Below, piece by piece: positions 1 through 64,000 of a stretch of 64,000 nucleotides of DNA. A program made the position numbers and the translations under genes. This DNA comes from Promethearchaeota archaeon (GTDB lineage Archaea; Asgardarchaeota; Lokiarchaeia; Sigyniarchaeales; SOKP01). The DNA is taken from assembly GCA_016839555.1 (NCBI GenBank), contig JAEOUA010000007.1, forward strand, positions 224,001 to 288,000, written 5' to 3'. How positions within the stretch are numbered: the first letter of the stretch is position 1; the number at the start of each line of letters is the position of its first letter. The notes under the pieces were generated by a model. It was given only the letters and a program-made list of their open reading frames with translations, was not told the DNA's origin and did not search any database.

Positions 1-2
1 AA

Positions 3-803
3 ATTGCCTCATCTCAAAAGGGAAGATATGTTTCATTTCGTCATCCCATTAATTCGCATCCCAAATCTTTAGCTTTAGATGCTACAATACGATCTTATTT
101 AAAAAATACGTTGTATAATAAATCTGATATTAGTTTTCCAATTCGATTTGATAAATATGATCTACGAGATAAAATTTTTGAATATCGTGCTCCATTAGCT
201 CTCTTTTTTGTTTTAGATTGTTCAGCATCAATGTATTATGTTATCAAGCAAATGAAAGATGTAATTTTATCACTTCAACGAGAAGGATATAGAAAGAAAG
301 ATAAAATCAGTTTGATAGCATTTCGAGGAAAGCAAGCGGTGGTTCTGCAAAAACCAACAGTATCGTTTCGCAAGGCAATTCATAAATTAAACAATTTAGA
401 AGGAAGGAGCTACACTCCCATGGCGAGTGGTTTAGAAAAGTGTAAAGAATTAATAAAAATTGAGAAATTAAAAAATAGGAACATTATTCCAGTCATCTTT
501 ATATGCTCCGATTGTGGAGCCAATATCTCTCACAAGCATCCCGATTTAATTGCTCAGATTGAAAGCGATTATGCTTTAATTGTCGAAGAACTAAAGGAGT
601 TAACAAAATCATTATCACGTCGGGATATTCATATTATTGTTTTAGAGCCGAAAAAGAGCTATGCTACACGAGCTTTAGGTGTTCACCCTTATAGCGCTAA
701 TAAAATTAAAGAAAATTTCAAGAAATACGGAAACGCTGACATTTACAAATTTGACGAGTATCATCCCGAAAGTTTAATCCTAAAACTTAAGAAGATCTTA
801 TAA
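3..803 (+). CDS. VWA-domain protein, Mg/Co-chelatase subunit D (ChlD/BchD)-like C-terminal part; 5' truncated by window
   Basis: Frame is open from position 3 (IASSQKGRYVSF...ALDATIRSY), matching the GRY...ALDATIR region before chelatase-D VWA domains. MIDAS-like FVLDCSASM, LIAFRG, TPMASGL, SDCGAN. Confidence 0.75.
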   Translation: MASSQKGRYVSFRHPINSHPKSLALDATIRSYLKNTLYNKSDISFPIRFDKYDLRDKIFEYRAPLALFFVLDCSASMYYVIKQMKDVILSLQREGYRKKDKISLIAFRGKQAVVLQKPTVSFRKAIHKLNNLEGRSYTPMASGLEKCKELIKIEKLKNRNIIPVIFICSDCGANISHKHPDLIAQIESDYALIVEELKELTKSLSRRDIHIIVLEPKKSYATRALGVHPYSANKIKENFKKYGNADIYKFDEYHPESLILKLKKIL

Positions 804-974
804 TCTATTAATAAATATCGCTTCTAATTCAATTAAGATTATTCTTTTAATATCCCGAGTACAAACATTAATAATTTTTAATTATTTTATTTATAATTTT
901 CTTAGACTTTAATTTTAGTCAAATTAATAATCAAGATATATCTATTTAAAAAAATTATAGGAAGATGATAATAA

Positions 975-1328
975 TTGGTGGATCGAAACCTTTTTGAGAA
1001 ATTTAAAGAAGCTAGCAAGCTAATACAAAAAGTGGAAATAGATAATGAAAAATTAACACTATTTTGGGCTAATAATAAAAAAGAAATTTTTTTTTTATCA
1101 GACCTAAGAAAAGTTGCATTAATTACTACGAATGAAGGACCATTTCAACCTGATATATTTTGGTTATTAATGTTTAGAATACCTATTATGGTGCCGAGTG
1201 ATGAATTAATTCCAGGCTCTCTAAAAATTACCGATTATATATTAAATTTACCAAATTTTAATTATGATAAATATATTGCAGCCATTTCATCTACTGATAA
1301 TCAGGGTTTTGAATTGTGGGAAAAATGA
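975..1328 (+). CDS. Hypothetical protein (small, possibly PH-like beta fold)
   Basis: 117-aa ORF between two + strand genes; TTNEGPFQPDIFWLL segment; no function recognised. Confidence 0.55.
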   Translation: MVDRNLFEKFKEASKLIQKVEIDNEKLTLFWANNKKEIFFLSDLRKVALITTNEGPFQPDIFWLLMFRIPIMVPSDELIPGSLKITDYILNLPNFNYDKYIAAISSTDNQGFELWEK

Positions 1329-1405
1329 TAAAAAGTTTTAATTTAAACTAAGTGTTTATCAAAAATATTTTGAAATTTTTATAATATAGATATTTAATTG
1401 ATCAA

Positions 1406-2647
1406 ATGGATAAAAATAAAATATTAGTAATTGGTTTTAATTCAAGACCTTTAGTCTATTCTCTCTATCAAGCAGGATATAATGTATATACGGTGGATTT
1501 CTTCGGAGATTTGGATTTATACCCTTATGTTGAAGATTGTATAATACTTATTGATGAATTGAAGAAGAATTATAAGGATATTAAAGAGAACTATAAAACC
1601 TATTTAGCAAAGTTTGCTATAAAACTATTTGATAGATATTCCCACATTAAATATTTATTAATTGGAAGTGGGTTAGATGATGCATTTAATGAAAGAAAAA
1701 TGATTTTAAAAAAAATTGAACAAATCAAACCTATTATAAATCTTAATAACGACATACAAACAATCCGAAAAGCGAGAAATATTTTTAAAATTTATCAGTA
1801 CTTAAAGGATCAAGAATTTCCTACTCCATTAACTGTGAAATTAAATAAGATTAAATTAAAAAACCTACCATTAGAGTATCCTTTTATTTTAAAGAAATTA
1901 ACAAGTTCTGGAGGTACTAATGTGTATAAAATTAAAAATCAGAATGAGTTTAATTCTAGCTATAAGCATATCAAAGATGACCATGAACAAAAAAAATGGA
2001 TTATGCAAGAATTTATCGAAGGAATCCCCGCTAGTTGTACTATTATATCTAATGGATTTGACGCAGAAGTTATTTCCGTTAATCTTCAAATTATCGGAAT
2101 GGACAAGTTAAACCCCCCAGGAGAATTTATATATTGTGGTAATATTGTTCCATCAAATTTATCGAAAGCAGACAAGAGAAAAATAATGAAACTTTCTTTA
2201 TATTTAACAAAAACCTTAAAATTAAAAGGAATCAATGGTTTTGATTTTGTACTCAGAAATCATCAACCTTTTCTAATGGAAATTAACCCTCGAATTCCTG
2301 GCTCAATTAGAGCTTCTGAAGAATCATTAGGATTGAATTTATTAAAATTACATATAGACAGTTTTCATCTTGATAAGTGGGAATATATCAAGGAATTAAT
2401 TCAATCTGCAAAACAAACTAAAAATACCTGGTGTACAAAATTAATTTTTTTTGCTCCAAAAGATATAGGAACAGAAATTATTAAAGAAATAAACAAGATA
2501 TCCTGCATTCACGATAAATCAAAGCCAGAAAATGATATAAAGAAAGGAGAGCCGGTATGTACTATTCTTTATCAAAATGTAGAATGTGAGGCTTCTTTTT
2601 ATGGAGCTTTAAAAATTGTAGAGGAAATTTATGAATTAATCAAATAA
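1406..2647 (+). CDS. ATP-grasp domain carboligase (archaeal COG2232-like)
   Basis: N-terminal VDFFGDLD, PFILKK..SSGG, MQEFIEG, YCGN, GINGFDF, MEINPRIPG motifs. Confidence 0.8.
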   Translation: MDKNKILVIGFNSRPLVYSLYQAGYNVYTVDFFGDLDLYPYVEDCIILIDELKKNYKDIKENYKTYLAKFAIKLFDRYSHIKYLLIGSGLDDAFNERKMILKKIEQIKPIINLNNDIQTIRKARNIFKIYQYLKDQEFPTPLTVKLNKIKLKNLPLEYPFILKKLTSSGGTNVYKIKNQNEFNSSYKHIKDDHEQKKWIMQEFIEGIPASCTIISNGFDAEVISVNLQIIGMDKLNPPGEFIYCGNIVPSNLSKADKRKIMKLSLYLTKTLKLKGINGFDFVLRNHQPFLMEINPRIPGSIRASEESLGLNLLKLHIDSFHLDKWEYIKELIQSAKQTKNTWCTKLIFFAPKDIGTEIIKEINKISCIHDKSKPENDIKKGEPVCTILYQNVECEASFYGALKIVEEIYELIK

Positions 2648-2685
2648 ATACTATATATAACTTATTAAAAAAGCTATTTGATATT

Positions 2686-3444
2686 CTAAATTAGAGATTT
2701 GATTTTTGCTACATAACTTTTTATCTTAGTATCTTTTCCCTCAGGCACGGCAATACATAAGATACGAGACTCATCTAACTCATGTACAATTATAGATCCT
2801 AATGCACCTGAAATTATGCTATATTCATGAATTTCATTAAATAATAATACATTAAATAAAGAATTTATAGCAGAAAGCATAGCTGAAAGCATAGGCTCCG
2901 CCATTGTGGATTGGACTCTAATTGGTATCCCATCTTTAGTAATAATTGCGATTATTAATGCATTTGGTATTGCTAGTTTTAATTTTACAAAAATTTCCTC
3001 TTTTAAGATATCTGAAGTTTCAACCATTGCAGAAATTTTGAGCGAAAATGCTCTTAAATTTGAACTGTACTTATTTATTCCTTCTAATTCTGCCAATTCA
3101 CGATTTAGATAAGCAATTAATGTAATATATTCTGTTAAAATAGATATAATAATCTTGTTTTTTCCTACAACTAAATCATAGGAAATATCTTGGTTTAGTG
3201 AATTCTTGAGCAATTTTGATGATAAGAAGAGCATACTACTATTTGCAGCCGTAATTTCACCCCATTTCAAATCAACATCTTGTTTAACTTGACTTGCGAT
3301 TAATACTCCTTCATGAGTTCCACAAAAAATTCCAATTATCGCGTTATCATCTTCTAATTGTTTTTTAATTAACTCCTCTATTTCAATTTTCAATTTTTGC
3401 ATTTTGCTATTTCCTTGACTCATGATAAATAAAAAAAAAATCAT
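2686..3444 (-). CDS. Tandem roadblock/LC7 domain protein
   Basis: Two roadblock-like units (IIGIFCGTHEGVLIAS...; IIAIITKDGIPIRVQS...MLSAMLSAI...IISGALGSIIVHELDESRILCIAV). True start may be the ATG at 3423. Confidence 0.7.
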   Translation of the reverse strand: MIFFLFIMSQGNSKMQKLKIEIEELIKKQLEDDNAIIGIFCGTHEGVLIASQVKQDVDLKWGEITAANSSMLFLSSKLLKNSLNQDISYDLVVGKNKIIISILTEYITLIAYLNRELAELEGINKYSSNLRAFSLKISAMVETSDILKEEIFVKLKLAIPNALIIAIITKDGIPIRVQSTMAEPMLSAMLSAINSLFNVLLFNEIHEYSIISGALGSIIVHELDESRILCIAVPEGKDTKIKSYVAKIKSLI

Positions 3445-3594
3445 CTTTTTATGCTTTTTGATAATAAATTTATTTTTTTATTAATAGGTCTCCTAGATAC
3501 CTATATAAATTTTTATAAACAAATTATAAATATTACCTCGGTATATAATATTAAATAACGATTTCAATTTTTTAATTAATTAATTTATTAGAAG

Positions 3595-4392
3595 ATGGAA
3601 GAAGAAATAAGAAGAGAATTCTCAGAGATAAAGAAAGAGATATTAAGTTTAAAAGACTCGCTGAGATTAAAAGAGGAACAAATCCAAACACTGAAAGAAT
3701 CTTTAAAATACAAAGACAAAAAGATAGAAGATCTTGAAGAATCTTTAAAAGATAAAGATTTTGAAAGAAAAGAATTAATACAACAAATGAAACAGAAGCA
3801 ACTAAAAATAGAGAAATTAAAGCAAACGCTTAATAATCAAGTCTCTTTGGCAGAAAAAGATAAAAAAATTAGTGAACTTCAAAATATTATTAATCAATTA
3901 AATGAAAAATTGGAAAAAACTGAAGAAATCCTCGAGAACAAGGAATCAGAGGGGATTTTTTCTAAAGGAGAGATTATTGATTTTACTAATCTTGAGACGA
4001 ATTATCAAAAGATTTTAAATAAAATGAATGAAATCTTAATTAATACTTTACATAGCGTAAATATTATTGTTCCATGTATCACTGATCTAGAAAAGTTATC
4101 CCTTTATGATATAAAATCAAATATTATGGTAAAAATTTCATGTTTAATTGATCCTAATATAAAAGAACATGCAGAATTATTTGATGAGTATCAATTTAGT
4201 GAGAATATATCTATTAGGAATTATGAGAGAGAAGATAAATTTATTATTTTAAGAGATAATGAAGAATTATTATTTTCTATTATTGGAAATGAGGAAAATA
4301 ATCCATTAACATTTTATACTCGTGATACTGAGCATATAAAAGCCCTTACGCCAATGGTTATGGATATATGGCTCCGTTCTAAAAAAATTTAA
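3595..4392 (+). CDS. Coiled-coil protein with C-terminal TrmB/PLD-like domain
   Basis: About 120 aa of heptad-rich E/K/L sequence, then ..LHSVNIIVP..ISIRNY..FIILRDNEELLF..WLRSKKI, resembling the TrmB effector-type fold. Confidence 0.55.
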   Translation: MEEEIRREFSEIKKEILSLKDSLRLKEEQIQTLKESLKYKDKKIEDLEESLKDKDFERKELIQQMKQKQLKIEKLKQTLNNQVSLAEKDKKISELQNIINQLNEKLEKTEEILENKESEGIFSKGEIIDFTNLETNYQKILNKMNEILINTLHSVNIIVPCITDLEKLSLYDIKSNIMVKISCLIDPNIKEHAELFDEYQFSENISIRNYEREDKFIILRDNEELLFSIIGNEENNPLTFYTRDTEHIKALTPMVMDIWLRSKKI

Positions 4393-4408
4393 AAAATATT
4401 TTCTAATT

Positions 4409-5257
4409 TTATTCTATATCCACGTAGCTCCTCTTTCTATTTTTAAAATGAGCAAGCTTTGTAAATCCTATATCCTTTAATATTTTTATCATAAAACCAA
4501 ATTTATACGCTATTTCATTTGGACTATGAGCATCTGAACTAAGAAGCACTGGGATATCCAATTCATAAATCTTTTTTATAATTTCGATACTAGGATATTG
4601 TTCTTTTACATCTTTTCTAAATCCACTAGTATTGATTTCGATTACTAAATTCCTTTGCTTAATATAATTTAAAACTTCTAAAACCTTATCCATAATCTTA
4701 TTAGGATTTTCAGGAAATTTATTAAACTTCTTCGGGAGATCTAAATGTGAGATTATATCAAAATCAAATTCTTTTGTATTTACCATCTCAATGATTGAAT
4801 TATAATAATGAATATACACTTCATCAACATTTGCATATTGATTAAATTTATCTAAAAATCTACTATCGTCGAAACACCATGGACCTTTTTCTGTAAAAAG
4901 GATATGAATAGAGCCTAAAATATAATCTAATTGAGTTTTCACATTATCAAGAATTGTATTTAATTTGTTTACCTGTTTTGGGATGTAATCGATTTCAAAT
5001 GCACTTCTTATATTAATTTTTTTTTTATATTTTTTTTTTAACTTTTGAATAATCGATAAATATCCACTCATTTCCTCTATTTTCATACCATATTCTTCAT
5101 AGGGAATTCCTTCTAAACCATCATAGAATTCATATGGAAAATGATCGCTAATTCCGATTGTATCGATTCTTTTTTTAATTGCATAATTAATATAATCTTC
5201 TATATTTCCTTTAGCGTGTTTACAGAGTTGATTGTGGGTATGAAAGTCCTCGATCAC
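4409..5257 (-). CDS. hisK: Histidinol-phosphatase, PHP family (HisJ/HisK type)
   Basis: DFHTHNQLCKHA, GISDH, EIDY, DYILGSIH, SHLDLPKKF, EINTSG, SSDAHSP motifs; GTG start. Confidence 0.85.
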   Translation of the reverse strand: MIEDFHTHNQLCKHAKGNIEDYINYAIKKRIDTIGISDHFPYEFYDGLEGIPYEEYGMKIEEMSGYLSIIQKLKKKYKKKINIRSAFEIDYIPKQVNKLNTILDNVKTQLDYILGSIHILFTEKGPWCFDDSRFLDKFNQYANVDEVYIHYYNSIIEMVNTKEFDFDIISHLDLPKKFNKFPENPNKIMDKVLEVLNYIKQRNLVIEINTSGFRKDVKEQYPSIEIIKKIYELDIPVLLSSDAHSPNEIAYKFGFMIKILKDIGFTKLAHFKNRKRSYVDIE

Positions 5258-5593
5258 GTTTAAATTAATTAATAAAATAAGTTAAAATTTTTCCCATTAT
5301 TTTACAAGTAAGGAATATAAACTATTTTTTTGAAGATTTATAATCTAATATTAAAAGTTTCAATCTATATATAGCTCCTAATAAATAAAACAATTAATTT
5401 AAGAACTTAAATAAATTGAGAGATAATTAAAATTTTATAAGTTATAATTTCCAATAATTTTAAAGAGAAGAATATATTTATCCTTACTATTATTGTATAT
5501 AATAAGAATATTTAAGATTAAGAAGTTCGAAATTTTTTTATAGTTAATTAACTTACATTTTTTAAAAAAATTCAATATTTAAGGTATGTCAAT

Positions 5594-6142
5594 ATGAAAA
5601 AAAAAAACCTAAGTCTGCTTCTCCTATTTGTCGTAATTGTCTATGCTATTTCCATAATAATAAGTCTATTAATATACTTATACTTTCAAGATTTTATTGA
5701 AGTCTATCTTTCATTAATTCCATTTATAGTTGCCATACCCGCAGCGTTATTATCTAGAGGATTTCAAAAACGTGCTAGTTATATTAAATCGCTTCAAGAA
5801 ATTTGGCCCTCCTTAGTAAAAACAGGCAGAAAAGCTATAGAATATCCCTACATCAAAAATCCTACTGCTGATCATTTTCGTGATGTTATGCTATTATTAG
5901 CTGTCTCTATAGATCATCTTCGAATGTTGTTTAAAAATGTCGCGGGGTTTTATCCCGTAGAAAGTTTAAAAACAATTTATGAGGAATTCGATAAAATTAG
6001 AGATACTTATCAATTTAAAAATCCTGATAAAGCTCGTAATAGAATTTCAGCATTATGGCATCAAGCACGAGATGCAATACTCGTAGAGTTTGATAGGGTT
6101 ATTCCAACTAGATACATTGCCCCAGAATTAGAAATAGATTAA
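5594..6142 (+). CDS. Hypothetical membrane protein (2 N-terminal TM helices)
   Basis: Two hydrophobic segments followed by a helical soluble region. Confidence 0.6.
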   Translation: MKKKNLSLLLLFVVIVYAISIIISLLIYLYFQDFIEVYLSLIPFIVAIPAALLSRGFQKRASYIKSLQEIWPSLVKTGRKAIEYPYIKNPTADHFRDVMLLLAVSIDHLRMLFKNVAGFYPVESLKTIYEEFDKIRDTYQFKNPDKARNRISALWHQARDAILVEFDRVIPTRYIAPELEID

Positions 6143-6269
6143 AATATTTATTCAAATTAAATTTATTTTTTTATTTTTTTAGTTGTTCAAGTTATTGAAA
6201 AATCTTATTGATTTTTAGCAAATACTTTAATTTAAAAAATAATTTAGGTTAAATTATAAAAAAAAAAAA

Positions 6270-7109
6270 ATGAACAGAAACGAATTTAAAAAGATATATG
6301 ATGGTCCATATGAAGTTTCTGCTATAGAAATCGATAATGAAGATCAAATTTTTAAAGGACTGGTTTATTTTCCCCCAGAAGAATATATTAAGCCTTGTCC
6401 TGTAATATTGTATTTTCACGAATTTCCTCAATTATTTGCTTTACAAGAAATTGTAAAAAGATATAAATATTTATTAGATTTAGGTTATGCTTTTATTTGT
6501 GTTAATTTTAGAGGATTCAGATATAGTGAGGGAACAATTTCGATTGCTTCACAAGTTTCAGACGGAATGAAACTACTTGAATTCGCTAAAAGGATGGCTG
6601 AAAAAAATAAATTTATCTTAGAAAATATTAATATTTTAGCTTATGATTTAGGAGCTTATATTGCGTTATTAGTTTGCTCTAAATCACCCTTTATAAATAA
6701 ATTATTATTATTATCTCCCATTTTAGATTTAAGAAAGCATGTAGAGAATAAGGAATTTGAAAATATTTTAAAATATATAAATAAATTTTTACCGGGTAAT
6801 ATTCGAGGAATTGAAAATCCTATAGAATTCATACAAATGACTAGAGAAGAGCTTTCGATGAAGCAATATCAAATTAAAAACGCAATTAAAGATTTAAAGA
6901 TTAATAAATTGAAAATTATAATTGGACAAAATGATAAAATCACGCCTATTTTCGAATTAGAACTTTTAAATATAAATATTCAATCAAATATAATTATGAA
7001 AACAAGTATTATTAACTCTATGGATCATGATCCAGTTGAGGATAAAGAAATGGAACAAATTAAGAAAGAAATAATTAAATTTTTTAAAGAATCAAGAAAT
7101 AATAGATAA
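6270..7109 (+). CDS. Alpha/beta-hydrolase fold protein with atypical nucleophile elbow
   Basis: FHEFP (HG-like), NFRGFRYSEG, AYDLGA elbow, GQNDKITP acid, MDH histidine. Confidence 0.75.
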   Translation: MNRNEFKKIYDGPYEVSAIEIDNEDQIFKGLVYFPPEEYIKPCPVILYFHEFPQLFALQEIVKRYKYLLDLGYAFICVNFRGFRYSEGTISIASQVSDGMKLLEFAKRMAEKNKFILENINILAYDLGAYIALLVCSKSPFINKLLLLSPILDLRKHVENKEFENILKYINKFLPGNIRGIENPIEFIQMTREELSMKQYQIKNAIKDLKINKLKIIIGQNDKITPIFELELLNINIQSNIIMKTSIINSMDHDPVEDKEMEQIKKEIIKFFKESRNNR

Positions 7110-7186
7110 TTTATATTAAATAATTAATCAAAAAGTATAACTTTCATATTTAAAAATAATATATAAAGAGATTGTTTGTTTTCCCA

Positions 7187-8683
7187 TCACAATTGATTTA
7201 GGAGAGTAATTAAAAAATTCCAAAACTTTTCTACACTTGGCACATTCAATTTTTCATCTGGCGAATGGCATGCTAATATAGTTGGCCCTATGGTAATCAT
7301 TTGTAAATCTGGAGCCTTAACTTTAAAAGCACCACATTCCAGACCTGCATGCATAGCTTTTATTTGTGGTTCTTCATTATTTATCTCTTTATATACTTTT
7401 TTTGCTATAGAAAGCAATTTTTCATTAAAATTTGGTTCCCAGACCCCATAACCTCCAACATTTTTAATTTTGACATTTAACTCCGGCAAATCCAAAAGAG
7501 CAGAAACTTTTTCAGCTGTTTGAGAATTACATTGTAAATTAAAACTTCGATGGAGCATCTCTATTTTTAGTTTACTCTTTTTTGTATTGATTGATGCTAA
7601 ATTGGTAGAGGTATATATTAAATCTTCTAAATTAGGATGTCTTGAAATAGGTCCGTGAGGGAGAAGATATAATACATTTAATATTTTAATTTGAAGATCG
7701 TTAGTTATAACCATGTTAGATATCTCACTTTTATTTAACTTTTCCGATTTTATTTTAATTTGGCTCTCTACGCCATTATATTCAGTATTTAAATCATCTT
7801 GTACTATTTTTAATAAACTAACAATTTCAGAAAATTCTTCCTTTTGTATATACAGAATTGCAAAAGCTTCTCTCGGGATTGCATTAAAACTTTTTCCTCC
7901 TGAAATAGATTCTAAATAAACATCAAAATTTTTATTGATAGCTCTTAAAATTCTTGCTAATAATTTAATAGCATTTGCCCTCCCTTTATCGATATCTAAA
8001 CCTGAATGCCCCCCTAATAACCCTTTAATGGAGATTTTTATAGGAAGTAAATTGGTAGTTAATTCATCAATAGGTATTCTTTTAACTCGTATTTGAATAG
8101 TTGAGTACATACCTCCTACACTGCCAATTACTATGGTTTCAGCGTCCATACAATCAAGATTTATTAAATAATTCACATCGAGTATATCTGGAGATACTTG
8201 GAATGCCCCGATTAACCCTTCTTCTTCATTTACTGTGAATAAAAGTGTTATAGCTAAATTTTGGAGATTCAGCTTATTCTGATAAATTAATTTCATTAAG
8301 GCTAAAGAATATGCCAATCCTACCCCATTATCAGCTCCTAAAGTGGTGCCCTCTGCTGTAATCCATTCTTGTCCATTTACTTCAATCTCTTTTAATTTCA
8401 AAGGATCTTTAGTAAAATCATGTACTATATTTGAACTTTTTTCACAGACCATGTCAAAATGACTCTGTAATATGATTTGAGTAGCGTTTTTAGTGTTTGA
8501 AGGTATTTTGACCAATAAATTACCCGCTTTATCAATTATTGTTTTAAAGCCAAATTTTTCCGCTTCCTTTTTGATATAAGCTCTTATTGGATCTTCGTTT
8601 CCAGAACATCGTGGAATTTCTGAAATCTTCTTAAAATACTCCCAAAATTCCTTTGGTTTGCTTAACTGATTAAAATCATTCAT
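7187..8683 (-). CDS. pepD: Aminoacyl-histidine (beta-Ala-His) dipeptidase, M20C
   Basis: IPRCSGNE, LQSHFDMVCEK, TTLGADNGVG, NEEEGLIGA, GGHSGLDI, NAIPRE, HAGLECG, HSPDE. Confidence 0.92.
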   Translation of the reverse strand: MNDFNQLSKPKEFWEYFKKISEIPRCSGNEDPIRAYIKKEAEKFGFKTIIDKAGNLLVKIPSNTKNATQIILQSHFDMVCEKSSNIVHDFTKDPLKLKEIEVNGQEWITAEGTTLGADNGVGLAYSLALMKLIYQNKLNLQNLAITLLFTVNEEEGLIGAFQVSPDILDVNYLINLDCMDAETIVIGSVGGMYSTIQIRVKRIPIDELTTNLLPIKISIKGLLGGHSGLDIDKGRANAIKLLARILRAINKNFDVYLESISGGKSFNAIPREAFAILYIQKEEFSEIVSLLKIVQDDLNTEYNGVESQIKIKSEKLNKSEISNMVITNDLQIKILNVLYLLPHGPISRHPNLEDLIYTSTNLASINTKKSKLKIEMLHRSFNLQCNSQTAEKVSALLDLPELNVKIKNVGGYGVWEPNFNEKLLSIAKKVYKEINNEEPQIKAMHAGLECGAFKVKAPDLQMITIGPTILACHSPDEKLNVPSVEKFWNFLITLLNQL

Positions 8684-8949
8684 ATATTACTTTTTGCCTC
8701 ATGTATTTGTATTTGATATTCCATATCTTTTCTTATTAATCAATATTGTAAATTATTCTTATAATTATCTTTACAACTTTTTTAATAAACTTATTTTATT
8801 CTAAGAATTATTATTTTTGAAATAGTATAAATACGTGTAAGATTGCTTTTGTGTTAAATTTGATAATTAAAAATTTCTGAGAAAAAGATTTTAAATAATA
8901 AGGTTACTAATAATAATATATTAATAATTTTTTTAAAGAGTGGGAAATA

Positions 8950-9270
8950 ATTAGCGAAGATAAAGAAATATGCGATTTATGTGGATTACCGAAAGAGCTA
9001 TGCATATGTTCTGATCTAAGCGCTGACGAACAAGAAGTTGTAATTTCGAACGAGACAAGAAAATGGGGAAAAGTGGTTACACTGATTTCATTCAAGGGAA
9101 AGATTGATGCAAATTTAGATGCACTCCTCACTAAAGCCAAGAAAAAACTTGGAGCAGGTGGAACAATACGCGGTTCAAATAAAATTGAGTTAAGAGGGGA
9201 TCACCGCTTTAGAATTAAAAAATTTCTAACAGAACAGGGCTACGACAAAAATAGGATCAGAATAGAATAA
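8950..9270 (+). CDS. sui1: Translation initiation factor aIF1 (SUI1/eIF1 family); probable non-canonical ATT (or ATA 8947) start
   Basis: The ORF-track frame extends upstream without a stop to encode SEDKEICDLCGLPKELCICSDL...ETRKWGKVVTLI, then LGAGGT and IELRGDHR. The in-frame stop is at 8914-8916. Confidence 0.9.
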   Translation: MSEDKEICDLCGLPKELCICSDLSADEQEVVISNETRKWGKVVTLISFKGKIDANLDALLTKAKKKLGAGGTIRGSNKIELRGDHRFRIKKFLTEQGYDKNRIRIE

Positions 9271-9305
9271 GAATCGAAATAATTAAATAATAAACTAATT
9301 ATTAA

Positions 9306-9337
9306 TTTCTTTTTTTCTTTTTTTTATATTTATTTTA
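9306..9337 (+). terminator. Oligo-T tract, likely archaeal terminator of the aIF1 gene
   Basis: T-rich runs about 35-65 nt after the stop. Similar tracts follow genes ending at 6142, 27642, 38972 and 56259. Confidence 0.45.
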
Positions 9338-9390
9338 AATTATAGAGAAGCTATTTTTTCTTGAAAATACTATTTTGATTAAAATAATGA

Positions 9391-10323
9391 TTAATATATA
9401 ATATATTTATGAGGATCATCAGGTAACGCTAAAATATCTTCTAAAATTGATTTAAATTCTTTTTGAATCTCGGGTGGTTTATCAATTAATAATTTTGCTA
9501 CTTTATTATATTTTTCCGCTAATTCAATATTACCTAATAGTTTAATTTTATTTGAAAAGGAATATAAATTAATATAAGCTTCTCGATAAGGTAAATCAAA
9601 TAAGGATTTTGAAACCGGTATCTTTTTAAAATTTTCAGAAATAGCTTTTTTAGTTTCAGAGAGATATATTGTAATTTTTCTTATAAGTAATTCCATTTCC
9701 GAATTCACTTCTTTACGCATTTCTTTTATTCTTTCTAATTTTTTTCCATCATTGAAAGTTTCCGCAATTCTTTGCATTTGATTTAATATAGTTATTTTGC
9801 GTGGAAGGCTCTTAACAATTTCGAAACGATTTTGGAGGAAATTATATTCTTTTAAATATTTGGTTTTTTGAGCTTGTTCGATTCTCTCTTCCTCTTCTAT
9901 CTCAATTTTTTCTAATAAATTACTTTCATTTCTTAATAACTCTAGAATTTCATAATCTAACACTTTAAGTCTTTTAAGTGTCCCATCCCAAGTTCTAATA
10001 AGTTCAGAATGGTTTCTTAATATGTCAATAATTTTGGGAATAATTTTAAGTAATTCTAATTCATCTTCTTGATCGGCTATAATAACAATATCTATTCCAA
10101 GCTGTCTAATATGAGTACTATTTACGATATAATTACCCATTTCAATGTTTTTAAGGGTTTTGTCTGAACTTTCTGCCACTAATTCTTTTACAAATGATTT
10201 TATTGCAGAAAAGAAGGAGGAAAATAATTCTAATTTTTGATCACTTATTTGTTTTTCGAAGATTTTTTTCCATATGAGAATTCCGCTTCCACTCTGATAA
10301 ATAAACATATTATAGACAACCAT
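9391..10323 (-). CDS. Longin-like domain protein with helical C-terminus
   Basis: N-terminal MFIYQSGSGILIWKK...ELFSSFFSAIKSFVKEL...LKNIEMGNY...IVIIAD is a typical longin pattern. Confidence 0.65.
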   Translation of the reverse strand: MVVYNMFIYQSGSGILIWKKIFEKQISDQKLELFSSFFSAIKSFVKELVAESSDKTLKNIEMGNYIVNSTHIRQLGIDIVIIADQEDELELLKIIPKIIDILRNHSELIRTWDGTLKRLKVLDYEILELLRNESNLLEKIEIEEEERIEQAQKTKYLKEYNFLQNRFEIVKSLPRKITILNQMQRIAETFNDGKKLERIKEMRKEVNSEMELLIRKITIYLSETKKAISENFKKIPVSKSLFDLPYREAYINLYSFSNKIKLLGNIELAEKYNKVAKLLIDKPPEIQKEFKSILEDILALPDDPHKYIIY

Positions 10324-10611
10324 AGTAAAAACTCTAACTTAACTTAATCTGATAAATATTAATTATGATATGTTTTCTTATATAGACTTATTAAAAATAT
10401 TATTCTCTATATTTATATATTTAATTTTATATATTTAATGCTTTTATAAAGATAATCTTATTTATTAATAATGTAGTAAATTTGTTTTATAAAGTTTGAT
10501 TATTCTATGTTTACATTTACTGATAATCTTTAAATGGGAAAAACTTTAAGCGTATTTTAATAAAAAATATGAAATTATTAAGCAAGAATTATTTAGCTAA
10601 GATTATTGTAT

Positions 10612-11274
10612 CTAAGGACGATTTATTCTCATATAATTTTGAATATATTTTTTAACTTCTTCTGCGGGTTTGATAATTCCAAAATGCCCTTCACATAAAA
10701 TATCTGGTTCTAAATCAAGAAGTTTTTGCATAGATGTTTGGTAATTATTTAAATTTGAACCAAAACTTTCGTAAAATGGTCCATGAATGTCTTGGCCAAA
10801 TAAAACCCTCTTATTATGTATTTCTAATAATATGCTTATCGAGCCGGGAGTATGGCCTGGACTGTGGTAACATTTGAATTCATAATTTCCTAACCTTAAA
10901 ATTTCTACCTCTTTTGAGAATTTTTTTTCCAATTTTATAGGTTTATATTTGGTTCCATACCATTCTGCGGCAGTTTTTTGATCATATCCTTTGTTTTCTA
11001 TTGCTTCCGCATCTAATTCATGAGCATAGAATCTTATTTTAGGGTTAAATTCTTTTAAATTGGAACAAGCTGCTATATGATCAATGTGGCAATGAGTAAT
11101 AATGCAATGAAAGATTTTCTTGGGATCCAATCCTTTTTTTGAAATATCTTTAATCATTGAAAAATTCATTCCGCAATCGATTAATACCAGCCCGTCTTCA
11201 CTATTAGTATCCACTAAATAAACTTCACAACCAGAACTTCCAACAAGATAAACATCCTTTATTATTTCTTTCAT
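10612..11274 (-). CDS. Metallo-beta-lactamase fold hydrolase
   Basis: LIDCG, THCHIDH, PGHTPGS, GQD, CEGH motifs. Confidence 0.88.
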   Translation of the reverse strand: MKEIIKDVYLVGSSGCEVYLVDTNSEDGLVLIDCGMNFSMIKDISKKGLDPKKIFHCIITHCHIDHIAACSNLKEFNPKIRFYAHELDAEAIENKGYDQKTAAEWYGTKYKPIKLEKKFSKEVEILRLGNYEFKCYHSPGHTPGSISILLEIHNKRVLFGQDIHGPFYESFGSNLNNYQTSMQKLLDLEPDILCEGHFGIIKPAEEVKKYIQNYMRINRP

Positions 11275-11339
11275 AATTTTAAATAAAGATGATTATTTCA
11301 TTTATCTCTAGTAATTTTTTAAAATTAACAAAATTAAAA

Positions 11340-12062
11340 TTAATTAAGATATTTCTTTTTTAACTCGTATAATTTATCTGGATAATCTGTATAAATTGCA
11401 TCAACTTTTTGTCCATTAATATTCATTAATAAGATTTTTTTCATCCGAGTACGAGAATTCACTCCCCAAAAAAAGGATTTAAATCCTTTATTAACAACCA
11501 CAGAGAAATTCTCTTTTATGTATTTATTCGCTTTAATGTTAAGGATTTTTATATTTAAATCTTCTAAAGTTTGAAAATCAAGATTATTTTCTTTAATTTT
11601 TGGTATATTATGAGGAACAGTGTGAACAAGCTGTACTGAATTATTTATTCTTCGTAATGCTTTTAAAATTATAAGTCGCGTATCAGTTATAAAAATATTA
11701 TTAAGGAGTGCATATTCTTTTGCTAACTTAATTATTTTTTTTCCTGCGTTTTGACTTCCAATATCAAAACTAAATTTATATTGGTCTGAGGGGTCTAAGC
11801 ATTCAAATACTTCCTTTAATGTGGGTATTTTTCGCTTATCTTCAAATTGAATATCCCTTAATTCTTTAAGTGTTAAATTTTTAATCGCATAATGTTTTTT
11901 CCCTATCTTAAAATAAGGATCATGAAAACAAACTAAAATTTCGTCTTTTGTAAGTCGAATATCCGTTTCAATCCCTGCATTCATCTCAAACGCCATTTTA
12001 AATGATTTGATCGTATTTTCTATACAGTAAGCACTAGCACCTCGATGAGCAAAAATTAACAT
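11340..12062 (-). CDS. Glycerophosphodiester phosphodiesterase (GDPD) family
   Basis: FAHRGAS..ENT, IETDIRLTKD..VCFHD, IPTLKEV, IYTDYP. Confidence 0.88.
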   Translation of the reverse strand: MLIFAHRGASAYCIENTIKSFKMAFEMNAGIETDIRLTKDEILVCFHDPYFKIGKKHYAIKNLTLKELRDIQFEDKRKIPTLKEVFECLDPSDQYKFSFDIGSQNAGKKIIKLAKEYALLNNIFITDTRLIILKALRRINNSVQLVHTVPHNIPKIKENNLDFQTLEDLNIKILNIKANKYIKENFSVVVNKGFKSFFWGVNSRTRMKKILLMNINGQKVDAIYTDYPDKLYELKKKYLN

Positions 12063-12148
12063 ATTTCTGGATAGATTTTTAAGAAAGGTTTTTAAAATTT
12101 ATAATTTTTTCATAATGAAAAAGCTAACTAATTTTTTTATATTCAGAA

Positions 12149-13021
12149 TTGAGAAAAATGGAAAAGAATCACACGAAAACTAAGGATCAAAAAAAGCCAT
12201 TTTCCGAGAGAATTAAAAATTATTTTAAAAATTTGGTGGATTTTAGCTCTTATGACGCTAAAACTATATTTTTCATAATTTTAGTAATTCTCTTAATTGG
12301 AATGTCATTATATTTAGTTTATCTTCTCCTATTTGTGGATAATACAATTTTATATCGATTAGTTGTGGAATGGTTTGTAAATCCCATCTATAGTTTAGGG
12401 TTCTGGGGTGTATTTCTTTTTATTGGGGTAATGGCAATCCAGGGACTACTTATTCCAATCCCTTCAGAAATCGTTTTATTATCTACGGGAATGATTTGGG
12501 GATGGTTATTAGGTGGAATTTACGGAATTATTGGTTCCGTGGCAGCAGGAGTCTTATGTTATTATATAAGTAGAAAAGGAGGAAGACCTCTTGCAGAAAA
12601 ACTTGTTGGAGAATCCGCTATAACAATGGCGGATAATTTTATACATAAATATGGATTTGCAGCGATTCTTATAATGCGCTGCCTTCCTTTTATTGCATTT
12701 GATCCGATCAGCTATGCTTCGGGCATAGTAGATTTAGATGTAAAAAAGTATACGATTGCCACATTTTTAGGCTCTATACCCAGGGCTTTCTTCTATGCAT
12801 TTTTAGGAGCATCTTTAGGAATTACTCCTCCAATTAATTTTGAACAATTACCACTCTCTCAAATACAAGCTCAATCCAATTCTTTTAATATAATACTCTT
12901 GATTATTGCGGTGGTCCTATTAATAATATTTGTAGCATATTATATAACCAGTAAATACTATAAAAAAAAGACTTTAAATAAGGAAAATAATAAAACTTCG
13001 GAAAAAACCAATAACCAATAA
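12149..13021 (+). CDS. VTT/DedA-family (TVP38/TMEM64) membrane protein
   Basis: QGLLIPIPSE, YISRKGGRP, MRCLPFIAFDPISYASG, TFLGSIPR. Confidence 0.85.
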   Translation: MRKMEKNHTKTKDQKKPFSERIKNYFKNLVDFSSYDAKTIFFIILVILLIGMSLYLVYLLLFVDNTILYRLVVEWFVNPIYSLGFWGVFLFIGVMAIQGLLIPIPSEIVLLSTGMIWGWLLGGIYGIIGSVAAGVLCYYISRKGGRPLAEKLVGESAITMADNFIHKYGFAAILIMRCLPFIAFDPISYASGIVDLDVKKYTIATFLGSIPRAFFYAFLGASLGITPPINFEQLPLSQIQAQSNSFNIILLIIAVVLLIIFVAYYITSKYYKKKTLNKENNKTSEKTNNQ

Positions 13022-13158
13022 AATTATATCTATTTTATAAAATATTTTGATAAATAATTTTAGATTTATCTGAAAAATTAAAACTTGAAGCAGAGAAGCT
13101 ATAATATTTTCTATTTTTAAATTTTTTATTATTAGGTAATTTACTTTCTTAAACAAAA

Positions 13159-14151
13159 TTATCTTCCACTTATTAAATTTGACTTTTTTTTTACAAGCTT
13201 GGATTTTTCCCATTCAGAGATTACCACAGCAGAAAAGATAAGGCAAAATCCGATAATGAAATAAATGGTTAAAGATTCTTGAAGGAAGAGCCATGCAAGT
13301 AGCATTGCGATAATGGGTTTACTATAAAAAAGTAAAACTCCTCGGGATGGTTCCACTTTATTTATACCTAACGTGTAAAGAATATACGCTACTCCTGTGC
13401 TCATAATACCAAGGTAAAGAAGTAATATTACATCCACTCCAGATATGATTGATATAGGATTAATTATGATTAAATCTAAAAGAAAAAAAGGAATTAAAAA
13501 AATAACTCCAAAAAGAAAACCCCAAAAATTGAATTCCAGTGCTAAATCAAAGTTTTTTATAGAAGAAAATGAATGATCTTCCGAAGATATCGCTTTTTTA
13601 GTAATATAAATACTTAATAGCGTATAAAGCGAATAACCAAACACAGCAAAGAATACAAGTAAATTTCCAATAATTTCTTCAATCTCAAAACTACCAAATT
13701 GAAACTCTGTTATTATGATTAATGCTCCTAAAAAACCAATAATTACTGCAACAAATTTAATTTTCGTCTTACTTTCACCTAATAATAACATTGATCCAAT
13801 ACTTACAATAATAGGATTGGATGCAAGTAATAATGCAGCGGTAGAAGCCTTAGTGAAATTAAGAGCAAAGAAATAAACGGGGGATGCGATAGTTATCCAT
13901 ATAATAGCTGCTCCAATAATTAATTTCCAATGATCACGCAAATATTTTAATGGGTGGATATTTTCTCGGCGAAAATATATCATTATACTAATGATTAATA
14001 CTCCTAAAATAATTCGAAAAAAATGTTGTTGAAGTTTTGAAAAAGAGGTAATAATTTTTGCGGTAATTTCAATAGTTGCAAAGAAAAATATCCCTAAAAA
14101 CATATATAAATATCCAATATTTAGTTTTTCTGTGGATTGCGTGGAAGCCAT
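13159..14151 (-). CDS. DMT/EamA family transporter
   Basis: About 10 TM helices; ALNFTKASTAALL..NPI..LLGE and YLGIMSTGVAY...PIIAMLLAWLFLQE repeats. Confidence 0.85.
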   Translation of the reverse strand: MASTQSTEKLNIGYLYMFLGIFFFATIEITAKIITSFSKLQQHFFRIILGVLIISIMIYFRRENIHPLKYLRDHWKLIIGAAIIWITIASPVYFFALNFTKASTAALLLASNPIIVSIGSMLLLGESKTKIKFVAVIIGFLGALIIITEFQFGSFEIEEIIGNLLVFFAVFGYSLYTLLSIYITKKAISSEDHSFSSIKNFDLALEFNFWGFLFGVIFLIPFFLLDLIIINPISIISGVDVILLLYLGIMSTGVAYILYTLGINKVEPSRGVLLFYSKPIIAMLLAWLFLQESLTIYFIIGFCLIFSAVVISEWEKSKLVKKKSNLISGR

Positions 14152-14401
14152 CTTTTAAATAGACAAAATTAAATTCTTACATCAATAATATACGAAGTAT
14201 TATAAATAATTTCTTTATTACCCATCAAAAAAAACATCTTTTTGAGATTTAATATAACTAAATTATTAAAAAATTATTTAGGAGAATTTCAAGGAAATTC
14301 ATAAAATTCTATTAATTTAGTAAAGAATGTTTCTAGAAATCTTTTAATAGAATTTTTTTTTTATGTTTAATGATGAAATTAAAAGTGTTTAGAATTGGAT
14401 T

Positions 14402-16156
14402 TTGTTAATAATGAATAAAAAAAAAGATAATAAGAATCAAGGGCAAAATAGACCTCAAGACTCAGAAGAATCATTTAAAAAAATAGAAAATAATGAAAAT
14501 ATATTTATTTCAAGCGCTTACAATATTAAACAATTCTTTTTAAAGAGTTCTAAAAAAACATATTCTAATTTTTTTAAAGATTTAGAAATATCTAAAAATC
14601 ATTTCATTACGTTAGAACTCATATATTTAGTCTTTATTGTGATAATTCAAACAATTCTTTTTTACATTTTTAATGTGAATATATTATTAACACTAAATTA
14701 TTTCATAATTTTTCTCGTGCTGAGTATTTTATTCGGATTACTTTTTGGTGGGATATTTATTGATAAGATAAGGGGAAAAAAGACTCCTATTCTTTTAACA
14801 ATTATGTTAATCTCATTAATTATTATTATAGTACAAGTTTTCTTTTTTCAAGTTGAAATAAATTTATTTTCAACTATATTATTAAGTATTAATTATTTTA
14901 TTTCGGGAGTTATTTTTATTTTTTTTTTGGTAGCTTTTATTGAATTTACGACAATCTTGGAAAGAGGAAGGGTATTATCTTATCTTTCATCTGTAATGGG
15001 AATCTTTATCTTTATAAATATTCTATTTATCTCTATTATTTTGATTTTTATCAATTCAATACTTACCTTTGGAATTGCTATTTATTTTCTAAATAAAAAG
15101 CGAAAAATAGAGACACCATTAATATATATACCCGTAGCAAAAAAGGAAAATATAAAAAAAGAAGTCCATTTTTCAATCTTGAAATATATTGCACTATTAG
15201 GATTTTTTGGATTCATCGTAGGTTTAAATATCCCTCTTCGAAACGTTTTTTTCATAAGAAGTGATTGGGATATTTTTTTTTTATTGATATTAGGAATTCT
15301 TTTGGCTAGTATAACATCAATATTTATTGGTTCAATTTTTGATTTATTTGGTAGGAGAACTGTAGTTTCTTCATCTGTATTAATAATAATATTCATAGAT
15401 TTTATTCGAATTTTTACTTCACCAAAACCACTCATAGATCTTGCTTTCTCTGTAATTTGTGCAATCATCTTATTTATTTCTATCCCTCTTTTGATAAGCG
15501 ATATATGTTATAAAGGCTCTTTAGGGAAATTTTTAGCAATAACCTATATCATTAGTCTTTTATTTATTATTTTTGGGGTTTATCTTCGGGGAAATATATT
15601 AAATTTTGGTGTGGATGATCTCACTGAAGAATTAATGTTACATGCCCTTATAAGTATAGCAGCAATTTTTATACTCTTCTTTTTGATAAATAGTAGAGAG
15701 ACTTTAAGCGCTAAAGAACAAAATTGGCCGGAAAATTTAATTCATTTATATATTATTCATACTTCTGGGCTTCTATTGTATGATTATTCATTTAATGATG
15801 AAATTTTAGCGGATTCAGATTTAGCGGCAGGTGGATTGATTGGACTTATTACTATTTTGCAGGAAATAACACGAGAAACTCAAAGAATAAGAGTTATTGA
15901 CCATGGCGGAAAACTAATACTATTTGGGTTTAATTCTTATAAAACTCTTGTGTTTGCTCTGGTGATTTCTGAAGAATTAGTTATCTTAAGGCACAAATTG
16001 AATAATTTTATAAAAGATATAGATAAAAATTATCCCATTGAATCACAAACGCTTTCTGGAATCGATAGAAAATTATGGGAAAAAAGAATTGAACCTATTC
16101 TTTATGATCATTTTGAACGCAAATATTTTGAATTAATAGATTATAAAAATATATAA
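14402..16156 (+). CDS. MFS-fold membrane protein fused to C-terminal longin-like domain
   Basis: About 12 TM helices with two MFS motif-A-like loops (GIFIDKIRGKK, GSIFDLFGRRT). Soluble C-terminus LIHLYIIHTSGLLLYDYSF...DSDLAAGGLIGLITILQEIT...IRVIDHGGKLILF is longin-like. ATG alternative at 14411. Confidence 0.7.
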   Translation: MLIMNKKKDNKNQGQNRPQDSEESFKKIENNENIFISSAYNIKQFFLKSSKKTYSNFFKDLEISKNHFITLELIYLVFIVIIQTILFYIFNVNILLTLNYFIIFLVLSILFGLLFGGIFIDKIRGKKTPILLTIMLISLIIIIVQVFFFQVEINLFSTILLSINYFISGVIFIFFLVAFIEFTTILERGRVLSYLSSVMGIFIFINILFISIILIFINSILTFGIAIYFLNKKRKIETPLIYIPVAKKENIKKEVHFSILKYIALLGFFGFIVGLNIPLRNVFFIRSDWDIFFLLILGILLASITSIFIGSIFDLFGRRTVVSSSVLIIIFIDFIRIFTSPKPLIDLAFSVICAIILFISIPLLISDICYKGSLGKFLAITYIISLLFIIFGVYLRGNILNFGVDDLTEELMLHALISIAAIFILFFLINSRETLSAKEQNWPENLIHLYIIHTSGLLLYDYSFNDEILADSDLAAGGLIGLITILQEITRETQRIRVIDHGGKLILFGFNSYKTLVFALVISEELVILRHKLNNFIKDIDKNYPIESQTLSGIDRKLWEKRIEPILYDHFERKYFELIDYKNI

Positions 16157-16174
16157 GATAAAATACTTAAAAGC

Positions 16175-17281
16175 TTGAAAAGAATAATAATTATCCATTG
16201 GAATAAGAGCACTGGACCAGAAACAATTCTTCAGTATCCTCCTGAAAAAGAAATTTTTCCAAAAGATCTTTTTTTAAAGATATGGACGATGCATGAGTTA
16301 AAGAAAGGGGAAAAAATGGTTGAATATACCTCTGAAGAATTAGGCAATAGATTTATATCAGTAATCCAAAAATTTGAAGGAGAAATTTATTTTTTAGTGT
16401 TAGTGTATGATAAATCGATTGATAATATCGATGATATCATTAATGTGGATCCGGATCTTCTCGCAAATATTTCAAGGGACTTAATCCAATTAATTAATAC
16501 GAATAAAATTTCAAATGCTATATTTGAAGCTTATAAATCAATTAAAAATTATACAAAGATAGAAAAGGAAGAAAACCTACTAAATTTTTTCAGAGATAAG
16601 ATGAAATATACTATCCTGAAAATTCTTAGAAATGAAGGCGTGATATCAAAAAGAAATCTTAAGAAAATATTAAAAAATCAATATGGATTTTCAACACTAA
16701 ATCTTGATTTAATTTTAATTTCGTTTATTCGTGAAAACCTAATTGTAAAAAAATCGATTTTTGGTAATCAAGATTATTATTTTCTAATTAATGATTTATC
16801 TTGCATACGTATTCCCCCAGAAAATATTATAAAATTTTTTGAGAGCATTGAGAATGAAGATAAGAATGAAATTGTTAATAATTACAAAACAGCTTTAATT
16901 CAATTTTTTAAAAATTATGATGTAAATCAACAAGATAATATTGATCTACTATTAATATATTTAGCTAATAAATATGTATCTAGGTTTTTGAAATCATTAA
17001 GATTTACACCAATGCTCATTTCTGATGCTTTAAATATCTTAAATAACAATGAAGCAATTTTAAATGAATTAATTAAAAAAAGTGTTTTATTTGAGGCAAA
17101 GGGGTATGTATTTCTTCTCACAGATATAAGATTTCTAAAATTTTTGCCAATATATCTCTTCAAGCGCTTAAATTTAAGATATAAAGAGGGAAAGATATCT
17201 TTAGATGAATTTTTAGGTCATAATAAATTGATTTTGGAAAAATTCTTACAGTCTAATTATTATAATTATCAAGTTATCTAA
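16175..17281 (+). CDS. uDENN/longin-like N-terminal domain + winged-helix protein (NPRL2-like architecture)
   Basis: N-terminal IIIIHWNKSTGPETILQYPP resembles uDENN/NPR2 starts. KYTILKILRNEGVISKRNLKKIL...LILISFIRENLIVKK is wHTH-like. Starts 18 nt after the previous gene. Confidence 0.55.
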   Translation: MKRIIIIHWNKSTGPETILQYPPEKEIFPKDLFLKIWTMHELKKGEKMVEYTSEELGNRFISVIQKFEGEIYFLVLVYDKSIDNIDDIINVDPDLLANISRDLIQLINTNKISNAIFEAYKSIKNYTKIEKEENLLNFFRDKMKYTILKILRNEGVISKRNLKKILKNQYGFSTLNLDLILISFIRENLIVKKSIFGNQDYYFLINDLSCIRIPPENIIKFFESIENEDKNEIVNNYKTALIQFFKNYDVNQQDNIDLLLIYLANKYVSRFLKSLRFTPMLISDALNILNNNEAILNELIKKSVLFEAKGYVFLLTDIRFLKFLPIYLFKRLNLRYKEGKISLDEFLGHNKLILEKFLQSNYYNYQVI

Positions 17282-17410
17282 TTATTAGAAAGTTATTATA
17301 TAAAATCTTAATTATTATAAGCTTAGGATTTATCTCAAAAATTTTAAATAGGAAAATAATTCATAATTTAAGTAAGTATTATTTTAATCAATAAACAAGG
17401 TGAATAAAAA

Positions 17411-18202
17411 ATAACTCTAATATTTGGACCTTTAAATATTCTAGATTATACTCAAGGATCCTTTAGCTTATTATTTTCATTAATTTCTGTTGTACTTGGA
17501 GTCAGTATTCTCTCAAAATATTTTAAATTTAAACAAAGAATTTATATTTTTATGGGATTAACTTGGATTGGGATGGCTACTCCATGGTTTCCTGATTCCA
17601 TCAGTTTTCTTATAATATTGATAGCGAGAATAACTATGCCAATTGAAATATATATACTTATAGGAACAACTCTACTACCCATCCTTTTGTTAATTTGGAT
17701 GGCCGCATTCAGTGAATTACTTTATAAAGATAAACAGAAGAAAATTCTTATGATTTTTGCGATTATTGCTATTATTTATGAATTGATATTTTTTGTGTTG
17801 TTTTTTTTGGATGCAAAAGCATATATTGGAGAATATCAGAGATATTTTCAAGTAGAATTTAAAGAATTTATTACATTATTTGATCTAGCTTTACTTGTTA
17901 TCGTTTTAATTACGGGTATAATATTCGCTAAAAAATCTTTATCCTCATTAGACGAAAAAATCCATTTAAAAGGAAGATTCCTTCTGGCAGCATTTATATC
18001 TTTTTGTATAGGAGCCGCATTAGATGCTTCAACAGGCTTAATCTTTACAGATCTATTCGGGATTTCTAATACAAATCCGTTTATTTCAATTTTCGTTGTT
18101 ATAATTCGAATAATTCTTATTTCATCGGCTTTTGAATTTTATATAGGCTTTATGCTTCCTAAATGGGTTGAAAATCTAATGATAAAATCTAGAGAAGAGT
18201 AA
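17411..18202 (+). CDS. Seven-TM membrane protein (receptor/sensor-like); probable non-canonical ATA start
   Basis: Frame is open upstream of ATG 17552 to a TAA at 17405 and adds a TM helix (GSFSLLFSLISVVLGVSILSKYF). An SD-like AGGTGA (17398-17403) lies 7 nt before ATA 17411. Confidence 0.65.
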   Translation: MTLIFGPLNILDYTQGSFSLLFSLISVVLGVSILSKYFKFKQRIYIFMGLTWIGMATPWFPDSISFLIILIARITMPIEIYILIGTTLLPILLLIWMAAFSELLYKDKQKKILMIFAIIAIIYELIFFVLFFLDAKAYIGEYQRYFQVEFKEFITLFDLALLVIVLITGIIFAKKSLSSLDEKIHLKGRFLLAAFISFCIGAALDASTGLIFTDLFGISNTNPFISIFVVIIRIILISSAFEFYIGFMLPKWVENLMIKSREE

Positions 18203-18287
18203 ATATCTTTAATTCCATTTTTTTTTATTTCTTTCCTTTTAAGATCTCACGATTTTGCTATTTAAATTAATATAAAGAAAATTATAA

Positions 18288-19343
18288 TTATTTTACGATT
18301 ACCATTTCATGTAGAGTATTTCCTTTTTCTATAAATTGTTTTTCTTCATATAGATAATCTATTTGAAATTCTGAATTAAATCTAAAATATCCTGGACGGA
18401 GCTTTAATAAATTCTTGACAAAAAAACGGATGATGGGGTTTAGTTCAAAAAGTAAATTATCCGCATCTACTAATTTTTGGACATTTAGAGAAAATTTATT
18501 TTGTTCTGATATATTAAAGACTAACTTAGATGGATATTTATTATTAACTTTTTTATGATATTTAAAATTATTTTCCTTTAATTCGAATTCTCCTGTGCTT
18601 AAAATAACTTTCTCTCCTTTAGCAACCATTAATACCCGTATAGGATAATTATCTAATTTTTTATTACATTTAATATATGCATAAATTATCGTAAAATCTT
18701 CTGAAAAAATTCTTCCCCAATGCCAATATTCCACAACTCTCACCATATTAAAATTTAACCAATTGTGATCATGATAACCAGTACCCTTTACATGAATTTC
18801 TTTCCCATCGATTTTAATAGTACCTTCTACTTGAGCTCGTGGAATTGCTACACACCATCCAAAATGTCCTATCATTCCAAATTCCGTATATCCTTTACCT
18901 GGCATCCATCCTTCTACGTTTGCTTTATAAACAAGGTGGATTCCATATTGTCCTTCCTCTAAATAAATCTCATATGTAGGTAAACTCTCATTAGTATAAT
19001 TCGCTTTAATATAATTATTACCGATTTTAACATCTGCTTTTTCCTTTGAAACTATTAAATCAGAATGTTTATAATTATATATTTTTTGAATTTTTTTTCC
19101 TTGTGGGTCATAAAATGTAATTTCTACACCTGTTTTACCAGTACGCTCATGTTTTGCTCGAAAAAATCCTACTGCCATATAACCATTATTAAAACGAGTA
19201 TCAAAATACCACCACTCAGAGTTCCCTCTTTTTTTCATATCTATATGTAAAGTGTCATATTCAGGTTTAAATTTATATATCTTTCCATCCTTTTTTCCTG
19301 GTCCTGACCAAGCTTCTATTATTTTAGTCGTCATATAATTCAC
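18288..19343 (-). CDS. CrtC/AttH-like (carotenoid 1,2-hydratase / tocopherol-cyclase-like) lipocalin-fold protein
   Basis: SEWWYFD, GTGYHDHNW, YWHWGR motifs. Confidence 0.7.
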   Translation of the reverse strand: MNYMTTKIIEAWSGPGKKDGKIYKFKPEYDTLHIDMKKRGNSEWWYFDTRFNNGYMAVGFFRAKHERTGKTGVEITFYDPQGKKIQKIYNYKHSDLIVSKEKADVKIGNNYIKANYTNESLPTYEIYLEEGQYGIHLVYKANVEGWMPGKGYTEFGMIGHFGWCVAIPRAQVEGTIKIDGKEIHVKGTGYHDHNWLNFNMVRVVEYWHWGRIFSEDFTIIYAYIKCNKKLDNYPIRVLMVAKGEKVILSTGEFELKENNFKYHKKVNNKYPSKLVFNISEQNKFSLNVQKLVDADNLLFELNPIIRFFVKNLLKLRPGYFRFNSEFQIDYLYEEKQFIEKGNTLHEMVIVK

Positions 19344-19413
19344 TTTTAATTAAGATTCATATTATAAATATGATTAAAAAATATTTAATTTTATTATCTT
19401 TCATTTATCATTA

Positions 19414-19824
19414 TTAATATTCAGTTAGAATATGAAATATTTTCAATAATGGTAAAACTTTAAATAATCCTTTCAACTTTACGTCTCCAGATATCCATTT
19501 TAAAGCTAATTTTATTAAGGATAAACGCTTCATTGCAAAAGCTAGAAAAGTTTGAGAATCCATAGAAATAAATCCATCCCACTTAATATTTTTCTTGTTT
19601 AAATTGGATTTGGGTTTATTCGGTACACTTTGAATAATTAAATTTCCTCTATCAATCGTGATTAAAGCAGCATAATTTAAATTTGAAGCATTGAGAAGAA
19701 ATTTACATTGAGTTTTTCTAAAAGTTTCTTGAAACTTAGCATTATCATTTAAAGACCCCATTACATTATTTATAAGTCCAGCAAAGCCTATTGGTTTATC
19801 TATAATAATATCAGATATCTTCAT
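19414..19824 (-). CDS. SCP2 sterol/lipid-binding domain protein
   Basis: 136 aa; DGFISMDSQTFLAFAMKRLSLIKLALKWISGDVKLKG is the SCP2 C-terminal pattern. ATGA overlap with the upstream gene. Confidence 0.7.
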   Translation of the reverse strand: MKISDIIIDKPIGFAGLINNVMGSLNDNAKFQETFRKTQCKFLLNASNLNYAALITIDRGNLIIQSVPNKPKSNLNKKNIKWDGFISMDSQTFLAFAMKRLSLIKLALKWISGDVKLKGLFKVLPLLKIFHILTEY

Positions 19825-21398
19825 TTATTATCCCTCTCTTTTTTTCCTGAAATGTAAAATCCAGAATCAGCAATTCCATTTGGGTCAAACGCAGCTTTAA
19901 TTTTTCTTAACCATATATGATAATTCATCATAAGTGGACCCCATTGATCATGGAGATGATCTCCTTCAATAAAGAATGGAGCACCTAAATGCTTAATTAA
20001 ATCCATTTGATTACTTTCTTCCATGTAATCGGCTATGCCTTTAACACTATGTTCATTTGTTTGGTCAAACATAGTAGGTGATTCCATATGGAAATAATGA
20101 CCCCCTTCATAACTAGTCATCCAGGCACCTTCCCCAAAATCATTTGCAATTACCTCATTTTTGATATATTTCTGCTTTAAAGGGATGTTAGCCTTTTCTG
20201 CGCTAAAACATAAGGATGCAGTATCACATTGACCTTTGGAAGATTGAAACCCCCCTGTTGCAATAAAGCCATGATATCCTAAATTTGCTCGTAAACATTC
20301 AGCATAAAAGATAGATGGTGGTGTATACTTAGTTCCTATAAGATTCTTTAGCTTAAACTTTTTTAAAATATTTTCCATTACTTTTTGCTTATAATCAAAT
20401 TCTCTTTTAGTATGAGCACCTATAACAACAACTAAAGGTAATTTTAAGGTCCCAATTGTCATTTTATTAATTAAACTTTCTATACTAAATGAAAAAATTG
20501 CCATAACGGCCATACTTGACATATGACTTACTATAAAGGCTATTTCTTCTTGTTCTATTTGAATTAATGCATTTTCTAATTTTTTCCAGCTTTTGCAATC
20601 AAACACATAAGCTCTAATATAGTTTGGAATCTCAAAATCATATAATGGAGAGTGCCCTTTTAAATTAAATTTAGTTTCAGTAGGATATGGAAAGAGCTTA
20701 ATACCAACTTTCGTAAAAACTCCAATTCCAGACTTGGCCCCCACCCATCCTCTCATAATACCTCTTAAGCTAGGTCCTGGTCCATCACCATTATACCAAT
20801 CGGGATTATTTTTTAATCCGATTGATCCTAACCTTAAAATTTCTCCTGTTGGTAATACCCATTCTACTCCCAAAACATTTCTTGCACTATGTCCTGTTTG
20901 AGGTGAGGTGAAACCTGGACCCGCCATAGATGTATGGCTCGCTAGAGGTGATGCCATGGGTCCTGCTCCGGGCATATGAACGTTTAGACCATATTTCATG
21001 ACCTCAGCTTGTAGTTGGGCACCACTAACATAAGACTCCACCACTGCATAAAGATTTTTGACATCAATTTTTACAATCTTATTCATTCTACGGAGATCTA
21101 GTATTACAGAATTATCTGTGGATGGTTGATTCCAAGGACCCAGACCTGTACTCTGTGCTTTGAAAGTAATCTTATATTTATTACAAATCTGAATAATTTT
21201 CTGTACCTCTTCTGTAGACGCGGGCAATATAACTGCTTTTGGAACAGCAGAAAAGGGGATAGGGTCCTTTCCATTCATATAATTTACAAATTCAGTGCAC
21301 CAATTGTATGCATATACATTTGTTATTACTTCTCCATCATTAATATTCTCATTACCGACAATTTCTTGAAATTCTTCTAAAATTTTATTTTCCAACAT
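19821..21398 (-). CDS. FAD-binding oxidoreductase, VAO/PCMH/GlcD family
   Basis: PKAVILPASTEEVQKI, LDLRRMNKI, NVLGVEWVLPTGEIL, IGVFTK, KIKAAFDPNGI. Confidence 0.85.
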   Translation of the reverse strand: MLENKILEEFQEIVGNENINDGEVITNVYAYNWCTEFVNYMNGKDPIPFSAVPKAVILPASTEEVQKIIQICNKYKITFKAQSTGLGPWNQPSTDNSVILDLRRMNKIVKIDVKNLYAVVESYVSGAQLQAEVMKYGLNVHMPGAGPMASPLASHTSMAGPGFTSPQTGHSARNVLGVEWVLPTGEILRLGSIGLKNNPDWYNGDGPGPSLRGIMRGWVGAKSGIGVFTKVGIKLFPYPTETKFNLKGHSPLYDFEIPNYIRAYVFDCKSWKKLENALIQIEQEEIAFIVSHMSSMAVMAIFSFSIESLINKMTIGTLKLPLVVVIGAHTKREFDYKQKVMENILKKFKLKNLIGTKYTPPSIFYAECLRANLGYHGFIATGGFQSSKGQCDTASLCFSAEKANIPLKQKYIKNEVIANDFGEGAWMTSYEGGHYFHMESPTMFDQTNEHSVKGIADYMEESNQMDLIKHLGAPFFIEGDHLHDQWGPLMMNYHIWLRKIKAAFDPNGIADSGFYISGKKERDNK

Positions 21399-21400
21399 TT

Positions 21401-22720
21401 TTAAGAAATCTCACCCTTTGCTTGTTTTAATTTTTCAGAATCTAAACCTAAAGCCATTAAAATAAGTTCACTTATATCATAAAACTTTAATTTAGAACCA
21501 CTATCTTTTATTCCATCTTTAAGATTTGTAGAACAAAATGGACATGCTGAAACTAAAATATTTGCTCCCGAGTCTTCAGCTTCTTCCACTCTGATAGTCG
21601 CGGTTTTAATAGCCATCTCAGGAAATGCCGACTTCACGCCCGCTCCCGCTCCGCAGCAATATGCATATTCCTTAATTCTCTCCATTTCCAATAACGTTAA
21701 TCCAGGTATTTTATTTAAAATATTTCTAGGAGCATCATATACACCCTTAGATCCTGTTCTCTTAGGTTTAGGAGGGATATTAATGTTAACTAAAGGCATT
21801 ATTGGAACTTCATCTCCTTCCCATTCTTCATACCTTTCAGCATTTCTTCCTAAATGACATGGATCATGATAAGTTACTGTAAGAGGGACTTGATTTGTAA
21901 GTTTTAATTTTCCCGTATTTATAAGATCCTCAAAAAACTCTACTGTATGTAATACTTTAAAATCATATTTTCTATAAAGAGGATAATCCACCTTAAAAGT
22001 ATCATAGCATCCTGCACAACTAAAAACCACTAATTCAATCCCTTTTTTTTCAATAATATCTAAATTTTTATTTAATTGCTCTTTAAATGTTTTTATATCT
22101 CCAGTTCGATATGTTGGACTTCCACAGCAATATTCTTCATCATACAAAATATCAAATGAAATTCCTGCCTCCTTCATTATACGAGCTGTGGCTATTGCTA
22201 TTTCTTTTCTTCTATAAGAAGAAGTGCATCCTACGTAATATAGAATTTTTGCTTGAGGATCGGGTTTTATATCATCAGGAATCCAAGCTGTCCTCTGCTC
22301 GTGCGGTTCATTATAAGGATTATTAACTATTTTCATGGCTTCAGTGTATTTTTTTTGTTTAGGCATTGGACCATAGCCTGAATCAACTAATTTCTCTCTT
22401 AATCTCATAATAATTTCTAATGGTTTAAGATTGTTCATATATTTACAAGCAACCGCACAATTTCCACAGGCAGTACATTTATAGACTATATCTAGGAGCT
22501 CTTTCGTTGGTTTTATCCTACCCATCTCATATGCTAAAGCAAGAATAATTCTTCCCCCTCCACTATATGGATGAAAATTATAAATATCTATTGCTGGACA
22601 GGAAGTTGCATATTTTAGGCTTTTTATTTGGACTTGAGGAATCCATTTACATACAGAGCAGCGAAGACAACGTTTTATCATTTTATGATATTCTTCTTCT
22701 GGAAAATGATCAATCGTCAA
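21401..22720 (-). CDS. Fe-S oxidoreductase, GlpC/HdrD-like (2x[4Fe-4S] + two CCG domains)
   Basis: CLRCSVC..CP, CTACGNCAVAC, YYVGC, EYCCG, SCAGC, YHDPCHLGR, CCGAG, ACPFC. Confidence 0.9.
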   Translation of the reverse strand: MTIDHFPEEEYHKMIKRCLRCSVCKWIPQVQIKSLKYATSCPAIDIYNFHPYSGGGRIILALAYEMGRIKPTKELLDIVYKCTACGNCAVACKYMNNLKPLEIIMRLREKLVDSGYGPMPKQKKYTEAMKIVNNPYNEPHEQRTAWIPDDIKPDPQAKILYYVGCTSSYRRKEIAIATARIMKEAGISFDILYDEEYCCGSPTYRTGDIKTFKEQLNKNLDIIEKKGIELVVFSCAGCYDTFKVDYPLYRKYDFKVLHTVEFFEDLINTGKLKLTNQVPLTVTYHDPCHLGRNAERYEEWEGDEVPIMPLVNINIPPKPKRTGSKGVYDAPRNILNKIPGLTLLEMERIKEYAYCCGAGAGVKSAFPEMAIKTATIRVEEAEDSGANILVSACPFCSTNLKDGIKDSGSKLKFYDISELILMALGLDSEKLKQAKGEIS

Positions 22721-24173
22721 AACAAAGCATCCCTGGATTTAAAATATTATTTGGATCAAATATTTTTTTTACTTTTTTAAGTGCAATAATATTTTCTTTA
22801 CTATAGTTTGCAAAGGTTTCCTTTGCCCATAAAATATAAGGCCGATTAAAAAAAGCTCCTGAATTTATTAATTTAGAACTAATATCTATGAAATTTTTTT
22901 TAATATCTGAAATTAAATTTCCATTTTTTATATCGTAAAAAAGATCAAATTCACAATGATATGAAGTTCCTTGATTTATAGCTTGAATATATATTCCTAA
23001 ATCTAATTTAGTCATTTTCTCTACTATTGAAATGAATTTAGGAATGTTTTCAAAATCAGTTATGAAAAAGATGTCTTGAAAAGCGCCTTTTAATCTACTT
23101 CTCCAGGGATTGCGAGTTGGTTGGTTTAAAGCAGTTAGAATCTCTTTTTCACTAATAGGACTAATTTTTTTTAAATGATCTTTCTTTATATTTTTTAAAA
23201 TATCCTTGATATCTGCTTCTTGATATGATATTTTATCATGTGCAAACTTACCACGACCAGATAAAACATAAATTAAATTCCATTTTTCTAATGAAGATGA
23301 TAAATCCAAAATAGCTTGTGTATTTTTTTTTACTAAAGATGCTAAATTTAAATTATTTAATATGAATATTTCATCTCCTAATCGATATTTTAGTAGCTCA
23401 TATTGAACGTCTAATAAATCTTGAATATTATTTGATTGAAGATGGAATACTTTCTGAAGGTTCGGTAATAATTCTAATTTAAGAGTTGCCCATGTAACAA
23501 CTCCTATACTACCTTGAGCACCTTGTACTATTCTATAAGGACTGAAATGAGTGGGACCCATTGGATTTACTTGAGCTGCTCCCGCTTTTCGCTGCTGTTT
23601 TATAGTCCCTGGACCTGCAGCAGTTCCTGTCCTGAATCGATCTCCTGTTCCAAAAACCAATTCAGTACATAATAAAGGATCTGAACTATCCCAATGATAA
23701 CGTGGAATTGTTATTGGGACTCTTTCTAGAGCCGTTGTTAACACGGACTTACCATCTCTTGGAGTTAAAGGTATTAAAATCCTCAATCCTTTTTTTTTAA
23801 GGATTGGAATTAATTTCCCAAAGGTTACTCCGGGTTCTATCATAACCACTCTATTTTTTTTATCAATATTAAGAATCTTATTCATTTTTGAGAGATCCAA
23901 TATTATAGAATTATCTTTCTGAGGAATAGTGTCACCATGATATTTTATAGGAGATTTTGAACTAATTGGTATGACAGAAAGATCATTTAAATTAGCTAAT
24001 TTTAAAAATGCTTCAATTTGACTTACTTTACCACCCCATACAACATATATAGGTTTATTTCCCTGGGCAAAGCTTAAATCTTGAGAGTATTTCTCTAAAA
24101 TTTCAGTATCTTTTGAAACATATTTACTCCCAAATATTTTAATCAATTTTTGATAAATATTATCTTCGGTCAT
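22710..24173 (-). CDS. FAD-binding oxidoreductase, VAO/PCMH/GlcD family (divergent paralogue)
   Basis: LDLSKMNKILNID...IEPGVTFG, GAQGSIGVVT, KVKKIFDPNNILNPG. Confidence 0.8.
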   Translation of the reverse strand: MTEDNIYQKLIKIFGSKYVSKDTEILEKYSQDLSFAQGNKPIYVVWGGKVSQIEAFLKLANLNDLSVIPISSKSPIKYHGDTIPQKDNSIILDLSKMNKILNIDKKNRVVMIEPGVTFGKLIPILKKKGLRILIPLTPRDGKSVLTTALERVPITIPRYHWDSSDPLLCTELVFGTGDRFRTGTAAGPGTIKQQRKAGAAQVNPMGPTHFSPYRIVQGAQGSIGVVTWATLKLELLPNLQKVFHLQSNNIQDLLDVQYELLKYRLGDEIFILNNLNLASLVKKNTQAILDLSSSLEKWNLIYVLSGRGKFAHDKISYQEADIKDILKNIKKDHLKKISPISEKEILTALNQPTRNPWRSRLKGAFQDIFFITDFENIPKFISIVEKMTKLDLGIYIQAINQGTSYHCEFDLFYDIKNGNLISDIKKNFIDISSKLINSGAFFNRPYILWAKETFANYSKENIIALKKVKKIFDPNNILNPGMLCFDD

Positions 24174-24503
24174 AATGTGAATAATGCCTCTCTATTGATT
24201 TTTATAAATTTAAAATTCATATTTTTCATTAGATCTTATTATCTATTTTAATAAAAAATTTTGATGAATTTATATTAATTATTTTTTAATTTAATTTCAA
24301 AGTAATTTTGAAATAATTTTGTAGGTTTTTATTTTACTTATTTTTATAATAATTTTTTATCATGTTCAAGATCCATGTTAATATATCAGATATTGGAGGG
24401 ACCTCTTATTAATTAGGAATATTTAATTGATATTAAGGAAACACAATTAAAGTATAAAAAATTATTTATTTCATTATTGATGGATTTCAATTTAAATCAA
24501 ATT

Positions 24504-24510
24504 AAGGAGG
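24504..24510 (+). promoter_or_regulatory. Shine-Dalgarno site of the fixC-like gene
   Basis: AAGGAGG 10 nt upstream of ATG 24521. Confidence 0.6.
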
Positions 24511-24520
24511 GAATTATAAT

Positions 24521-25939
24521 ATGAATTCCTATGATATAGTTGTTGTAGGAGGTGGACCTGGGGGTTCCATGGCAGCCAAAGTAGCTGCTGAAAAAGGTTT
24601 AAAAGTAATTTTTTTTGAACGAGGAAGAAAACCAGGTGAGAAAAATTCTTCTGGATGCGGTCTTGGACCCAGAATGTGGCGAAAATGGCCTAATATGATG
24701 AAAGAATTAACTCCTGATAAATGCCCATCATTAAGAGAAGGTCGATATGCAAGAAATTATTTAGTTGATAAAGATGGTGAAGTATCTGCCATGATATTAG
24801 CTAGACCGACTAAATCTGTCACTTATGAACCAGCAAAAAGATTTATTACGATGAATTGTTATCGCAGTGAATTTGATCCTTGGATGGCAGAATTTGCTAC
24901 TAACGCTGGTGCTGAATTAAAAACTTCAACTTTAATAAAAGGATTAATCAAAGAAAAAGGAAAAATAATAGGTGTAATTGACGAAAAAGGAGAAAAATAT
25001 ATAGCTCCTATTGTAATAGGTGCTGATGGAGCTATTTCTACAGTGGCTAAAGATGCGGGATTGCGAAATAAATGGTATCATGATCATATAACACTCGTTC
25101 CGCAATATGATTTTTATGCTCCTAAAGAAAAAATTGATTTAATTATGCATGAGGAAGCACTCGCTGTGTGGTGGATGGCAGGGGGCATACCAAGTGCTTA
25201 CCAAGTTTTTTTTGCTGATGGGTTTCATATAGGTTTAGGAAATTGGATGCATTCATGGGAAAAAAATCCATTATATTATCTAAATTATACAGTTAATTTA
25301 ACACATTTTCAACGATTAATTAAGATGTTAGATGCCAAACCTAGAGAATTACAAGCACATCTCTTACCTTGGATGCCGTATCCAACAAAAACTTATACAG
25401 ACAATGTTATGCTTATTGGTGATGCAGGAGGATTCCCATGTCCTTTAGAGGCAGAAGGGATTTTTCCAGCTATGGAAACTGCTGAAATTGCAGTTGAAGT
25501 AGCCGCTGAGGCTATTGCAGAAGGAGATTGCTCAAGAAATAAATTAAAAGAATATGAAACAAGATGGCAACAATCTTCTGTAGGTGTTGAATTCGAAGCG
25601 GGGCCAGAGTTGTGGAATATTTGGAAAGCTCTCCCTTTTAATAAAAATAATATGAATTGGTTTATCCCGATGATAAGTGAGGTTTTAACAGGTATTTTTG
25701 ATTGGTCAGAACCTCATAAAATTCGACTAAGACAAATTTTAGTAGAAACAAAAAAGTATTTGCCACAAGCAATGCCTTTACTGATTAAGGAGTTTATTCC
25801 TCTATTTTTAAAAGTACTTGAGGATGATATGGATCAAATATTCGATCCAAAAATGTTATCTAAACTAATGAATGCCTTCCCTGCACTATTAAAATTGATA
25901 CCGAAAAATAAAAAAAAACGGAGGCCTAATAAAAAATGA
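24521..25939 (+). CDS. FixC/geranylgeranyl-reductase family FAD-dependent oxidoreductase
   Basis: DIVVVGGGPGG, ERGRKPGEKNSSG (FixC-like), YRSEFDPW, IGADG, LIGDAGG..PLEAEGI. Confidence 0.8.
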   Translation: MNSYDIVVVGGGPGGSMAAKVAAEKGLKVIFFERGRKPGEKNSSGCGLGPRMWRKWPNMMKELTPDKCPSLREGRYARNYLVDKDGEVSAMILARPTKSVTYEPAKRFITMNCYRSEFDPWMAEFATNAGAELKTSTLIKGLIKEKGKIIGVIDEKGEKYIAPIVIGADGAISTVAKDAGLRNKWYHDHITLVPQYDFYAPKEKIDLIMHEEALAVWWMAGGIPSAYQVFFADGFHIGLGNWMHSWEKNPLYYLNYTVNLTHFQRLIKMLDAKPRELQAHLLPWMPYPTKTYTDNVMLIGDAGGFPCPLEAEGIFPAMETAEIAVEVAAEAIAEGDCSRNKLKEYETRWQQSSVGVEFEAGPELWNIWKALPFNKNNMNWFIPMISEVLTGIFDWSEPHKIRLRQILVETKKYLPQAMPLLIKEFIPLFLKVLEDDMDQIFDPKMLSKLMNAFPALLKLIPKNKKKRRPNKK

Positions 25940-26205
25940 AAATAGAGCTTGAAGGATTATCAAAACATATTCCTGGAACTGGAGACTTTATTATATTTGA
26001 TAGTGAAAAGTGCAATAATTGTGATATGTGTCTAAAAATCTGTGTAATGAATTTATGGAAAAAGAAGGATGGAAAAATTTACATAGTAGATGATTATAAA
26101 AAGAAATGTTTAGAGTGTGGAGCTTGTTATATGGTATGTGACCCCGGTGCTATAGATTTCAGTTATCCTAGTGGAGGTACTGGTGTAGTTTTTGAACAGG
26201 GATGA
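25936..26205 (+). CDS. fixX: FixX-like 2x[4Fe-4S] ferredoxin
   Basis: CNNCDMCLKIC, CLECGACYMVC and the FixX-type C-terminus FSYPSGGTGVVFEQG; ATGA coupling to the upstream gene. Confidence 0.8.
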   Translation: MKIELEGLSKHIPGTGDFIIFDSEKCNNCDMCLKICVMNLWKKKDGKIYIVDDYKKKCLECGACYMVCDPGAIDFSYPSGGTGVVFEQG

Positions 26206-26793
26206 TTCTTTCGACAGCATCCTTCGGTGAAAGGAATTTATAACCTCAACGCTCTGCTTGAGTGTTTAAATTAGATATGAATGTTGTTATTTTTTTTAAA
26301 TAATATATTACTTCAACTTTTTATAAATATTTAAAAGGATATGTTTCGGCAATAAAATTTTCTTCAAAATTTCAAAGACACTTATTATTCCGGAAGGTAA
26401 AAAATGTACAATCAAATTCTTTGAAGATGGTTTTTCGATTTATGGAATTGATTTTCAATACAAGAATTAATTTTTAACAAGAAAACTGAAGATAGGTTTC
26501 AATTCAAAAAGTAGATTATCCACATCTAACAGTTTTTAGACATCTAGAGAAACTCTCTGCTGATAGGATTTAATCTTTCTTTTCTCTTTTTATTCTATTT
26601 AAAACAAAATATTGCAAGAATATTATAAATTCTCATCCCTTTAGCTTTTAAATTTTATATGATTTGTAATCTTCCTAAATCAAGCAAAACTTTATTATTA
26701 AATCTAACAAAAAATAAATTAAGATTAATTTTTTACTAAAAAAGATTGTTTCTCAAAAAATAATAATTAGAAAAAAAAAATAGATGTAATGTT

Positions 26794-27642
26794 ATGGTAG
26801 AAGAAAATAATTTAAATCCTTTTAAAGGGAAAGTAGCTATTATTCCTGGTGGGTCAAAAGGGATGGGTAAAGCAACTGCTAGACATTTTGTTGAATTAGG
26901 AGGTAGTGTATGTATAATAGCGAGAAATCTCGAAATTTTAAAACAAGCTGCTCAAGAAATAGAAAGTAAAAAAACCGATGAATCTCAGTTTATTGAAATA
27001 ATATCATGCGATGCAACAGATATGGATAAGTTAAAACCGTTGCTTACTGATTTTATTAATAAACACGGAACTCCAGATTATTTATTTAATTTTGTTGGTT
27101 TTGCAATTGTCCAATATCTTGAGAAATTAACCCTTGAAGATTTTAAAAGGAATATGGATGTGAATTATTATGGCCAATTAGTTCCTACTCTCATTATTTT
27201 ACCATATTTTATGGAAGCTAAAAAGGGATATATATCTTTTACATCTTCAGTTTTGGGATTTATGGCAATTATGGGTTATAGTACTTATGTTCCAAGCAAA
27301 TTCGCTATTGTTGGCTTAGCAGAAATTTTAAGACACGAACTATTACCTTACAATATTAAAGTCTCAATACTTTTTCCTACAGATACAGATACTCCTGGTT
27401 TTGCGGAAGAAAATAAGCTCAAACCACAAGAATGTAAAATTATTTCAGAATCGGGAACAATTATGACCGCAGATGAAGTAGCTGAAGTGTTTATAGATGG
27501 CGTATTAAATGAGATTTTTGAAATTTTACCCGGTGAAGCGGCTCTCCAAATAAAAGATATGAGAGAAAATCCTGCTGATATACGAGGTGTATTAGACAGC
27601 CTTTATAAACGCGCTAGGCGTAAAACTAAAAGAAAAATTTAA
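26794..27642 (+). CDS. Short-chain dehydrogenase/reductase, 3-ketodihydrosphingosine reductase (KDSR)-like
   Basis: PGGSKGMG, YVPSKFA catalytic YxxxK, and FPTDTDTPGFAEENKLKP, the KDSR-subfamily motif. Confidence 0.8.
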   Translation: MVEENNLNPFKGKVAIIPGGSKGMGKATARHFVELGGSVCIIARNLEILKQAAQEIESKKTDESQFIEIISCDATDMDKLKPLLTDFINKHGTPDYLFNFVGFAIVQYLEKLTLEDFKRNMDVNYYGQLVPTLIILPYFMEAKKGYISFTSSVLGFMAIMGYSTYVPSKFAIVGLAEILRHELLPYNIKVSILFPTDTDTPGFAEENKLKPQECKIISESGTIMTADEVAEVFIDGVLNEIFEILPGEAALQIKDMRENPADIRGVLDSLYKRARRKTKRKI

Positions 27643-27876
27643 TTTATTTCATTATTTATTTTTTTTTTTTGAATTTGAAAGAAAGATTGTTATTTCTTTT
27701 GCATGGATTTTATAAATTTCTTAATTTCAAACCATCTTAAGATAAGATATAAAACAATTTTGAAAGATTAAAATTTATTTTATAAGCAACTTAACTTAAC
27801 TTTTAATCAAATTTGAAAATAAAAAATAAAAATAAAAAATAAATATAAAATTATTTAGAACAATTTGTAGGACTTT

Positions 27877-28350
27877 TTATTTTTTCCTTCTTCTTTTAAC
27901 TGTTTGCTGAAATTCTAGTAAGGCCCCAAAGGTATTTTCAGTATCAAAATAGGCAAACCATTGTTTTCCAATTTTACCAGATTGTAATACTTCTATCCCT
28001 TTTTTTTTAAATTCATCTATAGTTGCTTGTAAATCTTCAACATACATACCTACACTATGAAGCCCCTCCTTTCCTTGATCGAGAAATTCTTTAAAAAGAC
28101 AATCTCCGCACGCTTCCGCTGGTTCTTGTAGCTCTATTTGGATGCCAAATAGACGGCTAAAGGCGTAATTTACAACTATTGACACTTCTTTACCATGGAA
28201 TGTTGCTTCTTCATGAATTATGTTTTCCATAACAGCGAATTTTATACCGTATGTATCTTCCATTATTTTCGCCTGTTTTTTGATATCCTTGTATACGAAG
28301 CTCAATTGTTCTACTTTTAAATTCACTAAATTTAAGTCAAAATTTTCCAT
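27877..28350 (-). CDS. VOC/glyoxalase family (methylmalonyl-CoA epimerase-like) protein
   Basis: EQLSFVYKDI, QIELQEP, FLDQGKEGLHSVG..VEDL, FAYFDT..GALLEF. Confidence 0.8.
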   Translation of the reverse strand: MENFDLNLVNLKVEQLSFVYKDIKKQAKIMEDTYGIKFAVMENIIHEEATFHGKEVSIVVNYAFSRLFGIQIELQEPAEACGDCLFKEFLDQGKEGLHSVGMYVEDLQATIDEFKKKGIEVLQSGKIGKQWFAYFDTENTFGALLEFQQTVKRRRKK

Positions 28351-28873
28351 TTTTAATCATTAAACCAATTTAATCTTTTGAATATTATATTTAAAATAAT
28401 TTTTTAAAATTATCCCCATAAAATTAATTTATTATTACAGATTTAACAGATATTTCAGTAAAATCTATAATATTGCGATGATTGTATCAATTATATTTAT
28501 TCACTCTTTCTAAATGCATATTTATAGTTTTTTTAAAAGATTTATTTAGACAATATGTTATAGGTTATATGATTTTAAAAGAATTATTATTAACTCAAAA
28601 ATTTTAAATAAGAGAGATTGTTCTCATTTTATTTTTTAAATAATTCGTAGAAATAAAAAACCATATTTTTAATTAAATTTTTCATCGAAATATTCAAGGA
28701 AATTTAACTTAATTTTTATTTATACATTGAATTGATTTATAGAAATGAAATTCTTTATTTGATAAATTCTGACTTATCCTTCTATTTATTTGTTTACTCT
28801 TTTGAATATTAATATTAGAATTTACTTGATTTAGATAGTTTTTTAAATTTTAACAGCATAAAAATATTTAATT

Positions 28874-31627
28874 ATGTCTTTAAAAAAAAAAAATAAAAAC
28901 CAAATAACTAATCAAAACCAAGACGAAGAAACCGAATATGAAGATTGGAAACGACGCTCTAAATCATATAATATGATTTTCATAGCAATTTCTCTATTAG
29001 TATTTGGAATCCTCGGAATGGTCGTAGTAACTCAAATGGATCTTCAACCGGGCTCCCAATTTTCGGATTTTGAAGAAAGATATCCCTTCGAACTAAAACC
29101 TATGCCAGGGCCTGCATTAAGTTTTTCTGGAGGTTCCTTCCCATTAGACTTAGTTCTTTGTCACACAGATACGTATTCTTGGCATGCATGGGAAAAAGAA
29201 TATCCATTACCTAATCTGGGCCTATTGATGTTATTTGATTCTAAAACGGGAGAACAATTAGGGCTTTCCAGGCTGTTTGATGGACCAATTAAGTCTGTAT
29301 TTCCTATCATGGATATGAATGGCGACGGAGTTACTGATTATCTTATTAAAAAAGCGACCGTAGCCCCCACATGGCATTTAAGAGAAATCACCTATGATAT
29401 CGAACGAGCAGAATTAGAACCTCAATTGGAAGAAATAGTAGATGAAGATGCTTATGTAAATAAGATTATAAATGGTTTAACTTTAGCGGATATCAATGGA
29501 ATAAACTATTCTAATTTTTCAATAGTTGATGTAGTTTCCCTAAATAATTTCACTGATTCGAAAGGAGATTTAATATTTTTAGAAGTTAGACCTCATCCTG
29601 TACATGAAAATGAGTATAGTTTATATTTAACAACTTATTTTATTAATGGGACAAATGTAATAAATAAATCAATAGGTTCATATTCTTCATGGGGTGACCC
29701 TGACACAGCTACCTTACCAAAAATAGAATTTTTTAAGTGTAATGGGTCCAATCAATTACTATTTGTCAATCAATCAAATTTTATATTATATAATTTAAGT
29801 TCTTCCAACTTTAATGATATCCTTTTTAATCAGAGTATTAGTGATTGGAATGAAAATAATAGATTTATAAATTATCAGGTTATCAAAGATCTAGATTCTG
29901 ATGGAAATAAAGAAATAGTCTTAATCAAATATAATGGTAATTGTAGTAATCAAGTTCTCCTAATTAATGGGTCTACTGGTCAGAAATTATTTGATTTTGA
30001 AATATACGCGCTTTTTCCTGCAAGTTTGCGTCCTAGAATAGATAATCTATTTGTTAAGGAAATTGGTAATTACCACGATGGAAGAACATATATTTTAATC
30101 GAATATTTTGGCAGGACACAATTATCTGGAATTGACTATTTTGAACTTAAATTTCGATTTACCACAGGTTACATGATTGGGAAAAGCCATTCAACATTTA
30201 TATATGTAGATTATCTTATCAGCCAAGATTGGGTTAATGAAGAACAACAGACGACTGTGCTTGATCAAGATTTAAATTTTGATGGTGTAAATGAAATTAT
30301 AACAATAAATGAAATCCCACCCACCTCCATGCTAAGTCCGATGCAGACGTATCGAATTAACATTAAAGATATTTTTTTTGGAAAAACGTTTTCAACTCTA
30401 AATATAAATTTTGAAGTTAGATCACTCCAAGTTATAAAAGATTTTGATGGAGATGGAATAGTTGATTTATTAGCACGCGGAAGTCAGAGCTTTTCGATTA
30501 TTTCTTCACAAGAGCCTGTTGGAATGTTTTTATCTCCGGCATTTCCCTATAACCTTGGTATCCCGCTTTTTATTCTATTAGTGAGTATTATCATTATAGG
30601 GATTATTTTATTGATTTATTATGGAGGTAAATTCAGGTATACCGTTGAACCTATCAAAGAGAATTTAAGAGCTCTTGCTAAAAAAAAGAAAATGACAATA
30701 TTTACCATTATTTTATCATTAATCACCATATCATTTACATTTTTCCTATTTATGACGATGTTAAATGTATTCAATAGTACACTTGTTGCGGGAAGCTGGA
30801 TAACGGATATTATCATATATGTCCTTTTAATAATGGTTTTTTGGTTTGGGCTCTTGACGTTTACAGCAGCTATTTATAATCTCTTTGCCCCATATTTTGC
30901 TTATTTATTTATTAAATTAAGGGCTTTATTTTTCAAAGTTTCACGAGCGTATACCAATGAATTTTATGTCTTGGATTTAAAGGAAAGAAAGAACCTTGGT
31001 ACATTTTCTAAGCTAAAGAGAGTTATAGTACCTTTATTACTTTCACTTGCGATTGGATTTTATGCATATAACTATTTAGCTCCATTTTTAGGATATAATA
31101 CTACTTTTACTTCTATATCTGTCAATGAGTTCGGATCATTTATAGTAGGTTATATGCTTCTATGCATCCTTCCATTAATCCTTTCATTCCTCGCATTTTC
31201 ATTCTTTAATTCTGGAAATTATTTACTTGATGATGCTGGAATAGTCTATTATCGTGAACCAAAGCGCTATAGGAAGCCCGCAGATGTTGAACCAGTAAGC
31301 ATTTGGGCACAATCCTTAGTGAAGGGTGCTGCTGGGATTTCTGCCTTGATTACCTTCATTGAATTTGCTCTTACTTTAGATGTCCAAACGATGGTTTCAC
31401 AATCAGGAGAAGGAATGATCTTGCTAATGGTGCTTTTATTAATAATATTCTGGGGATTACCCTTTATTACAGGATTTGCTTATGTACTGCTTGCAGAAGA
31501 ATTAATGGACTTTTCTACCGAATATAATAATAGGCGACTCTATAAGCTTATGGAAAAAGGAGGCATTGATCCGACTCTACGAAAAATAACTATCGAGGCT
31601 TCTAAGGAAGTAAAAAAGAAGAGCTAA
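28874..31627 (+). CDS. Large membrane protein with extracellular FG-GAP-like repeats and multi-pass C-terminal domain
   Basis: N-terminal TM helix; DMNGDGVTD, DLDSDGNKE, DLNFDGVNE, DFDGDGIVD motifs; N-x-S/T sequons; about 7 TM helices in the C-terminal 360 aa. Confidence 0.7.
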   Translation: MSLKKKNKNQITNQNQDEETEYEDWKRRSKSYNMIFIAISLLVFGILGMVVVTQMDLQPGSQFSDFEERYPFELKPMPGPALSFSGGSFPLDLVLCHTDTYSWHAWEKEYPLPNLGLLMLFDSKTGEQLGLSRLFDGPIKSVFPIMDMNGDGVTDYLIKKATVAPTWHLREITYDIERAELEPQLEEIVDEDAYVNKIINGLTLADINGINYSNFSIVDVVSLNNFTDSKGDLIFLEVRPHPVHENEYSLYLTTYFINGTNVINKSIGSYSSWGDPDTATLPKIEFFKCNGSNQLLFVNQSNFILYNLSSSNFNDILFNQSISDWNENNRFINYQVIKDLDSDGNKEIVLIKYNGNCSNQVLLINGSTGQKLFDFEIYALFPASLRPRIDNLFVKEIGNYHDGRTYILIEYFGRTQLSGIDYFELKFRFTTGYMIGKSHSTFIYVDYLISQDWVNEEQQTTVLDQDLNFDGVNEIITINEIPPTSMLSPMQTYRINIKDIFFGKTFSTLNINFEVRSLQVIKDFDGDGIVDLLARGSQSFSIISSQEPVGMFLSPAFPYNLGIPLFILLVSIIIIGIILLIYYGGKFRYTVEPIKENLRALAKKKKMTIFTIILSLITISFTFFLFMTMLNVFNSTLVAGSWITDIIIYVLLIMVFWFGLLTFTAAIYNLFAPYFAYLFIKLRALFFKVSRAYTNEFYVLDLKERKNLGTFSKLKRVIVPLLLSLAIGFYAYNYLAPFLGYNTTFTSISVNEFGSFIVGYMLLCILPLILSFLAFSFFNSGNYLLDDAGIVYYREPKRYRKPADVEPVSIWAQSLVKGAAGISALITFIEFALTLDVQTMVSQSGEGMILLMVLLLIIFWGLPFITGFAYVLLAEELMDFSTEYNNRRLYKLMEKGGIDPTLRKITIEASKEVKKKS

Positions 31628-31815
31628 CTAATAGAAAATATATTATTATCTAAATATTCATTTTTTTTTATTTTTATTAGCACCAAATAATCAATTATTA
31701 AAATTGAAAAAAAATTGAATTATTTCTAAATTTTTTTAATTTCAATTTTTATAGAAATTTCTTATTCGAATTATCCACAAATTATAAAAAATAAAATTAA
31801 AAGAGTAGTAATTTT

Positions 31816-32643
31816 TTAAATATCTGATTTAAAATAATACGCAGGAACTCCCACTTCAGCTATACCCCCATCACATGGAATATTGTGTCCCGTCATGAAA
31901 TTGGAAAGAGGAGATGCTAAAAATAATGAAGTATTAACCACATCTTCGACCGTTCCCATACGATTTAATGGCGTTTTTACATGCCCTTCATCCATTGTCA
32001 TTTTCATTATATCTTCCCTGTTATCATAGATTCCTGTTACATGGTATCCGGGTGAGATAGAATTAACAGTTATTTTGGGCGCCAGACTTCTTGCTAATAA
32101 TTGCATTAATGCTATTACACCTACTTTACTTATGCTATAGGCTGGAATTCCCGCATCCACGATCATTCCTGCTATTGAGGCAGTACAAATTATCTTACCC
32201 GCTAAAAGAGTGAAATCTTGTTTTTTCATCTTACGCGATAAAGCTTTTGCAACTAACCATTGTCCTTTTAAATTTATATTTAGAGTTTTATCGAACCGTT
32301 CTTCATCAATTCTGGTAATATCCTTTCCAAAACTTAAACCTACTCCAGCATTGGTATTAAGTATATATATATTATCTAATTCAGAAAATGCTTGTTTTGC
32401 CATTTGTTGGACTTCATCACTTTTAGACACATCGCAAATAATTGGGATAACACGTTGTCCGGTCTCTTTTTCAATTTTATTGGAAGTTTCCTCAAGCAGT
32501 TCTTCATTGATATCCACTAATACCACATCCGCACCCCTTTCTGCATATGCAAGGGCTATTCCTCGACCAAAACCAGAAGCTCCTCCCGTAATAAGGGTAC
32601 CTTTTCCCTCTAAAAATTTTTCTTCTAACATAATATTGCTCAA
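31816..32643 (-). CDS. Classical SDR oxidoreductase (FabG-like)
   Basis: TGGASGFG, TNAG, ASIAG, YSISK, VNSISPG, TPLNRMG, MTGHNIPCDGG. Confidence 0.88.
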   Translation of the reverse strand: MSNIMLEEKFLEGKGTLITGGASGFGRGIALAYAERGADVVLVDINEELLEETSNKIEKETGQRVIPIICDVSKSDEVQQMAKQAFSELDNIYILNTNAGVGLSFGKDITRIDEERFDKTLNINLKGQWLVAKALSRKMKKQDFTLLAGKIICTASIAGMIVDAGIPAYSISKVGVIALMQLLARSLAPKITVNSISPGYHVTGIYDNREDIMKMTMDEGHVKTPLNRMGTVEDVVNTSLFLASPLSNFMTGHNIPCDGGIAEVGVPAYYFKSDI

Positions 32644-32811
32644 CTTATTTTATTTCTTCTATTTTATAATACACAACTCATTCATATAAACATTTTAAAA
32701 ATATAGTATATCTTTTAAAATGAATAAAGATAAAAAATAAAATTACATAAATTTAAATAATATTAGTTAATGAAATCATAATTGAATAAAAAAAATTTGT
32801 TGATTGAATAA

Positions 32812-34419
32812 ATGACAGATAAAGTTAATAAAGTAGTTCCTTATATGATAAATTTGGATGAGACAGTACCCAGACGCTCCAAAGCTACATTATTGAATGA
32901 AATAACCATGGGGTTAATTGATCTGATGTATGTTTATGGAAATAAATTGAGTAAGTATGGAAAAATACATCGAATAACTGCATGTTTTTGGCCAGTACGG
33001 TTAATCCCTTTAAATAATACTCGAGCCTGTGTATGTTCATATTTATTAAATACAAGTGAAAAATTGAAGGCAGGAGATTTCCAAAAAACACCGCCTCCCC
33101 CTGATAATGTAATAAAAGCTTCTGATCCTGAATCTTTTTTGGAATCTTTAAAAAATTATAACGATAATTATTTAGCTACTGGAGGTTTTCTCAGTAGCAG
33201 TAATTTTAAACGGGGAACTATAGTGCAAGAAGCTTTATTTAGCACTGATGAGGTGGGATATTTTAAAAATTTCTTTCTCCACGAATATGATATTAATTCT
33301 TTCACAGAACCTTATTTCTTATTATCAGGAGACCCCATAGCTAAGAGTGTAAATCAAATAAAGATTGCTCCTGAAATTTATAAGTTCGTCGAATTAGAGG
33401 ATGTTAAATTGCTCGATCGATACGCAGATACGATTAGCTCTCTATGCGATCAATGGATAGAAAAGGCAAAAGGAACAGCAGAAGAACTTAGAATTACGAA
33501 AGTGGATACAAGTGACGAAGAAGAGCAACTGGCCATTTTAAACAAAAAATTAAAAGAAGAGAAAGAGAGAGATCTCCATGCTACTCCAGAAGAATTAATA
33601 AAAACCGGAAAATATAAAATAAATGATAAAACTGGAGAGCTTAATAACAATTTAAACTCTATAACCACTTCTGTAAATAGTATTAAGGATGCCATAGATA
33701 AAAAAGATTTATTTCTTTTGGATGAGGCAATGAAGGATGTTAATTTGAAAAATAATGATCTAGGAAATTCTATTCGAAGATATGAAAAAGAAATAGCCCA
33801 ATTAAAAGCCAATATTGATCGCGAGATTTCAGATATTCAAAAAGCTCATCAGAGAAAAATCTCGGAATTAGAAGCTAAAATTGCTGAGGTGCAGAGAAAA
33901 ATTGAAGAAAAACATGCAAAATTAAGTGGGAAAACTGTTTCAGCAGAAGAACTTATCCAAGAAATTAAGAATGAAAAACAAGCAATCTTAGAAAAAATAG
34001 AGGGTATAAAAGATGAAGATATGTCTAATGTACAACAATTCATCAAAAATTTTACTATTGAGATAAAAACTCAAGATAAAATTGTTGGAATCCCTATTTT
34101 TATATTCTATTTCACGGATCCTCAGACAAAACGAACCAATATTAGAATTCCAGTTCTCCCCATCTTGATTGAAAAGGGAAATGTCGTAACAACCAAAGTA
34201 AAAGAGAAATTTAGGATTAAGTTAGAAGATCTAATGAATAAATATAATCCACTTATCGATTTAGTTGAGAGTGAGGCAGAGAAAGCTAATCTTATGGAAA
34301 ATATCACAAATATTGATACGAAATTAGATGAAGCTATAAATGACCTTAGAATAAATAAAATTTTAAAGAAAAAAACAGCCGCTAAAGCAAAAGAAATGAT
34401 AAATAGTTTAGTGTGGTAA
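32812..34419 (+). CDS. Long coiled-coil hypothetical protein with globular termini
   Basis: About 200 aa central heptad region flanked by beta-rich segments (FWPVRLIP; GIPIFIFYF). Confidence 0.65.
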   Translation: MTDKVNKVVPYMINLDETVPRRSKATLLNEITMGLIDLMYVYGNKLSKYGKIHRITACFWPVRLIPLNNTRACVCSYLLNTSEKLKAGDFQKTPPPPDNVIKASDPESFLESLKNYNDNYLATGGFLSSSNFKRGTIVQEALFSTDEVGYFKNFFLHEYDINSFTEPYFLLSGDPIAKSVNQIKIAPEIYKFVELEDVKLLDRYADTISSLCDQWIEKAKGTAEELRITKVDTSDEEEQLAILNKKLKEEKERDLHATPEELIKTGKYKINDKTGELNNNLNSITTSVNSIKDAIDKKDLFLLDEAMKDVNLKNNDLGNSIRRYEKEIAQLKANIDREISDIQKAHQRKISELEAKIAEVQRKIEEKHAKLSGKTVSAEELIQEIKNEKQAILEKIEGIKDEDMSNVQQFIKNFTIEIKTQDKIVGIPIFIFYFTDPQTKRTNIRIPVLPILIEKGNVVTTKVKEKFRIKLEDLMNKYNPLIDLVESEAEKANLMENITNIDTKLDEAINDLRINKILKKKTAAKAKEMINSLVW

Positions 34420-34559
34420 TTTTTAGTTCAAGATCTTTTTTTAAATCATATTTTTATTTTTTGCTCTCCTTTTACTTTCATTCGATTATTATATTTTAAA
34501 CACACCTTTCTGTTTATTCTGGAATCAGTATTTAACAAGGAGATTAAGGAGTAAAAAAA

Positions 34560-35156
34560 TTACCAAGGATATAACGAAAAAATGTATTCTATACTTAGCT
34601 GATTATAATTCTGATATAGTTCCGTAGTTCCTATATTAAATTCATCATTAGATTTACAATTTATTTCGAAATAATCAGAATTATTAAAATATATAAACTG
34701 ATACGAATTAATTAACCGATATGGTGTTCCTGTGGAATTAAATTTGTCAAAGCTAAATTCTAACGAACTATTCCGGTTAAAATTAATATAATATTCAAAA
34801 TTTGATGTTAAATTAACTAAAACTAATGAGAGATGCACTTTATACCAACCACTTTTTTGCATTGTAAAGTTTGTATTATTATTTGATAAAACTACGTAGT
34901 TAGATCTTAGAATTTGACTGTTATTTACTTCAACCAACCAATCGGTGGTATTATAAGATCCGTATATAGCTCTACTAAGGTTGGTCCATAGACCCACTAC
35001 TTTTGAACCTTCAGGAGGGATAAGAATTACTTGAAGATTACCCTCTGTTTGAAGCTTATAAAAAGAATAACCGCCTAATCCCAGTCCTGCTAATGCAATA
35101 ATAGTGATAATAACAAGCGCAGCGTTTTTACTATTCTCTTCTAAATCTAATTTCAT
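34560..35156 (-). CDS. Single-TM (type II) surface protein with C1q/TNF-like beta domain
   Basis: N-terminal TM helix; FTMQKSGWYKVHLSL resembles the C1q/TNF F-x3-GxY strand; many N-glycosylation sequons. Confidence 0.5.
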   Translation of the reverse strand: MKLDLEENSKNAALVIITIIALAGLGLGGYSFYKLQTEGNLQVILIPPEGSKVVGLWTNLSRAIYGSYNTTDWLVEVNNSQILRSNYVVLSNNNTNFTMQKSGWYKVHLSLVLVNLTSNFEYYINFNRNSSLEFSFDKFNSTGTPYRLINSYQFIYFNNSDYFEINCKSNDEFNIGTTELYQNYNQLSIEYIFSLYPW

Positions 35157-35364
35157 TTTTTAAAAATTAAATTTATTTTTATGAAAATCTAATATTAAAC
35201 TTTATGCTTTGTATACTTAAAATTTTAGTTTACAATTAAATTTATTTCAAATTTGAGTTATTCCTTTCAATTGCTTAAATATTATTATTTTCTTTATTCT
35301 TTTTTAAGATTTAAATCTCTGAAAAAAGAAGAGCTTATTTTTGGAACTAAAAGTTAATCTCTAC

Positions 35365-35610
35365 TTATTTGGTAAATTCTTTCATCACAACATGGGTGTT
35401 GGTTTTTATGATTCCTTCAATATAATCTATTTTTTTAGCAAATGAATTATATAACTCATCACTATTTTCTACTTCAATTTCAGCAAGTAGATCGTAATCA
35501 CCAGTTAAAGAAAAGACTTTTTTAATTTCTGAGATTTGATTAAATTTATTAATCACATTTTCCATTGCTTTATGATGAACTTTACAAAATATCAAAGCTT
35601 TTATTGTCAT
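35365..35610 (-). CDS. Stand-alone Lrp/AsnC ligand-binding (RAM) domain protein
   Basis: KALIFCKV...VFSLTGDYDLLAEIEV...IEGIIKTNTHVV; no HTH. Confidence 0.85.
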   Translation of the reverse strand: MTIKALIFCKVHHKAMENVINKFNQISEIKKVFSLTGDYDLLAEIEVENSDELYNSFAKKIDYIEGIIKTNTHVVMKEFTK

Positions 35611-35615
35611 TTTTT

Positions 35616-36932
35616 TTATGTATATTTGTTTATTTTATCTATAAATAAAATATCAACAGATTCAATACCATCAATAATTTTAAGTTCCTCATTTATTAAA
35701 TGATACACATCTCTTATAGAATTTGTTTTCACATCTATTAAAATATCATGAGTTCCAATTAAAGATCTTACTCTTTCGACTCCTTCTAATTGTAATAATT
35801 GAAGTTGTATGACCTTCATAAATCCTTGCTTTTGTCCTATTAGGATATAAGCATTAATTTTATTTCTCGATTCATTTATATATCTAAATAAAATGGATAT
35901 TATTAATAAAAAAACAATTATGACTAGATATCCAAGTGGAAACATTTCATTTACAAATAATACTCCAAATACTAAACCCCCAATAGGTTCTATAATACTT
36001 AAAATGCTACTCCATTGACCATAGGAAAGATTATGAGGAATCCAATTGAAGCTTGCTATAAAAATTAATATATAAGGGATAATAGTAGAAAAAATAATTA
36101 ACAGTATCATTTCCCAATTACATAATATCGACCATATATTAGCAAATTGATTGAAAAATAATTTAATCTCTTTATATAAATTTATTTCAAGAGGAACAAA
36201 AAATATAAATAATAAAAATGGAAAAAGAAAAGCGATACCGATTAAAAATGTTAGAGAAATCTTAAAAAGCATTCTCACTATTTTATAGTTCGAGTTCTTA
36301 TTAATCAATTTAATTTCAGCTTCAGAATACGAATCCCTATTAATACCAATATTTAAGAGAGAGATACATAGGGCAAATAAAAGTACATAAATTCCTCCTA
36401 TTAATAATTCAGGTGTTCCCACTTCTTTAACTTCTTGGGATTTAACATAAATGATTATAGAAATACAGAAAATTAAAATAATTAAATACAATATTTTAAA
36501 AATATCCAATTTTTCTAATCTTATTCCATGCTCATAGACAGCAATTATTATAATGCTTAATTGGAATCCAATCATAGCAAATGAAACAGAGGTGAGTTTC
36601 AAGGCGAGAAAATAGCCAATAATTTGCAAGATCACTCCAAAAAACCCTAGCAAGCTTAGATATGTGAAATATCTTATGTTATAAAATTTCTCGTTTCTGG
36701 TTAATATTGATTTTAAAATTAATTTTAAGGAAATTTTTTGTTTTTCCCAATATCTATTATTAAAATATACGATAAGCGACCCGATTAAAAGCAAGATAAT
36801 ACCAGATATAAAAAATCTAAGAAAAATTATCATAATTATAGAGATTGATGAAAATAAATCAGAAACAAATATCGGAACCAAGCTCCATAAGAGACCAGCA
36901 ATTATGATATAAATTATATTTTTATTTTCCAT
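35616..36932 (-). CDS. EamA/DMT-like transporter fused to C-terminal Lrp/AsnC (RAM) domain
   Basis: About 10 TM helices (ALKLTSVS; SIIEPIGGLVFGVLFVNE), then INAYILI...VERVRSLIGTHDILIDV...IDGIESVDILF. Confidence 0.75.
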   Translation of the reverse strand: MENKNIIYIIIAGLLWSLVPIFVSDLFSSISIIMIIFLRFFISGIILLLIGSLIVYFNNRYWEKQKISLKLILKSILTRNEKFYNIRYFTYLSLLGFFGVILQIIGYFLALKLTSVSFAMIGFQLSIIIIAVYEHGIRLEKLDIFKILYLIILIFCISIIIYVKSQEVKEVGTPELLIGGIYVLLFALCISLLNIGINRDSYSEAEIKLINKNSNYKIVRMLFKISLTFLIGIAFLFPFLLFIFFVPLEINLYKEIKLFFNQFANIWSILCNWEMILLIIFSTIIPYILIFIASFNWIPHNLSYGQWSSILSIIEPIGGLVFGVLFVNEMFPLGYLVIIVFLLIISILFRYINESRNKINAYILIGQKQGFMKVIQLQLLQLEGVERVRSLIGTHDILIDVKTNSIRDVYHLINEELKIIDGIESVDILFIDKINKYT

Positions 36933-37097
36933 AATTTAATTAAAATATTTGATATCTCTTTTTAAAAATTTAGATTTATCAATTCTTTCTATCAATAGGA
37001 ATTAGATTTACGATTTTAATATAATATCTTAAATTAATCTCAAAATTAATTTATTTCTACTTCATTTATTATGAATATAGAATTATGAATTTTTTTT

Positions 37098-37628
37098 TTG
37101 GGGTACTTTCTTATGAATAAGGAGTTATTAAAGCTTTCACGGGAAGAACTAATTGACTATATTGAGGATATCAGCAAAAATTGGCTGGCTATCGATGGCA
37201 CATGGTTTCTTGCCTCTGAGGAGCAATATGGACTCAATAAAGCTATAGAACTTGATGCATTATCATGGAAACGTTTCAGTCCTATTGAAGCAAAACGTAT
37301 TATGAAACGTTTTAATATCCCCAAAAATGGGGGGATTCAAGCACTTATTAAAGGTTTGAATTTTAGAGTATATGCAAATATTAATGAACAAGAAGTAGTT
37401 GAGGTTTCAGAAAAAAGATGCATATTTCGCATGAAGAATTGCAGAGTACAAGCTGCTAGAAAACGGAAAGGATTACCTGATTTTCCATGTAAGCAAATTG
37501 GAATTATAGAATACTCAAAATTCGCGAAAGCAATTGACCCTAGAATCAAAACAAAATGTATTTGTTGCCCTCCCGATGCTCATCCAGATGAATATTATTG
37601 TGCATGGGAATTTATATTAGCAGAATAA
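37098..37628 (+). CDS. DUF6125-like (V4R/ATC-hydrolase-like) Cys-rich protein
   Basis: NWLAIDGTWF, CRVQAARKRKG..FPC, CICCPPD.HP..YCAWEF. Likely ATG start at 37113. Confidence 0.7.
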   Translation: MGYFLMNKELLKLSREELIDYIEDISKNWLAIDGTWFLASEEQYGLNKAIELDALSWKRFSPIEAKRIMKRFNIPKNGGIQALIKGLNFRVYANINEQEVVEVSEKRCIFRMKNCRVQAARKRKGLPDFPCKQIGIIEYSKFAKAIDPRIKTKCICCPPDAHPDEYYCAWEFILAE

Positions 37629-37949
37629 ATCTTTTTAAAAACATATAAAAGTTACCTTATTTACCCAATTTAAAAAGTAGGCGAGCTATGATTTTATGTT
37701 TGACCAAATAATTTTTTAACCTTTCGATCTCAGAATAAAGGATTTAAACTGATTTTTTTTTAAATTTCTAGGAATCTTACAATTGGATAGGATAGAGTTC
37801 TTCTTATTTTGAATTAGAATAGCAAAAGAGATTTAAAAGAAGGGTTTAAAAAATAAGTAAAAAGATTTAATTTTAATAATAAAATATCATACTTGTATTT
37901 TTAAAAACATCATTAAAAAGATTAGTTAAAATAAAAGAGCCTTAAAAAA

Positions 37950-38972
37950 ATGTTTGATAACTCAAAATGCGCAAATTGTGAAGATGTCGATTGTTTGACC
38001 CGATGTCAGTGGATTGAATTTGAAGATACCGAGGATGCCAGAAAAGAAATGCAGAAAATGATTAATGGAGCAGAATCTCGAGTTCTCTCTGAATGCGTTA
38101 CATGCTTTGCATGCGACGAATATTGCCCTTATAATTCTCATCCTTTTGATCTAATAACAGAACTTCAGGAAAAATATGATTCTTTAGATTTGAATCCAGT
38201 TTTGGTCGAAAAACTAATCGCAACATATGAACCTCATGAAGAATTTGAACCATGGGAAGGGATAGATCCTGAGAAGCCAACATTAAACAAATGTGCTTTT
38301 ATAAAAACGCATGCAAAAAATATGCAAGGACAAATCTATGATAATTTACAATATGTCGGAGGAAGAGATTTTTTCTGTAATTTAATGTATCACCATGTAG
38401 CGAAAGATTCTGTTATCAGAGAAAGAGCAACCAAGCTTCTAGAAAATATTAAAAAACAAGGTATTAAAGATATGATATGTTTTCATGATGAATGCTACGG
38501 ATTTTACACATCATATTGTCCAAGAAATAATATTGAACTTCCTGAAGGATTAAATCCTATTCATATATTTGAATATTTATATAATTATCTTAAAGAACAT
38601 GAGTCTAAAATTCATAAATTGAATATAAAGGGGGCATATCAGAGAAATTGTTCAAATCGATTTATGCCGGAAGTTGAAGAATGGGTAGATAAAATCTGTG
38701 AATTAATTGGTGTTGAACGGGTTAAAAGAAAGTATGATCGGGAAAATGCTCTTTGTTGTGGAGGTGTATTTTCAATTTTGGGAGATAAGAAATTAATAAG
38801 AGAAACTCAGAATAAACAAGTCCAAGATATGCTTGATCACGGAGCAGAATTATGTTTCTATAATTGTCCTATGTGTATGGAATCACTCGGATCGAAAATC
38901 GAAAGAAAGGGAATAAAAAATTACCTCCTAAGTGACCTCTGTCGCATGGCCCTCGGTGAAAAGATAGAATAA
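37950..38972 (+). CDS. Fe-S (CCG-domain) oxidoreductase-like protein
   Basis: CANCEDVDCLTRC, CVTCFACDEYCP, HDECY, YQRNC, LCCGG, NCPMC. Confidence 0.8.
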   Translation: MFDNSKCANCEDVDCLTRCQWIEFEDTEDARKEMQKMINGAESRVLSECVTCFACDEYCPYNSHPFDLITELQEKYDSLDLNPVLVEKLIATYEPHEEFEPWEGIDPEKPTLNKCAFIKTHAKNMQGQIYDNLQYVGGRDFFCNLMYHHVAKDSVIRERATKLLENIKKQGIKDMICFHDECYGFYTSYCPRNNIELPEGLNPIHIFEYLYNYLKEHESKIHKLNIKGAYQRNCSNRFMPEVEEWVDKICELIGVERVKRKYDRENALCCGGVFSILGDKKLIRETQNKQVQDMLDHGAELCFYNCPMCMESLGSKIERKGIKNYLLSDLCRMALGEKIE

Positions 38973-39190
38973 ATTCCTTCTTTTTTATTTTATTTTTATT
39001 TTTACTATAAATCGAAAATGTCCCTCTTTCATAGATAAGATAATATTTATAATCAGAACTTTTTATTAATAACAGAGTTTTAATAAGATTAGGAATAAGT
39101 GAATGATGAACTATTTTCTCTATAGAGATAGAATAAGAAAAAATAATAATAGCAGAATTTTACAAAACAATTTATCATGAGTGGACAAGT

Positions 39191-40237
39191 TTGAATAAGG
39201 ATAATCGTTTAGAACATATAATATCAAAAATTAATGCTAATCAAATTAGCAAGGAGAATGCTTCTGAATTATTAATTTCATTATTCACAGGAACTCATGA
39301 TTTAAAAATTCAGTATAATTGTTTGAACATCCTTAAAAATATTCTAACAATATCAAAAAAGAATTTTGCATTTTTAGAAAATTTATTAATCTCAGATGAG
39401 GATCCTAATATAAAATGTTTGGCAGCGGAAATTCTAATTGATAAATTTCCGGAAAGATCTTTCGATTCTTTACAATGGGAATTAGAACATGAAAAATCAC
39501 CGATTGTATTGCAAAAATTGTTTTCTATAATTAATCATTCCACTAATCAGAAAATTACTAAATTAGGGCATATAATAAATGAATGGTTAAGTGATTTTGG
39601 CCAGAGATTAACGCTCGAACCAATGGAAGCAAAATTTATTCTAGATCTTGAGACTCTGTTCGCCAAAAAAGAAGATTCTATAAACATTCTTTCTCAAGAT
39701 ACTTACAAATTCTATTCCATTCTATCTCAATTAGAAAATAATCAATATTGGTTTTTGATAAAGGAAAATCATTTAATAGAGTTAAAGTTCAATTATTTTA
39801 AATGGAAATTCTTAAAAAATTACCGTGGTAAAATAAATTCATTAAAACAATATAATGATTTGGATTTATTACTTTCTCTTTTAATTCAGATGAAGGGTGA
39901 ACATAAAGAGTCTATAAGAATTCCTACCTCAATATCTAATCTTATATATTTAGAAAAATTAGATATTAGCGAAAACAATCTGAAAAGTTTACCCTCATCC
40001 ATAGAAAAATTAAAAACATTAAAAATCTTGGATTTGAGTTTGAATCGATTAAAATCTATTCCAGAATGTCTTTTTTCACTTAAAAATTTAAAAATACTAG
40101 ATTTAAGTTATAATAAATTGCAAACTATTCCTTCTTCAGTAAAAAATTTGAAAAAGTTAGCAGAACTCAACATAACAGGTAATAAAATTAAAGAGACACC
40201 TAAAATCATGAAAAATATTATTAGAAATGACTCTTAA
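39191..40237 (+). CDS. HEAT-like + leucine-rich repeat protein
   Basis: LENLLISDEDPNIKCLAAEIL HEAT-like segment; four C-terminal LRRs (LEKLDISENNLKSLP, LKILDLSLNRLKSIP, LKILDLSYNKLQTIP, LAELNITGNKI). Confidence 0.8.
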   Translation: MNKDNRLEHIISKINANQISKENASELLISLFTGTHDLKIQYNCLNILKNILTISKKNFAFLENLLISDEDPNIKCLAAEILIDKFPERSFDSLQWELEHEKSPIVLQKLFSIINHSTNQKITKLGHIINEWLSDFGQRLTLEPMEAKFILDLETLFAKKEDSINILSQDTYKFYSILSQLENNQYWFLIKENHLIELKFNYFKWKFLKNYRGKINSLKQYNDLDLLLSLLIQMKGEHKESIRIPTSISNLIYLEKLDISENNLKSLPSSIEKLKTLKILDLSLNRLKSIPECLFSLKNLKILDLSYNKLQTIPSSVKNLKKLAELNITGNKIKETPKIMKNIIRNDS

Positions 40238-40341
40238 ATCTATAAAAAAATAAAAGTTGATTGAAATTTCTAAGATATTGCATTAATTATATAAATTTCA
40301 AAAACATAATTTTATATCAATTATAATTATCTAATAGAAAG

Positions 40342-42066
40342 GTGAAAATTTTGTCAGAAGAAAAAAAAATGATCAATGGTGGCGATGTTTTAATTAAAGC
40401 TCTACTTAAAGAGGATGTCAAATACATGTTTGGAATCCCTGGTGGTCAATTCCTAAATATGTATGATGCTGTATATAAATGGGGCAGAGAACAAGGGATC
40501 GAAACCATTTTATTCCGTCATGAACAAGCAGCAGCCCATGCTGCTGATGCTTATGCACGAGTCACAAATAAACCAGGAATATGTTTTGGTACGGTGGGTC
40601 CAGGCGCGCTGCATTTAGTGCCCGGAGTAGGAGCTGCATGGAGCGATAATATCCCAGTTATTGCTATCATTCCTCAAGTGTCTAGTAAGTATGATGACTC
40701 ATTTACATTACAAGGGAATTTAGATCAAATAAGTATGTTTAAACCTATTACTAAATATCAAAGAAGTATACGAGATTTAGAAAAAATACCCGACGCAGTT
40801 GAAAAATGTTTTAGACAAGCAGTTGGAGGGAGGCCTCAGCCTGTAGTGCTAGAAATATACGAAGATGCCTTTTTAGAAGAAATCGAGGAAGATAAAATAA
40901 AAATTCCTGGTCCTGAGAAGTACCGACCACAATTAAAATCAGGAGTTGATCCCGATTCTGTCGATGAAGCACTTAATTTGTTATTAACTGCTGAAAAACC
41001 CCTTATAGTCTCTGGAGGAGGCGTAATGATGGCGGAAGCATGGAATGAATTGAGAGAATTTGCAGAATATTTAAAAATTCCAGTAATGGCAAGCCATCGT
41101 GGGACAGGAACTATATCAACTGATTCAGAATGCTTTATAGGATCAACAATCGCGCCTAGCTCAAATTTACATGCTGCAAGTAATTCAGATGTTATTTTAG
41201 CTCTTGGATGTAAATTCTCTTATATTTTAGCCCATGGAGATGAACCATTTTGGAATGATAATCAAAAATTAATTCAAGTAGATATCGATCCTGCAATAAT
41301 AGGCAGAGCCAAACCCATAAATTTAGGAATTGTCGCTGATTGTAAAGTATTTCTCAAACAAATATTAAATGCAGCTAAGAAAAAGGAAAAAGTAGAAAAA
41401 CGAGAGTGGTTAGAAACCTTACTAGATATGTATGATAAATATAAAAAAACGTTAATTAAAAAAGGTAGTAAAGATAACGTCCCAATCTTACCGGAAAGAC
41501 TTGTAAAGGATGTTTATGAATTTATGGATGAGGATGCCATCCTAATTGTAGATGGTGGAGATATCGCTTGTTACGCTTTAGAACAAATAAATGTATATAA
41601 GCCCCGTAAACCTCAATCTCTTGTTCAGGCAATATGTATGGGACATTTGGGTACCGCAGTACCGTATTCTATCGGCGCTAAATTAGGAAAACCAGATAAA
41701 CAAGTAGTCGCTATTGCTGGTGATGGTAGCTTTATGATAAATATCCAAGATTTAGAGACTGCTGCTAGATTAAAGCTTGAAAATGTAATTATAGTGGTTG
41801 CCAATAATAATGCATGGGGAATGATAAAAAGTGGTCAAAAATTGTTTATGGGTAAGCGATATATTGATGTTGATTTACCTGAATTTGATTATGGTAAATG
41901 TGCTGAAGGTTTTGGATGTTATGGTGAGAAAGTAACGGATCCTAACGAAATAAAACCTGCCTTAGAACGAGCAAAAAACTCCGGGAAACCTGCAGTTATT
42001 GATGTTAAGATAAAATATGATATTCCAAATGCTACAAAGCTTTTAGGTTCGATGGGTATCCTTTAA
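40342..42066 (+). CDS. ThDP-dependent enzyme, acetolactate synthase-like / ILVBL(HACL)-like
   Basis: RHEQAAAHAADAYAR, TVGPG, VDGGD, and the GDGSF...NNNAWG ThDP motif. No small regulatory subunit is adjacent. Confidence 0.85.
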   Translation: MKILSEEKKMINGGDVLIKALLKEDVKYMFGIPGGQFLNMYDAVYKWGREQGIETILFRHEQAAAHAADAYARVTNKPGICFGTVGPGALHLVPGVGAAWSDNIPVIAIIPQVSSKYDDSFTLQGNLDQISMFKPITKYQRSIRDLEKIPDAVEKCFRQAVGGRPQPVVLEIYEDAFLEEIEEDKIKIPGPEKYRPQLKSGVDPDSVDEALNLLLTAEKPLIVSGGGVMMAEAWNELREFAEYLKIPVMASHRGTGTISTDSECFIGSTIAPSSNLHAASNSDVILALGCKFSYILAHGDEPFWNDNQKLIQVDIDPAIIGRAKPINLGIVADCKVFLKQILNAAKKKEKVEKREWLETLLDMYDKYKKTLIKKGSKDNVPILPERLVKDVYEFMDEDAILIVDGGDIACYALEQINVYKPRKPQSLVQAICMGHLGTAVPYSIGAKLGKPDKQVVAIAGDGSFMINIQDLETAARLKLENVIIVVANNNAWGMIKSGQKLFMGKRYIDVDLPEFDYGKCAEGFGCYGEKVTDPNEIKPALERAKNSGKPAVIDVKIKYDIPNATKLLGSMGIL

Positions 42067-42154
42067 ACAAATATTTAAATATATATATTTCTATTTTTTT
42101 TCTATTTATTTTTTTCTAATTTAAAGAACTTTTAAAAAAAGAAGAAAAAAAAAA

Positions 42155-43552
42155 TTATAATTTAGATTTCTTTTCTAAGTGAAGCTTTTCTCTCTTTTCT
42201 TTTACTTCCTTTAATCTTTCCCCATCTAAGGGATATTTATAGATAACAATGAGGGCAATTAACAATGCAATAATTGGATAGAGAGACATCAAGCTGCGAA
42301 GTCCAAAAATGACTGCTGGTGTTATGTTATAAGGGTCATATACTTGCCAATCTGATATAATAAAAACCGGACCTATAACTAAAAAGACGGCAACTGTTGA
42401 TAAATGCATAAGGAACATATTTACACCATAATATGCACCTTCCCTACGCATACCTGTGTTTATTTCATCCTCGTCAATAATATCCGAAATTATAATATCG
42501 ATTATATAGATTGACCCTGATAATCCTATTCCTATTAAGAAAAACATAATAAGAGCAATAATATAGTTGGATATGAACATTAAGGTGGATAAAAGAATGA
42601 TCCAAATTGACATTGAGATTAACCAGCTTTTTCGCGGTCCTATTCTTTGTACTAATGGTTTCCATAATACAGTCATGAAAATTGCTGCTGAAATGAAAGC
42701 TACACCTAATAAGATTGATAAAAGGAGTGTATCTGAAATTCCTAGAACGAATTTTCCATAAAGGGGGACAATAGCAGGAAGCATTCCATATACAAACCAA
42801 TTTGCTACCTCTGCGGGGATGTACCACATGAAAGATTTACTTTTTACACATGTTTTAAGAGATTTAATGAAACTAGGAGTTGTTTTATAATCCTCTTGAA
42901 ATTCAGGCTTTTCTCTTGGAGAGAATTTTAAAAAGAGAATCCCTGGAATGATTATTATAATTGCCAATACTAATCCAAAAATCTGATATTGTGGTAAACT
43001 CACAGGATCAGAATAATCTGTTATGAACATTCCAGGCAACACAAATGCCATAATTAACCCTACAATTGCAAATGCTTGTCTCACATTATTTGCTTTGGTG
43101 CGTTCTTCAACAGAAATGAATAATTCTGGAAAAAGAGCGGTAAAATTTACATCGTACATTGTAAAAAATAATTCAAAAATCATAATAATGATTAAAAAAT
43201 AAATATAATTCGCAATCTCATTTGTTACTCCGAACGCTGAAGGAGGTGTAAATAATAAAATCATGATTAAAGCTAATGGGATTAAAGAGATCATTATATA
43301 AATTTTACGCCGGCCCCATTTGGTATGAGTTCTATCTGAAAGATATCCTATGAAAGAGTCATTAAAACTATTCCACAAAGCCCATATTATAAACCCAATG
43401 ACAATTAATTCTATTCTAATTCCAATTACGGCAAAATAAAAGGTGAAAACCAAAAAAGTAAAGGTTTGATATGCAGCAATATCAGATAATTGTCCTATAC
43501 TATACGAAGTAGCATATTTATATGAAAATTTTTTATTGTTAGATTCATTCAT
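42155..43552 (-). CDS. MFS transporter, GPH/MelB (MFS_2) family
   Basis: WNSFNDSFIGYLSDRTHTKWGRRK, ALFPEL..EERTK, SDIIDEDE..TGMRREGAYYG. Confidence 0.88.
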   Translation of the reverse strand: MNESNNKKFSYKYATSYSIGQLSDIAAYQTFTFLVFTFYFAVIGIRIELIVIGFIIWALWNSFNDSFIGYLSDRTHTKWGRRKIYIMISLIPLALIMILLFTPPSAFGVTNEIANYIYFLIIIMIFELFFTMYDVNFTALFPELFISVEERTKANNVRQAFAIVGLIMAFVLPGMFITDYSDPVSLPQYQIFGLVLAIIIIIPGILFLKFSPREKPEFQEDYKTTPSFIKSLKTCVKSKSFMWYIPAEVANWFVYGMLPAIVPLYGKFVLGISDTLLLSILLGVAFISAAIFMTVLWKPLVQRIGPRKSWLISMSIWIILLSTLMFISNYIIALIMFFLIGIGLSGSIYIIDIIISDIIDEDEINTGMRREGAYYGVNMFLMHLSTVAVFLVIGPVFIISDWQVYDPYNITPAVIFGLRSLMSLYPIIALLIALIVIYKYPLDGERLKEVKEKREKLHLEKKSKL

Positions 43553-43893
43553 CTCTACTTATAATAAAATTTATTTGAATGGAATATATTTTGCTTTTTT
43601 CCTTATTAAATGTTTTATTCACATTTTCTTATTTAAAAATTATGATTTTTATAAAAAAATTATTTCACCCTAAATTTGCTAAAGGTTTTATAGGTTATGG
43701 TGAGGAAATAATGGATTTCAAAGAATATAAAATGGATTTTTATTGAAACTCAAAATTATATTTGAATTCGAAGATGCCTCAAATTAATGATTTTAATTAA
43801 AAAGAAAAATTTTTCAAATTCTTATGCTTTAGAGAAATAATATTAATTAATGTATATATGTTATTTTTTAATTAAAGAGATTTTATTTTCAAA

Positions 43894-46308
43894 ATGAGTT
43901 ATCAACAAAGTAGCATTTTGAACACAGAGAAAGTCCAAACAAAATTTTCTCTGGAAGATTTTCCCAACTTAAAAGAATTTCGAGAATTCATAGTTCAAGG
44001 AAAAATTGAGTTTTGCATTGAACGTGCGGCATTAATGCTTGAATTTTTAAAGGAAAAGGGCGGATTGGATTATACTGATCCCATTACGCGCCAAGCGGAA
44101 ATATTAAAATATATATTAGAAAATAAAAAGCCTAATATCTTTCCAAATGATCTCTTAGCAGGTTCGAGCACATCGAAGCGGAAAGGCGTCTTATTTTACC
44201 CAGAATTCTTGGGTTTGGGTATATGGCCAGAGTTATTATCCCTCCCCATTAGGAAAAAGAATCCATATCATATAACCGAGGAAGAAATCATAAAACTGGA
44301 CCAAGAGATAATGCCGTTTTGGATAGATAAAAATGTGGCCGAACTTGTGAGAAAGAAATTAGGCGACGATGATAAAAGCTATAGACTTCATGAGAAACTT
44401 TTTTTATATATGGTTGCAAAATATAATTGTCAGAGTCATACTATTCCAGACTACCAGAAGGTTTTAAAATATGGGTTAGAGGGAATTATTAGTGATATTA
44501 CACAAAAAATGGAATATGTAACGGATGAGAAAAAGAAGTTCTATAATGGGATGAAAAATGCTTTAGAAGGTGTTGTGAGTTATGCAAACAATCTAAGTAA
44601 AGAAGCTACTCAACAGTTAAAAACGTGTGAGAATCCTGAACGTAAAATTGAGTTAAAAGAAATTTCAGAAATATGTAAAAAAGTGCCCGCAAAACCAGCG
44701 ACCACATTTAGAGAGGCTTTACAAAGCATATGGATTTGTATGAATGCATTATACCAAGAACAGAATAATGTGGGTTTTAGCATCGGTCGTATTGACCAAT
44801 TATTGAATCCATATTATATTCACGATATAAAGAATGGCAAACTAACAAGAAAAAGGGCTATTGAACTATTTGCTCATTTCTGGTTAAAGATCGGAGATAA
44901 TATTCCAATGGTACCAGAAAGCGGAGAAAAACTATTTGGAGCAACAGGATCCAATCAAGCTATTACCATCGGAGGATGTGATAAAGAAGGAAAAAATTCT
45001 GTGAATGAAACAACTTTTCTTTGTTTAGATGTGGTAGAGCTTCTAAAAGTAAGAGATCCCAATTTGAATGCAAGAATTCGAGAAGATGACCCAGATGATT
45101 ATACTCAAAGAATTGCTGAAGTAATATTTAACACGGGATCTACACCATCATTAATTAGTGACAAAGCAGTAATTCCTGCTTTGCAAAAAATTGGAATTGA
45201 AGAAAAAGATGCTAATGATTATGCGCAAGTAGGATGCTTAGAACCTAATTCTCCAGGAAGACAATTTGGACACACAGGTTCTTTATTGATCAACTGCACG
45301 GCACCATTTATACTAGTAATGCATAATGGAAATTCAAATAAATCAAAAGATCTTGGTCCAAAAACGGGGGAACTTTCTGAGTTTACCTCATTTGAACAAT
45401 TTTTAACTGCTGTAAAGACACAATTTAAATTTATAATAGAAAATGCTACTCGTCTCAATAATGTATGTGGAGAGACATATAAATATCTTCATCCTCAACC
45501 ATTATTAAGTGCCTTATTTGAAGGTCCAATTCAATCCGGAAAGAATTTGCTTGAAGGCGGCGCAAAGTATAATTCCTCGGGAATAGCTTTTATTGCATTA
45601 GCAGATTTAATTGATTCCTTATATGCAGTAAAAAAATTAGTGTTTATTGATAATAAATTTACCTTAGAGGTGTTAGCTGAGATTCTAAAAAATAATTTCA
45701 ATGGCAATGAGAAAGAATACTCTTATATTTTAAATAAAATAAACCATTTTGGTAATGATAAAGAAGATGTTGATAAACTAGCTCAAAATCTTATAGATTT
45801 CCTATATGAAACATGTACATCAATTAATAATTATCGTAATGGAAATTATCTTCCTGGTTATTGGTCAATGACTATACATAGTGGATTTGGAAAGGTAACT
45901 GGTGCGTTCCCCAATGGAAAAATGAAAAGTGAACCATTTACCAGTGGATTAACTCCTTTTTCTAAAACCCAAAAAAATGGTCCAACCGCAGTTTTCAATA
46001 GTCTTGCAAATCTTGATTGTACTAAAATGCCCAACGGAATGGCACTTAATATGAAATTTAATAAATCATTATTCAGTTTAGAAAAAAATAAGGAGTTATT
46101 TATTTCTCTTCTAAAAGGATATTTTTCAAAGGGAGGGATGCAAGTTCAATACATAATCCAAGATGCTGAAACCTTAATTGATGCTAAGTTACATCCTGAC
46201 AAATATCCCGATTTAATGGTGAGAATTAGTGGATATACTGCTTATTTTAATGATTTAAATGATCATATGAAAGATGAGATTATTAATCGAGCTATTATGC
46301 AAATATAA
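43894..46308 (+). CDS. Glycyl radical enzyme (PFL2/PflD-like, eliminase-type Cys loop)
   Basis: Cys loop VGCLEP (Cys codon 45235), C-terminal LMVRISGY glycyl-radical motif (Gly codon 46231), GRIDQ, PATTFREALQ. Confidence 0.9.
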   Translation: MSYQQSSILNTEKVQTKFSLEDFPNLKEFREFIVQGKIEFCIERAALMLEFLKEKGGLDYTDPITRQAEILKYILENKKPNIFPNDLLAGSSTSKRKGVLFYPEFLGLGIWPELLSLPIRKKNPYHITEEEIIKLDQEIMPFWIDKNVAELVRKKLGDDDKSYRLHEKLFLYMVAKYNCQSHTIPDYQKVLKYGLEGIISDITQKMEYVTDEKKKFYNGMKNALEGVVSYANNLSKEATQQLKTCENPERKIELKEISEICKKVPAKPATTFREALQSIWICMNALYQEQNNVGFSIGRIDQLLNPYYIHDIKNGKLTRKRAIELFAHFWLKIGDNIPMVPESGEKLFGATGSNQAITIGGCDKEGKNSVNETTFLCLDVVELLKVRDPNLNARIREDDPDDYTQRIAEVIFNTGSTPSLISDKAVIPALQKIGIEEKDANDYAQVGCLEPNSPGRQFGHTGSLLINCTAPFILVMHNGNSNKSKDLGPKTGELSEFTSFEQFLTAVKTQFKFIIENATRLNNVCGETYKYLHPQPLLSALFEGPIQSGKNLLEGGAKYNSSGIAFIALADLIDSLYAVKKLVFIDNKFTLEVLAEILKNNFNGNEKEYSYILNKINHFGNDKEDVDKLAQNLIDFLYETCTSINNYRNGNYLPGYWSMTIHSGFGKVTGAFPNGKMKSEPFTSGLTPFSKTQKNGPTAVFNSLANLDCTKMPNGMALNMKFNKSLFSLEKNKELFISLLKGYFSKGGMQVQYIIQDAETLIDAKLHPDKYPDLMVRISGYTAYFNDLNDHMKDEIINRAIMQI

Positions 46309-46349
46309 TAAAAATAAAAAGTCAAAATAGTTAATATGGGGCATCAATT

Positions 46350-46781
46350 ATGGAAAAAATTAAATCATGGTACTATAAATTTCTTGGAAAACTGCTTCTA
46401 GACTATTCCCACAAAAAATTAATTAAATTAAATAATAATGATCCTCTTTTTCATAAATTTGTCACCAATTTTAAAGGAAAAATAAATATCAGAACTGAGG
46501 GTAATGAAATAAATAGATTTTTAATTTTTGATGGAAAAGGAAATATTAAATATGCAAATAAGAAGGCAAATGAGCCTGATGCTTCCCTTATTTTTAATTC
46601 AATAAAAGATCTCTATAAATTTTTTAGAAATTATGGAGATGTCTATGAAGGAATGCTTGAAAATAGATTCAAAATAAGAGGTAATTCCAATATCTTGTTT
46701 AAATATCAATTTCTCACAAATTATTTTAATCCAAAAAAAGATAAGATTAAATTGTCTTACCAATCTTTTAATAATATCTAA
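46350..46781 (+). CDS. SCP2-like lipid-binding domain protein
   Basis: EPDASLIFNS...DVYEGMLENRFKIRGN SCP2 pattern; 41 nt downstream of the GRE gene. Confidence 0.65.
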   Translation: MEKIKSWYYKFLGKLLLDYSHKKLIKLNNNDPLFHKFVTNFKGKINIRTEGNEINRFLIFDGKGNIKYANKKANEPDASLIFNSIKDLYKFFRNYGDVYEGMLENRFKIRGNSNILFKYQFLTNYFNPKKDKIKLSYQSFNNI

Positions 46782-46853
46782 AGAATTTCACTAATTTCTT
46801 AAGTAGTAAACCTTTAAATAAAAAAGAAAAATTGAATTTTTTATATTTAAGGA

Positions 46854-47441
46854 TTAAATTTCTTCTACATACATATTATATATGATCAGACCCACATAGC
46901 CAAGAGCGGTAAACACGACAAACCATTCTAATAACGGGGTTCCTATTAAAAATACAAACAATACATCTAGGATAGCAACTACAATACCATATATACCAAT
47001 AGGCTTCTTGAAAGCTTCATGAAGGAATAATGCAATACTGGTTATAATCAATACGAAGAGAATTACAAAAAAGAAGATATCAGACCAAAGGACATGTAAA
47101 GTCATAAAATCTTCGGAATATACTCCTATCATTATTAACGCGAAAGCAGCAAAACATCCTATTCCTTGTCCTATTATAACGAGTATTTTATGCCATATCT
47201 CTTCTCTGTACCATTTATAATGGCCGATAAAGAATGGAAATAATGCGATTCCTGTGGTAATGCATCCTATATTATAAAAAACAGCACCTACGGGACTATA
47301 ACTTGAATTTCCCAAATCTGAGAGCCAGTTATCCAATGGTGAATAATATGTTGGAAATAATGCTAAGGATGTAAATGTGAAAACGCAATAGAGAATAATC
47401 ACAAGCGTACCCGAAATTATACTTAAAGACAATTTTCTCAA
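46854..47441 (-). CDS. DUF998 family membrane protein
   Basis: YSPLDNWLSDLG, GAVFYN, IGVYSED..LH, PLLEW. Confidence 0.7.
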   Translation of the reverse strand: MRKLSLSIISGTLVIILYCVFTFTSLALFPTYYSPLDNWLSDLGNSSYSPVGAVFYNIGCITTGIALFPFFIGHYKWYREEIWHKILVIIGQGIGCFAAFALIMIGVYSEDFMTLHVLWSDIFFFVILFVLIITSIALFLHEAFKKPIGIYGIVVAILDVLFVFLIGTPLLEWFVVFTALGYVGLIIYNMYVEEI

Positions 47442-47738
47442 CTTGATTTCCCTCTTTTACTATTTTATATTATTTTTTATTATTCTTTATTATTGAATTT
47501 TTTTAAAAATCTTTAAATAATAATATACGACATTCCTATATATAAATAGATTTAAGATTTATCATACTTTTGATCCTATTTTTATATTGGTTCATAACAT
47601 CCAGATATATATGTATGAACGTGAAAGGACAGTTTCACGAAGTTAAGAACTTCATTGTTTCATATTAATTCTTTATAATTGGGTATAAAATAAGAAATAA
47701 AAAATAGAAAAAAGAAATATTTAGAATATTTAATTTAG

Positions 47739-48521
47739 TTATCTGTTTTTCAACAGTAGATAGGTCGTATAAATAATTCCAACCGCTATTATTATAGCCG
47801 CAATTAATCCTGCTATAGCTATTAAGAGATTTAATGCTAGTTGTTTGACGAAAATACCAAATGATGCCCATACAAGTACTAATCCATAAGAGATATCCCT
47901 TCTTGTAAAAATAGTGAGAAGTCCTATTAACACTAAAACCGCAATTACTAAGATCGTAAGAATCTCTGCCAATATACCAAAGCTAGGAAAGCCAATCTCC
48001 ACCAATAGGGCTGTGACTTGAGCTACAGTTGCAACAGTCAACCAACCGAAATAAACACTTATTGGTAAATGAATGAAAATTTTTTCATTCCTAGGTGCAT
48101 CAGATACTGCAATATTAAGTCGTTGATATATCATAAGTAATGAGAAGAAGAGAATGAGAATTGCAACCAAAGGTAAAAAGAACACTTGATAATGCCAGAA
48201 AAATATCCATGCGATATTACCTACTGCAGCTAAAATAAAATAGGGACCAATTTTATCTAAAAATGGAAGTTCTTCCTTTTCAGATTTGAATAAATCTTTT
48301 GCTTGATATATGGCAAAGAGACCTATCAAGACATAAATTATAAACCAAATTGAGAACACATAACCTGCTGGGACAAGAAGGTTTGGATATGAGTCAGCTA
48401 ATTCACCTGTTGATATGCCATTCAATGGTAGCGCATTTGCAAGCAAATTGATTATCACTGTGGCTACAAAAGCTATTATATTACCGATTTGGAATATAAG
48501 TTTTTTTATTGAATTTTCCAT
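47739..48521 (-). CDS. TspO/MBR-related tryptophan-rich membrane protein
   Basis: YPNLLVPAGYVFSIWFIIY, NIAWIFFWHY, PISVYFGWLTVA, LVLVWA. Confidence 0.75.
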   Translation of the reverse strand: MENSIKKLIFQIGNIIAFVATVIINLLANALPLNGISTGELADSYPNLLVPAGYVFSIWFIIYVLIGLFAIYQAKDLFKSEKEELPFLDKIGPYFILAAVGNIAWIFFWHYQVFFLPLVAILILFFSLLMIYQRLNIAVSDAPRNEKIFIHLPISVYFGWLTVATVAQVTALLVEIGFPSFGILAEILTILVIAVLVLIGLLTIFTRRDISYGLVLVWASFGIFVKQLALNLLIAIAGLIAAIIIAVGIIYTTYLLLKNR

Positions 48522-48858
48522 ATTTCATCAATTTATATTTTGTAATTTAAGTTAAGGAGATTAATCGCATCTTATATATAAATCCTTTTTTAATATTTTA
48601 AAAATCTTAGTTATTATAGATAATTATTATTCCAATCGTAATTTAAATTGGAGGATGAATAAAATCTAAAATCTTTGCTGCCATATTTAATCCTATCAAT
48701 TAGATTAATCAGATTTAAAAAGCGTAATAAAAAGGAAAATTCTGATTAATATTAAATTAGAATCTTATAATAAATATGATATGAGATGAAACTCGAAATG
48801 TAGAGGATATGTATTTTTTATAATGCAATGCTTTTTTAATTTTTGAAATATTGATTAT

Positions 48859-49389
48859 GTGAAAAGAATGTTTGACCCTGGACAACTAAGTTGGCAAGAT
48901 ATTGAATCTGTTTTGTTAGAAGGTATGGAATATATAAATCATATAGAATCTAAACGGGAAAGAATTATTCATAAGAGTAATTATAAAGCATATAAACCAG
49001 ATTCTTCAATTATTCAAAAATTAAAAGAATTTCTTACAATCACTGATAAGAAAATGAGAATATTGACTTTAGGGGCCACATGGTGTAAAACTTGTGCTGA
49101 TGTTAAACCATCGCTTATTAAGATTGTAGAAAATGTTAATTCTCCGCGTTTGAGAATTTTTCTTTTAGGTGGAGTAAAAACAACTATGGAAAGTAAAGAA
49201 AATTATTATTTTTGGGCTAAAAAATCACCTCCTGAATTTCATAATCGCAAATTTATGGTAAATCAAATCCCTATAGTCTACTTTTTTGATGAATTAGGAA
49301 AATGTCTTACCCGAATTGAGAAATATCCTAAAAATGGTCTCTCTTTTGAAAAATTTATTCTTAATATAGCAAAAAGGTATTTAAAATAA
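48859..49389 (+). CDS. Thioredoxin-fold protein
   Basis: GATWCKTC motif, IPIVYFFDE..RIEKYP. Confidence 0.75.
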   Translation: MKRMFDPGQLSWQDIESVLLEGMEYINHIESKRERIIHKSNYKAYKPDSSIIQKLKEFLTITDKKMRILTLGATWCKTCADVKPSLIKIVENVNSPRLRIFLLGGVKTTMESKENYYFWAKKSPPEFHNRKFMVNQIPIVYFFDELGKCLTRIEKYPKNGLSFEKFILNIAKRYLK

Positions 49390-49530
49390 ATTTTCTCTTC
49401 TAATTATAAATATACTTATAAATTTTTAAAATAGTTTTTTAAATAGAAAAATAGAGTGTTATATTAAGCAAAATAATTGAAAGTATTTTGAGTATAAAAA
49501 AATATAAATTCATAAAAAGGTGTTAAAATT

Positions 49531-50547
49531 ATGAGAGGTGCAGTATATTTAGGGAAGGAAAACGTAGAGGTAAAGAATGATTTAGAAAAACCTAAAGCAG
49601 AACCTAATGAAGTGTTAATAAAGGTAAGATATTGTGGCATATGCGGTTCTGGGATAGAGTCTTTTAAGTCTGGAGGAATGTATATTCCAAACATAATTCT
49701 GGGTCATGAGCTATCGGGGGAGATTGTTGAAATAGGTACAAATGTAAAGGGCTTCAAACCAGGAAATAGGGTCACAGTAAATCCTAATGTCCCTTGTGGA
49801 GAGTGTTACTGGTGTAAGCGCTATAAGGAAAACATGTGTATATTATCAAATAGTTCAATTGGGACAACTCAAGATGGAGGAATGGCGGAGTTCGTAGCAG
49901 TTAGAGCGGATCATGTTCATTTAATACCCGATGAAATGTCTTTTATCGAAGGAGCTTGTGTAGAACCATTGTCAAATTGTATTTATGCTGTTCGAGAGTC
50001 TGGATTCAAGGTGGGAGAAAATGCGACAGTATTTGGTGCAGGAACTATTGGATTGATGACGATTCAAGCGCTAAAGGCGACTGGTGCCAGCCAGATTTTT
50101 GCTATTGAACCTGTTGAATTTAAACAAAAAAAAGCTCTAGAATTAGGGGCAAGTAAATCCCTCGATCCAAAACAATATAATAAAGTTTCCAGATATACTG
50201 ATAGAATAGGTCCAGATCATATATTTGACTGTGTAGGCATCCCTGGTACCATTATGTCGTCGATAAATCTTATTAAACGAGGTGGCAACATCACACTTAT
50301 AGGTATCCATGTGGAGCCATTTGAGATGAAAGGATGGATGCAACTGCCATTAAAAAACATTAATTTACGAGGCGTATTCAGCTTCACTCCGGAGGTATTT
50401 CAAGCTTCCTTAAATTTGATTGCAAACAAAAAAGTGAATGCAAAAGCAATTGTGACTAAAATTATTAAACTAGATGAAGTACCGGAAATGTTTGAAGAAT
50501 TAGCAAACCCACGTCATAAAGAAATTAAGGTTTTGGTGGAAATTTAA
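49531..50547 (+). CDS. Zn-dependent medium-chain alcohol/polyol dehydrogenase
   Basis: CGICGS, LGHE, structural-Zn CGECYWC..C, GAGTIG. Confidence 0.9.
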   Translation: MRGAVYLGKENVEVKNDLEKPKAEPNEVLIKVRYCGICGSGIESFKSGGMYIPNIILGHELSGEIVEIGTNVKGFKPGNRVTVNPNVPCGECYWCKRYKENMCILSNSSIGTTQDGGMAEFVAVRADHVHLIPDEMSFIEGACVEPLSNCIYAVRESGFKVGENATVFGAGTIGLMTIQALKATGASQIFAIEPVEFKQKKALELGASKSLDPKQYNKVSRYTDRIGPDHIFDCVGIPGTIMSSINLIKRGGNITLIGIHVEPFEMKGWMQLPLKNINLRGVFSFTPEVFQASLNLIANKKVNAKAIVTKIIKLDEVPEMFEELANPRHKEIKVLVEI

Positions 50548-50704
50548 TTTTTTTTCCTCCTATTTGTTCAAAGATACCTTTACTTAATGTATATAATTTT
50601 TGAAGTATTAAATACAAAAAATATCAAGATTCAAACATTATTATCACAATATAGAAAAAAAATAAAAAAAATCTTTATATATTTTAATTTGATTTTAAAC
50701 GGAA

Positions 50705-51958
50705 TTATCTTTCGCTCTCAATATATTCAAGTTCCTGTCCTTTCGTTTCGTAAGGCTTCAATAATAGGGATAATAAAGGTACTAGAATTATAAGACCGGG
50801 TACTATCCAAAATCCTACCCACGCTGGAAATAGGATAAATAATAAAGAAGCTATTAATGGTCCAGTAACATAAGAAGAACGAGCAGCAGTATTTGTTATA
50901 CCTACTGCTGTTGATCGAACTTTAGTTGGAAAGATCTCGCCAAAATATACCATAATCCAAGCCAGAATTATAGGCATAAATAAGTAAATCATCCAGTAAA
51001 AAATAAACCACGATGTAATTCCTAAAAAGATAAATCCGATTGCAGACCCTACACAACCTATTATAAGCGTACCAATTCTTCCTAATTTATCCATTAGTAA
51101 ACCACCAATTCCAGCTCCCACCATTGTTAATAAACCTCCTATGGTTAAAATGGTTGAAAAAGTGCCTTCAGAAAGACCTACATAATCTCTGTAAAAATAC
51201 CCCCCCCATGTAGTACCTATTTTAAAGGAAATAGTCCATAATGTATAAACAATCGAAGAAATAACTACATAAATAACGTCTTTTCTTGTTAAGAGTTTTA
51301 TTGCGTCTTTAATTTTTAAGAAGGAGCCACCATGATCCACTTCCCTAGACATTTTCCATCTTTCAGTTTCTTTCATAAAATATAATGGAATGAGTAATAT
51401 AAGAAATAAGAAAAACATAATTCCGTAAGCCCATTGCCAACCGAATGCTCGAGCAATACTGGGTCCTAAAAGAGCATAAAGAGGAATTAAACCTATTAAA
51501 AATGTGATTCCTCCATTTAAACCTCTTTTTTCTGCGGGAGATTCTTCCGTAATAGGTATTTGCCAAGCATTTGATTGCGTAGCCATAATAAAAATTCCAT
51601 ATAATGTTATGAATAACCAAGGATTACTTGGAAATAATCCGATGAACAAAGTTGGCACAGCCAATAACGCCATCAATAGCAACATCCCTTTTTTCCTTCC
51701 AAATGCATCGAAAAACCATGCAACAAAAAAGACTAAAAATGAGATGACACCAAAAATTCCCTGCCAAAAAGCAAATTGTGACGGTTCTAACTCATAAAAA
51801 GCTAAAATATCCGTTGTAACATATGTTTCAATAAGTGACAAAAAGTTATCCATATTTCCAACAAAACCCATAAAAATTATAAGAAAGACCATATATTTTC
51901 GAGAACGTGGCTTAACTTTTCCTGCCTTTTCTTTTGCTAAAGCATCTAACTTTGCCAT
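50705..51958 (-). CDS. MFS transporter
   Basis: About 12 TM helices; DAFGRKK, EESPAEKRG, MDKLGR, EIFPTKVRSTA. Confidence 0.88.
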   Translation of the reverse strand: MAKLDALAKEKAGKVKPRSRKYMVFLIIFMGFVGNMDNFLSLIETYVTTDILAFYELEPSQFAFWQGIFGVISFLVFFVAWFFDAFGRKKGMLLLMALLAVPTLFIGLFPSNPWLFITLYGIFIMATQSNAWQIPITEESPAEKRGLNGGITFLIGLIPLYALLGPSIARAFGWQWAYGIMFFLFLILLIPLYFMKETERWKMSREVDHGGSFLKIKDAIKLLTRKDVIYVVISSIVYTLWTISFKIGTTWGGYFYRDYVGLSEGTFSTILTIGGLLTMVGAGIGGLLMDKLGRIGTLIIGCVGSAIGFIFLGITSWFIFYWMIYLFMPIILAWIMVYFGEIFPTKVRSTAVGITNTAARSSYVTGPLIASLLFILFPAWVGFWIVPGLIILVPLLSLLLKPYETKGQELEYIESER

Positions 51959-52414
51959 TTTTTTCTCCTACTATGTTTAAATATTTGTATTTCTATACTT
52001 TTAAATTTAATAAAGTTTTTAATTTATTATTAAAACAATATAGTATATAAGCTTTTAAGTTTTGAATTGAGATATATGTTTTAAAATTCCATATATTAGA
52101 GTAAATATATAAACCAATTGAATTAAATAAGAATAGTAATCATGGTGAATATGAAATTTTCTTGACTCGAGTCAGAAGCATCACAGCCATTATAACCGAC
52201 CCAAAAAACAGAATTTGCTATACTTTTGATTATTTGAATGCTTCTAGATTAATAATTCTTTTCCTAGATCTTTTGGTAATTTATATTATTATCGAAATTT
52301 TCATTTAAATAAACATTTCAATCCTAATCTAATAAAATATTTCTAACAATTACAAAAATCTAAATCAGTATAATTATTTTTAAAACTATATTTTAATTAT
52401 TATTATGATATGAA

Positions 52415-53323
52415 ATGTCTAATAAAAAATTTATACCAGAACCAGAACCTAATTTAAATTTCATTGATGCACATTGTCATTTGCCATTTCCTCGTCCTAA
52501 GAAAAACGACCAATTGCCTTCGAATAATAAGCAGTATGAAGATTTTTTTGCTAAAGGAGGGAAATATTTAATATCCAGTAGTATTGATTTAACTACACTG
52601 AATATGACTTTAGAGTTCATGAAATCCCATTCTAAAAATTATGGATTTACTTGTGGGTGGGCTCCTCAAACCGTAACTTATACTCCAGAAAGAAACTATA
52701 AAGATGATTGGAAAAAATGGAAAGAATTTGTCCTAAATAATAGGGATAAGTATTTAGCTATTGGAGAGATTGGTTTAGATTTTCATCATGCAAAAATATT
52801 AAAAAAACGAGAAAAGCAAATCAGAGAATTAAAAAAGGTTTTTGAATTGACTAAATCCATTGAAAAGCCTTATATCTTACATGTTAGAAATGCCGCACCA
52901 CATGAATTTGATAAAGAAAATCCTAAGCATAGATTCAACAAAGAAGATGGCGCAACGAAAGAAATATTGAGGATTATGGAAGAATTACATATAGATCCAA
53001 AGAAAGTTATGTTTCATTGTTTTTCTGGACCACAAAAGTATGGCAGAATTTTACCCCAGAAGGGATTCTCCTTATCTGTTCCGAGCTCTGCATATGGCTT
53101 CAAACATTGGAGAGAAGTTACAAAAAATTCTCCCTTAGATTCATTATTTACAGAAACTGATAGTTATTATCAGCATCCATTTAAACGGGGGCCTGTTAAT
53201 GTCCCATCAAATGTACGATATTCCATTGCTGCGATTGCCTATACTCACAATATCTCTCAAAAAATTGTCAGCGAAAAAACAATAGAAAATACTATTAATT
53301 TCCTTAAATTGTCTATTAGTTAA
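52415..53323 (+). CDS. tatD: TatD family metal-dependent hydrolase/nuclease
   Basis: DAHCHL, IGEIGLDF, LHVR, FHCFSG, TETDS, NVP. Confidence 0.85.
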   Translation: MSNKKFIPEPEPNLNFIDAHCHLPFPRPKKNDQLPSNNKQYEDFFAKGGKYLISSSIDLTTLNMTLEFMKSHSKNYGFTCGWAPQTVTYTPERNYKDDWKKWKEFVLNNRDKYLAIGEIGLDFHHAKILKKREKQIRELKKVFELTKSIEKPYILHVRNAAPHEFDKENPKHRFNKEDGATKEILRIMEELHIDPKKVMFHCFSGPQKYGRILPQKGFSLSVPSSAYGFKHWREVTKNSPLDSLFTETDSYYQHPFKRGPVNVPSNVRYSIAAIAYTHNISQKIVSEKTIENTINFLKLSIS

Positions 53324-53520
53324 AGATTTTTAAAAATTATGCAATATGATTTGAATTATTGGAAATTGCTATTCTTGTTTTTTATACGTTTATATTTGGT
53401 CTATAAATATTTTTAACTATTTTAATAAAAAATCTTTACTCTATTATTATTTAAATTAGAGACTTGTTTTACTTTATAAAAGAAGCGTAAAAGAGAATAA
53501 TTAATCTTCCTCAAAAGAAA

Positions 53521-54705
53521 ATGCAGCTTTTGCAGTTATGTTGGGATGAAAGAGATCAAAATAATTTATTATTTAAATTTAGAAAAGATGTAACAGAAGA
53601 AAATGAAATAGTTGAAGAGAGTGTAGAAAAAGTTCAAATAAAATTTGAATTATTAAAAAAAAATGATAGATCTCTTCAAATTATTCAAGAACCATTTTTA
53701 ATTTCAATAAGAGATATCTATTTCTCTGCAAACATGCTTGCATTTTCGGTTAAATTAGATAAACTTAATAATGTGGAAGATTTGCAAATAAGTGTAATTC
53801 GTTTAACTATTTTTTACTATTCTGGTCAAAGAGAGGATATTTTTATTAATAAAACATTTCAATTAACTGAAATAACATATGATGACGGTCAATTTATAGA
53901 AATAAAAGAAGAAGAGCTTATTTTTGAGAAAAAAACAACATATTCTTATAAAAAAAGAAGTGTAACTAATAAGGGAGGCTATGCTTCTAAAAATAAAAAG
54001 AATGCATGCTCAAATGCTTTAAGTCTAAACACTTTCGAATCTCCTGTAAGGACTCAGAATGGAGAAATAAGGATTCCTGTTTCTAAACATGAATTTGAAA
54101 AATGGTTAGAATTGAAAGGAGATAAACCATGGGATACGACCTTATTTATGGTACGTAAGGGCTTTAATAAATACAAGGAAATAGAAAAAGATTTAAAAGA
54201 AGCAAATATGGTGCTAAGAAAAATTGCGCTCAATAAATCATCAGCTTTTTCTGGACCTGTTTATTTACAGCCACCTCCAGACTATTCTAATCCTTCATTC
54301 CAATTACCAACTCCTTCTCAAATTCGTTCCCCACCAACTGTAAATAATAAATATTCTTTAGATAATCCTAATGCCCAAAAAGTACTCAGAGAAAATAAGG
54401 ATCCTTCTTTATTAAATAAACAAAGAGAAGTTATGAGAGAAATGAAGGAAAAATTTGAAAGAATTAATGATGTAAAACAATTGCTTAAAAAAGTACCTCA
54501 GGAAGAGCTAAATAAAAAGCGGGCGAAAACAGACCATCTGGGATTTTTAGAATTTAAGCAAAAAAAATTAGAAAAAGAGAGAATGAAAAAAATTGAAATA
54601 CTTAAAAAATTGGGTTTTAAAGATAAAGTTGAAGAATTGGCCCTTGAGGATTTAGAAGCGAAGATACAAGTTTTATTAGCAAGAGAAAAACAAAATCAAA
54701 ACTAA
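53521..54705 (+). CDS. Hypothetical protein: globular N-terminus, Pro-rich linker, WH2-like segment, coiled-coil tail
   Basis: 394-aa ORF; QPPPDYSNPSFQLPTPSQIRSPP; REVMREMKEKF..DVKQLLKKV. Confidence 0.6.
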   Translation: MQLLQLCWDERDQNNLLFKFRKDVTEENEIVEESVEKVQIKFELLKKNDRSLQIIQEPFLISIRDIYFSANMLAFSVKLDKLNNVEDLQISVIRLTIFYYSGQREDIFINKTFQLTEITYDDGQFIEIKEEELIFEKKTTYSYKKRSVTNKGGYASKNKKNACSNALSLNTFESPVRTQNGEIRIPVSKHEFEKWLELKGDKPWDTTLFMVRKGFNKYKEIEKDLKEANMVLRKIALNKSSAFSGPVYLQPPPDYSNPSFQLPTPSQIRSPPTVNNKYSLDNPNAQKVLRENKDPSLLNKQREVMREMKEKFERINDVKQLLKKVPQEELNKKRAKTDHLGFLEFKQKKLEKERMKKIEILKKLGFKDKVEELALEDLEAKIQVLLAREKQNQN

Positions 54706-54834
54706 AAGATTTTGTTAATTTTGTATTATTCAATTAATCTACTTTTCAGTTTCCTTTCATACCTTAAAATTTTGATATATTTTGCAACATAATAAAGTTT
54801 TTTTTGTAATAATTATTCACATTTATGATTTTTA

Positions 54835-56259
54835 ATGAATATTTTACTTATATATCCTCCTTTTCCACTTGGAAAAGCGATGAGTTCGGTAATGTGTAGT
54901 CCTCCATTAAATTTATTAACCTTAGCTGGTGTTTCTAATAACCATAATATCGATATACTAGATTTAAACGTCGATCAATCATATGGAGTAAAAAAAATAC
55001 AAGATAAAATTGATAAATATGATCTAATTGGAATTACGTGTATGTCCTATACCTTTCGAATAGTTTTAAATATTTGTAAGATAGCTAAGAAAAAAGGCAA
55101 ACCAACTTTATTAGGTGGTTTTCACCCTACTTTAGATCCCAACATTATTGATAAATTCGATTGTATTGATATGATTATAAGAGGTGAAGGAGAGCTTACT
55201 TTTAAAGAGCTCTTAGATGGAAAACCTAAGAAAGATATTTTAGGATTGTCTTATAGAGAAAATGGTAAGGTTTATCATAACCCTAAAAGACCATTTATCA
55301 AAAATCTAGATGATTTACCGTTTCCTAGAAATAATCTCGTAGATTCAAAACCATATAACTATTTATGGATTCCCGCCTGGGTATGTGAGAGTTCAAGAGG
55401 TTGTCCTTTTAATTGTGAATTCTGTTGTGTGCATGAATTTTATGAAAGAACATATAGAACAAAATCTCCAGAACGTGTTATAAAGGAATTAATGCAAGTT
55501 CCATCTACAACTCGACTCATATTTTTTGTAGATGATAATTTTACATTAAATAAAAAAAGAGTTATGCGAATTTGTAAATTAATTCAAAAAACAAAACTAA
55601 ATAAGCAATTAATGTTTGTATGTCAATCAAGGGTAGATGATATTGCAAATAATCCCGATATGGTTGAAGAAATGCATAAAAGTGGATTCATTTGTTACTT
55701 CTTAGGGTTTGAAAGTTTTAATCAAATTGCTTTAGATCATATGGAAAAAGCATATACTCTTGATAAGGTAAAAAAGTGTATTGATGTATGCCATGAAAAT
55801 GGAATAATGGTATTTGGATCCTTCATAATTGGAAATATCGGAGAGACTAAAGAAGATACTCGAAAAACCTTTCAATTAATGAAAAATCTTAGTCTAGATT
55901 TTATGATGACCATGCCTTTAACGCCATTTCCAGGTACTAAGCTTAATGAAGAAGCGATCAATCATGGGTGGGTAGAAAAGGATCTTAAATGGGAAGATAT
56001 AAAATCTGGTGAATCAAAACCATTAATGCGTACTCCTGATTTAACAAGAGATGATATCTTAGAATTATTATCAGAGAGTTATCGCTCATTTTATGCCGAT
56101 AAGATATTTATTATTAAGAAATATTTGCTTAGTTATTGGAGTTCTAAATTCAATTGGGTTAGAAGACCAAATTTAATCTTAAAATTTATTAAAAATGGAG
56201 TAACGAAATTTATTTGGAATTTAGATGAAATTGTGGATGAAAATTATCAAAAAATATAA
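54835..56259 (+). CDS. B12-binding domain radical SAM protein
   Basis: PPLNLLTLA, LGGFHPT, RGEGE, SSRGCPFNCEFC (CxxxCxxC), VDDNF, GFES, TPFPGT. Confidence 0.9.
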   Translation: MNILLIYPPFPLGKAMSSVMCSPPLNLLTLAGVSNNHNIDILDLNVDQSYGVKKIQDKIDKYDLIGITCMSYTFRIVLNICKIAKKKGKPTLLGGFHPTLDPNIIDKFDCIDMIIRGEGELTFKELLDGKPKKDILGLSYRENGKVYHNPKRPFIKNLDDLPFPRNNLVDSKPYNYLWIPAWVCESSRGCPFNCEFCCVHEFYERTYRTKSPERVIKELMQVPSTTRLIFFVDDNFTLNKKRVMRICKLIQKTKLNKQLMFVCQSRVDDIANNPDMVEEMHKSGFICYFLGFESFNQIALDHMEKAYTLDKVKKCIDVCHENGIMVFGSFIIGNIGETKEDTRKTFQLMKNLSLDFMMTMPLTPFPGTKLNEEAINHGWVEKDLKWEDIKSGESKPLMRTPDLTRDDILELLSESYRSFYADKIFIIKKYLLSYWSSKFNWVRRPNLILKFIKNGVTKFIWNLDEIVDENYQKI

Positions 56260-56263
56260 TTAT

Positions 56264-56287
56264 CTTTTTTTTTTTTTAATTTTTTTT
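56264..56287 (+). terminator. Oligo-T tract after the radical SAM gene (convergent gene junction)
   Basis: Long T runs immediately after stop 56259. Confidence 0.45.
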
Positions 56288-56361
56288 CTATCAAGATAAG
56301 AATTTCAAAATTATCAATTTTTTAAAATATTTTATTAAAATAAGAAAAAATTTGAGAGAAA

Positions 56362-57552
56362 TTAAGTGTTTACTTCAATTTCTAATTGATCTATAATTTC
56401 TACTAAATCTAAAACTTCAAAATTGTAATTATATTTTACATTCGCATCCCCTAAGTTGGTTTTACAGAAGGGACAAGTTGAAGAAAGTACTGAAGCGCCC
56501 GTTTCTGAGGCTTCTAATAATCTATTCTCTGATATTTCCACTGCCCAATCAGGATATCCTATCTTGACGCCACCTCCCGCACCACAGCACCACGCATGGT
56601 TCCTATTTCTTCTCATTTCCACAAAATTAATGCCAGGAATACTTTTATAGGCTTCTCTTGGTATTTCATAAAGTCCCATATGCCTTCCTAGATGGCAAGG
56701 ATCATGATACGTTACGGTCTTGTTATATTCTGACTTAATTTTGATTTTTCCAGAATTGATGAGGTTTTTTAACAATTCAACGGTATGGAAGACCTCAAAA
56801 TCATACTCAACTCCAAATTTCTCGAAATCTTTTTTTAAGGTTCTATAGCATCCTGCACAAGACGTGACTACTTTTTTTGCTCCCGCCTCTTTTATTTTTT
56901 CCACATTATAAGTCATAAAATCTTTGCTATATTGTGTTTGTCCCGTTCTAATCATAGGACTGGTACAACAATGTTCATCAATTAAAGTGAAATCAAGACC
57001 CACTTTCTTCAATAGTCTTAAAGTAGAGTCTCGAAGGCTTTTTTGACGATAATTTGAGGTGCAGCCAATATAATATACCCATTCTGCTTTATCTGGTAGG
57101 TTATATTTTTTCTTTAATTGCTCATTGTCTGAATGTTTCTCTCCATAGGGATTCCACATTTCTGGATTTAATGTCCTCTCAACTAATTTTTCCTGATTGT
57201 GCGCGGGACCGATTTTTTCAACCACTAGTTCCCTTAAAGATTCGATAATATCAACGATATAATCTGCGTGAGGAGCTTGGCATGCGTCCATACAGGCTCC
57301 ACATGTTGGGCACGCAAATATGGCATCCTTTAACTCATTTGTCCACTTTAAATCTCCTAAAAGAAGTCCTCGAGCAGTTCTTATCTTTCCAGAAGCCCAA
57401 AATGACTCAAATAAAAATTTTTCACCTGAAGGACACGATTGTTCGAAGTCGGAAAATGAATATTTGCAGGTAGAACACTTGATGCAATTATCAAATGCCA
57501 TCTCAAGATATTCATTATTTATTGTCGGTTTGACTTCTTGTATTTCAGTCAT
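56362..57552 (-). CDS. Fe-S oxidoreductase, GlpC/HdrD-like (2x[4Fe-4S] + CCG domains)
   Basis: CIKCSTC..CP, CPTCGACMDAC, YYIGC, HCCTS, SCAGC, YHDPCHLGR, CCGAGGG, TCPFC. Confidence 0.9.
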   Translation of the reverse strand: MTEIQEVKPTINNEYLEMAFDNCIKCSTCKYSFSDFEQSCPSGEKFLFESFWASGKIRTARGLLLGDLKWTNELKDAIFACPTCGACMDACQAPHADYIVDIIESLRELVVEKIGPAHNQEKLVERTLNPEMWNPYGEKHSDNEQLKKKYNLPDKAEWVYYIGCTSNYRQKSLRDSTLRLLKKVGLDFTLIDEHCCTSPMIRTGQTQYSKDFMTYNVEKIKEAGAKKVVTSCAGCYRTLKKDFEKFGVEYDFEVFHTVELLKNLINSGKIKIKSEYNKTVTYHDPCHLGRHMGLYEIPREAYKSIPGINFVEMRRNRNHAWCCGAGGGVKIGYPDWAVEISENRLLEASETGASVLSSTCPFCKTNLGDANVKYNYNFEVLDLVEIIDQLEIEVNT

Positions 57553-58983
57553 TTATGTATTCCACCTTCCCGGATTAAAAATATTATTTGGATCTAAGCA
57601 GCCCTTAATTTTATCGAATAATTTAAGCCAGCCTGGATTTATGATTTCTCTCATTTTTTCTGTCATCCACGTAGGTGTCTTATAAGGAATGCACCCTTCT
57701 TTTATACAAAAATCAGTAATCTCTTCGAGTAGTGCGTGAATTTTGTCTTCTTCTCCCTCCTTAAATTTATTGTACCGAATGATTGGTCTGAAAATTCCAT
57801 AATGTCCGGTCTTCATTATTTTCATGTAGATAAAGGACGGTACATTATATTTATGAAAAATTTTATCTACTTTAGCAATTAATTTTTCTAGTTTATGCGT
57901 GGGAGCATATGATCCGAACCAAGTTAATCCCGAATATTCTACTAAGCTAAGTAAAACCGCTGGTAAATCAAGATGACATCTGACTCGTAAATTGAAGAGT
58001 TTTGCGAATTCATCAACATCTGTAGCAACTAATTGGATTCCCTTCTTTTTTAAATCTTTAATTACCGTTAAGAAAATTTCTTTTTTTGCTTCTAATAATT
58101 TCTCTGTTTTTGCAGATATAGGAAAAAGCGCCGCAAAATCGGGTTCACCTGGATATTTTTCTGGATCAGGGATTTCAACGGTCATTTTCACAACTTCTGT
58201 GCTTACCGCGGAAACATCTTCAACCACTCCTGAAATACCAACCTCCCTAATAACTGGGGCGATATCTGTTAACCCAGATACCATAACTAAATAGGTTTTT
58301 TTAAACGGGGGATTAGGCCACAGTTGGACGGCACATTTAGTAATTAATCCCGTCATTCCCTGCCAACATATAAAATTACCCATTAAATCAGGCATCGGAT
58401 ATCTCGCCCACCAGCTGTCGGGATCTGCTTCATTCTCACCGTAAAAGCAGGAGCCAATGCGTGCAATAGTCCCATCAGCAGTTATAACCTCTAAGCCATT
58501 TATAGAATCTCCCATGGAACCTATTTTATTTGAAAGACTATTCATCCCACTTAAAATGGCGTTTCCCACAACTCCCGCATAGGGTGGAGCGTAGGGATAG
58601 CTATATCTTAGGTTTGGGTACTTCTCGTCTAAATATTTCTTTAATTGACCAAAGGTAACTCCTGGTTCTAAAAGAGCATACATCATTGTTTCATTGATAT
58701 GAAGTATTTTATTCATCTTTTTACTGAAGTCTACTATAATACCACCCTGTTCAGGTATTGTTAATCCTCCAACATTGTTTCCTGTAATGCATGGCACGAT
58801 AGGAATAAGATTTGTATTACAAAATTTAACTAATTTTACCAATTGCTCTTTATTTTCGGGAATAACGACAAAATCAGGCATATGTGGTTTACATTCTGTC
58901 ATATCATAGGAATATGGATATAAATCAACTGCTTTTTTAGATACATAATTTTCACCAAAAATATCCACTAATGTCTTATACAT
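57553..58983 (-). CDS. FAD-binding oxidoreductase, GlcD/VAO/alkyl-DHAP-synthase family
   Basis: YSYD..PDFVVIP, TGNNVGG, EPGVTFGQL, GLEVITADG, QGMTGLITK, DPNNIFNPGR; abuts the Fe-S gene. Confidence 0.85.
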   Translation of the reverse strand: MYKTLVDIFGENYVSKKAVDLYPYSYDMTECKPHMPDFVVIPENKEQLVKLVKFCNTNLIPIVPCITGNNVGGLTIPEQGGIIVDFSKKMNKILHINETMMYALLEPGVTFGQLKKYLDEKYPNLRYSYPYAPPYAGVVGNAILSGMNSLSNKIGSMGDSINGLEVITADGTIARIGSCFYGENEADPDSWWARYPMPDLMGNFICWQGMTGLITKCAVQLWPNPPFKKTYLVMVSGLTDIAPVIREVGISGVVEDVSAVSTEVVKMTVEIPDPEKYPGEPDFAALFPISAKTEKLLEAKKEIFLTVIKDLKKKGIQLVATDVDEFAKLFNLRVRCHLDLPAVLLSLVEYSGLTWFGSYAPTHKLEKLIAKVDKIFHKYNVPSFIYMKIMKTGHYGIFRPIIRYNKFKEGEEDKIHALLEEITDFCIKEGCIPYKTPTWMTEKMREIINPGWLKLFDKIKGCLDPNNIFNPGRWNT

Positions 58984-59053
58984 TTCATCCTTATTAATAT
59001 TTTTAAAAACATTCCTTTTTTCTGTTTCTGTTATTTCTATAACCCCCTTTTAT

Positions 59054-59473
59054 TTATTTAGTATTTTGATTTAATTCATAATATTTTTCATTTGGATCGG
59101 CTGCTACCATTTTCATCGTATCAAAAAATACTTTTTTAAAAGTTAAAAGCGTTTTAATCTTATATAATCCTTTAATCTTCAATTTTCCAGATAATACTGC
59201 TTTTACGGAACTTGTTCTCCCATAAGCCATATCTAATAAGGTGTTTAAATCCATTTCCACTTTAAGATCAGGTTTTTGCTGAATATTTTGAAATTTAAAG
59301 TTAATATGGCCGTTCTGAAAAATTACCATAACTGGATAAAAGTTCTCTACTTCTATTAAAATCTTTTTATTCCAATTTTGTACTAATTCTAAAAACTCTT
59401 CATCTTTTCTATAATTTAAGATATTATATAATGAAACGGAGAGTAAATCCTTAGGTTTTTGAATTGAAATCAT
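59054..59473 (-). CDS. SCP2 sterol/lipid-binding domain protein
   Basis: KPDLKVEMDLNTLLDMAYGRTSSVKAVLSGKLKIKG. Confidence 0.8.
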   Translation of the reverse strand: MISIQKPKDLLSVSLYNILNYRKDEEFLELVQNWNKKILIEVENFYPVMVIFQNGHINFKFQNIQQKPDLKVEMDLNTLLDMAYGRTSSVKAVLSGKLKIKGLYKIKTLLTFKKVFFDTMKMVAADPNEKYYELNQNTK

Positions 59474-59649
59474 TATTGTATCATTTTTTTTATATTAATA
59501 TAAGTATCAAATTTATAAATTAATCTCCTTTTTTTATATAAATATTTAATCATTTGTTAAATAAACCATATCATTTTAAATATATTACAAGTTATAACTT
59601 AACTATAAAAATAAATCATACAGATTAACATAGATTCAATTTTATTAAA

Positions 59650-60420
59650 TTGAAGTACAATAAGATTAAGGAAATATTAGATAATTTCTTTAAAGAAGTC
59701 CAATTGAAAGAGGAAAACGTTAACATCTACATTATAGAAGAATCACCCCTAGATATCTTCGAAGGAAAAACAATAGGAGTCCATATAGATAAATATAAAG
59801 ATATTGTGCTTCAATCTGATACTGGATTAGAGTTAGGAGGGATTAATAAAACATCTTTTTCATTAATTTATCCTATAAAATCTACCAAAAATATTAATAA
59901 CACGAATAAATTAATCATAATAGGTCCAGAAATCAATGAACTTAATTCTTCACAAACTGATTTTGGGCTTTTTATATTATTAACAGTGAAGAATTTATCA
60001 GACGAATTATATGAAAGTTTTCGAAATCTTTCTTTTATATCTAATGGCATTGAGGGTTTTGCAATTAGGAGTATTCCACGCCGATTTTGGTGTCGAATTA
60101 GTCAAAATAGTATAAATAAGAACTTTTCTTTTCAATTCTTAGGAAATGCGATTTTATCTCTTTATAGGCAAAAGTTTGGCAAAGATATCAACTCGATAGA
60201 AATTCTTATGATCACCAAATCCTCCAAATTGATTAATAAGTTTTTAGAGCATACCGCAGAGATTAGTAGTGAACTAAATAATCGATGGAAAGTAAAAGTA
60301 GATAATTGGAAAAAGCGGATTGATTGTGATTATGAATGGGCCTGTGAAATTTGTCCCTATTTTACATCATGTAAAAGTTTGCAAGAAATATTAGAAGAAA
60401 GGAAAAATTTAGAAATATAA
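59650..60420 (+). CDS. Acetyl-CoA synthase beta (CdhC) middle-domain-like protein with C-terminal Cys cluster
   Basis: TGLELGG, IIGPEI, IEGFAIRSIPRRFWCRIS...SFQFLG; C-terminal DCDYEWACEICPYFTSC. Confidence 0.6.
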   Translation: MKYNKIKEILDNFFKEVQLKEENVNIYIIEESPLDIFEGKTIGVHIDKYKDIVLQSDTGLELGGINKTSFSLIYPIKSTKNINNTNKLIIIGPEINELNSSQTDFGLFILLTVKNLSDELYESFRNLSFISNGIEGFAIRSIPRRFWCRISQNSINKNFSFQFLGNAILSLYRQKFGKDINSIEILMITKSSKLINKFLEHTAEISSELNNRWKVKVDNWKKRIDCDYEWACEICPYFTSCKSLQEILEERKNLEI

Positions 60421-60477
60421 TTTTATAGTAAAATAATTAAAATGAGCAGAACATTCTACTAATAATCTGAAGGATCA

Positions 60478-61236
60478 ATGAAAAATCCAAAAATTATTGC
60501 TGTGGTTGGAAAAGGAGGTACTGGAAAGACCGCAATCACTGCTCTAATCGCTAAAGTGTTATCCGAAGATTATAATTATAAATTGCTCCTCATAGATGCG
60601 GATCCAACCCATCCTCATTTAAGCCATATGGTAGAATTGGTTCCTCAAAAATCGCTTGAAGATATAAGGCTGGAAATAATCAAAGAAGCAATGAATAAAA
60701 AGAATAAGCTGGTGAATATAGCGGAAAATGTGGATTTTAAACTTTATAACGCTATTGAGGAAAATAAAAAATTTAGTTTACTTTCAATTGGGAATCCAGA
60801 GACAGCAGGATGCTTTTGTCCTGCTAATTCCTTATTACGGAAAGTAATAGAATCCATTTCTAAAGATTTTGAGATAGTTCTAATAGATTGTGAAGCTGGA
60901 CTGGAGCAAATAAATAGGAGAGTTATTCGTAGCGTGGATGTGATTCTTATAATATCAGATATTTCCATTAGAAGTCTTGAAACCGCTCATTCTATTAAAG
61001 AAATGGCAAAAAAGTTTACTAATTATAAAAAATTAGGAGTTATTCTAAATAAAGTGAGAGGAAACATAGATAGGCTCTTAAATCATATGAATAAATTAAA
61101 TTTACCTCTTCTTGGTGAAATTCCAGAAGATGAGACTATTTTGGATTTTGATTTGGAAGGGAAACCATTAATACAACTATCAAATAATTCTGAGGCGCTT
61201 CTTTCCATTAAAAAAATAGTTAAGGAGTTATTCTAA
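60478..61236 (+). CDS. cooC: CooC/AcsF-type Ni-insertion ATPase
   Basis: GKGGTGKT, IDADP, GCFCP, DCEAGLEQINR, NKV, IPED. Confidence 0.85.
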   Translation: MKNPKIIAVVGKGGTGKTAITALIAKVLSEDYNYKLLLIDADPTHPHLSHMVELVPQKSLEDIRLEIIKEAMNKKNKLVNIAENVDFKLYNAIEENKKFSLLSIGNPETAGCFCPANSLLRKVIESISKDFEIVLIDCEAGLEQINRRVIRSVDVILIISDISIRSLETAHSIKEMAKKFTNYKKLGVILNKVRGNIDRLLNHMNKLNLPLLGEIPEDETILDFDLEGKPLIQLSNNSEALLSIKKIVKELF

Positions 61237-61275
61237 TTTTTAAAAATCTCAATATTAATGTTTTTAAAATAAGGA

Positions 61276-61815
61276 TTATATCTCATTATTATTTAATTCA
61301 ATGAATCTCGGTATAATCTTTAGCGCAATAAAATAAAAAGCAATTGGTGCGGCAAACCATATTAATTGTGGACCCAAGGTTATATTTCCCCCAAAAAATT
61401 GAAATAATAAAGGATTCCAAGGAGTGACAGGATATTCCCAACCACCACTTGCAACAGCTATCATTTCTACGATGAATGAAGAAATTTGACCGTAAATAAG
61501 TAAAACTCCCAATTGGTGAGCATTAAATTTCTCAAAATATGGTTCTTTACAAATTAGGATTATAAACCAATAGCCCAAGAGGAATAATCCACCATCCCAA
61601 AAACTTGCTGAAATCATAATTATAAGGGTCGATAAAAGCGGTGGAAACGGTGCTGGAATAAGGCATAATGGAACTTCCCAAACCAGTCCAAGGAGAAATC
61701 CTACCCAAAAAAGAACCCACGTGAATTTTACAATATAATTTGTCCTATATAAGAGAAAAACAACTAAACAAATGGCGAATCCTGAAAAGTTAACAAAGAA
61801 GGTGAACCAGTTCAA
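61276..61815 (-). CDS. Hypothetical membrane protein (~5 TM)
   Basis: Hydrophobic ORF with LGLVWEVP, SFWDGG and WEYPVTPWNP; SD-like GAGGT upstream of TTG. Confidence 0.65.
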   Translation of the reverse strand: MNWFTFFVNFSGFAICLVVFLLYRTNYIVKFTWVLFWVGFLLGLVWEVPLCLIPAPFPPLLSTLIIMISASFWDGGLFLLGYWFIILICKEPYFEKFNAHQLGVLLIYGQISSFIVEMIAVASGGWEYPVTPWNPLLFQFFGGNITLGPQLIWFAAPIAFYFIALKIIPRFIELNNNEI

Positions 61816-61892
61816 AATTTTTACCTCTTATTTGAAATGTGAAATCATTTGTGATAATTTATAGATTTTATAAAATATAATTAGATACGCTT

Positions 61893-63206
61893 TTACATCA
61901 GAGTTTCTGCGAACATTTTTAGTTTATCTCGAATGATTTTTATGGAGGTAAATCGTTTATCTCCTACATCTAAATCAATTACTAACATTGGAATACCAAC
62001 CTCTTCTCTTAAAGCTTCACGGAGTATTTGGGGAACAGAGCCAAATTGTTTACAGCCAATATGGCTTGTAAAAATGAAACAATCAGCAGAATAATCTTTC
62101 GCCATTTGAATACAGTTTTCTATAAAAGGATAATAGAAATCAGTTGATTCCTTCATCATAGGATAATTCATACCCCGTTTTGCCATATCATAAAACATAG
62201 TATCTAAATCTTTTGAAGTATCTATTAACTCATAAAAATTATAGTTAAAAATATCAAATAAAATACTCATCCCAATTTCACGATCTAACCATTCGCATAA
62301 TGATAAGTCAAAAAATATCAACATGTAGGGCCAAATACTTCTTATTTTTTCTTCTTTACCATATTGTTGTTTTTTTTTATATCTTTGCTTAGCTATCTCC
62401 AAATAATCTTCATAAAATTTTAGTTTTTGTTCTGTTCCTGAAGCAAACACAGTTACACCTGCAGAAATCGCATTAAATATATTTTCTACAGGACAGGGCA
62501 CCGCTTTTCTTAATTCCAATAACTCTAATTGAAGGGGAAATACCTTATTTTCAATTTTAATGTGCCTCTTCAATTTGTCATAATCTGGTTTTTGTCCTAT
62601 AATTTCTCCTAATTTTTCCAAGGCTAATCGTATTTGCTTTCCATAATACCTATAACTTTTTTCTTCATGGAGAAAAGGAATATCTGGGAGGACTAAAGGC
62701 ACATTCTCGTATTCAAAAAAGGGATAACTTGCATATGTATTATCACAAGGCGCTGTTGGTGTAATAATAGCATCAAATTGAAATAAATCATCCAGCGTCA
62801 TTCCCATTGCTCCTTTTTGGGAGGTGCAAGTATGAAAGGGATGTCCCCAGTTTGCCATTAGATCATAATAACGCTCAACCCCATCTGGCAATAATGCTGA
62901 AAGAAGGTATGATGTTCCTTCGATACATACAGGTACACAATCAAAACAGTAAAGATATTCTCTTTGAAAAGCGAAATGATGTCCAATAATGGGAGCTCCC
63001 TCATCAGCTTTTTCCAGAGAATCTTCTACAACCTCTTCTATACATTTAGCCCCTAATTTTAATGATTCGATTTCCCCTTTAGGAAGTATTCTCTCGACAA
63101 GTTCTCTGGTTGAGGCAATACTATTAAGGACCATTTCATAAGGGATTGCTCTATTTTTCTTCATAATAACCCATTTTTTTAGTCTAGTTAAAATTATATT
63201 AATCAA
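61893..63206 (-). CDS. 2-hydroxyacyl-CoA dehydratase family subunit (HgdA/FldB/BcrB-like)
   Basis: HTCTSQKG, TAPCD, DIP, YSADCFIFTSHIGCK, IPMLVIDLDVGD. Likely start at ATG 63164. Confidence 0.85.
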   Translation of the reverse strand: MINIILTRLKKWVIMKKNRAIPYEMVLNSIASTRELVERILPKGEIESLKLGAKCIEEVVEDSLEKADEGAPIIGHHFAFQREYLYCFDCVPVCIEGTSYLLSALLPDGVERYYDLMANWGHPFHTCTSQKGAMGMTLDDLFQFDAIITPTAPCDNTYASYPFFEYENVPLVLPDIPFLHEEKSYRYYGKQIRLALEKLGEIIGQKPDYDKLKRHIKIENKVFPLQLELLELRKAVPCPVENIFNAISAGVTVFASGTEQKLKFYEDYLEIAKQRYKKKQQYGKEEKIRSIWPYMLIFFDLSLCEWLDREIGMSILFDIFNYNFYELIDTSKDLDTMFYDMAKRGMNYPMMKESTDFYYPFIENCIQMAKDYSADCFIFTSHIGCKQFGSVPQILREALREEVGIPMLVIDLDVGDKRFTSIKIIRDKLKMFAETLM

Positions 63207-63999
63207 TCATCTCTATAAATGCTTCAAGCCGAGTTTTTAATCTTGTAGTATCTGCTTGAAAATTTTCTCGATCAAAATTATAAACTGGAATTTTTAACTT
63301 TTTTAACTCATGTTCGAAAAGCATATTATCACAACCATGAAGATCGCAATTATTTATTCGCTGTAAAAGAACTCCATCAATTTTGCCACTTTCTATTTCT
63401 TGCTTAACAAACTCCAGTCTACGAGGATGATCATCCATCATACGGGGACAAGATAATCGATAATAGAGGCGCTCTGTAATCCTTTCTAATGGATTTTTAT
63501 TAGTATCATCTTTTACATCATCAACAATTGTTCGATTCCCAAAACATATATTATCAGAAATGATAACTACTCCCGAATTTTCAATAAGTTCTGTAAATTC
63601 CATATTATCGACTATGCTTCCTAATAATAATATCCGTTTTTTATCGTCCATATCAATTGGTTTTCTTTCCTTCAAATAATTTAATATTCTTTTAAGTTCT
63701 TTATTAGCAATTTCTTTTGGGACAGAACTATTTGCTATTGATATTCTTAATGCTTCAGTTCCCGTTAATTTTGGATGTTCTAATATTCGCAGGTCATAAA
63801 TCTCCCTTAATAATTTGCGATTTTGATTATAAAGTTTTATGGAAGCATTAAGTTTTTCATCCGTTATAGAAACGTCAAATACTTTTTCCATATTATCTTT
63901 TAACTCATTAATTTCATTGCATAACCACTTGAACCCTTCTTGAGAAATAATATGAGGTAAGGAAATATAAAAGCGTGGAACTTGTTTGGTAAAGCCTTC
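63199..63999 (-). CDS. 2-hydroxyacyl-CoA dehydratase family subunit (HgdB/FldC/BcrC-like); 5' truncated by window
   Basis: Frame stays open to the window end (EGFTKQVPRFYISLPH...). RILLLGS, DNICFG, SCPRM, IDGV..NCDLHG, RLKTRLEAFIE. Confidence 0.85.
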   Translation of the reverse strand, partial: EGFTKQVPRFYISLPHIISQEGFKWLCNEINELKDNMEKVFDVSITDEKLNASIKLYNQNRKLLREIYDLRILEHPKLTGTEALRISIANSSVPKEIANKELKRILNYLKERKPIDMDDKKRILLLGSIVDNMEFTELIENSGVVIISDNICFGNRTIVDDVKDDTNKNPLERITERLYYRLSCPRMMDDHPRRLEFVKQEIESGKIDGVLLQRINNCDLHGCDNMLFEHELKKLKIPVYNFDRENFQADTTRLKTRLEAFIEMID

Positions 64000-64000
64000 T

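Follow-up and report, generated by a model that had tools for sequence, protein, structure and literature searches.

A probable AUU start codon on the aIF1 gene of a Promethearchaeota lineage and its possible part in self-limiting control

The initiation factor aIF1 polices start-codon choice in archaea, including the Asgard archaea, the closest known relatives of eukaryotes. The closest described cases of self-control come from the other two domains. Bacterial infC, which encodes IF3, starts at AUU and is under translational autocontrol (Butler, Springer and Grunberg-Manago 1987, as cited in PMC4705826), and eukaryotic eIF1 achieves autoregulation with a poor-context AUG (Ivanov et al. 2010, as cited in PMC6237735 and PMC4705826). 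Our literature search turned up no description of an aIF1 gene with a non-canonical start, of aIF1 autoregulation or of such self-limitation in archaea, and a recent review of archaeal initiation mentions neither the start nor the autoregulation.

The aIF1 gene analysed here lies in a 64,000-nucleotide stretch of DNA (the window) from a Promethearchaeota archaeon of an uncultured lineage. It shares with infC the trait that defines that system, a fidelity factor that rejects non-canonical starts and whose own gene appears to begin at a near-cognate AUU behind a Shine-Dalgarno (SD) element, and in both the abnormal codon is conserved across relatives. It differs from infC in that aIF1 and IF3 share neither fold nor ancestry, in that the feedback established for infC is a proposal for aIF1, and in that AUU and AUA also start many other genes of the aIF1 lineage. 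The likeness to eIF1 is one of descent and function: aIF1 is the homologous (SUI1) protein, has the same role in start stringency and has a suboptimal initiation site on its own gene. The AUG in poor context that typifies eIF1 is absent, the aIF1 start being AUU with no AUG; the weak element is a non-AUG codon with an SD-type leader, whereas in eIF1 it is the poor Kozak context of an mRNA that is scanned. This archaeal eIF1 homologue would be using a bacterial-style device, a near-cognate codon behind an SD element. Were the feedback real, the principle would extend to each of the three domains of life, and where eIF1 control came from would become a testable question.

The aIF1 gene and its start codon

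An in-frame TAA closes the aIF1 frame upstream, leaving it open from 8917 to 9267 on the forward strand (Table 1). The codons that follow are TAT ATT AAT AAT TTT TTT AAA GAG TGG GAA ATA ATT AGC GAA, then GAT AAA GAA ATA and the TGC of the first cysteine (8971). The first-pass annotation had noted that no ATG, GTG or TTG stands in frame between the TAA at 8914 and the cysteine motif, and that ATA at 8947 and ATT at 8950, the latter giving a protein of 106 residues, are present; the window sequence confirms each point. Not until GTG 9073, within the SUI1 domain, does the frame offer a canonical codon, and starting there would remove a third of that domain together with the zinc knuckle CDLCGLPKELCIC, which lies upstream of it and whose four cysteines are invariant across 25 orthologues. 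The gene-caller product P0019 begins at this GTG and is accordingly a 65-residue protein without the knuckle.

The assignment of the product to aIF1/SUI1, also made in the first pass, holds. It matches Pfam PF01253 (residues 27-98; 52.9 bits against a cut-off of 25.5, E 5e-14) and NCBIfam NF002096 (98.4 bits against a cut-off of 98), and aligns end to end with Methanocaldococcus jannaschii aIF1 (residues 6-105 with residues 3-101 of PDB 4mo0, E 6e-19), the protein also present in the Pyrococcus abyssi 30S complexes 5jb3 and 5jbh. There is only one SUI1/aIF1 match in the 3.74-Mb assembly (92% complete, 29.6% G+C): this is the genome's initiation factor gene, with no spare paralogue. Both flanking genes sit on the opposite strand, so the aIF1 gene stands alone.

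Table 1 Features of the aIF1 locus, in window coordinates
Feature	Position	Strand	Basis or remark
Upstream neighbour, 498-aa peptidase	7187-8683	-	Side observation
Candidate BRE/TATA promoter element AAAAAGATTTTAAATAA	8882-8898	+	Match to conserved block AAAAAGATTTTTATAAGA
Upstream in-frame stop TAA	8914-8916	+	Read from sequence
Weak SD-like GAGTGGG	8938-8944	+	GUGG 8940-8943, 10 nt before ATT
Out-of-frame GTG mini-ORF, GTG GGA AAT AAT TAG	8940-8954	+	Read from sequence; judged incidental
Probable ATT start codon of aIF1	8950-8952	+	Homologous to ATT/ATC/TTG of related loci
aIF1/SUI1 coding sequence	8950-9270	+	106 codons plus TAA; Pfam, NCBIfam, 4mo0 alignment
N-terminal zinc knuckle C-x2-C-x6-C-x-C, CDLCGLPKELCIC	8971-9009	+	Read from translation
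SUI1 domain	9028-9243	+	Pfam PF01253, residues 27-98
T-rich tract, possible archaeal terminator	9307-9325	+	Seen in sequence; function inferred only
Downstream neighbour, 310-aa ORF	9391-10323	-	Side observation

We gathered the aIF1 loci of relatives, which public titles assign to the Promethearchaeota, Loki-type Asgard archaea. A canonical in-frame start before the zinc knuckle is missing from 88 of 95 distinct related loci, so its absence from the window is no product of chance or of an assembly quirk. ATG is found at the aIF1 start of none of the 95. The first pass had called for this comparison of 5' regions and had named routine use of ATG by orthologues as the finding that would overturn its proposal; within the family, orthologues do not use it. 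Where the homologous codon could be analysed (79 species-level loci), it is ATT in 76 and ATC in three, and it sits seven or eight codons before the first cysteine. The relatives carry an in-frame stop one to four codons upstream of it (for example, TAA AAA ATT or TAG CGT ATT).

Two relatives are instructive at this codon. L311, 75% identical, has TTG at the homologous position (TTG AGC GAC GAT, against ATT AGC GAA GAT in the window), and L002, a species of the window's own genus, has an in-frame GTG in place of ATT. The few changes of the aIF1 start within the family thus lead to ATC, TTG or GTG, all of them weak. Starting at ATT 8950 also gives an N-terminus of normal length when compared with the solved M. 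jannaschii protein. The third position of this codon is uninformative about the start, since ATT predominates across relatives both here and at the neighbouring isoleucine codon. Conservation of ATT or ATC, with TTG replacing the same codon in L311, strongly supports the start proposed in the first pass, and we regard ATT 8950 as very probably the start codon of aIF1.

Public records handle this codon unevenly. The NCBI proteins P0006, P0008, P0015 and P0016 begin with methionine at the ATT homologous to 8950 with no canonical codon there, which indicates that the annotation pipeline already uses ATT silently, and P0018 and P0020 are annotated from the isoleucine codon that adjoins the first cysteine. 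The N-terminus of aIF1 is inconsistent between records as a result, and common gene callers truncate an essential gene.

Signals upstream of the start

The window genome's sole 16S rRNA copy is cut by a contig end (contig C5, 603237-603905), and for this reason the anti-SD was taken from relatives, whose 16S 3' end reads GGATCACCTCC. This copy matches the 16S model in three pieces, and the short stretches left without a match (between model positions 496-528 and 592-614) could be insertions.

The first pass had drawn attention to a purine-rich AAAGAGTGGG just upstream of ATT. The tract is there, but as an SD element it is poor: its duplex with the 16S 3' end reaches -3.9 kcal/mol, a value that 39% of random 22-mers from the genome equal or better, and GAGTGGG pairs with the anti-SD only through GUGG at -10. 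The motif is clearer in the main clade of relatives, which has AGGTTGTGA with GTG at -13 and duplexes of -7.9 to -9.3 kcal/mol, energies that 3-6% of random 22-mers attain. These loci keep AAAGGTTGTGA, placing GTG exactly 13 nt before ATT and matching the anti-SD at seven of nine positions. In the window genome as a whole, GTGA is most frequent at 9-11 nt before ATG starts.

Farther upstream, a BRE/TATA-like block, AAAAAGATTTTTATAAGA, is strongly conserved about 68-85 nt before ATT in 77 distinct relatives, and could help to define the promoter geometry of Asgard archaea. The transcription start can be provisionally placed near 8920 from this block, whose position points to a leadered aIF1 mRNA carrying some 30 nt of 5' UTR; a leaderless mRNA is unlikely because the block lies too far upstream. 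We considered and rejected two other devices. A regulatory RNA structure finds no backing, as the start region of the window folds worse than its shuffled copies (z +1.5), the start regions of 71 relatives yield no consensus structure and the region has no Rfam match. An upstream in-frame TTG-TGA 'start-stop' occurs in many relatives, and its TTG is not conserved, being replaced by CCG, TAG or TCG.

In all likelihood, then, the aIF1 mRNA is leadered and monocistronic and would be read from AUU 8950 by the ordinary initiator tRNA decoding a near-cognate codon. An SD element would assist initiation at AUU, weakly in the window and more strongly in relatives. ARAGORN finds only 28 tRNA genes in the window genome, most with predicted introns; tRNA-Met is not among these 28, nor did a search of the genome find the initiator-type anticodon arm GGGCTCATAACCC, and the initiator tRNA gene is either interrupted or unassembled. 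A dedicated initiator tRNA able to decode AUU or AUA could conceivably exist in the lineage.

Near-cognate starts elsewhere and the case for selection on aIF1

We scanned the whole genome for codons preceded by an SD-consensus 5-mer at the right distance and by an in-frame stop no more than 15 codons upstream with no canonical start between, and followed by at least 100 codons, the first 20 of them free of canonical starts. The scan returns ATG 101 times, TTG 30, ATT 24, ATA 16, ATC 5 and GTG 4, against 11 for AAA, 8 for AAT, 7 for TTT, 4 for TTA and 3 for TAT among control codons, several of whose sites are neighbours of ATT or ATA matches. Pfam N-terminal coverage identifies seven other genes that depend on ATT or ATA, their first canonical codon lying downstream of an essential N-terminal region. 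Four start at ATT, encoding a Ras-like GTPase (first canonical codon 26), a GPN-loop GTPase (45), a ParA/CbiA-like ATPase (39) and a GFO/IDH/MocA oxidoreductase (40); three start at ATA, encoding an ABC ATPase (88), a guanylate kinase (56) and a Snf7/ESCRT-III protein (72). In the window genome, ATT and ATA starts lie 9-11 nt after the G of a GGTGA-type motif.

These seven genes make near-cognate initiation a habit of the lineage and, with ATT and ATA starts being common in this genome, the codon alone is no mark of regulation. The aIF1 start has the same codon type and the same kind of upstream motif as the SD-directed ATT and ATA starts found genome-wide. It departs from them in its history: aIF1 has ATG in none of the 95 loci, and most control genes revert. 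A further candidate lies within the window itself, at about 17411-18199 (+), where AAGGTGAATAAAAA-ATA is followed by a 262-codon ORF without a Pfam match.

Within the same 40 relatives we compared homologous start positions across control genes; as related species are not independent samples, these comparisons of start turnover do not amount to formal tests. The GPN GTPase start is ATT in 13, ATG in 10, ATA in one and TTG in one of 25 family members, with ATT and ATG both present within the window's genus and ATG throughout the neighbouring family. For the ParA-like gene, ATT is confined to the window genome, the other family members having ATG (19 of 20) or CTG (one). For guanylate kinase, the window genome has ATA at the codon where a congener has ATG, and another genus has ATT. 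The gene for aIF1A, likewise a small initiation factor and so comparable, starts with ATG in at least 24 of 30 genomes and is never without a canonical start. The abnormal start codon is therefore conserved more in aIF1 than in the GPN, ParA-like or aIF1A genes. The ABC ATPase is the exception among the controls: its start is near-cognate across much of the family, so aIF1 is not alone in having kept such a codon for long.

Outside the family, about 65 aIF1 genes could be analysed in a sample of 120 Asgard genomes; about 34 of them start with ATG and 13 with GTG or TTG, and about 18 have no canonical start. Among the last, two families place ATA 9 nt behind AGGAGG. Another family has CTG 7-8 nt behind (C)AGGAG, alternating with GTG at the identical codon in sister genomes, and in a fourth Asgard family the aIF1 start is probably CTG, with GGAAGGTG, then 7 nt, then CTG (loci for the CTG, ATA and GGAAGGTG cases: L247, L248, L254 and L255, also L242, L245, L246 and L253; L212, L215, L216 and L218; L228 and L231).

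The lack of ATG at aIF1 in 95 loci, the turnover at control genes and the weak codons on aIF1 in other Asgard families together make selection specific to aIF1 likely, and selection for a weak aIF1 start has likely acted in several lineages. What such selection might maintain is suggested by biochemistry. In vitro, Saccharolobus (S.) solfataricus aIF1 blocks the formation of 30S complexes on AUU and allows it on AUG (PMC4705826; also PMC6237735). If the protein of this lineage likewise destabilises initiation complexes at near-cognate codons, initiation at the AUU of its own gene would drop when aIF1 is plentiful and rise when aIF1 is scarce, so that start-codon stringency would be under negative feedback, as with infC and eIF1. 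Should it keep any bias against AUU, synthesis from its own AUU must fall as its activity rises. We infer that it does discriminate against AUU and so alters its own synthesis; autoregulation of aIF1 is plausible on these grounds, and an AUU start combined with infC-like, self-limiting feedback is the explanation that we think best, with moderate confidence.

The strongest competitor accepts the AUU start and dispenses with feedback. Start choice would simply be relaxed in an AT-rich lineage, the codon being inherited or subject to drift, or else serving to hold aIF1 constitutively low. Much of the genome speaks for this: the excess of ATT (24) and ATA (16) over control codons (3-11), the seven genes that need such starts and the near-cognate starts kept by the ABC ATPase. 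Two further observations count against feedback, namely that about half of the aIF1 genes outside the family start with ATG and that the SD match in the window is no better than chance, and the aIF1 of this lineage may tolerate AUU, which would be a point against feedback too. Relaxed choice accounts less readily for a gene without ATG in 95 loci while the GPN, ParA-like and guanylate kinase genes flip to ATG even within a genus, for the ATG start of aIF1A in the same genomes, or for the different weak codons that several other Asgard families put on aIF1. Moreover, any bias of aIF1 against AUU would bring some feedback automatically. We hold a start without feedback to be possible, in a tentative sense, and continue to prefer self-limitation.

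A broader and more doubtful proposal is that the weak aIF1 start is the set-point of a cell-wide control of start-codon stringency. Self-limited aIF1 would then keep dozens of AUU- and AUA-started genes, small GTPases and ESCRT-III among them, translatable, and these genes would respond together to aIF1 activity. If this were true, the recurrent AUU, AUA, CUG and GUG starts on aIF1 across Asgard archaea would represent, in archaeal form, the feedback that eukaryotes have retained on eIF1.

Other readings of the start region

Translation might instead begin elsewhere in the aIF1 frame, at ATA 8947, at ATT 8920 or at ATA 8968 next to the first cysteine. Each of these codons is near-cognate and in frame, and the records P0018 and P0020 start at the equivalent of 8968. 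Conservation of position, however, belongs to ATT 8950 only; many relatives have a stop one or two codons upstream of it, and ATT 8920 and ATA 8947 have no counterpart in most of them. The TTG of L311 replaces precisely the equivalent of ATT 8950. The isoleucine codon beside the cysteine varies between ATT, ATA and ATC and lacks an upstream motif at the right distance. A start at any of the three is improbable.

The out-of-frame GTG mini-ORF that the first pass described as overlapping ATT is present in the window and, across the more than 100 loci in which we compared the arrangement, offers a more elaborate reading. Initiation would occur at GTG 8940, and the aIF1 frame would be entered either by an RF2-like +1 frameshift at AAU-UAG or by termination and then reinitiation at the overlapping AUU. 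Most of the family does have a five-codon frame that opens at the motif's GTG, 13 nt upstream (10 nt here), and ends in a TAA or TAG overlapping ATT by one base, and prfB, the RF2 gene, likewise has a short upstream frame ending at a stop that overlaps the entry to the main frame. The resemblance does not extend to the parts on which the prfB mechanism depends, since in aIF1 the upstream start is unconserved, no slippery re-pairing site exists and several relatives lack the arrangement. The closest relative, L312 (92% identical), has neither GTG nor any other start in the mini-ORF frame; L015 and L019 have no start codon in it; and L004 and L021 have an early stop within it. At the ATC-type loci (L008, L009, L060, L065 and L067) the mini-ORF stop does not overlap the start. 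In L010, L018, L020 and L022 the GTG is one base closer (-12; in L022, -15 from the ATT equivalent), and therefore in frame with aIF1. The codon preceding the stop is AAU, UAU or AGU, none of which could re-pair on AUU. With upstream start, re-pairing site and stop all unconserved or missing, we reject a prfB-like programmed frameshift, and entry from GTG 8940 by either route is very improbable. The GTG lies within AGGTNGTGA, which matches the anti-SD at seven of nine positions and is located where the genome puts GTGA before ATG starts; it most plausibly belongs to the ribosome-binding motif, which would leave the mini-ORF incidental.

That a sequencing or assembly error, one extra G at 8942-8944 whose removal would bring GTG 8940 into the aIF1 frame, masks a canonical start is a negligible prospect, given that about 95 related species with independent assemblies lack such a start too, and the error is needless because the GTG is not shared by L312, the closest relative, where the sequence is GAGGGAAAATAATT, ATT being kept with no GTG whatever.

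Two minor observations concern the surroundings and a neighbouring family. Counterparts of the 498-residue peptidase stand beside aIF1 in L312 and L313, where they carry Peptidase_M20 and M28 domains, and the neighbourhood is thus conserved in close relatives. In L026 and L362, a pair of species from one genus of the neighbouring family, the aIF1 frame has an in-frame TGA followed by AAA AAC ATA CCA; six consecutive A are immediately preceded by an ATG (L026) or TTG (L362) that is out of frame by one base. Their start is either this ATA or the out-of-frame codon followed by a +1 shift on the A run, yielding MKKIPK, the sequence that L023 gives with its in-frame GTG; the GTG of L023 may itself be an SD element, as GGTGA, 5 nt and then ATA.

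Follow-up and report, generated by a model that had tools for sequence, protein, structure and literature searches.

The locus analysed here raises the question of why a transporter-like membrane protein with a cytoplasmic longin domain is encoded directly upstream of a second longin protein, and whether the two proteins work together. A preliminary description of this DNA had read the pair as a transceptor, in which a longin heterodimer tethered to a solute carrier links transport state to small-GTPase signalling. Our analysis supports that interpretation in part. The reading we prefer, to which we assign a probability of about 0.42, is that the two-gene operon encodes a membrane-tethered longin module, in which the gene 2 protein would dock on the longin of gene 1 and act on a small GTPase.

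Within the window (the whole stretch of 64,000 nucleotides that was analysed, from an assembled genome of a Promethearchaeota archaeon), both genes were found exactly where they had been placed, on the forward strand and separated by 18 nt (Table 1). Gene 1 encodes 584 amino acids if translation begins at the TTG at 14402; the database call is the ATG at 14411, giving 581 amino acids (P0121), and this is the probable start. The divergent EamA gene is present upstream, as had been noted. Relatives repeatedly have an EamA gene upstream of the pair, though mostly on the same strand and with only about 28% identity. Two small ORFs of about 54 and 84 amino acids, which are conserved upstream of gene 1 at other loci, are absent from the window. 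The 7TM protein reported after gene 2 is indeed a multi-TM protein, with a listed ORF at 17552–18202; in the same frame a conserved first TM helix is already encoded from 17408, in a stretch that has no ATG, GTG or TTG. A gene of this type follows gene 2 on the 3′ side in several relatives, and Pfam and NCBIfam scans of the protein gave no match. A search for small-GTPase genes within the window found none, in agreement with the first description. The genome contains 64 matches to the Arf model, and the nearest one on the same contig lies about 41 kb from gene 1.

Table 1. Coordinates of the gene pair, its domains and its neighbours in the window
Feature	Position	Strand	Basis
EamA-family transporter gene, divergent from gene 1	13159..14151	-	Pfam PF00892, E 1.2e-33
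Gene 1: MFS-family 12-TM protein with C-terminal cytoplasmic longin domain	14402..16156	+	family alignment, hydropathy, Pfam
Gene 1 membrane domain, ~12 TM helices (6+6)	14579..15700	+	alignment A1, hydropathy, MFS_1 in relatives
Gene 1 longin domain, P0121 residues about 436-581	15716..16153	+	
Spacer between gene 1 and gene 2, 18 nt, without oligo-T run	16157..16174	+	sequence
Gene 2: soluble longin and two winged helices, NPRL2-like layout, 368 aa (P0001)	16175..17281	+	
Gene 2 longin domain, residues 1-125	16175..16549	+	
W9-N10-x3-G14-P15 motif, beta1/beta2 turn of gene 2	16199..16219	+	alignment A2, paralogue alignment
Gene 2 winged helix 1, residues 137-213	16583..16813	+	
Gene 2 winged helix 2, residues 253-323	16931..17143	+	model, charge analysis
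Multi-TM (~7-TM) protein, large paralogous family	17408..18202	+	ORF list, hydropathy, neighbourhood comparison

The membrane part of gene 1 has the layout of a 12-TM MFS protein. Eleven TM helices were detected by hydropathy, one more was missed between residues 217 and 255, and the family alignment arranges them as 6+6 with a central loop. Two loops resemble MFS motif A, for which the consensus GxxxD[RK]xGR[RK] in the TM2-3 loop, with a repeat in the TM8-9 loop, was used. The TM2-3 loop reads GGxxxDKIRGKK, one residue more than motif A, and the TM8-9 loop reads FDxFGRR. Among 29 sequences G109 and D118 of the former and D311 and G314 of the latter are invariant, with R315 nearly so, and the string ILERGR is also invariant in the family (alignment A1). 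Pfam MFS_1 (PF07690) scores gene 1 itself at 18.1 bits, below the gathering cut-off of 33.4, and matches 18 of the 29 family members at E ≤ 1e-3, the best at 1.8e-12. The family profile matches the MFS protein Qdr2 weakly in a search of the PDB (E 1.6e-3). The earlier assignment of a ~12-TM MFS fold with two motif-A-like loops is therefore sustained by hydropathy, by the alignment and by the MFS_1 matches in relatives.

The C-terminal 145 or so residues of gene 1 were modelled as beta-beta-alpha-beta-beta-beta-alpha-alpha (pTM 0.76), and the best 50 matches of a structural search with this tail were 50 longin domains. The cytoplasmic longin-like C-terminus that had been suggested thus stands, with its boundary at about 15716 instead of about 15730. 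It is probably a generic longin of the SNARE/AP-sigma/TRAPP-like kind. The longin is the most conserved part of the protein; W439, S452-G453, D470-L471, G474-G475, D497-H498-G499 (H498 nearly so), R527 and K529 are invariant.

Such a fusion brings to mind a transceptor, in which the longin pair would respond to the binding of substrate by the MFS domain, or to its conformational cycle, and would switch a small GTPase, in analogy to SLC38A9, Ragulator and GATOR. The transporter fold and the signalling domain are joined in one polypeptide in all 29 aligned homologues, and the family has kept both motif-A loops, the elements that gate conformational cycling in MFS proteins. The NPRL2-like layout of gene 2 and the GTPase genes within the same operon at two deeply diverged loci (L025 and L044), both described below, also favour this reading. 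Nevertheless, conservation is lower in the membrane domain than in the tail, and at least seven other polytopic membrane proteins of the same genome, all non-MFS, carry a longin of the gene 1 kind at the C-terminus, which indicates anchoring rather than coupling specific to transport. Moreover, Liu et al. detected no kinase of the TOR type in Asgard archaea (bioRxiv 10.1101/2020.10.19.343400). We regard a transceptor as improbable, and give the same weight to its central step, that docking of the NPRL2/C9orf72-type protein, and hence the nucleotide state of an Arf/Rag-like GTPase, would be governed by the MFS transport cycle. Transport-state sensing by the gene 1/gene 2 system, and descent of lysosomal nutrient sensing from it, are speculative.

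Gene 2, whose N-terminus MKRIIIIHWNKSTGPETILQYPP is as previously quoted, was modelled with a pLDDT of 79 as an N-terminal longin, a winged helix, intervening helices and a second winged helix, in accord with the wHTH-like segments reported before. Pfam and NCBIfam scans of the protein gave no match, including to NPR2/NPR3 (PF06218/PF03666), and comparison of the family profile with all PDB sequences gave no relevant match. At the level of structure, the Foldseek comparison proposed in the preliminary description returned NPRL2 with an E-value of 1.4e-5 over 343 columns, and the best full-length matches are NPRL2 and NPRL3. Differences in domain arrangement keep the TM-scores to these proteins low (0.2–0.4). 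Among named Atlas clusters, NPRL2/Npr2 (PF06218), Inturned and C9orf72 are the nearest. The likeness of gene 2 to NPRL2 consequently holds for the architecture at fold level and for the GP motif, and fails for sequence-level homology to NPR2/NPR3. The heterodimer proposal had also required both domains to be longins, and models and structural matches agree that they are.

CodY, a sensor domain with a wHTH, was also among the Foldseek matches of gene 2. Gene 2 might then be a one-component transcription factor, combining a longin/GAF-like sensor with DNA-binding winged helices, that controls the adjacent transporter gene. However, the third ('recognition') helices carry net charges of −1.2 and −3.3: winged helix 1 is mildly basic as a whole and its third helix is acidic/hydrophobic, the third helix of winged helix 2 is acidic, and the whole protein has a pI of 6.1. 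The best full-length matches are to NPRL2 and NPRL3 and not to regulators, some giant membrane proteins carry a member of the gene 2 family at the cytoplasmic end, and gene 2 is retained at loci with no transporter nearby. A role as transcription factor is thus very unlikely.

The motif in the first turn of the gene 2 longin places the protein closer to a specific group of longins. W9, G14 and P15 are invariant in alignment A2, G14-P15 does not vary in 46 orthologues and is retained in deep ones as well, and in the model these two residues are the first of beta2 (14–21). Among distant paralogues W9 is found in 41 of 45 and G14 in 43 of 45, and of the GP only the G is kept. The spacing W9-N10...G14-P15 equals that of C9orf72 W33-D34...G38-P39, and the GP motif is common to NPRL2, FLCN and SMCR8. 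As defined in PMC12290439, the GP motif of GAP-type longins lies where the beta1-beta2 loop ends or where beta2 starts, and a WD motif is defined as well. Gene 2 also has its longin at the N-terminus, as do the GAP-type longin proteins NPRL2, FLCN, SMCR8 and C9orf72.

An arginine finger adjoins the GP motif in NPRL2, FLCN and SMCR8; C9orf72, FNIP and NPRL3 are without one. In the alignments of the gene 2 longin a conserved arginine finger was sought and is absent, the beta4-beta5 loop being KFEGE at the position that we take, in approximate register, to correspond to R78 of NPRL2. R3, at the far end of beta1, is the sole invariant arginine of this longin and does not persist when the alignment is widened. 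In gene 1, the corresponding loop carries a basic residue that deep relatives have not retained. GAP chemistry of the eukaryotic type is therefore not evident.

Several differences set the pair apart from known systems. Compared with NPRL2/NPRL3 (yeast Npr2/Npr3; GATOR1/SEACIT), gene 2 is without sequence homology, a conserved arginine finger or a DEPDC5 counterpart, and the longin proposed as its partner forms the tail of a transporter-fold protein, whereas the partner there is a paralogous soluble subunit. In contrast to C9orf72-SMCR8 (the CSW complex) and FLCN-FNIP, the C-terminal part of gene 2 consists of winged helices and not of DENN, and no SMCR8/FLCN-like arginine-bearing partner was found for it. 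In the SNAREs Sec22b, Ykt6 and VAMP7 the longin is N-terminal to the SNARE motif and to one TM or lipid anchor, and the SRX longin of SR-alpha is recruited through SR-beta, whereas in gene 1 the longin comes after a 12-TM MFS domain, at the C-terminus. The fold of SLC38A9 is that of an amino-acid transporter and its N-terminal tail is unstructured, whereas gene 1 is an MFS protein with a longin domain, and no homology is implied. The possible likeness to SLC38A9-Ragulator-Rag would be that of a solute-carrier fold whose cytoplasmic element engages longin/roadblock GTPase regulators at the membrane. Among known Asgard relatives, the comparison set included the solved longin domain of a Loki Roadblock-Longin protein (PDB 8yqg).

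Gene 1 and gene 2 are each conserved in hundreds of Asgard records and are therefore not chance ORFs. A search for sequencing runs listed DNA runs from marine-sediment and marsh metagenomes and no RNA run. In the gene 1 orthogroup, 14 distinct verified loci have gene 2 directly 3′ on the same strand, with gaps of 2–85 nt and no counterexample; they include three deep lineages of about 29–32% identity (L025, L043 and L044). In a tree of MFS-longin proteins, obtained by a quick search with support by SH-aLRT only, all copies that have a gene 2 orthologue directly 3′ group in a single clade of 23 rows (SH-aLRT 86) with a core of 20 rows (99), and every non-adjacent copy whose context is known lies outside this clade. 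MFS-longin copies of genus g6 were considered as unlinked gene 1 orthologues and rejected, as the tree and their DUF166/RIO-like context assign them to a different subfamily. The dependence runs in one direction. Orthologues of gene 2 are present in 68 of 68 sampled genomes of the family and in 7 of 7 of the sister family; a gene 1 orthologue stands beside gene 2 in 6 of these 75, and about 69 have none. Gene 1 is confined to a few genera and gene 2 occurs throughout the family. For instance, a genome of the same genus (G135) has the EamA gene, gene 2, the 7-TM gene and the GTPase, and gene 1 is absent. As over 90% of the sampled gene 2 genomes are without gene 1, gene 2 is independent of the transporter. 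The conservation of adjacency anticipated in the preliminary description accordingly holds from the side of gene 1 and not from that of gene 2.

The interval from the VTT gene to gene 2 varies across the family, being empty or occupied by EamA, a hydrolase or small ORFs, and no decayed remnants of gene 1 were found upstream of gene 2 in the many genomes that do not have it. Both observations would suit an adjacency without meaning, gene 1 having landed in a variable gap upstream of a conserved gene and having been co-inherited with it. Yet the gaps of 2–85 nt were held while both proteins diverged to about 30% identity, and the flanks differ wholly between lineages, with VTT/EamA in one and GTPase-HEAT...PIG-L-actin in another. 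Furthermore, three paralogous MFS-longin subfamilies show no adjacency to gene 2 among the matches listed. By coordinates, no paralogous MFS-longin gene lies beside a paralogous gene 2-type gene among the matches listed. We consider mere co-inheritance highly unlikely. Since gene 1 never occurs without gene 2 directly downstream at the 14 loci, a direct partnership is the simplest explanation.

A connection of gene 2 with GTPases is seen in relatives. At L025 and L044 the order is a Roc/Arf GTPase-domain protein, a protein of about 300 amino acids (298 in L025, for which no family assignment was found), a HEAT protein, MFS-longin, gene 2, PIG-L and actin. A convergent Arf-type GTPase flanks gene 2 at 6 of about 20 family loci; in one genome of the same genus (G186) it lies beside gene 2 with gene 1 also present. 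The genome of the window encodes homologues of this Arf-type GTPase at C5:598819-599508 and C10:104179-104856, and a homologue of the GTPase-domain protein of the operon at C10:14486-15973; these are candidate partners of the pair. Some GTPase neighbours are to be expected by chance in 3.7 Mb that hold 64 such genes, and synteny common to kin loci does not count as independent evidence for the linkage.

Gene 2-type modules also reach the membrane by other routes. In eight giant proteins they are fused about 110 residues past a single TM helix, and a gene 2 paralogue of the same genome begins 3 nt after the gene for a 1551-aa single-pass protein; these single-pass giants are without a longin tail. 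Where gene 2 occurs without gene 1, as in most genomes, it is often followed by the 7-TM gene and a convergent GTPase. In addition, hhalign detected no similarity between the longin profiles of gene 1 and gene 2, and therefore pairing cannot be argued from paralogy. These findings are in agreement with an alternative that keeps the same pathway and dispenses with the longin-longin heterodimer. The tail of gene 1 would dock a small GTPase or autoregulate the transporter, and gene 2, by way of its winged helices or its longin, would be a general adaptor for several membrane proteins, among them 7-TM and giant surface proteins. A precedent for such docking is the SRX longin of SR-alpha, which binds SR-beta. 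The strict one-way dependence of gene 1 on gene 2 at 14 loci speaks against this alternative, as does the pairing of eukaryotic GP-motif longins with a second longin as heterodimers (PMC12290439). We hold it to be possible and rather unlikely. A complex prediction for the gene 1 tail (A3 10–157) with the gene 2 longin (A2 1–130) scored 0.01, below the mark and without controls, and weighs neither way.

We thus return to the membrane-tethered longin module. Gene 1, an MFS-type 12-TM protein, would present a generic longin at the cytoplasmic face of the membrane. From the same message, gene 2 would supply a soluble NPRL2/C9orf72-type protein of longin and double winged helix, with a WD/N-x3-GP pocket motif and apparently no arginine finger of its own. 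The gene 2 protein may dock on the cytoplasmic longin of gene 1; in the simplest form, the two longins would make a heterodimer like those of NPRL2-NPRL3, FLCN-FNIP or C9orf72-SMCR8. One of the organism's many Arf/Rag-like small GTPases could then be recruited or regulated by the pair, in the role of GAP, GEF or platform. Gene 1 would be an accessory membrane input or anchor on a more general system centred on gene 2. The folds, the motifs and the strict conservation of the operon within one orthogroup are observed directly; from these we infer heterodimerisation and GTPase regulation, and propose the pair as a candidate membrane-tethered regulator of small GTPases.

Asgard genomes encode dozens of small GTPases and longin/roadblock proteins, and to our knowledge few operons linking the two have been published. 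NPRL2-like and GP-motif longin proteins of Asgard archaea are already on record, and the published longins, in the parts of these sources at our disposal, comprise soluble proteins and fusions to GTPases or to two-component domains (Liu et al., bioRxiv 10.1101/2020.10.19.343400; PMC12290439). The same parts hold no mention that we found of a transporter-longin fusion or of an operon with an NPRL2-like gene. A literature search for Asgard longins that are fused to transporters or anchored in the membrane, with subscription papers outside its scope, likewise found no description.

The locus bears on how the GTPase and longin proteins of Asgard archaea reach the membrane and which inputs they read. 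A strictly conserved operon ties a GP-motif NPRL2-like longin to a transporter-family protein with a longin of its own, and the operon of deep relatives adds a GTPase-domain protein, a HEAT protein and actin, giving a small and defined set of proteins. Even if the pair does not interact, it marks an undescribed family of transporter-longin fusions. If it were a transceptor, Asgard archaea would already have linked a solute carrier to a GTPase regulator of the longin type, as lysosomal nutrient sensing does. If the two proteins do interact, archaea would offer a first concrete case of a longin regulator pair tethered to the membrane, and the way in which eukaryotes position longin GAP complexes on membranes beside transporters could plausibly have had its forerunner in such a pair.

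Gene 1 (the MFS–longin fusion) and gene 2 (a longin followed by two winged helices) occupy exactly the positions of the preliminary description, on one strand and 18 nt apart, and the spacer as read contains no oligo-T run. The divergent EamA transporter gene upstream and the multi-TM (7-TM) protein gene downstream were confirmed as well, and the 64-kb window indeed carries no GTPase gene. The genome (G000, 3.74 Mb in 12 contigs, ~27% GC) holds the window at C6:224001–288000. The window DNA occurs in marine-sediment metagenome runs, and the nearest database relatives are labelled Promethearchaeota or Lokiarchaeota archaeon.

Coordinates of features at the locus, elsewhere in the same genome (contigs, C) and in relatives (fetched loci, L); plain numbers are window positions
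Feature	Location	Strand	Remarks
Gene 1	14402–16156	+	ORF, 584 aa
Gene 2	16175–17281	+	ORF, 368 aa
EamA gene	5′ of gene 1		divergent; PF00892, E 1.2e-33
VTT/DedA gene	precedes EamA gene
lactamase_B, GDPD, VTT/DedA block	10612–13021
7-TM protein gene	3′ of gene 2
First TM helix of 7-TM protein	17408–17551		in frame
7-TM paralogues (examples)	C1:32271; C7:293815 and 294607; C7:77947; C4:142904; C5:24025; C10:454355 and 455210		C7:293815/294607 and the C10 copies in tandem
Two small conserved ORFs	L020:3351–3918; L021:3278–3884; L023:3736–3900; L045:3623–3874; L046:631–882		5′ of gene 1 orthologues
~195-aa protein	L004:5169–5756; L005:854–1444; L022:6931–7515; L043:7067–7639; L019:7040–7621		beside gene 2 orthologues
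Deep-branching cluster	L025:269–8895; L044:1–9355; also L018, L019		in order: Roc/Arf GTPase-domain protein (515–571 aa), ~300-aa protein, HEAT-repeat protein, (MFS–longin,) gene 2, PIG-L deacetylase, actin
GTPase triad homologues	C10:12085–15973		first three cluster genes
Convergent GTPase homologues	C5:598819; C10:104179
1551-aa protein and gene 2 paralogue	C12:221859–227636	−	paralogue at 221859–222977, 372 aa
Tandem longin-tailed ~370-aa proteins	C1:101166–103442; C10:385830–388124		5–7 TM helices
743-aa polytopic protein	C4:54335–56566		gene 1-like longin tail
213-aa two-TM protein	C3:97048–97689		gene 1-like longin tail

Linkage of the two genes was surveyed in a phylum-wide sample of 301 genomes. 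All sampled members of the window's family (68/68) and of its sister family (7/7) have a gene 2 orthologue, and weaker paralogues are present in many other genomes. Full-length MFS–longin genes, which belong to several subfamilies, are found in the majority of the genomes in the window's family. Coordinates and neighbourhoods place a gene 1 orthologue directly 5′ of gene 2 in genomes G000, G186, G183, G294, G273 and G168. The same adjacency is seen on the metagenomic contigs of the database proteins P0125, P0128 and P0132; the P0135 contig represents the G294 locus again. In a tree of 45 MFS–longin proteins, made by a quick search with SH-aLRT support and to be repeated carefully, all copies followed by gene 2 form one clade (23 rows, support 86; a core of 20 rows at 99). 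All copies of known context with no gene 2 downstream fall outside it, where the subfamilies are one adjoining DUF166/RIO-like genes, a P0145-type and a tandemly duplicated one. The context of four further clade members was initially unknown, and a gene 2 orthologue lies directly 3′ in 4/4. The verified pairs thus amount to 14 distinct loci, each on one strand with gaps of 2–85 nt and with no counterexample; shared contigs point to three more.

At three of the loci (L025, L043 and L044) both proteins are only ~29–32% identical to those of the window and stand among entirely different flanking genes, yet the pair is kept. This argues against mere inherited synteny and makes a meaningless adjacency the least credible reading of the data. 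Adjacency across relatives, set beforehand as the refutation test, was found at 14/14 loci of the gene 1 orthogroup, but in ~69 of the ~75 sampled genomes having gene 2 no gene 1 orthologue adjoins it. For instance, the order in G135, of the window's genus, is VTT, EamA, gene 2, 7-TM, GTPase, and a search of the gaps 5′ of gene 2 in genomes without gene 1 revealed no decayed remnants of it. Since gene 2 mostly stands without gene 1 beside it, it has a gene 1-independent function; the system seems to centre on gene 2, with gene 1 as an accessory input or anchor.

The lactamase_B, GDPD and VTT/DedA block is syntenic with gene 2 family-wide (loci L001, L008, L011–L013 and L016), and the segment from VTT to gene 2 is a variable slot, either empty or filled by EamA, hydrolase or MFS–longin genes. 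Two small ORFs, one of ~54 aa with ...SIWQLSKIITRY and one of ~84 aa with ...W..EEFD.L..., are conserved 5′ of gene 1 orthologues in several relatives; the 250-nt promoter region in the window contains neither. A ~195-aa protein without a Pfam match repeatedly adjoins gene 2 orthologues in several lineages, gene 1 being present or not; it is absent from the window. The 7-TM protein (~250 aa, no Pfam match) belongs to an expanded family with >20 paralogues in this 3.7-Mb genome, 25–43% identical to a reference member. Its first TM helix (LNILDYTQGSFSLLFSLISVVLGVSILSKYFKFK...) aligns with the N-termini of homologues and is encoded in frame in a stretch with no ATG, GTG or TTG, and the gene therefore probably starts at a non-canonical codon, e.g. 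ATA 17411 or ATT 17438.

The described architecture of gene 1, an MFS-fold protein ending in a longin, was borne out. Hydropathy and the family alignment give ~12 hydrophobic helices in two halves, with the motif-A-like GGxxxDKIRGKK in loop 2–3 and FDxFGRR in loop 8–9; ILERGR after TM4 is invariant in the family. Full-length database matches form 33 clusters, with identical architecture in 29/29 aligned. Pfam MFS_1 is sub-threshold on the protein itself (18.1 bits) and matches 18 of the 29 family members (best E 1.8e-12), and the family profile weakly matches the solved structure of the MFS transporter Qdr2 (E 1.6e-3). Because of the motif-A loops and these two matches, we accept gene 1 as a member of the MFS at the family level, with a putative transport function. 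Conservation is highest in the C-terminal ~145 residues, where the invariant positions include W439, S452-G453, G474-G475, D497, G499, R527 and K529. Folded with its alignment, the tail is modelled as beta-beta-alpha-beta-beta-beta-alpha-alpha (pTM 0.76). Both termini of MFS proteins are cytoplasmic, and the longin domain would therefore lie at the inner membrane face.

An indexed search (E ≤ 1e-3) gave 351 clusters of gene 2 relatives, and an exhaustive one, clustered at 50% identity, gave 147. Its AF2 model (pLDDT 79) consists of a longin (1–125), a winged helix (137–213), a helical linker and a second winged helix (253–323). Among full-length Foldseek matches, NPRL2 and NPRL3 chains from structures of GATOR1/SEAC rank first (E 1.4e-5 to 3.6e-4), ahead of C9orf72–SMCR8, Fuzzy–Inturned, FLCN–FNIP and Lst4. 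Similarly, an independent Atlas search returned three unnamed Asgard clusters on top, the nearest named ones being eukaryotic NPRL2/Npr2 (PF06218), Inturned and C9orf72. At the sequence level, neither Pfam and NCBIfam families nor solved structures gave a match; the proposed likeness to NPRL2 holds for the modelled fold and layout only.

According to PMC12290439, a GP motif located where the beta1–beta2 loop ends or beta2 starts is present in NPRL2, FLCN, SMCR8, C9orf72 and some Asgard longins and not in NPRL3, FNIP and non-GAP longins, and C9orf72 has an essential W33-D34 just ahead of G38-P39. Gene 2 carries W9-N10-K-S-T-G14-P15, with the same W-to-G spacing of five as C9orf72, and G14-P15 are the first residues of beta2 in the model. 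W9, G14 and P15 are invariant across 46 orthologues. In a set of 45 sequences that also takes in distant paralogues, W9 is kept in 41/45 and G14 in 43/45; D or N stands at position 10, and the orthologue group retains P15. No conserved arginine occurs at the expected finger position, which we take to be that of NPRL2 R78; the sequence of the beta4–beta5 loop is KFEGE. R3 is the sole invariant arginine; it is located at the opposite end of beta1 and does not persist in wider alignments. Judged by this missing residue, gene 2 looks like the non-arginine (C9orf72-like) member of a longin pair or a non-catalytic platform. Its sequence places it outside the NPR2/NPR3 families and it has no arginine finger, but it is built alike and may function like the half of such a pair that is non-catalytic or resembles C9orf72.

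A convergent ~230-aa ORF beside gene 2 in relatives encodes a genuine small GTPase, as its matches to Pfam Arf show (E 1e-12 to 2e-16). At 6 of ~20 family loci this gene is next to gene 2, either directly or with the 7-TM gene intervening, and in G186 both it and gene 1 are present at the gene 2 locus. In the sister family and at L025 and L044, gene 2 sits inside a co-directional cluster with the gene order given in the table; the window's own genome has homologues of the first three cluster genes grouped together, and of the convergent GTPase, on other contigs. In MK-D1, according to PMC10933270, GTPase genes do not as a rule share operons with genes for longin or roadblock proteins.

Eight distant modules of the gene 2 type are joined to giant proteins at their cytoplasmic end, ~110 residues past a single TM helix; P0191, P0216, P0227, P0238, P0246 and P0251 are such fusions in other organisms. 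In the window's own genome, a gene 2 paralogue begins 3 nt after the gene for a 1551-aa single-pass protein. This protein combines a signal/TM helix with a single TM helix close to its C-terminus, and its cytoplasmic tail of 80 aa is rich in lysine; the paralogue reads RWNERVGTE where gene 2 has HWNKSTGPE. At least seven other polytopic membrane proteins of this genome (one of 743 aa, five of ~365–370 aa, four of which are two tandem pairs, and one of 213 aa) end in a longin domain related to the gene 1 tail. Membrane tethering of longin modules thus recurs in the organism, and the tandem proteins could be membrane-integral longin heterodimers. That gene 2 is instead a winged-helix transcription factor is very improbable, since its relatives are fused to membrane proteins and the third helices of its winged helices are acidic.

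We propose that the gene 2 protein docks on the gene 1 tail, most simply as a longin–longin heterodimer comparable to NPRL2–NPRL3, FLCN–FNIP and C9orf72–SMCR8, and that the pair would recruit or regulate a small GTPase at the membrane, with a probability of roughly 40%. The proposal builds on the folds, the motifs, the strict operon conservation in one orthogroup, and the recurrent ties of the gene 2 family to membrane-protein and GTPase genes. Action of both proteins in the same pathway with no heterodimer formed is a rather unlikely alternative. The preliminary description took docking and GTPase regulation further, to a transceptor, in which the MFS transport cycle would modulate the longin pair or the GTPase step; this we regard as unlikely.

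Asgard NPRL2-like and GP-motif longins are already published (bioRxiv 10.1101/2020.10.19.343400; PMC12290439), and solved structures exist for Asgard roadblock and longin proteins (8yqg; PMC10933270). No prior description of a transporter–longin fusion, or of its operon with an NPRL2-like gene, was found in the literature, mostly that outside subscription journals. The anatomy and the linkage of gene 1 and gene 2 are solid and directly testable, the functional roles are what we infer from them, and the evolutionary angle bears on eukaryogenesis.
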